Part shown: piece after piece, positions 1 to 26,852 of the stretch
Numbering within the stretch: the stretch's first letter is position 1
How the letters are laid out: each line of letters starts with the position of its first letter
From: a virus
Lineage: Duplodnaviria; Caudoviricetes
Direction: 5' to 3' (one strand)
IMG/VR virus record: IMGVR_UViG_3300037424_003009
Coordinates: 1-26,852 of that record
DNA length: 26,852 bases
Position numbers and translations under genes: made by a program
The notes under the pieces: model-generated
What the model saw: only the letters and a program-made list of their open reading frames with translations
The model's database searches: none
Told to the model about the DNA's origin: nothing

Positions 1-279
1 ATGGCGCGGCGGATGGCGGCGGCGCGGGCGGCGAAGGAGCGGCGGCGGATGGAGGGTGACGCCTGTCCGCCGCCGGTGCGGCTGCCGGAGCTGCGGCGCG
101 AGGTGATTGTCCGCGATCACGATTTTGGTTTGGTGGAGTATCGGTTTGAGTTTTTACGCACGACCCGCACCGACTGCTATCGGCTGGTGTGCGACGGGGT
201 GGTGCTGGCCGAGCGTATCGGCTGGGCCAGGGCCCTTGAGGTGATCCGCAAGGGCTTTATCAGGGTAAGGGCCGCATGA
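1..279 (+). CDS. hypothetical phage protein (92 aa; start at window edge)
   Basis: ORF with phage-like codon use; stop overlaps the next start (ATGA, 276-279). Confidence 0.6.
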   Translation: MARRMAAARAAKERRRMEGDACPPPVRLPELRREVIVRDHDFGLVEYRFEFLRTTRTDCYRLVCDGVVLAERIGWARALEVIRKGFIRVRAA

Positions 280-488
280 GCGGCGAAGGAGACTGTGAAA
301 TGACCAGAGAAGAGAAGATTAAGAGGGGCGCTGCCATTGACAATTTGGTGGCTGTGGTGGAAGGGCATGTTGGCGCTGATAAGGCGGACGAAATGGCGCG
401 GGAGATTGCCGACCTCCTGGAGACGGCCGGCAAGCTCCTGCTGCCCTACCATCACGTCGCGGTCAAGACCGAGGTTTTGCCACTCTGA
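276..488 (+). CDS. hypothetical phage protein (70 aa; alternative start at 300)
   Basis: ATGA coupling with the upstream ORF; AAGGAG also precedes ATG 300. Confidence 0.6.
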   Translation: MSGEGDCEMTREEKIKRGAAIDNLVAVVEGHVGADKADEMAREIADLLETAGKLLLPYHHVAVKTEVLPL

Positions 489-657
489 TGCCGTCGTGGG
501 CCGCGGCTATCTCGCCCACCAGGGCGGCGTAGTCAGAGGCCAGGCGTTTGAGCCGTTCGGCGTCGTCGCGGGCAGCACCCTGGCCGACCTGCTTGTTTTG
601 CAGGGCCTGTACAAAGATGTCCTTGGCGACCAGCATGATGAGTTCTTTACGTTCCAT
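463..657 (-). CDS. small reverse-strand hypothetical protein (64 aa), moron-like
   Basis: Strong SD (AAGGAGG-aaac-ATG on the minus strand); candidate extended -10 TGcTACTCT at 719-727 (minus). Confidence 0.7.
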   Translation of the reverse strand: MERKELIMLVAKDIFVQALQNKQVGQGAARDDAERLKRLASDYAALVGEIAAAHDGIRVAKPRS

Positions 658-774
658 GTTTCCTCCTTGTGTGAAATGGTTGGGGCGGCGACATGCCGCT
701 CCTGAGTTGGCGCTTACCAGAGTAGCACAAGCGAGGGTTTTTTGTGGATAGGTTTTACCCGTGATTTAAAAACG

Positions 775-804
775 TTGACAGTGTCCGCTGGTTGGGGCTA
801 TCTT
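775..804 (+). promoter_or_regulatory. sigma70-type promoter of the c4-ant transcript
   Basis: Perfect -35 TTGACA (775-780), 18-bp spacer, -10 TATCTT (799-804). Confidence 0.75.
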
Positions 805-810
805 GGTCTC

Positions 811-899
811 GTCACGGCAAAATCCGTGACCGGGATTCGAAGCCCGAACCATAACGGCGGACACACCGCCCCAGCAGTTTTGGCGGTTTTTTTGTGTCC
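811..899 (+). promoter_or_regulatory. C4 upstream target leader (a1/b1) with conditional terminator
   Basis: Hairpin GTCACGG/CCGTGAC (811-830); a1 TTCGAAG (836-842) in the loop of CGGG/CCCG; b1 AACGGC (853-858); stem ACCGCC/GGCGGT (865-887) followed by a T-run. Confidence 0.75.
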
Positions 900-922
900 A
901 CAGCATGGCCAGCGCATTTTTT

Positions 923-998
923 GGGCGGGCCGTGCGGGGAGCCCTCGGGCTCGCCGGTTTGCCGTTTGGCCGGTCTTCGAACCCGCACGGTTCCGCCC
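923..998 (+). ncRNA. c4: C4-type antisense RNA (P1 c4 / P4 CI-like)
   Basis: Closing stem 923-938/982-998; hairpin GAGCC-CTCG-GGCTC; stem GCCGG/CCGGT with loop TTTGCCGTTTGG (b'); single-stranded CTTCGAA (a', 975-981). Both boxes have complements upstream and downstream. Confidence 0.85.
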
Positions 999-1002
999 TT
1001 TT

Positions 1003-1047
1003 TGCGTTTCGAAGCGCAGGGGCGGGAATAATCACCCCAAACGGAGG
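1003..1047 (+). promoter_or_regulatory. C4 downstream target (a2/b2) overlapping the antirepressor RBS
   Basis: a2 TTCGAAG (1008-1014) in the loop of TGCG/CGCA; b2 CCAAACGG (1037-1044) is the exact complement of 962-969 and overlaps SD GGAGG (1043-1047). Confidence 0.8.
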
Positions 1048-1054
1048 TAGTACA

Positions 1055-1981
1055 ATGAACAACGACCAAACCAACAACCAGATCGTCCCTATGTTTTTTG
1101 AAGACATGCCGGTGCGTCTCATTGTGGATGAACACAACGAGCCGTGGTGGGTGGCCAAGGATGTTTGTGATGTGCTTGAGCATTCTGACGCAAATATGGC
1201 GACCCAAAATCTCGACGATGACGAGAAGCTGCTCCAAGAAATCTTTGGAGCAGGTCAGCGAAGAAAGATGCTCACCATCTCCGAATCCGGCCTCTACACT
1301 CTCATCATCCGTTCTAACAAGCCCCAGGCCAAGTCATTCAGACGATGGGTCACTGCCGAGGTGCTCCCCACCATCCGCAAGACCGGCGGTTACATGATGC
1401 CGCGCCACGACCACGCCCTGGTGGCGGCGGTGGAGACGCGGGTTATGATCATGGTGGAGACGGCCCTGGCCCGGATGAGCGACCAGATCGTCGCCACCCT
1501 GGACGAGCGGCTCAGCCGGCTACAGTTCAACCGCTGGCAGGGCAGCCCGGCGGTCAAATTCCTCCAACGCTACTGCGAGGTGGCCAGTCATCAGTATGTT
1601 GCCAAGGCCGACCTCTATGAACTGTACAGCCAATGCCACCAGGAGAACGGCTGGTACGTGGACTGCAAGGCCCACTTTTTCGCCAATCTCTACCGCACCG
1701 TTGACGAGTGCTATTCGGCCACCAAGACCATCAACGGCAAGCGGGTCGGCATTGTGCGCGGCCTCGGCCTCAAGGAGGACTGGCATGTCATGTTCAGCGA
1801 GGACAGTCGTGCCGCCGCCACCAGTAAACGTAATCTTCGTGAGCTGGAGCAGAAGTCAAGGGTGGTGCACGAGGAGTGGCGGGCCAAATTCAAGGCGGAA
1901 AGCGAAGAGGTTGACCGCCTCCACGCCGAGGAAGTGGCAGCCATCAGGCGCGGCGGTTTAGACGGCAAGGAGGCGCACTGA
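1055..1981 (+). CDS. Bro-N domain antirepressor-like protein with C-terminal winged-helix-like domain (308 aa)
   Basis: Bro-N motifs EPWWVAKDVCDVL, ISESGLYTLIIRSNKPQAKSFRRWVTAEVLPTIRKTGGY; SD GGAGG 7 nt before ATG 1055. The track start at 905 runs through the RNA. Confidence 0.9.
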   Translation: MNNDQTNNQIVPMFFEDMPVRLIVDEHNEPWWVAKDVCDVLEHSDANMATQNLDDDEKLLQEIFGAGQRRKMLTISESGLYTLIIRSNKPQAKSFRRWVTAEVLPTIRKTGGYMMPRHDHALVAAVETRVMIMVETALARMSDQIVATLDERLSRLQFNRWQGSPAVKFLQRYCEVASHQYVAKADLYELYSQCHQENGWYVDCKAHFFANLYRTVDECYSATKTINGKRVGIVRGLGLKEDWHVMFSEDSRAAATSKRNLRELEQKSRVVHEEWRAKFKAESEEVDRLHAEEVAAIRRGGLDGKEAH

Positions 1982-2157
1982 TGCTTGCCACCAAAGACCT
2001 CCAGGACATCGCCCTGCACAACATCGCCCGGATTGCGGCGCTTAGCAAGGGCCAGGGTGATCTCAGCGCCACCGTGGCCAAACTGGAAGAACGGTTGGCC
2101 CAGCTTGAGGGCCGCGCCCTTAACGGCCGGGCCCAGGTGTTGCGCCTGGTCAAGTAG
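1981..2157 (+). CDS. small coiled-coil hypothetical protein (58 aa, MLATKDLQDIALHNIARIAALSKG...VLRLVK), not in the ORF track
   Basis: TGATG coupling with the Bro-N gene; SD AAGGAGG at 1967-1973; TAG at 2155-2157. Confidence 0.7.
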   Translation: MLATKDLQDIALHNIARIAALSKGQGDLSATVAKLEERLAQLEGRALNGRAQVLRLVK

Positions 2158-2197
2158 CCCTCCGTCAAAGGGGGTCATTTCGATTTAGACCCTCTCC

Positions 2198-2219
2198 AAA
2201 ACGTCCGCAATTGCGGACA
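2198..2219. repeat. 22-bp element, copy 1, containing the 16-bp perfect palindrome GTCCGCAATTGCGGAC
   Basis: AAAACGTCCGCAATTGCGGACA, identical to 9454-9475. Confidence 0.9.
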
Positions 2220-2234
2220 CTCAATCACTCCACG

Positions 2235-2270
2235 AAAAGGGGGTGGCCACCCAGGCCACCCCCTTTTTTT
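2235..2270 (+). terminator. Rho-independent terminator (possibly bidirectional) ending the c4-ant operon
   Basis: AAAAGGGGGTGGCC-ACCCA-GGCCACCCCCTTTTTTT. Confidence 0.85.
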
Positions 2271-2368
2271 ATCCCCACCCAGCAAACACTGTAAACACTG
2301 CAACCCTACAGGCTTACAGCCTGCAGGCGATCCGCGCTATATATAGTCTTTCTCTACTACCTCCTCAT

Positions 2369-2403
2369 GTAGCGGGAAGGGCTACCCCGGCCCTTCCCGC
2401 TAC
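2369..2403 (+). promoter_or_regulatory. 14-bp perfect hairpin in the endolysin leader
   Basis: GTAGCGGGAAGGGC-7nt-GCCCTTCCCGCTAC, downstream of a candidate -10 TATAGT (2342-2347). Confidence 0.6.
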
Positions 2404-2444
2404 CGCCGTAAGCAATATTTAGCCCTTGCCGGGCGGGAAGACTT

Positions 2445-2822
2445 ATGACTGCACATTTCACCGACCACGAACTCACCTGTAAATGCGGTTGCGGCCGCAT
2501 GGCAATGAAGCAGGATTTCATGGCCAAGGTTGAAGACCTGCGGGTGGCCATGGGCATACCCCTTGTCCCGACCTCGGCCTATCGCTGCCCTGAGTATAAC
2601 GCCAAGATTTCACGCACCGGCGCGAGCGGCCCACATACCACCGGCAAAGCCATTGATATCGCCATCTGTGGCGAAGACGCCTACAAGCTGGTGAAACTGG
2701 CCATGGACTTCGGCTTCTCTGGAATCGGCATCAGCCAGCGCGGGGCCCATAATGGGAGGTTTATCCATCTCGACGACCTGTCCTTTCCGGACTATCCCCG
2801 CCCACGCATCTGGTCTTATTAA
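2445..2822 (+). CDS. endolysin, peptidase M15 family Zn peptidase
   Basis: CKCGC, SAYRCPEYN, SGPHTTGKAIDI, FIHLD motifs; lysis position. Confidence 0.9.
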   Translation: MTAHFTDHELTCKCGCGRMAMKQDFMAKVEDLRVAMGIPLVPTSAYRCPEYNAKISRTGASGPHTTGKAIDIAICGEDAYKLVKLAMDFGFSGIGISQRGAHNGRFIHLDDLSFPDYPRPRIWSY

Positions 2823-2849
2823 TTTTAGAAAAAGCAGGAGGCTGCACCC

Positions 2850-3281
2850 ATGCGACATCATCTTAAACTTCACCAATATACCGTCCTGCTCTTTCTGTTT
2901 TGCCTGCTGTTCGGGCTCGCGGCCTGCCAGGACGAGGATATCATCAGTAACGCCTACAAGACCTTGAGCGTGGCCGCGGAGACCTATGACGCCAGCATGC
3001 GTGCCGCCGCCGATCTTGATGAGCGCGGGCTGCTTGATGACGAGGCAAAGGCCAAGGTCATCTCTATTGGCGGCAAGTGCCGGGCAGCCCATGGCGTTGC
3101 TGTGGCTGCTTTGGCCGCCTATGCAGAAACATCCAGGGCCGAAGACGGCGACAAGCTCGGGGTGGCCCTGGCCGAGGTCACCCGCCTCGTCTATGACCTG
3201 GGCACGATACTGACCCCGTACATCACCACCGGGGCCATAACAACGCAAGGGGCAGAAGGGCCTGACAAGGGGACGATATGA
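2850..3281 (+). CDS. helical lipoprotein in the lysis cassette
   Basis: Signal peptide with lipobox LAAC (Cys26); SD AGGAGG. Confidence 0.75.
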   Translation: MRHHLKLHQYTVLLFLFCLLFGLAACQDEDIISNAYKTLSVAAETYDASMRAAADLDERGLLDDEAKAKVISIGGKCRAAHGVAVAALAAYAETSRAEDGDKLGVALAEVTRLVYDLGTILTPYITTGAITTQGAEGPDKGTI

Positions 3282-3490
3282 AACAAGAAGAAAAGCAACT
3301 GGCAATCGTGGCGGTGGAAATGATCATCAAGTACGGAGTGCCGGCCTTCATTGGCGGTATCAGAAGCTTGCGGACTAATAACCCGACAGTGGCAGAGATA
3401 CGGGCACTGAGAGACACGATAAAGGCCCCTGAAGAGTATTTCAACGACCAGCCAGGTCAAGGCGGAGAAGGCGATGAAAAAGGAAACTAA
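3278..3490 (+). CDS. hypothetical protein in the lysis cassette (70 aa)
   Basis: ATGA overlap with the lipoprotein gene; amphipathic N-terminal half. Confidence 0.7.
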   Translation: MKQEEKQLAIVAVEMIIKYGVPAFIGGIRSLRTNNPTVAEIRALRDTIKAPEEYFNDQPGQGGEGDEKGN

Positions 3491-3659
3491 GAAGAAATTC
3501 TGGTTGAGCCGGACGTTCTGGCTCAACATTGTGGCCATCGTGGCCATGATCATACAGGCCCAGCTCGGCTGGGTCATGCCGCCGGAGACCCAAACTACTG
3601 CCCTGGCCCTGATCAACATGGTCCTGCGGCTGGTCACCAGGTCGGAAATAGGCTGGTAG
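3474..3659 (+). CDS. putative holin (two hydrophobic segments)
   Basis: Basic N-terminus, KKFWLSRTFWLN, two hydrophobic helices; SD GGAG. Confidence 0.7.
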   Translation: MKKETKKKFWLSRTFWLNIVAIVAMIIQAQLGWVMPPETQTTALALINMVLRLVTRSEIGW

Positions 3660-3663
3660 CAGG

Positions 3664-3897
3664 ATGCGCGAACCAATGGATGAGGGCGATATAGCCGCAG
3701 ACTACCAGGCCAGGCATAACGCCGCCGCCCTTGAGGAGCACCGCCGGGCTATGGCTAGGGCCGAAACAGGGCCAGGATCGGAGATGTGTGAGGAGTGCGG
3801 CGACGACATACCAGCGGCCCGCCGACAAAAGCAGCCGGGCTGTACCCGCTGCGTTGATTGCCAGTCCGCCCATGAGCGGCTGGCCGGGGGTATGTGA
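3664..3897 (+). CDS. TraR/DksA C4-type zinc finger protein
   Basis: N-terminal DEGDIA (DxxDxA) and CEECG...IPAARR...CTRCVDCQ. Confidence 0.9.
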   Translation: MREPMDEGDIAADYQARHNAAALEEHRRAMARAETGPGSEMCEECGDDIPAARRQKQPGCTRCVDCQSAHERLAGGM

Positions 3898-4229
3898 TGG
3901 ATCTGTTGTTGCGGTGGTTGCCAGTGGTGATTTTGGTTATCCAGGGCTTGATGGCCTGGGGCTTGTGGAGTCTCAAACAGCAGTTTGTTTCGCGCCGGGA
4001 GTGTGACGTGCGGCTGGTAGGAGTCAACGCGCGGGTAGGACAAACAGAGGTCAAGGTGGCCAACCTCGGAGAAAGCGTGCACACCATGCCGCCCAGATCT
4101 GAGCTGCAAGAACTGAGCAACAAGATCGGATCTCTCAACGAAAAGCTTGGCTACATTGATGGCCGCCTGTCCGGCATCAACCGGGCGGTTGATCTGCTCA
4201 ATCAACATCATTTACGGGTGAACGGATGA
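3894..4229 (+). CDS. DUF2730-like membrane-anchored coiled-coil protein (Mu gp25-like)
   Basis: N-terminal hydrophobic helix plus coiled coil; position before gp26/gp27. Confidence 0.75.
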   Translation: MMDLLLRWLPVVILVIQGLMAWGLWSLKQQFVSRRECDVRLVGVNARVGQTEVKVANLGESVHTMPPRSELQELSNKIGSLNEKLGYIDGRLSGINRAVDLLNQHHLRVNG

Positions 4230-4525
4230 ACGAATATGAAAAGTTGGTTGCCGCTGACAGGCGGCTGGTTGCCCTCCGGGTGCTTAATCAGGACGCTGAC
4301 TACAGCCACAATGAATATGTGCTGCGCTCTGCCCTTGCTGCCACGGGTCACAAGGTGGGCCAGGACAAGCTGCGTACCGAGCTGGCCTGGCTTGCCGAGC
4401 AGGGTCTCATTGCCGTTGAGGAGCCCGCCGGTGTCATGGTCGCCCGCCTTACATCGAGGGGCCGTGACGTGGCCGAAGGTGCAGTGGTTGTGCCTGGTGT
4501 GAAACGTCCGGAGCCGGAAGAATAA
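4226..4525 (+). CDS. Mu gp26-like winged-helix protein
   Basis: DRRLVALRVL...LRTELAWLAEQGL...ARLTSRGRDVAEG...VPGVKRPEP pattern; synteny. Confidence 0.8.
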   Translation: MNEYEKLVAADRRLVALRVLNQDADYSHNEYVLRSALAATGHKVGQDKLRTELAWLAEQGLIAVEEPAGVMVARLTSRGRDVAEGAVVVPGVKRPEPEE

Positions 4526-5097
4526 TGGGCAAGCAATCAACCATAGACCGTCTGCCGGATGATATCCTTGAGCGCCTCCAGGAGCTGCTCCGGGATCCGC
4601 GCGTCACCCAGCTTGAGGCCACCGCCCGGATCAACGAGGTGTTGGCCGCTGATGGCCATCAGGACAGGGTCACCAAGAGCGCGGTCAACCGTTACGACCT
4701 CAAAATGCGGGAGGCAGGCGACAAGCTGCGCCAGAGCCGCGAGATGGCCAAAATGTGGATCGGCAAACTCGGCGCCCAACCCCAGGGCCAGGTGGGCCAC
4801 CTGATCAACGAGATCCTGCGCACCCTGGCCTTTGATCTCTCCCTGAAACTTCAGAACGAAGAACTCACTGCCGAAAGCCTGCCCGGCGTCATCAGCCAGG
4901 TGAAAGGCCTGTCCCTGGCTGTCCAGCGCCTGGAGTCATCGAGCACCATGAATGTCAAGCGCGAGGCGGAGATCAGGAAGCAGGAGCGTGAAATCCTCAA
5001 AGAAAAAACGCTCAAAGCGGTTGACGCCGCCGGGGCAGGTGGCCGGATGACCGCCGACATGCTCAAGGCGGAAATCATGAAGGTGTACGGGGCCTGA
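4525..5097 (+). CDS. DUF3486 family, Mu gp27-like (putative terminase small subunit)
   Basis: MGKQSTIDRLP, VTKSAVNRY motifs; directly upstream of the terminase. Confidence 0.85.
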   Translation: MGKQSTIDRLPDDILERLQELLRDPRVTQLEATARINEVLAADGHQDRVTKSAVNRYDLKMREAGDKLRQSREMAKMWIGKLGAQPQGQVGHLINEILRTLAFDLSLKLQNEELTAESLPGVISQVKGLSLAVQRLESSSTMNVKREAEIRKQEREILKEKTLKAVDAAGAGGRMTADMLKAEIMKVYGA

Positions 5098-6443
5098 TGA
5101 GTAAGATTTTCTACCCATACCAGCGACGCTGGGTCAGCAACGCCAGCCGGTTCAAGATCGGCATGTTCGCCAGGCAGACCGGCAAGACCTTCACCACCAC
5201 CTTTGAGGTGGCCGAGGACTGTCAGCTGGCCGAACTGGACGGCAAAAGGGCCCGCTGGGTAATCCTGTCGCGCGGCGAACGCCAGGCCAAGGAGGCCATG
5301 GAAGAAGGGGTCAAGCGCCACTGCCAGGCCCTGGGTAGCATCGTCAAGAGTTTCGAATCAGACTACCAGACCGATGGCGCCAGCTACCGCGCCCTGGAGG
5401 TTGAGTTTGCAGGCGGCAGCCGTATCACGGCCCTACCGGCCAATCCCGACACGGCTCGCGGCTTTTCGGCCAATGTTTTTTTGGATGAGTTTGCCTTTCA
5501 CCAGGACAGCCGCAAGATCTGGACGGCGCTTTTCCCGGTGATCTCCGCCGGACACAAGCTGCGGGTGGTCTCCACCCCCAACGGCAAGGGCAACAAATTT
5601 TATGACCTGATGACCGGCCTCGACCCCATCTGGTACCGGCAGACCACCGACATCTATCAGGCCGTGGCCGACGGCCTGCCCCGCGATATCGACGAGCTGC
5701 GCACCGCCTTGGGCGACGATGATGCTTGGTCCCAAGAGTACGAGCTGAAGTGGCTGGACGAGGCCTCGGCCTGGCTCAGCTTTGAGCTGATCAGCGGCTG
5801 CGAAGACGACAAGGCAGGCAGGCCAGAGCTGTACGCTGGCGGCCCCTGTTATGTGGGGGTGGACATTGCCGCGCGCAACGATCTCTTTGTCATCTGGGTG
5901 GATGAATTGCTGGGCGATATCGCCTGGACCCGCGAGGTGATCACCCGCCGCCGTATTAGTTTTGCTGAGCAGGACGCCTTGCTTGCCGATGTTTTCAACC
6001 GTTACCGGGTGCTGCGCTGTTGCATGGATCAGACTGGCATGGGCGAGAAGCCGGTGGAGGATGCCCAGCGGCTCTACGGATCGAGCCGGGTGGAAGGGGT
6101 GCTCTTTACCGCCCCCAATAAGATGTCTATGGCCACCCTGGGTAAGCAGAGTTTTGAAGATAGAAAATGCCGCATCCCCATGGGCGACACGGCCTTGCGG
6201 GCCGACCTGCACAAGCTCAAAAAAGTTACCGGCCCCACGGGCACGCCGCGCTTTGTGGCAGACTCAGACAGTACCGGCCATGCCGACCGGGCCTGGGCCA
6301 AGTTCCTGGCTGCTAATGCGGCAAGCAACCCGGCGGCGCCCATCGAATACACCGAAGCGCCCAGGGTCGATGGCGGCTGGAACGGCTCACAAAATGAAGA
6401 CAACAATGATGATCACGCAGGAGCCGGAGGTGGCGCATGGTGA
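5097..6443 (+). CDS. terL: terminase large subunit (Mu gp28-like)
   Basis: Walker A RQTGKT, Walker B VFLDEFAF, VSTPNG, nuclease YVGVDIA and GHADRAWA. Confidence 0.95.
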   Translation: MSKIFYPYQRRWVSNASRFKIGMFARQTGKTFTTTFEVAEDCQLAELDGKRARWVILSRGERQAKEAMEEGVKRHCQALGSIVKSFESDYQTDGASYRALEVEFAGGSRITALPANPDTARGFSANVFLDEFAFHQDSRKIWTALFPVISAGHKLRVVSTPNGKGNKFYDLMTGLDPIWYRQTTDIYQAVADGLPRDIDELRTALGDDDAWSQEYELKWLDEASAWLSFELISGCEDDKAGRPELYAGGPCYVGVDIAARNDLFVIWVDELLGDIAWTREVITRRRISFAEQDALLADVFNRYRVLRCCMDQTGMGEKPVEDAQRLYGSSRVEGVLFTAPNKMSMATLGKQSFEDRKCRIPMGDTALRADLHKLKKVTGPTGTPRFVADSDSTGHADRAWAKFLAANAASNPAAPIEYTEAPRVDGGWNGSQNEDNNDDHAGAGGGAW

Positions 6444-8017
6444 GTAAAATAGTCAATCGGCATGGCCAACCGTTCAGACCTGAAGACAAGATTGCCCTGA
6501 GCGAGCACCAGACGGACAGCGAGGCCCGCGTTGGTATGCTCAAGCGGGAGTTTGCCGAGCATCCCAGCAAGGGGCTTACCCCGGCCAGGCTTTACCAGGT
6601 CCTCGAAAACGCTGAAAAGGGCGACCTCAAGGCCCAGCATGAGCTGTTTGATGACATGGAGGAGAAAGACCCGCAGATCGCCGCCGATCTCGGCAAGCGT
6701 CGCCAGTTGGCTGCGGAGCTTGAATGGCAGATCGTGCCTCCTGATAACGCCTCGGCTCAAGAGAAGAAGGCTGCGGAGTTCTGTGCCGAGGTCTTTGCCG
6801 GTCTTGATGTTGAGGATCTGATCATCGATCTTGGTTCCGGCATTGGTCATGGGTGGGCCTGCCTGGAGCTGCCGTGGGTCATGGACACCGGCAAGCACAT
6901 CATTGAGCAGCCCATCTTCAGGCCGCACTCCTGGTTCAGGCTGAACCAGGACAATCAAGACGAGCTGCGGCTCCGTGATGCTTCCGTGGGCGGCGCTGAA
7001 CTGTGGCCCCTTGGCTGGGCCCAACACCGACACCGGGCCAAGGCGGGCTATATCGCCCGCTCCGGCCTCCATCGTGTTTTGGTATGGCCCTATCTTTTTC
7101 AGAACTATGCCCTGGGCGACCTGGCTGAACTCCTGGAGATCTACGGCATCCCGGCCAGAGTCGGCACCTATCCGCGCAACGCCACGGACAAGGAGAAAGG
7201 CACCCTGCTGCGGGCTGTGACCAACCTTGGCCACCGGGCCGCAGGCATCATCCCGGAAGGCATGATGATCGATTTCAAGGAGGCGGCCGACGGCAAGGGT
7301 GAGCTGTTTGAGACCATGATCCGCTGGTGTGAGCGGGCCAAGGCCAAGGCCATCCTGGGCAACACCCTGACCTCCGGCACCGGCGAGGGCACCAACACCA
7401 ACGCCCTGGGCAATGTCCATGAGCGCGGCCAGCAGAGCCTGATCAGGTCTGACGCCAGGCAGTACGCCGGCACCATCAACCGCGACACCCTCTGGCCCAT
7501 GGCCGCCCTGAATTTCGGCATTGAAGACCGGCGCCGGGCCCCCCGCTTCTTCTTGGATACCGGCGAGACCGAGGACTACAAACTCCTGGCCGAAAGCTTG
7601 CCTGCCTTTGTGGCCATGGGAGCCAAGATCCCGCTCTGGTGGTTCCACGAAAAAACGCGCATCCCGGTGGCCGGTGAAAAGGACGAGGTGCTGCAGCAGG
7701 GCAACCTGCCCCAGCCGGTTGAGCCGCTTAAGGCGACTGTGGCCCTCAAGGGCGAAAGAGGTGGCTATGATGACGCGGTTGACGCCCAGCTCGCCAGGCT
7801 GGAAGCCGACACGGCCCCGGCCCTGGACGAGATGGTGAAAGCTGTCCGCACCCTGCTCGATGAGGTGGACAGCCTTGCGGAGTTCCGCGACCACTTGATC
7901 GAGGCCTATCCGCACATGGATACCGCCGCCCTGGCCGACATGATGGGCCAGGCCCTCACCGCCGCCGAGCTTGGTGGGCGGTATGACATCCTTGAGAATG
8001 TGGGGCTCCATGACTAG
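6437..8017 (+). CDS. portal protein, DUF935 family (Mu gp29-like)
   Basis: LFDDMEEKD, LEIYGIPARVGTY, KAILGNTLTS, ALGNVHE motifs; synteny. Confidence 0.93.
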   Translation: MVSKIVNRHGQPFRPEDKIALSEHQTDSEARVGMLKREFAEHPSKGLTPARLYQVLENAEKGDLKAQHELFDDMEEKDPQIAADLGKRRQLAAELEWQIVPPDNASAQEKKAAEFCAEVFAGLDVEDLIIDLGSGIGHGWACLELPWVMDTGKHIIEQPIFRPHSWFRLNQDNQDELRLRDASVGGAELWPLGWAQHRHRAKAGYIARSGLHRVLVWPYLFQNYALGDLAELLEIYGIPARVGTYPRNATDKEKGTLLRAVTNLGHRAAGIIPEGMMIDFKEAADGKGELFETMIRWCERAKAKAILGNTLTSGTGEGTNTNALGNVHERGQQSLIRSDARQYAGTINRDTLWPMAALNFGIEDRRRAPRFFLDTGETEDYKLLAESLPAFVAMGAKIPLWWFHEKTRIPVAGEKDEVLQQGNLPQPVEPLKATVALKGERGGYDDAVDAQLARLEADTAPALDEMVKAVRTLLDEVDSLAEFRDHLIEAYPHMDTAALADMMGQALTAAELGGRYDILENVGLHD

Positions 8018-8711
8018 GTACGGCTCTTTGCCTTTTGGCGAGCAGATCGAGTTTCTCCGGCAGAAGATCAACCTGCCCACCCAGTCGTGGACCGACCTGT
8101 GGCAGGGCATGCACGACCGGGCCTTTGTGGTGGCCGGGGCCATGCGCGACGATTTGCTTACTGACCTGCGCGGCGCCGTGGACAAGGCCATCAGCAAAGG
8201 CACCACCCTGGCCGAGTTCAGAAAGAGTTTTGACGCCCTGGTGGAGCGCACCGGCTGGACATACAACGGCGGCCGCAACTGGCGCACCAGGGTGATCTAC
8301 GACACCAACCTGCGCCAGAGCTATAACGCCGGCCGCGAGAAGCAGATGGCCGACCCGGAGCTGCGCAAAGCCAGGCCCTACGGCCTGTATCGCCACGGCG
8401 ACAGCATGCAGCCCCGCCAGGAGCATCTGGTCTGGGACGGCACGGTGCTGCCCCTGGATGATCCGTGGTGGGCAACGCACACGCCGTCAAACGGCTGGGG
8501 CTGTCATTGCACAAAATTTATGGTCTCCGCCCACGATGTGGAACGCATGGGGCTCAAGGTGGCACCAGAGGCCCCGCCGATTAAGTACCACGAAGTGACG
8601 GTTGGTCAGCGCGGCCCGAACCCGCGCACGGTGATGGTGCCGGAAGGCATCGACCCAGGCTTTGCCTATAATCCCGGCACATCCGGCTGGGCAGCCATCG
8701 GTAATCATTAA
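8010..8711 (+). CDS. head morphogenesis protein (Mu gpF/gp30-like)
   Basis: LPFGEQIEFLRQK, RAFVVAGA, IYDTNLRQSYNAGR, HTPSNGWGCHC, GIDPGFAYNPG. Confidence 0.92.
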   Translation: MTRYGSLPFGEQIEFLRQKINLPTQSWTDLWQGMHDRAFVVAGAMRDDLLTDLRGAVDKAISKGTTLAEFRKSFDALVERTGWTYNGGRNWRTRVIYDTNLRQSYNAGREKQMADPELRKARPYGLYRHGDSMQPRQEHLVWDGTVLPLDDPWWATHTPSNGWGCHCTKFMVSAHDVERMGLKVAPEAPPIKYHEVTVGQRGPNPRTVMVPEGIDPGFAYNPGTSGWAAIGNH

Positions 8712-8719
8712 GGAGCAGC

Positions 8720-9256
8720 ATGGCCGGAGCAGCGCTTGCCATCAATGTCGAGTTTGACGACCGCCAGGTGCGTGAAGCCTTGAAGCGGCTGGAGCGGGCC
8801 GGTGGCAACCTGAAACCGGCCTTTCAGGACATCGGCGAGTATCTGCTGATCAGCCACCGGGAACGCTTTGACAAGGAGCAGGCCCCGGACGGCACCCCCT
8901 GGGAGCCTTTGGCCGACAGCACCCTGCGGCGCAAGATGCTCAAGGGCGTACGCCGGGGCAAGGGTCAGAAGCGCAAGACACTCACCACCAGCCAGGGCAC
9001 CAAGGCCGGGGCCATTAACGCCCTGGCCAGAGGCAAGATCATGGTGGAGCGCGGCGACCTGCGCGATCTGCTGCGCTACCAGGCCAGCGGCGCTGGGCTG
9101 CAACTTGGCACGGACCGGATCTATGGCGCCACCCACCAGTTTGGCGACCCTGCTCGCAATATCCCGGCCCGGCCCTTCCTGGGGCTGTCCGATCAGGACC
9201 AGGTCGAGATCATGGCCATTTTAGAGCGGCATTTACAGGCCGCCATGGCCGGGTGA
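8720..9256 (+). CDS. virion morphogenesis protein (Mu gpG/gp31-like)
   Basis: RFDKEQAPDGTPWEPL, YGATHQFG, IPARPFLGLS motifs; SD AAGGAG. Confidence 0.92.
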   Translation: MAGAALAINVEFDDRQVREALKRLERAGGNLKPAFQDIGEYLLISHRERFDKEQAPDGTPWEPLADSTLRRKMLKGVRRGKGQKRKTLTTSQGTKAGAINALARGKIMVERGDLRDLLRYQASGAGLQLGTDRIYGATHQFGDPARNIPARPFLGLSDQDQVEIMAILERHLQAAMAG

Positions 9257-9280
9257 CGTCCAGGGGAGGAGCCGGAGAGC

Positions 9281-9390
9281 TTAAGGGGCCGTTAGAGGCC
9301 ATTTAAGCGACTTTGCCGAGAAGCCGCCCGGATGTTCGGCGGGTCGTCGCCAGAAGAGGCACAAACGATTCTAAACGGCTTTTAAACGGG
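9281..9390. other. candidate Mu-type strong gyrase site in the G-I intergenic region
   Basis: Helically phased motifs: TTA(A/G) at 9281/9292/9303 and AAACG at 9363/9373/9384; same location as the Mu SGS. Confidence 0.5.
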
Positions 9391-9453
9391 GTTGCTGATG
9401 AAAGGGAGCCGGGGTTTTGCCTGGACGCCATTTGCCGACGACCAGGGCAACGG

Positions 9454-9475
9454 AAAACGTCCGCAATTGCGGACA
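9454..9475. repeat. 22-bp element, copy 2 (palindrome 9459-9474), upstream of the protease gene
   Basis: Identical to 2198-2219. Confidence 0.9.
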
Positions 9476-9536
9476 AACCAAAAAGACTGCACCGCTGCAT
9501 CTTGGGGCAAAACAGAGGGAGGTTTAACATACAGCC

Positions 9537-10574
9537 ATGGAAAAAACACGTAACGCCAAGGCCATTGCCGTTGCCGCCTGTGTGGCGGAAATCAACAGCG
9601 CCGTTCCCACCGAGATCAAACTGATCCCGGCCGGAGAGTTCCGGGCCACGGACGGCAGGCCCCATGGGCTGAAGGCGTGGCGGCTTGATGCGGATGCCGC
9701 AGCCAAATTGGCGGCCCAGGCCGAAGAGGCCGTTGGTGATTATGTCATCGACTACGAGCACCAGACCCTGAATGCGGACAAAAACGGCAAAGAAGCGCCG
9801 GCGGCAGGCTGGTTCAAAAAACTGGAGTGGCGGGAAGGCGACGGCCTGTATGCTGTTGACGTCAAATGGACGGCCAAGGCCCGCGCCATGATCGAGGCCG
9901 GGGAGTACCGTTACATCTCGCCTGTGTTCTCGTTCGATAAAAAGACAGGCGTTGTGCTGGCCGTAAAAATGGCGGCGCTTACCAACTACCCCGGCATTGA
10001 CGGCAACTCCGACCTGTCGGCCCAGGCCGCTGCCAAATTTCAAACAACAACAGAGGAGGACACCGTGGACAAAGCAAAACTAATCGCCCTTTTGGGCCTG
10101 CCGGAAAACGCCAGCGATGCTCAGATTGAGCAGGGCATGACCGCACTCAAGGCCAAGGCGGATGCCGCCGACAGCAAGGACACCGAGATCGCCACCCTCA
10201 AGGCGGACGCCGGCAAGGCCGACCCTGCCAAATATGTGCCCATCGAGTCGTTTGAGGCGCTCAAGGGCGAGGTCGCTGCGCTCAAGCACGAGCAGACATC
10301 CGGCGAGGTAGCCGCCCTGGTCAGCCAAGGCATTAAGGATGGCAAGCTGTTGCCGGTGCAGGAAACCTGGGCCAAGGAGCTTGGCAACAAGGCTATCGAT
10401 ACCCTCAAGAGCTATCTTGACAAGACCCCGGCCATCGCCGCCCTCAAGGGCACCCAGACCAAAGGCAAGGCCCCCAAGGGCGATGATGCTGAGGCGCTGA
10501 GCGCTGAGGAGCTGGCCGTGTGCAAGAACCTGGGCATCGAGCCTGCGGACTACAGAAAAGCTAATCCCGCGTAA
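9537..10574 (+). CDS. prohead protease/scaffold (Mu gpI-like)
   Basis: LIPAGEFRATDGRP, VIDYEHQT, APAAGW, EYRYISPVF, ALTNYP. Confidence 0.93.
   Translation: MEKTRNAKAIAVAACVAEINSAVPTEIKLIPAGEFRATDGRPHGLKAWRLDADAAAKLAAQAEEAVGDYVIDYEHQTLNADKNGKEAPAAGWFKKLEWREGDGLYAVDVKWTAKARAMIEAGEYRYISPVFSFDKKTGVVLAVKMAALTNYPGIDGNSDLSAQAAAKFQTTTEEDTVDKAKLIALLGLPENASDAQIEQGMTALKAKADAADSKDTEIATLKADAGKADPAKYVPIESFEALKGEVAALKHEQTSGEVAALVSQGIKDGKLLPVQETWAKELGNKAIDTLKSYLDKTPAIAALKGTQTKGKAPKGDDAEALSAEELAVCKNLGIEPADYRKANPA
10065..10574 (+). CDS. internal in-frame scaffold protein (Mu gpZ-like, 169 aa)
   Basis: AGGAGG at 10054-10059 followed by in-frame GTG at 10065, after an A/C-rich stretch. Confidence 0.7.
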   Translation: MDKAKLIALLGLPENASDAQIEQGMTALKAKADAADSKDTEIATLKADAGKADPAKYVPIESFEALKGEVAALKHEQTSGEVAALVSQGIKDGKLLPVQETWAKELGNKAIDTLKSYLDKTPAIAALKGTQTKGKAPKGDDAEALSAEELAVCKNLGIEPADYRKANPA

Positions 10575-10627
10575 GCGGCTAATAACCATTTAAATTTCGC
10601 AGTAAACGCTGAAACGAGGAGAAACCA

Positions 10628-11035
10628 ATGGCAGCATTAACAGTAGAACGAGACACCAGGCGCCGTAGCGGCGAACTCTTGGCCCTCAAGGCGGCCGCCG
10701 CCAAGAAATATCTGGCCGGGGCATTATGCGCCCGCGACGCCAATGGCCGGGCCACCCCAGGCGCTACAGCCACCACCCTGGTCGGCGTAGGCCGGGTTGC
10801 CGAGACCGTGGACAATAGCGCCGGTATCGATGATGCCGTCGACGTCCAGATCGAGAAGGGCATTTTCCACTTTGCCAACGATGGCGTTGCCCCTGCGGCA
10901 CTCGCCGACATCGGCAACAACTGCTACATCGTCGATGACCAGACCGTGGCCAAGACCGATGGTACCGGCACCAGATCGGTGGCCGGCAAGATCTTTGACG
11001 TGGACAGCCTCGGCGTTTGGGTCGACCTCCGTTAA
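10628..11035 (+). CDS. putative capsid decoration/cement protein
   Basis: Small Ala/Gly/Val-rich protein between protease and capsid genes; ADIGNNCYIVDDQTV...AGKIFDVDSLGVWV. Confidence 0.7.
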   Translation: MAALTVERDTRRRSGELLALKAAAAKKYLAGALCARDANGRATPGATATTLVGVGRVAETVDNSAGIDDAVDVQIEKGIFHFANDGVAPAALADIGNNCYIVDDQTVAKTDGTGTRSVAGKIFDVDSLGVWVDLR

Positions 11036-11099
11036 CGTAACGTCGCCTGAAAAAGAAACGAACTTTTGAACCTATAAATAAGTAAGGAGGAAACTCGAA

Positions 11100-11993
11100 A
11101 TGATCATCAACAGCGGCAGTCTCGCCATCCTTTTCCGAGCTTTCAATGCCGCCTTTCAGCGCGGCTTTGCAGGCGTCGCCCCGATGTGGAGCAAAATCGC
11201 CACCTTGGTGCCGTCAACCACCGGCACGGAGGACTATGGCTGGCTCGGCCAGATCCCCGGCATGCGGGAGTGGCTCGGCGACCGCCAGATCCACAATCTC
11301 AGTCAGCACGATTACAGCATCAAGAACAAAAAGTTTGAGCTTACCGTGGGTGTGCCGCGCGACAAGGTCGAGGATGACCAGTATGGCGTCTATGCGCCCA
11401 TGATGGAGATGCTCGGCCAGTCAGCGAACGAACACCCGGACCAGCTCATCTTTGCCTTGCTGGCCGCAGGTTTTGCCACTCCCTGCTATGACGGTCAGTA
11501 TTTCTTTGACACCGACCATCCAGTGACCCAGGCGGACGGCACTGTGGCCAGCGTCAGCAATCTGCAGGCCGGCGCCGGTGCTCCCTGGTTCCTTCTTGAC
11601 ACCCGTCGCCCCCTTAAACCGCTCATCCTGCAGATGCGTAAGCGTCCTGAGTTTGTCCGCAAGGATGACGCCAAGGACGACAACGTCTTTAACCGGAATG
11701 AACTGGTCTACGGCGTAGATGATCGCAAGAACGTCGGCTTCGGTTTCTGGCAGATGGCCATTGGTTCCAAGGCCACTCTTGATGCCACCAATTTTGACCT
11801 GGGCATATCCGCCATGGGCGCCTTCAAGGGCGATCACGGCAAGCCCCTTGGCGCTATGCCCAACCTGTTGGTTGTCGGCCCAAGCAACCGGGCTGCTGCC
11901 AAGCTTGTGGTCGAGGCCGAGCATCTTGCCTCCGGCGCCAGCAACACCAACTTCAAGGCGGTGGAAGTGCTGGTTGTGCCCTGGTTGGCATAA
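11100..11993 (+). CDS. major capsid protein (Mu gpT family)
   Basis: YGWLGQIPGMREWLGDR, CYDGQYFFDTDHPV, LKPLILQMR, YGVDDR; SD AAGGAGG. Confidence 0.95.
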   Translation: MIINSGSLAILFRAFNAAFQRGFAGVAPMWSKIATLVPSTTGTEDYGWLGQIPGMREWLGDRQIHNLSQHDYSIKNKKFELTVGVPRDKVEDDQYGVYAPMMEMLGQSANEHPDQLIFALLAAGFATPCYDGQYFFDTDHPVTQADGTVASVSNLQAGAGAPWFLLDTRRPLKPLILQMRKRPEFVRKDDAKDDNVFNRNELVYGVDDRKNVGFGFWQMAIGSKATLDATNFDLGISAMGAFKGDHGKPLGAMPNLLVVGPSNRAAAKLVVEAEHLASGASNTNFKAVEVLVVPWLA

Positions 11994-12023
11994 TCTGAAA
12001 TCTTGATCGAAGTTAAATGATAA

Positions 12024-12053
12024 AAATCGGGGCGGGGTCTCCCGTCCCGATTT
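12024..12053 (+). terminator. stem-loop after the capsid gene (weak terminator or processing/stabilising hairpin)
   Basis: AAATCGGGGCGGG-GTCT-CCCGTCCCGATTT, 13 bp with one G-U pair; short U tail. Confidence 0.5.
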
Positions 12054-12067
12054 CCAGGAGATATGAC

Positions 12068-12454
12068 ATGATCATTATTACCAGCAAAAGAGAGGGCTTC
12101 CGCCGGTGCGGGGTGACCCACAGCAAGGGCGCGGTTGAGTACGCGGACGGCCATTGGACAGAGAAACAGCTCAAGGCGCTCAAGGCCGAGCCCATGCTGG
12201 TGGTGACTGACACCAACGCGACTCCGGCCTCTGGTAAAGAGCCAAAAGGGCCCGCTTCTCAGGTCGCCATGGACGATATCGTCGCTGCCATTGGCCGCTT
12301 ATCCATCGACAACCCGGAGCTGTGGAGTGCCTCTTCCGGCAAGCCCCATGTCAAGTCGGTCGAGGAGTCCATCGGCGAGGGGTCCGCGATCACCGCAGCT
12401 CAGCGCGACGAGGCCTGGGAGATTTTCCAGAAATCTCATCCGGTAGGCGAGTAA
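12068..12454 (+). CDS. HI1506-related protein (Mu gp35-like)
   Basis: IITSKREGFRRCG...LKAEPMLVV; SD AGGAG at 12056-12060. Confidence 0.8.
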   Translation: MIIITSKREGFRRCGVTHSKGAVEYADGHWTEKQLKALKAEPMLVVTDTNATPASGKEPKGPASQVAMDDIVAAIGRLSIDNPELWSASSGKPHVKSVEESIGEGSAITAAQRDEAWEIFQKSHPVGE

Positions 12455-12457
12455 GCG

Positions 12458-12865
12458 ATGTACACCACCCAAGCTGACATAGTGGACCGGTACGGCACGG
12501 AGGAGCTGATCCAGCTCACCGACCGGGCCGGACTCGGGGTGATAGACGTGGCCGTGCTCGACAGGGCGATCGCCGATGCGAACGCTGAGATCGACGGCTA
12601 TCTTGCCACGCGCTACCAGCTGCCTCTGGCCGAGACGCCACCGGCATTGACCAGGATCGCCAGCGATATTGCCCGCTATCTGCTCTATGACGATGCAGTC
12701 ACGGACAGCGTCAGCGAGCGCTACGACAACGCCGTCAAGTTCTTGCGCTCGGTGGCCAGGGGTGATGTGTCTCTGGTGCAGCAAGCCGGTTCCACCGCTG
12801 AGACGGCCGGAGTGGCAGAGTTTGAGCCTGGCCGTACTGTGTTCAATAGTGGCGGAGGCTTCTGA
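12458..12865 (+). CDS. head-tail connector, DUF1320 family (Mu gp36-like)
   Basis: YTTQADI, LIQLTDR, AEIDGYLATRYQLPL, DIARY, RYDNAVKFL. Confidence 0.9.
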   Translation: MYTTQADIVDRYGTEELIQLTDRAGLGVIDVAVLDRAIADANAEIDGYLATRYQLPLAETPPALTRIASDIARYLLYDDAVTDSVSERYDNAVKFLRSVARGDVSLVQQAGSTAETAGVAEFEPGRTVFNSGGGF

Positions 12866-13428
12866 TGGCCATCATCGACGTTGTTGAGGATGCGATTCTG
12901 GCCGCTGTGACCGCCGTTCTGGGTGCCACAGTAAAAAAGATGGAAACCGTGCCTGGTGGCTGGACTTTTGACACCCTGAAAAGGGCGTTGCAGTCCGCGC
13001 CTGGGGTGTATGTGGCCTTTCATGGGGCTGCGCCTGGCGGGGCAGACGGCTATTTCGACGGCCGCTTTTCCGTCTATATGGTGAGCAAGGGGGCCAGTGA
13101 AACAGACAGGCGGCGTGGCAACCAGAGGGTGATTGGTGCCTATGACATGGTGGAAAGACTCCTGCCAAAGCTGAGCGTCTTGACCGTGCCTGATGTCGGC
13201 AGCGCCAAAGTGAGCGGAGTGGACAATTTGTTTCGGGACGCCATGTTCGACCTGGGCGGTACCGTCTACGGCATCAATCTGACCATGCCGAATATGCCGT
13301 TCGATTATCAGGTCGACGAGACCACCCTGGCCGACTTTGTCCTGTTCCACGGCGAGGCGTACAACGAAGGCGGCATAGTCGCAGTCGAAGATCCGCTCAT
13401 TATCAGCGAACAACAACTCAACGCGTAA
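12865..13428 (+). CDS. DUF1834 / Mu gp37-like tail completion protein
   Basis: Synteny; IIDVVEDAILA, APGVYVAF, RRRG...IGAY. Confidence 0.75.
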   Translation: MAIIDVVEDAILAAVTAVLGATVKKMETVPGGWTFDTLKRALQSAPGVYVAFHGAAPGGADGYFDGRFSVYMVSKGASETDRRRGNQRVIGAYDMVERLLPKLSVLTVPDVGSAKVSGVDNLFRDAMFDLGGTVYGINLTMPNMPFDYQVDETTLADFVLFHGEAYNEGGIVAVEDPLIISEQQLNA

Positions 13429-13439
13429 GGAGGCATCAG

Positions 13440-13661
13440 ATGCCGAAACTCCGTATCAAACCGAACACAGACAAGGCCACCGGCGAGCCGTACAAGATCC
13501 GCTTGCCTGGGAAACCGCATGAATTTCTGCCGGAAGGGGGCGCGGAGGTGGAGAAGAATAAATTCTGGATCCGCCGCCTGCGCGACAGCTCCGTCGTAAA
13601 GACCAAATCGGTTGTGCCCGCCAAGGAGCAGAAGGCAGGCAAGACCACAACCAAGGAGTAA
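13440..13661 (+). CDS. DUF2635 / Mu gp38-like protein
   Basis: LPEGGAEVEKNKFWIRRLRD; immediately before the sheath gene. Confidence 0.85.
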   Translation: MPKLRIKPNTDKATGEPYKIRLPGKPHEFLPEGGAEVEKNKFWIRRLRDSSVVKTKSVVPAKEQKAGKTTTKE

Positions 13662-13667
13662 CGCACC

Positions 13668-15131
13668 ATGTTGCCATTTAACCTTTTGCCGGCGTCGCTT
13701 CGCATTCCCGGCGTTTATATCGAGATCGACAACTCCCTGGCCGCCCAGGCCGAGCAGCAGTTCAAGCTGCTGGTCATCGGCCAGCGCCTGGCCACCGGCC
13801 TGGTTCTCGAAGGGGTACCCACCCGCATCACCAGTTACGGCCAGGCCGAGGAGGCGTTCGGTCGCGGCTCCATGCTTGCCGAGCAGTTCCGCCTGATTAA
13901 GGACATCGACCAGTTCACCGAGACCTGGGCCATTGCCCTGAATGAAGCGGTTGCCGGGGCAGCAGCTGCCGGCAGTATCGACGTGCCCGGCACCGCCACC
14001 GAGACCGGCACCCTCAGCCTCTATATCGCAGGCACCAGGGTGCGGGCTGCGGTTACCTCTGGAGATGTGGGTGCTGCTGTGGCCACGGCCCTTGCCGCCG
14101 CCATCAATGCCGATACCAGCCTGCCGGTAACGGCCGCCGTCAACGGTGTCACTCTCACCAAGGTGGATATTACCTGCCGCTGGAAGGGCGAGACCGGCAA
14201 CGATATTGATCTGCGCCTCAACTATTATGGCGAGAAGACGCCCAAGGGCATCATCCCGGCCATTGTTGCCATGAGCGGCGGCACCTCCAACCCTGACATT
14301 GCCACGGCCATCGCAGCCTTTGGTGAGGATTGGTACAACTGGATGGTTATGCCGTACACCGACCAGGCCAACCTCGTTGACCTGGAGGCGGAGCTTGATG
14401 GTCGTTACGGCCCCATGCAGCAGATGGGTGGCCGGGCCTTTGCCGCCTATCGCGGCAACCATGGCGACACCGGCACCTTCGGCGGCACGCGCAACAGCCC
14501 GCATGTAACCTGCATGGGCACTAACAGCTCGCCGACGCCGCCCTATCTGTGGGCCGCCATTAACGCCATTGCCGCGGCTAACCCCCTGGCCCTTGACCCG
14601 GCCCGGCCGCTGCAGACCATCTGGCTCAAAGGGGCCCTGGCTCCGGTTATCGAGGAGCGCTGGGACGATGCCGAGCGCAACCTGCTGCTCTACGACGGCA
14701 TTGCCACTTACCGGGTGGATCAGTCCGGCCGTTGTCTCATCGAGCGTCAGATCACCATGTATCAGACCAATGCCGTGGGTATTGCGGACATCTCGTATCT
14801 GGACATCAACCGGCCCGAGACCCTGGAGCGGATCCGCTATGAGCAGCGGGCCCGGGTGGCGTTGCGCTTCCCCAGGCACAAGCTCTCCGGCGATGCGGGC
14901 GCTCCATTTGGTGCCGGCCAGCCCATTGTCACCGAGACGGTGCTCAAGGGCGAGCTGCTCGCCTTGTACAGTGACTTTGTCGAGAAGGGCTGGTGCGACT
15001 GGTACGAGGGCTACAAGGAGTCGATCATTATCGAGATCGACACCGCGCATGGCCGGATCAACTGGAAGGATGAGCCCCGGCTTGTCGGTCAGGCCCGCAC
15101 TTTTGCCGGCCTCATGCAGTTCCGTATCTAA
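13668..15131 (+). CDS. tail sheath protein (Mu gpL-like)
   Basis: LRIPGVYIEIDNS, FGRGSML, GGTSNPDI, DPARPLQT, ERNLLLYDGI, SYLDIN. Confidence 0.95.
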   Translation: MLPFNLLPASLRIPGVYIEIDNSLAAQAEQQFKLLVIGQRLATGLVLEGVPTRITSYGQAEEAFGRGSMLAEQFRLIKDIDQFTETWAIALNEAVAGAAAAGSIDVPGTATETGTLSLYIAGTRVRAAVTSGDVGAAVATALAAAINADTSLPVTAAVNGVTLTKVDITCRWKGETGNDIDLRLNYYGEKTPKGIIPAIVAMSGGTSNPDIATAIAAFGEDWYNWMVMPYTDQANLVDLEAELDGRYGPMQQMGGRAFAAYRGNHGDTGTFGGTRNSPHVTCMGTNSSPTPPYLWAAINAIAAANPLALDPARPLQTIWLKGALAPVIEERWDDAERNLLLYDGIATYRVDQSGRCLIERQITMYQTNAVGIADISYLDINRPETLERIRYEQRARVALRFPRHKLSGDAGAPFGAGQPIVTETVLKGELLALYSDFVEKGWCDWYEGYKESIIIEIDTAHGRINWKDEPRLVGQARTFAGLMQFRI

Positions 15132-15171
15132 AACACTATGCCCCACTGTGGGGCTGAACCGGAGATAAGCA

Positions 15172-15525
15172 ATGAGTCAGATTACTGGGAAGGCGACGGT
15201 CTACGTTGATGGCGCCAAAATGGAAATGGAGCGTGGCGCCAAGGCAAATCCGGGGGGTATCTCCCGGGCCTTTGAGCGCCACCATGGCCGCACATACCAC
15301 AAGGAAGACGAGGTGGCGCCCTCGGTTGAGGGCACCATCCTGCACACTAAGAATACCGACGTGCTGGCCCTTGGTGCCATCGACAATGCCACGGTTATTT
15401 TCGAGGCGGACACCGGCCAAAAGTACGTGATGCGCGGGGCATCGGCGGAGAACCCCATCGAGATTGACGCCAGTAGCGGCAAGAGCCCCCTCAAGCTTGT
15501 GGGCGACTCATTCGAGCGGATGTAA
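15172..15525 (+). CDS. tail tube protein (Mu gpM-like)
   Basis: 117 aa after the sheath; ITGKATVYVDG, NATVIFEADTGQKY. Confidence 0.88.
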   Translation: MSQITGKATVYVDGAKMEMERGAKANPGGISRAFERHHGRTYHKEDEVAPSVEGTILHTKNTDVLALGAIDNATVIFEADTGQKYVMRGASAENPIEIDASSGKSPLKLVGDSFERM

Positions 15526-15533
15526 GGAACGAC

Positions 15534-16007
15534 ATGGCACGTATCAAAGGACAACTCAGGCACGGCCTGAAGATGGGCAAGGAGTTCCTCAAGGACTTTG
15601 AGCTGCATGACCATTTGACGGCCGGCATGATCATCGAGGCCAAAGAATCCGCCGAGAAGGTGGTGCCCTTTGAGGTGGGCGGGCGCATGGTGCCGGTGGT
15701 GGTGGAGAGCCCGGCCAAGCTGGGGGCGCTGATCCTCTGCCAGCAGGTGGCCAGCATCGGCCACCTGGCCGGGCCCCTTGATTATGGGCTGTTCGCCACC
15801 CTGCACCAGGACGACCTCGACATCCTCAACCTTTATGCCGATCTGGCGGCCGGGGCCATCACCAGCAAGCAGGTATCTGACAAAATGGCGGAACTTGCGG
15901 CCCAAGCGTCTCCGGAGGTGACGCAAAGGGGGCGAGACGTTGGCCCTTGCGGAGACACTGGAAGCAGTGGAGCGAAAGCTGACGGGCAAGGGTGTGAGAC
16001 TGACTGA
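15534..16007 (+). CDS. tail assembly chaperone; -2 frameshift at 15928-15935 predicted to give a 183-aa product ending at 16083
   Basis: Between tube and tape measure; AGG GGG CGA slippery site; shifted frame open for 50 codons. Confidence 0.85.
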   Translation: MARIKGQLRHGLKMGKEFLKDFELHDHLTAGMIIEAKESAEKVVPFEVGGRMVPVVVESPAKLGALILCQQVASIGHLAGPLDYGLFATLHQDDLDILNLYADLAAGAITSKQVSDKMAELAAQASPEVTQRGRDVGPCGDTGSSGAKADGQGCETD

Positions 16008-16079
16008 AATTCAAGCATTGCGACACGAACCGCTTAGGCGGCTCCTGCGCATGACGGAAGACAACGGAAGCGGAGACGA

Positions 16080-17909
16080 ATGAGCGACCTGCGGACCAGA
16101 ATACTTGTTGACTTGGGCGGCGACCTGGAGCGGCGTGCCAAGCGCTACTCAGGCGCCCTCGACCAGTTCAGCAAGAAGGGGCAGCGTAGCCTGGATATGC
16201 TGCGCCGAGGCGCTGCGAGCACGGGGAAGATGCTTGACGGTTTGGGGGGGCGTTATACGGGGATGCTTGCCAGCGCTGGGGGTGCCTATGTTGCTACCCG
16301 CGAGGCGAAGCTGTCGGCCCTGCTTGATAAACAGCTTATCCAGATCAGGCAAACGGCAGGGGCCACGGGAGAGATGGCCAGGCTCCTGCGGGCGGAGCTG
16401 CACGACATGACCAAAGAGACGGGCCAGTCGTTCGACGGCCTTCTGGTTGGGTTTAATAACCTGATTCAGTCTGGGCTTTCCTGGGAGCAGTCCCTGGTGA
16501 CCATCAAGGCTATTAACCCGGCCATGGCGGTGACCGGTGCCCAAGCCGACGTGCTTTCCTCGGCGCTCACTGTTGCTGCTGAAGCGTTTAATTTTGATTT
16601 GAGCCAGCCACGACTCGCTGTGGAGCTGCTTGACCAGATGACAGCAGCCGGGCGGCTAGGAAACGCCGAGTTGGAAGACTTGTCTGGCATTTTCGCCAGG
16701 GTGGGAGTCAATGCCAAGGCGGCAGGGCTTGATTTTGCCGGGACCCTTGGATTTATCGAGCAGCTTTCGCTCATAGAGAAAAACCCGGAGCGGTTGTCTA
16801 CCTTGGCCGACTCGACCCTGCGGCTTTTTACAAACCAACGCTATAAGCAAATGGCGGCCCAGGCAACGGGCGTCAAGTTCTATGATGCGGAGGGCAGTCG
16901 TCGCGAGGCCTTTGCCGTACTTGGCGATATCGCCACGAAGTATGAGACCATTAAGGGCGATTTAAAGCGGGACCAGTTCATCCAAAAGGCCTTTGGTCAG
17001 GCCGACCTCGACACCATCAAAGGCCTGAGGGCTCTCCTTTCGGGCGATGCTATTGACAAGGCCCGCCAGATGAGCAAGGGGATTGCTGGCAGTGCCGGCA
17101 CCATCGGGCGGGATCTGGAGGATGCGTTGGAAAACTCGGTGGACCAGGTTGGGCGGCTTAAAAGCGCCCTGAGGGAGGCTGCTGACGGTTTTGCCCAGCC
17201 TGTTAATGACACGGTTGAGAAGGCGGTAAAATTCCTGCTCGATGAGAAAGGGCTTAGCGGCGGAGAGGTCCTGGCCGGGGGTGCTGTCGCTACTATAGCC
17301 GGGCTCCTGGCGCTCAAAGGCGGCGGCAAATTGCTGCAAAAATTCGGCAGCACGGCAGGCGGGGTGGCGGCTGGTAAGGCGTTGGAGGAGGCCGCCGGAG
17401 TACAGCCGGTATTTGTCGTGAACTGGCCGGGCGGAGAGGCTTTTATGCCGGGAGGATCAGTCGTGCCAGGAGGTGCGGTAACAAGTACGGCCGTCGCAGG
17501 CAGCTCGTATGCCCTGGCCTTGGCCCCGCTGATGATCCCTGTAGCCACTGTGGCTGCCGCTGCAGTGAGCCAGAAAATCGGCAAGGCGCTGGCCAGGAAC
17601 GAGGCCAGCATTAGGAGCACGGAAGATCTGATCGCCCTGCGCTCCAGGCAGATGGTTATGGGCGGCGGCGCTGTCAAGGGCGGCAACTTTCAGACGCGGA
17701 CCATCGACAAGGAACTGGCCAAGAGATACGGCTCCGGCATGCAGACCATGTCTGGCCACGGCCAGCAGCAGATGCGTGGTGAGGTGGTGGTGCGGGTGAA
17801 AGCGGAGCGGGGAACAGAGGCCAGAACGGATCAGCTGCGCTCTAACCACGAGAGCTTCAGCCTGCAGGCGGAGACGGAAGTGGGGATTGTGTCAGGGGGG
17901 GCGTGGTGA
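16080..17909 (+). CDS. tail tape measure protein (609 aa)
   Basis: Long Ala/Gly/Leu-rich helical protein, AGRLGNAELEDL, VQPVFVVNWP; position. Confidence 0.92.
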   Translation: MSDLRTRILVDLGGDLERRAKRYSGALDQFSKKGQRSLDMLRRGAASTGKMLDGLGGRYTGMLASAGGAYVATREAKLSALLDKQLIQIRQTAGATGEMARLLRAELHDMTKETGQSFDGLLVGFNNLIQSGLSWEQSLVTIKAINPAMAVTGAQADVLSSALTVAAEAFNFDLSQPRLAVELLDQMTAAGRLGNAELEDLSGIFARVGVNAKAAGLDFAGTLGFIEQLSLIEKNPERLSTLADSTLRLFTNQRYKQMAAQATGVKFYDAEGSRREAFAVLGDIATKYETIKGDLKRDQFIQKAFGQADLDTIKGLRALLSGDAIDKARQMSKGIAGSAGTIGRDLEDALENSVDQVGRLKSALREAADGFAQPVNDTVEKAVKFLLDEKGLSGGEVLAGGAVATIAGLLALKGGGKLLQKFGSTAGGVAAGKALEEAAGVQPVFVVNWPGGEAFMPGGSVVPGGAVTSTAVAGSSYALALAPLMIPVATVAAAAVSQKIGKALARNEASIRSTEDLIALRSRQMVMGGGAVKGGNFQTRTIDKELAKRYGSGMQTMSGHGQQQMRGEVVVRVKAERGTEARTDQLRSNHESFSLQAETEVGIVSGGAW

Positions 17910-17914
17910 TGAGG

Positions 17915-18307
17915 TCAGTCGTTCGGCTTTATGTCAGCGCAGGCAATTTTGTAAGGCAGGTTGTCCACTTGATAGCAGACGAGCTGTTTGTTATTTGGCC
18001 AGTGGTCAGCGCGCTCAATATACTGTTGTCCGCCAAGCTCCATGTAGCGCAATGTAATTTTGCCGTGCTCATATTCAGAACGCTCGCGGCGATCAGGCGG
18101 CATTGCGTCCAGACGCTCATGGGCAACCATCGTGAGTTGGCCATTCTTGAATTCACAGGTAAAACCAAGGGCCATGGCGTTGACTTGCTTGCACTCATAG
18201 GAAAATACGGTGCCGCGCACTGTGCCACGATGGTTTTGCAGGTCTTCGGCCTGGGCAACAGTGGAGATGGACAGCAGGGCGATGAGAATCAAAAGATATC
18301 TGGACAT
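17915..18307 (-). CDS. secreted/periplasmic hypothetical protein (moron; candidate superinfection exclusion)
   Basis: Signal peptide MSRYLLILIALLSISTVAQA/ED; 4 Cys; SD AAGGAG; own promoter; reverse strand; lower GC. Confidence 0.8.
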   Translation of the reverse strand: MSRYLLILIALLSISTVAQAEDLQNHRGTVRGTVFSYECKQVNAMALGFTCEFKNGQLTMVAHERLDAMPPDRRERSEYEHGKITLRYMELGGQQYIERADHWPNNKQLVCYQVDNLPYKIACADIKPND

Positions 18308-18338
18308 GGGGAAGGCTCCTTATGTTGGTTATATGGGC

Positions 18339-18367
18339 AGTGTAGCATGATGGACTCTGGGTGTAAA
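18339..18367 (-). promoter_or_regulatory. sigma70 promoter of the moron
   Basis: Minus strand TTTACA-17 bp-TACACT with extended -10 TG. Confidence 0.75.
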
Positions 18368-18369
18368 GC

Positions 18370-19575
18370 ATGAGTTGGCGAGAGACCATCAAGGGCCAAA
18401 GTGTGGAAGGCCAGGCGCTGACCGGCAGCTTCCGGGGCGCGCGTTTTGTGGTGCCCTCTTCCGAGGCGGTCTTTGGGCGCCGGACTGAGGTGCATGAGTA
18501 CCCGCAGCGCGATACGCCCTGGGTGGAAGATCTTGGCCGTAAGGCCCGGCAGTTTTCAGTAGAGGTCTTTGTGGATGGCCGCCTGGGCGAGTATCTCGCA
18601 ATGCGCGATACGCTGATTGCCGCCATTGAGGAGCCTGGCCCCGGCACCTTGATCCACCCCTGGCACGGCACCATGACCGTGACCCTTGCCGAGCCTGCCT
18701 CGGTGAGGGAGTCTACCCGTGAGGGTGGCCGGGCCACCTTCCGCCTGGTGTTTGTCGAGGGCGGCGAGCTGCGCTATCCTTCATCGGGCAATGACACGGC
18801 CTGGGCGGTGGACGAAAAGGCGGACAGCGCCTTGGCCACAAGCAAAGAAGCCTTCAACGAATCTTTTGACACGGACGGGCTGCCGGGCTGGAGCCTGACC
18901 GAGGTCGCCGATGATCTCTATACCACCCTGGCCGACCTTGAGGACATGGTGGCCGGGGTGGCCGGGCCCATCGCCGCTGAGATCAGGAGCCCGGCTAACA
19001 TGGCCACGGCCATTATTGGCTCGGTGCAACGTTTGGCGAATACGGCCACGGAACCGCTGCGGGCACTATCATTATATAAGAGGCTGTTTGACGCCGGTGA
19101 CGATTGCCCAGCTCGCCAGGCCACTACCCTTGTCCGGCAGCAGCAGGCCACGAGCACGGCAGCCCTGCAGCGCTTGACCAGGCAGACCGCAGTGATCGAG
19201 GCCTGCCGGTCATCGAGCCAGGCCGACTACCTGACCCGGAGCGAGGCCCTGGCCACTGCGGCCCTGCTGCAGGACAGCCTGGATGCTTTGATGGAAGCTG
19301 TTGACCCGGTAAGCGGCGAGCCGATCAGCGACACCGTCTATCAGCAGCTGGCGGCATTGCGGGCCGGAGTGGCCCTTGATCTGCGCAGCAGAGGGGCGCG
19401 GCTGCCTGACCTGACCACCTATACGCCGCCCGCCACCTTGCCTGCCCTGGTGGTGGCGCACCTGATCTACGGTGATGCAGCCAGGGCGGATGAGATTGTT
19501 GATCGCAACCGTATCAGCCATCCCGGTTTTGTCCCTGGCGGCGACCCGCTTGAAATTGTGGCCCCAGGAGTTTGA
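18370..19575 (+). CDS. DNA circularization protein (Mu gpN-like)
   Basis: GSFRGARF, GRRTEVHEYPQRD, VEDLGRKAR, GPGTLIHPWHG, RNRISHPGFVP. Confidence 0.92.
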   Translation: MSWRETIKGQSVEGQALTGSFRGARFVVPSSEAVFGRRTEVHEYPQRDTPWVEDLGRKARQFSVEVFVDGRLGEYLAMRDTLIAAIEEPGPGTLIHPWHGTMTVTLAEPASVRESTREGGRATFRLVFVEGGELRYPSSGNDTAWAVDEKADSALATSKEAFNESFDTDGLPGWSLTEVADDLYTTLADLEDMVAGVAGPIAAEIRSPANMATAIIGSVQRLANTATEPLRALSLYKRLFDAGDDCPARQATTLVRQQQATSTAALQRLTRQTAVIEACRSSSQADYLTRSEALATAALLQDSLDALMEAVDPVSGEPISDTVYQQLAALRAGVALDLRSRGARLPDLTTYTPPATLPALVVAHLIYGDAARADEIVDRNRISHPGFVPGGDPLEIVAPGV

Positions 19576-19577
19576 CC

Positions 19578-20645
19578 ATGACCGAATTGAACGAAGACAT
19601 AGAGTTGCTGGTGAACGGCCAGATCTATACGGGCTGGAAGGGTGTGAACGTGCGGAGCTCGCTTGATTATTTTGCCAGCTCCTTTGACTTGACCATGACC
19701 GACACCCAGGCTGGTGACGCCAAGACCATTAAGCTGGGCAGCCCCTGCCAGGTGCGGGTCGCCGGCGAGAAGTTGATCACCGGCTTTGTTGACCGTATCC
19801 GGCCCCGGTACGATGGCAAGAGCAGATCTCTGACTGTCTCCGGCCGCTCGAAGGTGGCGGATCTCGTCGACTGTTCTTTGCCGCCTCAAGATACGGGTTC
19901 TGGTCAACAAAATAATCAAACCTTTCTACAATTGGCCACCACCATTGCTGACCGCTTCAAAATTAAGGTACGCAATGAGGCAAGCGACTTGGCACCGATT
20001 AGTCTGGCGGTATTGGCCCCAGAGCAAACTGCTTACGAGTTTCTAGAAGTGCTTGCTCGATCTATAGGCGTACGGCTGACAGACGACCCTGATGGTAATC
20101 TGGTGATCACCCAAGCCAGTACGGAGCGGGTGGGCACGGCCCTGGTGTTGGGTGAGAATATCGAACAGGCCGAGGGCGAGTTCAGTGAGAGGGATCGTTT
20201 TAGCCATTATTATATCTTAGGCCAGCGCTCTTACACTGATGGAGAAGACGCCGAATCAGATGCCCACATATCAGGACAGTCTGTGGATCTTAAAGTCCGC
20301 TATCGGCCAACAACAATTAATGCAGAAGGGGCTATAGGTGGTCTCGCCGAGGCCAAGCGCCGGGCCGAGTACCAGCGCAATATCCAGTATGGCCGCTCGC
20401 GCCAGGCCACCTACACGGTGAGCGGCTGGCATCATAATGAAGGTCTGTGGCGTAAGAACACAAACGTGCTGGTCCAAGACGAATGGATGGGCTTTACCGG
20501 CAAAGACGGAAAAGGCGAGTGGCTGATGATTGGGACGGTGGAGTTTGTTATGGATGGCGGCGGCAAGCGCACCAAGCTGACGGTGATGCCCAAAGAGGCC
20601 TATGACCTGACGCCTTTGCCTGCCGTCGATGCGGAGGGGTGGTGA
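19578..20645 (+). CDS. baseplate hub protein (Mu gpP/gp44-like)
   Basis: LLVNGQIYTGWKGV, LITGFVD, VSGRSKVADLVDCS, DDPDGNL, RDRFSHY; SD AGGAG at 19566-19570 (TTG 19572 is an alternative start). Confidence 0.92.
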   Translation: MTELNEDIELLVNGQIYTGWKGVNVRSSLDYFASSFDLTMTDTQAGDAKTIKLGSPCQVRVAGEKLITGFVDRIRPRYDGKSRSLTVSGRSKVADLVDCSLPPQDTGSGQQNNQTFLQLATTIADRFKIKVRNEASDLAPISLAVLAPEQTAYEFLEVLARSIGVRLTDDPDGNLVITQASTERVGTALVLGENIEQAEGEFSERDRFSHYYILGQRSYTDGEDAESDAHISGQSVDLKVRYRPTTINAEGAIGGLAEAKRRAEYQRNIQYGRSRQATYTVSGWHHNEGLWRKNTNVLVQDEWMGFTGKDGKGEWLMIGTVEFVMDGGGKRTKLTVMPKEAYDLTPLPAVDAEGW

Positions 20646-21256
20646 GCGAGTCTGTCTATGGCAGATTGACCGGGCCAATCCGGCGGCGCTTGAAGCTTAT
20701 GCTCTCGCGGGCGGTGGGCCGGATGGTTGACCCTGCCACCTTGCTGCAGACCTTGCAGCTTGAGATCTTGAGGGGCGAGACGATGGATGGCATCGAGCAT
20801 CTTGAAGGCTACGGCCGCACCGCGCATCCGCCTGCCGGGTTCGAGGCCATGACCGCCTCGCTTGGTGGCGACCGGGCGCACACCGTGGCCCTGGCTACCT
20901 GGCATCGGCAGTATCGGGTGACCGGACTTAAGGCGGGCGAGCAGGCAATTTATGATGATCAGGGCCAGGTTATTGCTCTGCTGCGGGACAAGACCATCCA
21001 TATATATGGATGCGACAAACTTATTGCCGATGTGGCCACTGAGGCGACCATCACCTGTCCGTTGGTGACGGTGACGGCCTCGGCCAAGATTCTTTTTGAC
21101 ACGCCGCTTTTGGAATGTACCGGTGAGATCAAGGACAAATGCAACAGCGGCGGGGTATCCATGAGCGCAATGCGCCAGACGTACAACGGCCACACCCATA
21201 ATGAGAACAACAACCTCGGCGGCCCGACATCACAGGCAAGCCAGCTGATGGAATAG
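20642..21256 (+). CDS. baseplate spike protein (Mu gp45-like)
   Basis: EHLEGYG, GGDRAH, GLKAGEQAIYDDQG, C-terminal YNGHTH (HxH metal-binding tip); GTGA overlap (GTG 20639 is an alternative start). Confidence 0.9.
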   Translation: MSESVYGRLTGPIRRRLKLMLSRAVGRMVDPATLLQTLQLEILRGETMDGIEHLEGYGRTAHPPAGFEAMTASLGGDRAHTVALATWHRQYRVTGLKAGEQAIYDDQGQVIALLRDKTIHIYGCDKLIADVATEATITCPLVTVTASAKILFDTPLLECTGEIKDKCNSGGVSMSAMRQTYNGHTHNENNNLGGPTSQASQLME

Positions 21257-21259
21257 AGC

Positions 21260-21757
21260 ATGGATATCTCAATTATTTATAACGGCACCACGCTGACCTT
21301 TGACCTGGCCATCCGCAATGGCGATATCGCCACGGATAACGGCTTGTTGGCCGCTGTGCTGGTGAGTTTGTTCACTGATCGCCGGGCCAATGCCGACGAC
21401 GTGCTCCCCGACGATGCACAGGGACGTGCGAGTGCCGCAGGGGCAGGACGCCCAGGAGCGGCTGGGACTGGTGATCGCCGGGGCTGGTGGGCGGACGCAG
21501 GGCCTGAGGTTGACGGTGATTTGATCGGCTCCAGGCTGTGGCTGCTCTCCCGAGAGAAGCAGTTGCCTGATGTGCTGCAACGGGCCCAGGTCTATGCCGA
21601 GGAGGCGCTGGCCTGGCTGGCTGAGGACGGCATTGCAAAATATGTCTCTGCTCCGGCTGAATGGGTGAGGGCCGGGGTGCTTGGGTTGCTGATAGACATC
21701 AGACTGAAAGACGGCTCCGGGTTCGAGGCTGTAATCAACTATCCCTTGGAGGGTTAA
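21260..21757 (+). CDS. baseplate protein (Mu gp46-like) with an internal 16-codon insertion
   Basis: AVLVSLFTDRRA, RRGWWAD, IGSRLWLLSREK, YAEEALAWL. Confidence 0.92.
   Translation: MDISIIYNGTTLTFDLAIRNGDIATDNGLLAAVLVSLFTDRRANADDVLPDDAQGRASAAGAGRPGAAGTGDRRGWWADAGPEVDGDLIGSRLWLLSREKQLPDVLQRAQVYAEEALAWLAEDGIAKYVSAPAEWVRAGVLGLLIDIRLKDGSGFEAVINYPLEG
21416..21463 (+). repeat. short structured in-frame insertion with GGA-loop hairpins
   Basis: GCAC-AGGGAC-GTGC; GCCGC...GGGC-AGGAC-GCCC-AGGA-GCGGC; encodes AQGRASAAGAGRPGAA. Confidence 0.5.
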
Positions 21758-22831
21758 ATGGCTTTTGACAGACCGACACTGCCGCAGCTCATCGAGCGCC
21801 TGCAGGCAGATATTGAGGGCCGCATTGCCAGCGTGGATCCGCGTCTGCGCCGATCTGTACTCGGTGCGATTGGCCGGGCTGAATCTGGAGTGGCGCACGG
21901 CCTGCATGGCCATCTGGCGTATCTTGCCAAGCAGCTCAACCCAGCCACGGCGGATGAGGAGTACCTGGCCATCCATGCGGACTGGTGGGGGGTTGACCGT
22001 GTAGCGGCCTCGGCTGCTGGTGGTTCTTGCGACGCGGTTGGCACGGATGGCTCGGTGATTGCGGCCGGGCTCGTGCTGCAGCGGGCGGACGGTGCGGAGT
22101 ACACCACCGATGCCGAGGTGATCATTGCCGGTGGCACAGCCTCTGTGGCCGTGACCTGTGGGACTGCCGGTCAGGACGGCAATAGTGTGGCCGGTGTTGG
22201 CTTGACTTTTGTCTCTCCGGTTCCCGGCGTGCAGAGCAAGGTCACAGTGGATGCGGGTGGCTTGACCGGTGGCGCCGATATCGAAGATGTTGAGTCATGG
22301 CGGGACAGGTTTAGGGCCAGGGTGCAGAAGCAGCCCCAGGGTGGCAGCAAAGCAGATTACGAGGCCTGGGCGCTTGAGGTGGCCGGGGTGACCCGTGTGT
22401 GGGTGATGGCACAGTGGTTAGGCGCCGGCACGGTTGGAGTGTTTTTTGTCCGCGAGGACGATGCGGATCTGATCCCGGATGCGGCAGAGGTACAGGCGGT
22501 GCAGGATCATCTTGATTCTGTGCGGCCGGTGACTGCTGACCTGACGGTGCTGGCGCCGGTGGCCGTGCCGGTTGATATGACCATATCGCTTCAGCCAAAT
22601 ACCAGCTTGGTGCAGGCTGCGGTATCTACGGCCCTGGCCGATTTGTTCAGGCGCGAGGCAGAGGTGGAGGATGGCGCGGGCAGCGGCACCATCTTGATCA
22701 GCCATATCAAGGAGGCCATCAGCCTGGCCAGCGGCGAGATTGATCATGCCCTGGTCGCGCCGATTGTTAATTTGACGTACAGCGCCGGGGAGATCGGCAC
22801 CCTGGGCGCATTGACCTTCCAGGCCCTCTAA
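21758..22831 (+). CDS. baseplate J-like protein (Mu gp47-like)
   Basis: FDRPTL, GGADIED, PQGGSKADYEAWALEVAGVTRVWV, GAGTVGV, RPVTA. Confidence 0.93.
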   Translation: MAFDRPTLPQLIERLQADIEGRIASVDPRLRRSVLGAIGRAESGVAHGLHGHLAYLAKQLNPATADEEYLAIHADWWGVDRVAASAAGGSCDAVGTDGSVIAAGLVLQRADGAEYTTDAEVIIAGGTASVAVTCGTAGQDGNSVAGVGLTFVSPVPGVQSKVTVDAGGLTGGADIEDVESWRDRFRARVQKQPQGGSKADYEAWALEVAGVTRVWVMAQWLGAGTVGVFFVREDDADLIPDAAEVQAVQDHLDSVRPVTADLTVLAPVAVPVDMTISLQPNTSLVQAAVSTALADLFRREAEVEDGAGSGTILISHIKEAISLASGEIDHALVAPIVNLTYSAGEIGTLGALTFQAL

Positions 22832-22832
22832 G

Positions 22833-23420
22833 ATGAAGACGGCGACCGAATATAAAGAACAGTTTAAGGCCTTGCTGCCCCCTGGGCGGTTATGGGACGC
22901 GCTGCGGGCTGATGGCAGCCTGGCCGACGACCTGGTGGCGGCCCTGGCTGAGGAGTTTGCCAGAGTGGATGGCCGGGCCGTGGATCTACTGGCCGAGGTT
23001 GATCCGCGTACAGCCATTGAGTGGCTGGCGGAGTGGGAAGAGTGGGCTGGTTTGCCTGACGTCTGCTCCGGCGCCTTGACCACGCTGCAGCAGCGCCGTG
23101 CTGCCTTGCTGCAGAAGCTGACTGCCACCGGGGGGCAGAGCCGCGCCTATTTTGTAGAGCTTGCCGCCTCCCTTGGTTACGCGGTTGACATTGAGGAGTT
23201 TCGGCCGTTTACCTGCGTTACGGCCTGTGAAGAGCCCCTTTATGACGAAGAGTGGTGGTTTACCTGGCGGGTCAATGCCCCGGAGCAAACGATCATTGAT
23301 TTTACCTGCGAGAGCCCCTGCGAGGAACCGTTGCGGGCCTGGGGTAATAAGCTGCTGGAGTGCGTCATCTTGGCCGGCGCGCCAGCACACACACACGTTT
23401 TATTCGGATATGGAGGATAG
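22833..23420 (+). CDS. baseplate protein, YmfQ/DUF2313 family (Mu gp48-like)
   Basis: LLPPGRLW, EVDPRTA, EWEEWAGLPD, GGQSRAYF, LECVI...PAHT. Confidence 0.92.
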   Translation: MKTATEYKEQFKALLPPGRLWDALRADGSLADDLVAALAEEFARVDGRAVDLLAEVDPRTAIEWLAEWEEWAGLPDVCSGALTTLQQRRAALLQKLTATGGQSRAYFVELAASLGYAVDIEEFRPFTCVTACEEPLYDEEWWFTWRVNAPEQTIIDFTCESPCEEPLRAWGNKLLECVILAGAPAHTHVLFGYGG

Positions 23421-23422
23421 TA

Positions 23423-23731
23423 ATGCATAGAGTTGACACAGCGACAGCCGTAACAGAGATACCGGCCGTTGAACCGGCCGGCACCCCCGGCTATTTCACC
23501 AAAGGCAGCCCGGCAGCCGGGCAGCAGGCCACCGTTCCCGGGGCCGATTTTTTTAATATGATACAGGAAGAGCTGGTCGGGATCTTGACCGCCGCCGGCA
23601 TGACGCCGGATCAGGACAAGGACGACTTTGGCCAGCTGGCCGTGGCGGTTAAGCGGTATGTCGACACCACGTCCGCCGTTACCTACCGGCTCTCCATCGA
23701 AAACGGCGTACTCACCCGAACCGAGGTATAA
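23423..23731 (+). CDS. short tail-fibre stub: baseplate-attachment N-terminal domain only (102 aa)
   Basis: MHRVD...GYFTKGSPAAGQQAT...FFNMIQEEL...QLAVAV, typical of Mu gpS-type fibre N-termini; SD GGAGG. Confidence 0.8.
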   Translation: MHRVDTATAVTEIPAVEPAGTPGYFTKGSPAAGQQATVPGADFFNMIQEELVGILTAAGMTPDQDKDDFGQLAVAVKRYVDTTSAVTYRLSIENGVLTRTEV

Positions 23732-23735
23732 AAAA

Positions 23736-24059
23736 ATGTACGGATACCCAAAACAAATAGCCACCCGCACCGACGCCGAGTACCTGCTCGGCTACCTGGG
23801 CAGCCCCTGGGCCACCCCGGAAAACATCCAGCGCGGCCTCCTTTTTTTTGAGGGCATGCTGGCCCATGCCAAAAGCTATGTTTTTGACCGCAACCTGGCG
23901 GAGGGGGAAGAGCCTGATCCAGATTGCATTGTGCTGGTTCAGGAGGACGGCACCCGCAGGCAGGAAGCGCTGGCGGATGACCCGGCGGCGCTTATCTACC
24001 GGATGGGCTATACGGTTGCCGAAGTCGAAGCGATCATCACCCAAATCAAGGAGGCCTAA
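23736..24059 (+). CDS. hypothetical protein (107 aa), candidate fibre/receptor-binding adaptor or chaperone
   Basis: MYGYPKQIATRTDAEYL...IYRMGYTVAEV; fills the gap between the stub and the DGR target. Confidence 0.75.
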   Translation: MYGYPKQIATRTDAEYLLGYLGSPWATPENIQRGLLFFEGMLAHAKSYVFDRNLAEGEEPDPDCIVLVQEDGTRRQEALADDPAALIYRMGYTVAEVEAIITQIKEA

Positions 24060-25118
24060 ATGCAAGGCGATAAAATAATCATTCCGGCCTCTGCTGCCGG
24101 GTTTGTGTCTATTTTCGGCAACATCAGCAAGGGCACCGGCGACACCGTCAACTTGCCCGAGGGCATGTGCAATATCGGCGGCAACGGCTATGGCTATCTG
24201 CTGGCCCCGCAAAGTTCATGGAATCCGCTCACCGCGGGCAACAATGATGGCTCTTTTGCCTCTTTGGCCCTGGGAGACGATATCTATATCTACGCCTGCC
24301 GCCACAGCAGCGGCACGGCGGCCTGGGTGGCCTCTAAAAACTCCACGGTGCCCACCGGCTACGATGCCGACACCTCGCGCAAGATGGGGGGTTTCCATGT
24401 CGGCCGCTACCGGGGCGTGGAGAACCGCTACTCCACTAGCTATGTGCCGGTGGTGCAGATCCTGCCCGGCTCCTGCTGGGACGTGGGCCACCGGCCCACC
24501 TGCGATCCGTCCGGCATGGTTGAGGTGATCCCCGGCAGCATGTGGGCGGATATTTACTTGAACTCTGTGGGCTCCGGGGTCTGGCCCAGCATCGTGCCGG
24601 TGAGCAAGTACGGTGCCACCCTGATCCGCGACAACACCTATGCCCGGATCGATCTGCACCAGATCATCAACAACGCCGGCAAGCGGTTGCCCACGCCGGA
24701 AGAATTTTTGCGCTACGCGGAAGGTGCTCCAGCGGGTCTGGACGGCTCCAACGACCAGGCCTGGTCAATGACCACTAACACGGGCCCCACCACGGCAGGC
24801 GGGGTGGCCAAGGCGGTGAGCCAGTACGATGTTGTCGATGCCGGCGGCAACCTGTGGGAGTGGCTGGATTCCCATTATGACCTGGGCGACTACAACGGCA
24901 GCGTGACCCCTTTTGCCTGGGATAATGTCGTGGTCGATGTGGGCCCAGACAGCGCCATTCCCAGGGGCTACGTGTACCGCGCGAGGTGGCAAGCCTTCCT
25001 CGGTGGCGGCCATTGGTACGAGGGCGTGCGCGCGGGTGCCCGCTGTCTGCATTCCAATACGGATCCGTGGTTTGCCGGTGGCTATGTGGGTTTGCGGGGC
25101 GTCTGTGACTCCCTGTAG
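24060..25118 (+). CDS. mtd: DGR target, Mtd-like receptor-binding protein with C-terminal CLec-fold variable region (352 aa)
   Basis: PTGY...SRKMGGFH, DPSGM...WADIYL, GKRLPTPEEF, GNLWEW, GGHW...GAR...GLRGVCD resemble Bordetella BPP-1 Mtd as I recall it; SD AAGGAGG. Confidence 0.9.
   Translation: MQGDKIIIPASAAGFVSIFGNISKGTGDTVNLPEGMCNIGGNGYGYLLAPQSSWNPLTAGNNDGSFASLALGDDIYIYACRHSSGTAAWVASKNSTVPTGYDADTSRKMGGFHVGRYRGVENRYSTSYVPVVQILPGSCWDVGHRPTCDPSGMVEVIPGSMWADIYLNSVGSGVWPSIVPVSKYGATLIRDNTYARIDLHQIINNAGKRLPTPEEFLRYAEGAPAGLDGSNDQAWSMTTNTGPTTAGGVAKAVSQYDVVDAGGNLWEWLDSHYDLGDYNGSVTPFAWDNVVVDVGPDSAIPRGYVYRARWQAFLGGGHWYEGVRAGARCLHSNTDPWFAGGYVGLRGVCDSL
24970..25109 (+). repeat. DGR variable repeat (VR), 140 bp
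   Basis: Ungapped match to 25497-25636 with 15 mismatches. Confidence 0.97.
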
Positions 25119-25473
25119 CCTGACCCCTGATGAAGCCCCGCGACAGCGGGGGTTGGTGTTGCTGGCCAAGGCGGAGCGGCTGCTGGCCGATCTGGGGCCG
25201 GCCATCGACAAGATCCCCCGGGCCCAGCGGTACCGCTACGCTGCCCGCCTGGAGGAGGCATTGTGGCAGCTGGTGGCCCTGGTCATCCAGGCCGCCGCCA
25301 GCGGTCAAAAGAGCAGGATATACCGGCTGGACGAACAGATCCGGTATCTCCATGCGCTGCTGCGCCACGGAGCCGACCGGAAGCTGATCGGGGCCAAGAG
25401 GGTGGGCGATGCCGCCGGCCAGCTTGGCGAGATCGGCGCCATGGTCGGCGCCTGGCGCCGGCGGTTTACGTAA
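25105..25473 (+). CDS. avd: DGR accessory variability determinant (Avd); start uncertain (GTG 25105, TTG 25153 or GTG 25156)
   Basis: Basic helical protein with KIPRAQRYRY, IYRLDEQI, LGEIGAMVGAW; lies between target and TR. Confidence 0.88.
   Translation: MTPCSLTPDEAPRQRGLVLLAKAERLLADLGPAIDKIPRAQRYRYAARLEEALWQLVALVIQAAASGQKSRIYRLDEQIRYLHALLRHGADRKLIGAKRVGDAAGQLGEIGAMVGAWRRRFT
25136..25151. promoter_or_regulatory. DGR homing hairpin/cruciform downstream of VR
   Basis: CCCCGC-GACA-GCGGGG: GC stem with GRNA-type 4-nt loop, 17 nt after the target stop. Confidence 0.8.
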
Positions 25474-25496
25474 GGGCAGGGTGGGGTTTTCAACGC

Positions 25497-25636
25497 ACGT
25501 GAACCACGCGAGGTGGCAAGCCTTCATCGGCGGCGGCAATTGGAACGAGGGCGTGCACGCGGGTGCCCGCTGTCTGAATTCCAATGCGAATCCGTGGAAT
25601 GCCAATGGCAATGTGGGTTTGCGGGGCGTCTGTGAC
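25497..25636 (+). repeat. DGR template repeat (TR), 140 bp
   Basis: 27 adenines, 9 AAY codons in the target frame; between avd and RT. Confidence 0.97.
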
Positions 25637-25811
25637 CACCGGTTTTTTTCGAGAGGTCGGCGCTGGAGCGCCGTCACCAAGTACCCTCCAGGGGTCAGCC
25701 CACCAAGCCTGGTCCTGCCTGACAGCAGGCCGAATATCAAAAAAAGACTGCGGCGCGCGAGTAGCCCAGGCGAAAGCCCGCCGTGGCCACCTTTTTTCAA
25801 GGCATCATTAT

Positions 25812-26852
25812 ATGGGAAAGCGACACAAGAACTTGATCAGCCGGATCATCGACTGGGACAACCTGCTTAAGGCCCATTACCAGGCCAGGCGCGGCAAGCG
25901 CCAGCGCCACGAGGTGATCCGCTTTGAGGCCGACCTCTGGCTTGAGCTGGGGCGCCTGCAGATGGAGATGCTGTGGGGCACCTACCACCCCGGCCGCTAT
26001 CGCACCTTTATGATTTTCGAGCCGAAACGTCGGGAGATTGCCGCGCTGCCCTACCGCGACCGGGTGGCCCAGCACGCCATCTGCAATATCTGCGGCCCGA
26101 TCTGGGACTTGGCCATGATCTCCGACACCTACGCCTGCCGACCGGGCAAAGGCACCCATGCCGCCGCCGACCGCTGCCAGAGATGGCTGCGCGACATGGC
26201 CAAAGCCAGGCGCCCGGCCTGGCAGCTCAAGATGGACGTCAGCCGCTATTTTCCCAGCATCAGCCACACCCTGGCCCGGCAGGTGGTGCGCCGCAAGATC
26301 TCCTGCCCCGCCACCCTGCATCTGCTTGACACCATCATCACCTCCACCGCGGCCAGCGCTGCTGGCGGGGTGGGCATACCTGTGGGCAACCTCACCAGCC
26401 AGTGGATAGCCAATTTGGTGGGCAACGAGCTCGATCAGTGGGCCAAGCGCCGGCTGCGCCTCAAGCGCTATATCCGCTACATGGACGACATGGTCTTTTT
26501 ATGCTGGAGCAAGCAGGAGACCCTGGCGGCCCGCGCCCTGTTTGCGGCCAAACTGGCCGAGATGGGCATGACCTTCAGCAAGACCTCTGTGCTGCCCGCC
26601 TCCCGCGGCCTCAACTTCGTCGGCTACCGCATCTGGGCCGACTACCGCCTGCTGCGCCGCCAGTCCATCATCACCATGCGCCGGAGACTGAGGACGCTGC
26701 GCTGTCAGCTTGCGGCCGGAGTGATCAGTCTTGATCGGGCACAATCCGCCGTTGCGTCTTGGGTGGCGCACACCCTCCACGCAGATGGTTGGAGGGTCCG
26801 GACGGCTGTACTGGCTCGGGCGGCTTTTTGTCGGAAGAAGGAGGGGGAGTGA
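25812..26852 (+). CDS. DGR reverse transcriptase (346 aa)
   Basis: FEPKRREI, YRDRVAQHA, YACRPGKGTH, LKMDVSRYFPSI, GIPVGNLTSQWIAN, YIRYMDD, NFVGY; intact to TGA 26850-26852. Confidence 0.97.
   Translation: MGKRHKNLISRIIDWDNLLKAHYQARRGKRQRHEVIRFEADLWLELGRLQMEMLWGTYHPGRYRTFMIFEPKRREIAALPYRDRVAQHAICNICGPIWDLAMISDTYACRPGKGTHAAADRCQRWLRDMAKARRPAWQLKMDVSRYFPSISHTLARQVVRRKISCPATLHLLDTIITSTAASAAGGVGIPVGNLTSQWIANLVGNELDQWAKRRLRLKRYIRYMDDMVFLCWSKQETLAARALFAAKLAEMGMTFSKTSVLPASRGLNFVGYRIWADYRLLRRQSIITMRRRLRTLRCQLAAGVISLDRAQSAVASWVAHTLHADGWRVRTAVLARAAFCRKKEGE

Follow-up and report, generated by a model that had tools for sequence, protein, structure and literature searches.

What closes the tail module of this phage, at the position where Mu carries its invertible host-range genes, and which protein would it rewrite? 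In the window (the whole analysed stretch of 26,852 nucleotides, i.e., positions 1 to 26,852 of IMG/VR record IMGVR_UViG_3300037424_003009), a diversity-generating retroelement (DGR) of the BPP-1 type very probably closes this module in a Mu-like myovirus prophage. The protein likely rewritten is an Mtd-like adhesin, at its receptor-binding tip, and a short fibre stub encoded separately is predicted to plug this adhesin onto the baseplate. All parts of the cassette are present in the order target-avd-TR-RT (TR, template repeat; VR, variable repeat; RT, reverse transcriptase):

22833..23420, + strand: Mu gp48-like baseplate wedge, the last conserved tail gene ahead of the cassette (Pfam PF10076, E 3.9e-32; 30 % identity to Mu gp48)
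23423..23731, + strand: fibre stub of 102 aa, corresponding to Mu gp49 (S) in its N-terminal part only, which binds the baseplate (34 % identity to Mu gp49 residues 1-75, E 2.7e-8; PHROG tail-fibre N-termini)
23684..23728, + strand: last 15 residues of the stub, a motif common to unrelated anchors and predicted to act as a plug for the Mtd trimer (complex model, with residues 94-102 at the interface)
23736..24059, + strand: Mtd companion gene, 107 aa, likely an assembly chaperone or adaptor (co-occurrence with Mtd-type targets)
24060..25118, + strand: DGR target, Mtd homologue of 352 aa, beta-sandwich plus C-type lectin (PF21916; phmmer; structure model)
24970..25109, + strand: VR, with 16 variable codons between target residues 306 and 350
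25094..25118, + strand: G/C stretch and IMH-like end of VR, the point where the VR/TR match stops (sequence; same ending as the BPP-1 VR, from which its function is inferred)
25136..25151, + strand: DNA hairpin, GC stem of 6 bp with GACA (GRNA) loop (-10.0 kcal/mol)
25156..25473, + strand: avd (NF033474 above cut-off; PF22296), start codon uncertain
25474..25484, + strand: upstream strand of a predicted avd:Sp ('cPRT stop') RNA duplex, partner 25699-25710
25497..25636, + strand: TR, 27 adenines, nine AAY codons
25637..25811, + strand: structured spacer RNA (Sp) with conserved GGTCAGCC (covariation; putative priming role by analogy to BPP-1)
25812..26852, + strand: reverse transcriptase of the DGR (346 aa), with which the record ends

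The TR/VR figures of the preliminary description were all reproduced: both repeats align ungapped over 140 bp with 15 mismatches, 13 of which are at TR adenines (hypergeometric P 2.4e-9 for this enrichment), so that 13 of the 27 TR adenines are changed in VR (five to T, five to G and three to C). The two other differences are located at 25004 (silent) and 25059 (Ala to Thr). VR was rewritten from TR in the past in an adenine-specific manner. As described before, TR holds nine in-frame AAY codons and no substitution of an A can generate a stop; the AAY codons alone allow 15^9 (about 3.8e10) protein variants, all 16 variable codons 5.9e14. The proposed scan for additional VRs yielded no second one in the window (best other score 13 vs. 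118), and the missing early region of this 68 % complete record could hold one.

The DGR call itself was supported by the RT. In a tree of 32 rows, which included three group II intron RTs and zero retron RTs, it falls within a clade of 15 rows together with the RT of phage YPCBV-1 (support 100/99), and the group II RTs are separated from every DGR row at 100/100; retron models, applied separately, score far below cut-off. Of the two groupings that had been named beforehand as challenging the call, i.e., with group II introns or with retrons, the former was not found in this tree, the RT being placed among DGR RTs. It carries VGNLTSQ, which matches the motif [I/V/L]GxxxSQ as defined for DGR RTs (PMC7826257), as well as YMDD, D142 and R74. 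The Brt residues K29, F66, R74, I76, A78, D138, G182, S186, Q187 and YMDD are kept, with V replacing I181, and the best PDB match is Brt (8ub7, E 1.8e-65; group II 2.4e-12). Identity as a group II intron RT was rejected on the basis of VGxxxSQ instead of QGxxxSP, 346 aa versus maturase length and 103.5 bits with TIGR04416 (cut-off 300), and identity as a retron RT on that of the retron models.

The target protein matches Mtd structures with a phmmer E-value of 1e-18, and its model (pLDDT 93.9) superimposes on residues 34-378 of 1yu0 (Z 30.6, rmsd 2.5, 301 aligned residues); by sequence and modelled fold it is a true relative of Mtd. It comprises a beta-sandwich and a C-type lectin domain ending in VR, as the Mtd family requires. 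Most of the N-terminal beta-prism of Mtd is missing, the model aligning to 1yu0 from residue 34 only, so the target would be Mtd-like with its attachment domain split off.

The earlier view that avd, hairpin and RT are intact holds for the RT motifs, the open avd frame and the GACA loop, whereas the avd start is ambiguous and the hairpin stem short. Avd scores 94.2 bits with NCBIfam NF033474 (cut-off 80). Candidate starts are GTG 25105, CTG 25120, TTG 25153, GTG 25156 and TTG 25159, of which GTG 25156 or TTG 25159 is the likely one; unlike in most relatives, no ATG/GTG overlaps the target stop. A frameshift in avd, raised by an out-of-frame ATG at 25130, was rejected, since relatives use the same reading frame and the letters were confirmed in four runs. 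The hairpin has six Watson-Crick pairs and its GACA loop fits GRNA, with stems of 7-10 bp having been reported for such GC-rich hairpins after VR (PMC3240598). Hairpins of relatives span -8.7 to -14.0 kcal/mol, a range that includes its energy, and the hairpin region alone did not differ significantly from shuffled sequences (z -1.58). In the spacer RNA, 18 of 27 predicted pairs display compensatory change (15 sequences) and GGTCA can pair with the TR 3' end (template:primer duplex); by analogy, A25697 is likely the priming nucleotide. The avd:Sp duplex comprises 10 bp with a 2x2 internal loop (two mismatches) compared to 11-13 bp in most relatives, where both strands change together; against shuffles it was no better, 40 of 200 being equally stable.

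How a target with most of the beta-prism missing might be joined to a virion is suggested by the stub. Tail anchors that are unrelated to each other share one C-terminal motif of 15 residues (leave-one-out 17/17). Fused anchor-Mtd proteins, found in three loci (L007, L010 and L012) and four database proteins, are devoid of both the motif and the short N-terminal extension of Mtd. In a further locus (L084), a separate upstream ORF is 68 % identical to residues 4-50 of BPP-1 Mtd and carries the motif at its end. Complex modelling places the stub motif at the N-terminus of Mtd with a score of 0.75 (best control 0.00), a mark that 116 of 157 solved complexes attained, as did 2 of 215 mismatched pairs, with the reservation that this job used custom alignments and trimers, unlike the calibration set. 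Contact agreement between model runs was at least 97 % and partner pLDDT at least 70.

We lean slightly towards regarding Mtd-DGR cassettes as plug-and-play host-range modules, in which the 15-residue C-terminal peptide on a locally fitting fibre N-terminus (Mu-type, P2-type or others) would dock the hypervariable Mtd trimer with no need for a long fibre, the 107-aa companion completing the kit. If true, this would explain the spread of one DGR lineage over unrelated tail types, and docking by a terminal peptide on unrelated tails would identify what connects adhesins diversified by DGRs to the virion, a link missing so far; the idea can be tested in the cultured phage YPCBV-1. The fresh element is confined to a short peptide predicted to plug Mtd onto many kinds of phage tail. 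The split fibre had been considered unusual, but such an arrangement next to a DGR target has already been published (ACA1/ACA2), whereas the shared docking motif had no match in literature searches, which mostly covered papers outside subscription. Searches of the same scope retrieved nothing on Mtd with beta-prism attachment or on Mtd with a Mu-like baseplate.

By analogy to BPP-1, RT and Avd would copy the TR RNA with the spacer priming in cis and adenines being misread, and the cDNA would replace VR near the hairpin. The Mtd trimer would bind the host and its variants may shift the receptor used, as homology suggests. On the virion side, the gp49-like N-terminus of the stub is predicted to bind the baseplate and its last nine residues to pair with Mtd residues 1-11, a pairing that would replace the beta-prism, the presumed fibre attachment of BPP-1 Mtd. 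Most tentatively, the 107-aa companion may help Mtd to fold or assemble.

The companion belongs to a family of 307 clusters, shares 32 % identity with its counterpart in YPCBV-1 and yielded no Pfam, PHROG or NCBIfam match. Its model is confident (pLDDT 92.4); Foldseek found no PDB match, the best Z in a structure comparison was 6.0, to generic helical bundles, Atlas matches remained under 0.9 and one uncharacterised myovirus protein was matched in BFVD. This absence of matches does not show that the fold is novel. Four single-protein scans for the family added no new phage record. Identity as the DGR accessory protein CH1 was rejected, since the present protein has 107 aa and is encoded beside avd, while CH1, as defined in PMC5758913, has 160-169 aa and is restricted to DGRs without avd. 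As a candidate homologue, BPP-1 bbp4 matched only weakly (9 bits); literature searches, again mostly outside subscription papers, retrieved nothing on bbp4.

Upstream of the cassette, genes for Mu-type head, neck, contractile tail and baseplate follow the Mu order (Pfam Mu gp27, portal, F, I, T, gp36, gp37, sheath, tube, gp41, gp44-gp48). The window contains no transposase and the MuA profile PF09299 is absent from the record. Since the record lacks the early region, the presumed transposable nature of the phage is taken from its relatives: PF09299 is present in three of four cassette-bearing relatives with Mu-type baseplates and also in YPCBV-1.

The element is a complete DGR located where the tail region of a Mu-like prophage ends, in a layout already published for another phage, and adds one example to a known class in a known setting; the claim of an unusual context was therefore not sustained. 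The Chromohalobacter phage YPCBV-1 (OP380511; PMC9769972), published as Mu-like with a DGR, possesses MuA and has the same gene order at the right end of its genome (gp46-gp47-gp48-stub-companion-target-avd-TR-RT), with 63 % (RT), 71 % (avd) and 52 % (target) identity, 23 of 42 window ORFs matching in order, and an own VR/TR pair with 14 of 14 mismatches at A. It is nevertheless a separate phage, most structural proteins being 26-56 % identical. BPP-1 of Bordetella (mtd-avd-TR-brt) shares cassette order, Mtd fold, RT residues, GRNA hairpin and a similar VR 3' end (RT 41 %, target 31 % identity), but its Mtd has an own beta-prism and sits on a fibre of 508 aa without the motif, in contrast to the 102-aa stub and the location of the hairpin inside the 5' part of the avd frame in the present phage. 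Further transposable phages with DGRs are Mushuvirus mushu and hankyphage. The former is a Mu-like myovirus with transposition-based replication and avd and RT after the gp48 region, but its RT is distant (about 30 %) and its target a Hoc-like protein rather than Mtd; the DGR of hankyphage mutates a tail fibre, and its RT, like those of other transposable phages with DGRs, is distant from the present one. In the myoviruses ACA1/ACA2 (Pseudoalteromonas) and VP58.5 (Vibrio), fibre N-terminus and DGR target are also separate polypeptides, but the tails are P2-like, the targets are not among the 11 phage records matching the present target, and there is no clear homologue of the companion gene (at most 9 bits).

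The preliminary description placed the cassette at the locus where Mu uses gin, and it does directly follow gp48, where Mu has S-U-gin. The Mu G segment (S, U, S', U', gin) shares this slot and the job of switching the host-binding tip, the stub being homologous to the constant part of S; it differs in offering two fixed alternatives by inversion as opposed to open-ended point mutation. That the DGR replaced a G-inversion system in an ancestor is nevertheless improbable, because the closest DGR-free tail relative (L099, gp47 68 %, complete record) has no invertase or other resolvase-family gene; what it carries instead is a plain short fibre of 230 aa, followed in the list by a methylase-like gene and one more ORF. 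Moreover, no homologue of gin, U, com or mom and no inverted-segment remnant was found in the window (comparison with Gin and gp50 gave nothing below E 1). Among 72 loci examined, just 5 have a Gin-like gene in the fetched flank; their gp47 proteins are 34-36 % identical, and none of these loci also has an RT. The same slot could also be viewed as damaged, since a 102-aa piece of the 504-aa Mu fibre resembles a pseudogene; a broken gene or assembly error is hardly credible and is refuted by conservation of the anchor/target split, which is identical in the plaque-forming isolate YPCBV-1 and 16 representative relatives. The sequence is also identical in several runs, and strong ribosome-binding sites precede all three genes (stub, companion and target).

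For the companion, C-terminal fusions to DGR-type RTs in four clusters with a Pfam RT match plus one RT-like fragment, among the 150 matches listed, mean that a role in retrohoming is possible instead; its position behind the RT in two loci (L108 and vir525) and the weakly matching bbp4 immediately behind brt point in the same direction. Against an accessory factor acting with the RT, which we judge unlikely, 13 of 80 loci found by RT similarity have the companion and the same 13 have an Mtd-type target, a tally that rests on loci reached through RT, target or gp47 and on related, not independent, loci; in addition, one record rated 100 % complete (L081) has the companion and two Mtd copies without an RT match. 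Somewhat less unlikely, though still doubtful, is a reading in which the DGR is genuine but has gone dormant in this copy, or begun to decay there, as part of a resident prophage, VR preserving only a trace of past rewriting. Contigs of four runs (X1-X4), two of which may be the source sample, agree in every letter of VR (X5 contains a diverged relative; the pieces shown from X6, X7 and X9 were short and gave no usable VR comparison), the two non-A differences stay uncorrected, and the cis signals are slightly weaker than in relatives, i.e., avd start, avd:Sp duplex, hairpin and the RT ribosome-binding site (-3.0, with 13 of 15 others at -5.3 or stronger). The RT branch is longer (0.30 vs. 0.08-0.12 in its three sisters; dN about twice theirs, dS similar), and in BPP-1 a stem cut by 2 bp strongly lowered homing (PMC3240598). 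However, contigs drop rare variants, all frames are unbroken, the three private changes at otherwise invariant RT columns lie inside the range of 11 relatives (0-11), and relatives with stems of at most six Watson-Crick pairs still show VR turnover (L004/L005, L007/L010, L086-L088). In all five near-identical pairs of relatives, target-gene differences include ones at TR adenines in VR, the share being 14/14, 14/16, 15/24, 12/13 and 11/17, so that the DGR family is, judged from these comparisons, active. As to the preliminary verdict 'probably active', activity is seen in the adenine-focused turnover of relatives, and this copy showed no VR difference in the contigs of four runs. Dormancy would concern only what the copy does today and would leave the DGR call as it stands.

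An identity of the target as an EgtB/FGE enzyme was rejected (Z 13.8 to EgtB vs. 30.6 to Mtd). The YPCBV-1 paper names avd and RT, yet labels the target an auxiliary EgtB-like enzyme, and its main text contains neither 'variable repeat' nor 'template repeat' (PMC9769972). The present comparison indicates that this published 'auxiliary metabolic' gene is the DGR target adhesin, a mislabelling that can inflate metabolic gene counts in phages.

A genuine and complete BPP-1-type diversity-generating retroelement (DGR), with an Mtd adhesin as its target, is present in a Mu-like prophage. The window spans an entire provirus record (completeness rating 68 %) and covers the late genome half of a Mu-like myovirus, i.e., Mu-type terminase, portal, head, neck, sheath, tube and baseplate genes up to gp48. 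A Mu transposase domain was not found in the record, as expected, since its early region is missing. The order after gp48 is:

23423-23731, stub (102 aa, gp49-like fibre piece), directly after gp48
23736-24059, companion ORF (107 aa), after the stub
24060-25118, Mtd-like target (352 aa), including the variable repeat (VR) at 24970-25109
avd, accessory gene
25497-25636, template repeat (TR)
25812-26852, reverse transcriptase (RT), its stop codon being the record end

VR and TR form an ungapped 140-bp alignment. Of its 15 mismatches, 13 fall on TR adenines (13 of 27 adenines changed; P 2.4e-9), and realignment reproduces all VR/TR figures of the preliminary description. The nine in-frame AAY codons permit 15^9 variants and all 16 variable codons 5.9e14, while no adenine change in TR can generate a stop codon. 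This pair is the sole long repeat of the window, and no second VR was found within it. The closest solved relative of the RT is Brt of BPP-1 (E 1.8e-65, versus 2.4e-12 for group II enzymes). Conserved Brt residues are K29, F66, R74, I76, A78, D138, G182, S186, Q187 and YMDD, with V replacing I181; R74 and I181 are reported to promote adenine mutagenesis, and the RT motif is given as [I/V/L]GxxxSQ (PMC7826257). In a tree of 32 rows, including three group II RTs and no retron, the RT forms a clade with that of the Mu-like phage YPCBV-1 (100/99), and DGR rows are split from the group II RTs at 100/100, with long branches meeting near the split. The RT phylogeny suggested as a check thus sustains the DGR call as against these three group II RTs. 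Furthermore, Avd scores above the curated cut-off of its family model, and the spacer (Sp) after TR adopts a like fold across 15 sequences, 18 of its 27 pairs showing compensatory changes. Template:primer and avd:Sp duplexes, known from BPP-1 (bioRxiv 10.1101/2023.10.23.563531), are predicted to form in the window RNA as well. Sequence comparison and a structure model (pLDDT 93.9) alike show the target to be Mtd-like; the model aligns to 1yu0 with Z 30.6 and rmsd 2.5 over 301 residues.

The DGR family of the relatives is active, since in all five near-identical pairs the target-gene differences lie mostly at TR adenines in VR (14/14, 14/16, 15/24, 12/13 and 11/17). The window copy itself is probably competent at present. 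Several of its signals nevertheless fall below those of the relatives: avd lacks the usual start codon overlapping the target stop, the RT ribosome-binding site is weak, the hairpin stem has 6 Watson-Crick pairs (stems of 7–10 bp are reported, and shortening the BPP-1 stem led to loss of homing; PMC3240598), and the avd:Sp duplex contains two mismatches. Together with the long RT branch, this may indicate a decaying, currently incompetent copy. Such decay is rather unlikely, however, considering that all reading frames of the cassette are unbroken, that the RT has three private changes at invariant sites, a number typical of relatives, and that VR turnover is seen in relatives with equally short stems. 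No VR variation was found in contigs of four sediment sequencing runs, two of them perhaps from the source sample; rare variants do not show in contigs. At the locus of the closest RT relative (76 %), a single deletion (L001:9678-9822) has removed most of avd together with the 5' portion of TR, so that the DGR is either broken there or misassembled.

The cassette had been proposed to stand in place of gin. With respect to position this holds, as the matching slot in Mu is occupied by S, U, U', S' and gin; the stub resembles residues 1-75 of Mu gp49 (34 %, E 2.7e-8), and gp50, Gin, Com and Mom had no match in the window. Replacement does not follow: among 72 loci (71 retrieved via gp47, plus L097; many flanks short), a Gin-like gene occurs in the retrieved flank of five, an RT match in five and both in none. 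Moreover, the closest DGR-free tail relative (L099; gp47 68 %, stub 64 %, plain 230-aa fibre), a complete Mu-like record, contains no resolvase-family gene. Descent from a gin-bearing ancestor is unlikely. The right end of the genome probably follows the cassette with no further module in between, since contigs of two runs (X1, X2) stop 122 and 55 bases past the RT stop and the YPCBV-1 genome ends 64 bases past its RT. Far upstream (798-1000 and 905-1981), a C4 antisense RNA, the a1/b1 target of C4 and an isrK match precede a Bro-N antirepressor gene; the Mu-like phage here carries a control module of the C4/antirepressor type.

The genomic context, initially regarded as unusual, is a known setting for a known class of element. 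YPCBV-1, described in print as Mu-like and DGR-bearing, shares the gene order from gp46 to RT, including stub and companion, and matches 23 of 42 window ORFs in the same order; DGRs are likewise reported for the Mu-like myovirus Mushu (past the gp48 region; PMC5883640), the transposable hankyphage (mutating its tail fibre; PMC12135933) and Desulfovibrio piger prophages with Mu-like proteins (PMC12724379). A Mu transposase domain is present in three of four cassette phages with Mu-type baseplates versus none of five others; hence, the Mtd-DGR cassette occurs also in phages not Mu-like by this test. ORF53 of YPCBV-1 (L092:6262-7311), which its publication lists as an EgtB-like auxiliary metabolic enzyme, is 52 % identical to the Mtd-like target of the window and has a VR at its end (14/14 mismatches at TR adenines); VP58.5 gp18, immediately upstream of avd, is also labelled EgtB-like. 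LR745707 and LR745708 (named Escherichia phage T7), with annotated tail fibre genes ~30 % identical to the target, are probably constructed chimeras.

The split fibre as such is not novel, as separate polypeptides for DGR target and fibre N-terminus are in print for ACA1/ACA2 (PMC10612066); the fresh part is a shared motif, predicted to dock on Mtd. The gene upstream of the companion (anchor) varies with tail type, being gp49-like in the window and of other types in L081 and L002; the anchors of L003 and L082 are presumably P2 gpH-like N-termini. All 17 representative anchors share a 15-residue C-terminal motif. On leave-one-out, each ranked above 99 % or more of the background ORF ends, five with low scores (2.7-7.1 bits), and among 9,562 ORF ends the top 23 are all anchors (17 of the training set, 6 near-copies). 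In L084, the anchor is the beta-prism region of BPP-1 Mtd (68 % to residues 4-50), encoded there by a gene of its own with the motif at its end; this region presumably attaches Mtd to the fibre (PMC10743442). Anchor-Mtd fusions (L007, L010, L012; P0020, P0022, P0034 and P0040, four of five longer homologues examined) lack both the motif and the short N-terminal extension of Mtd. In a complex model of three stubs and three N-terminal halves of Mtd, stub residues 94-102 lie on Mtd 1-11, 42-47 and 85 (contact agreement between runs at least 97 %, partner pLDDT at least 70). The model scores 0.75 (best control 0.00); 116 of 157 solved complexes attain this value, as do 2 of 215 mismatched pairs, in a calibration unlike the present job. 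The model lends support to a predicted binding of the stub C-terminus to the N-terminal region of Mtd. Literature searches found no earlier description of such plug-and-socket attachment or of the motif, which would be a modest, testable addition to a known DGR class.

The companion has no family match in Pfam, PHROG or NCBIfam, and its confident model no clear fold match; identity with CH1, as defined in PMC5758913, was rejected. Its family (307 clusters) is represented in 28 of 176 scanned sequences, window included, and 27 of these contain an Mtd-type ORF, the target of the remaining one being cut by the contig end. Since the companion is kept in L081, which has Mtd in two copies but gave no RT match, and also where anchor and Mtd are fused, it is probably a partner of Mtd itself and would most likely serve as an assembly chaperone. 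A role in retrohoming is possible, as several clusters among the matches listed have the companion joined to a DGR RT. Such C-terminal fusions to DGR-type RTs are P0206, P0233, P0255, P0257 and P0244, P0206 containing an extra intervening segment of ~110 aa that by eye resembles the small ORF behind RT in L108 and in vir525. BPP-1 bbp4 (L094:6968-7216) and vir525_51 (L181:7618-7866) are 82-aa genes, each behind a DGR RT, matching the companion family at 9 (weak) and 18 bits, respectively; if bbp4 is homologous, the prototype DGR phage also has a companion. In L081, the companion is followed by two tandem Mtd genes (10001-12179) that differ in their tips; the 43-kb record gave no RT match, and the two genes may be fixed leftovers of a DGR since lost.
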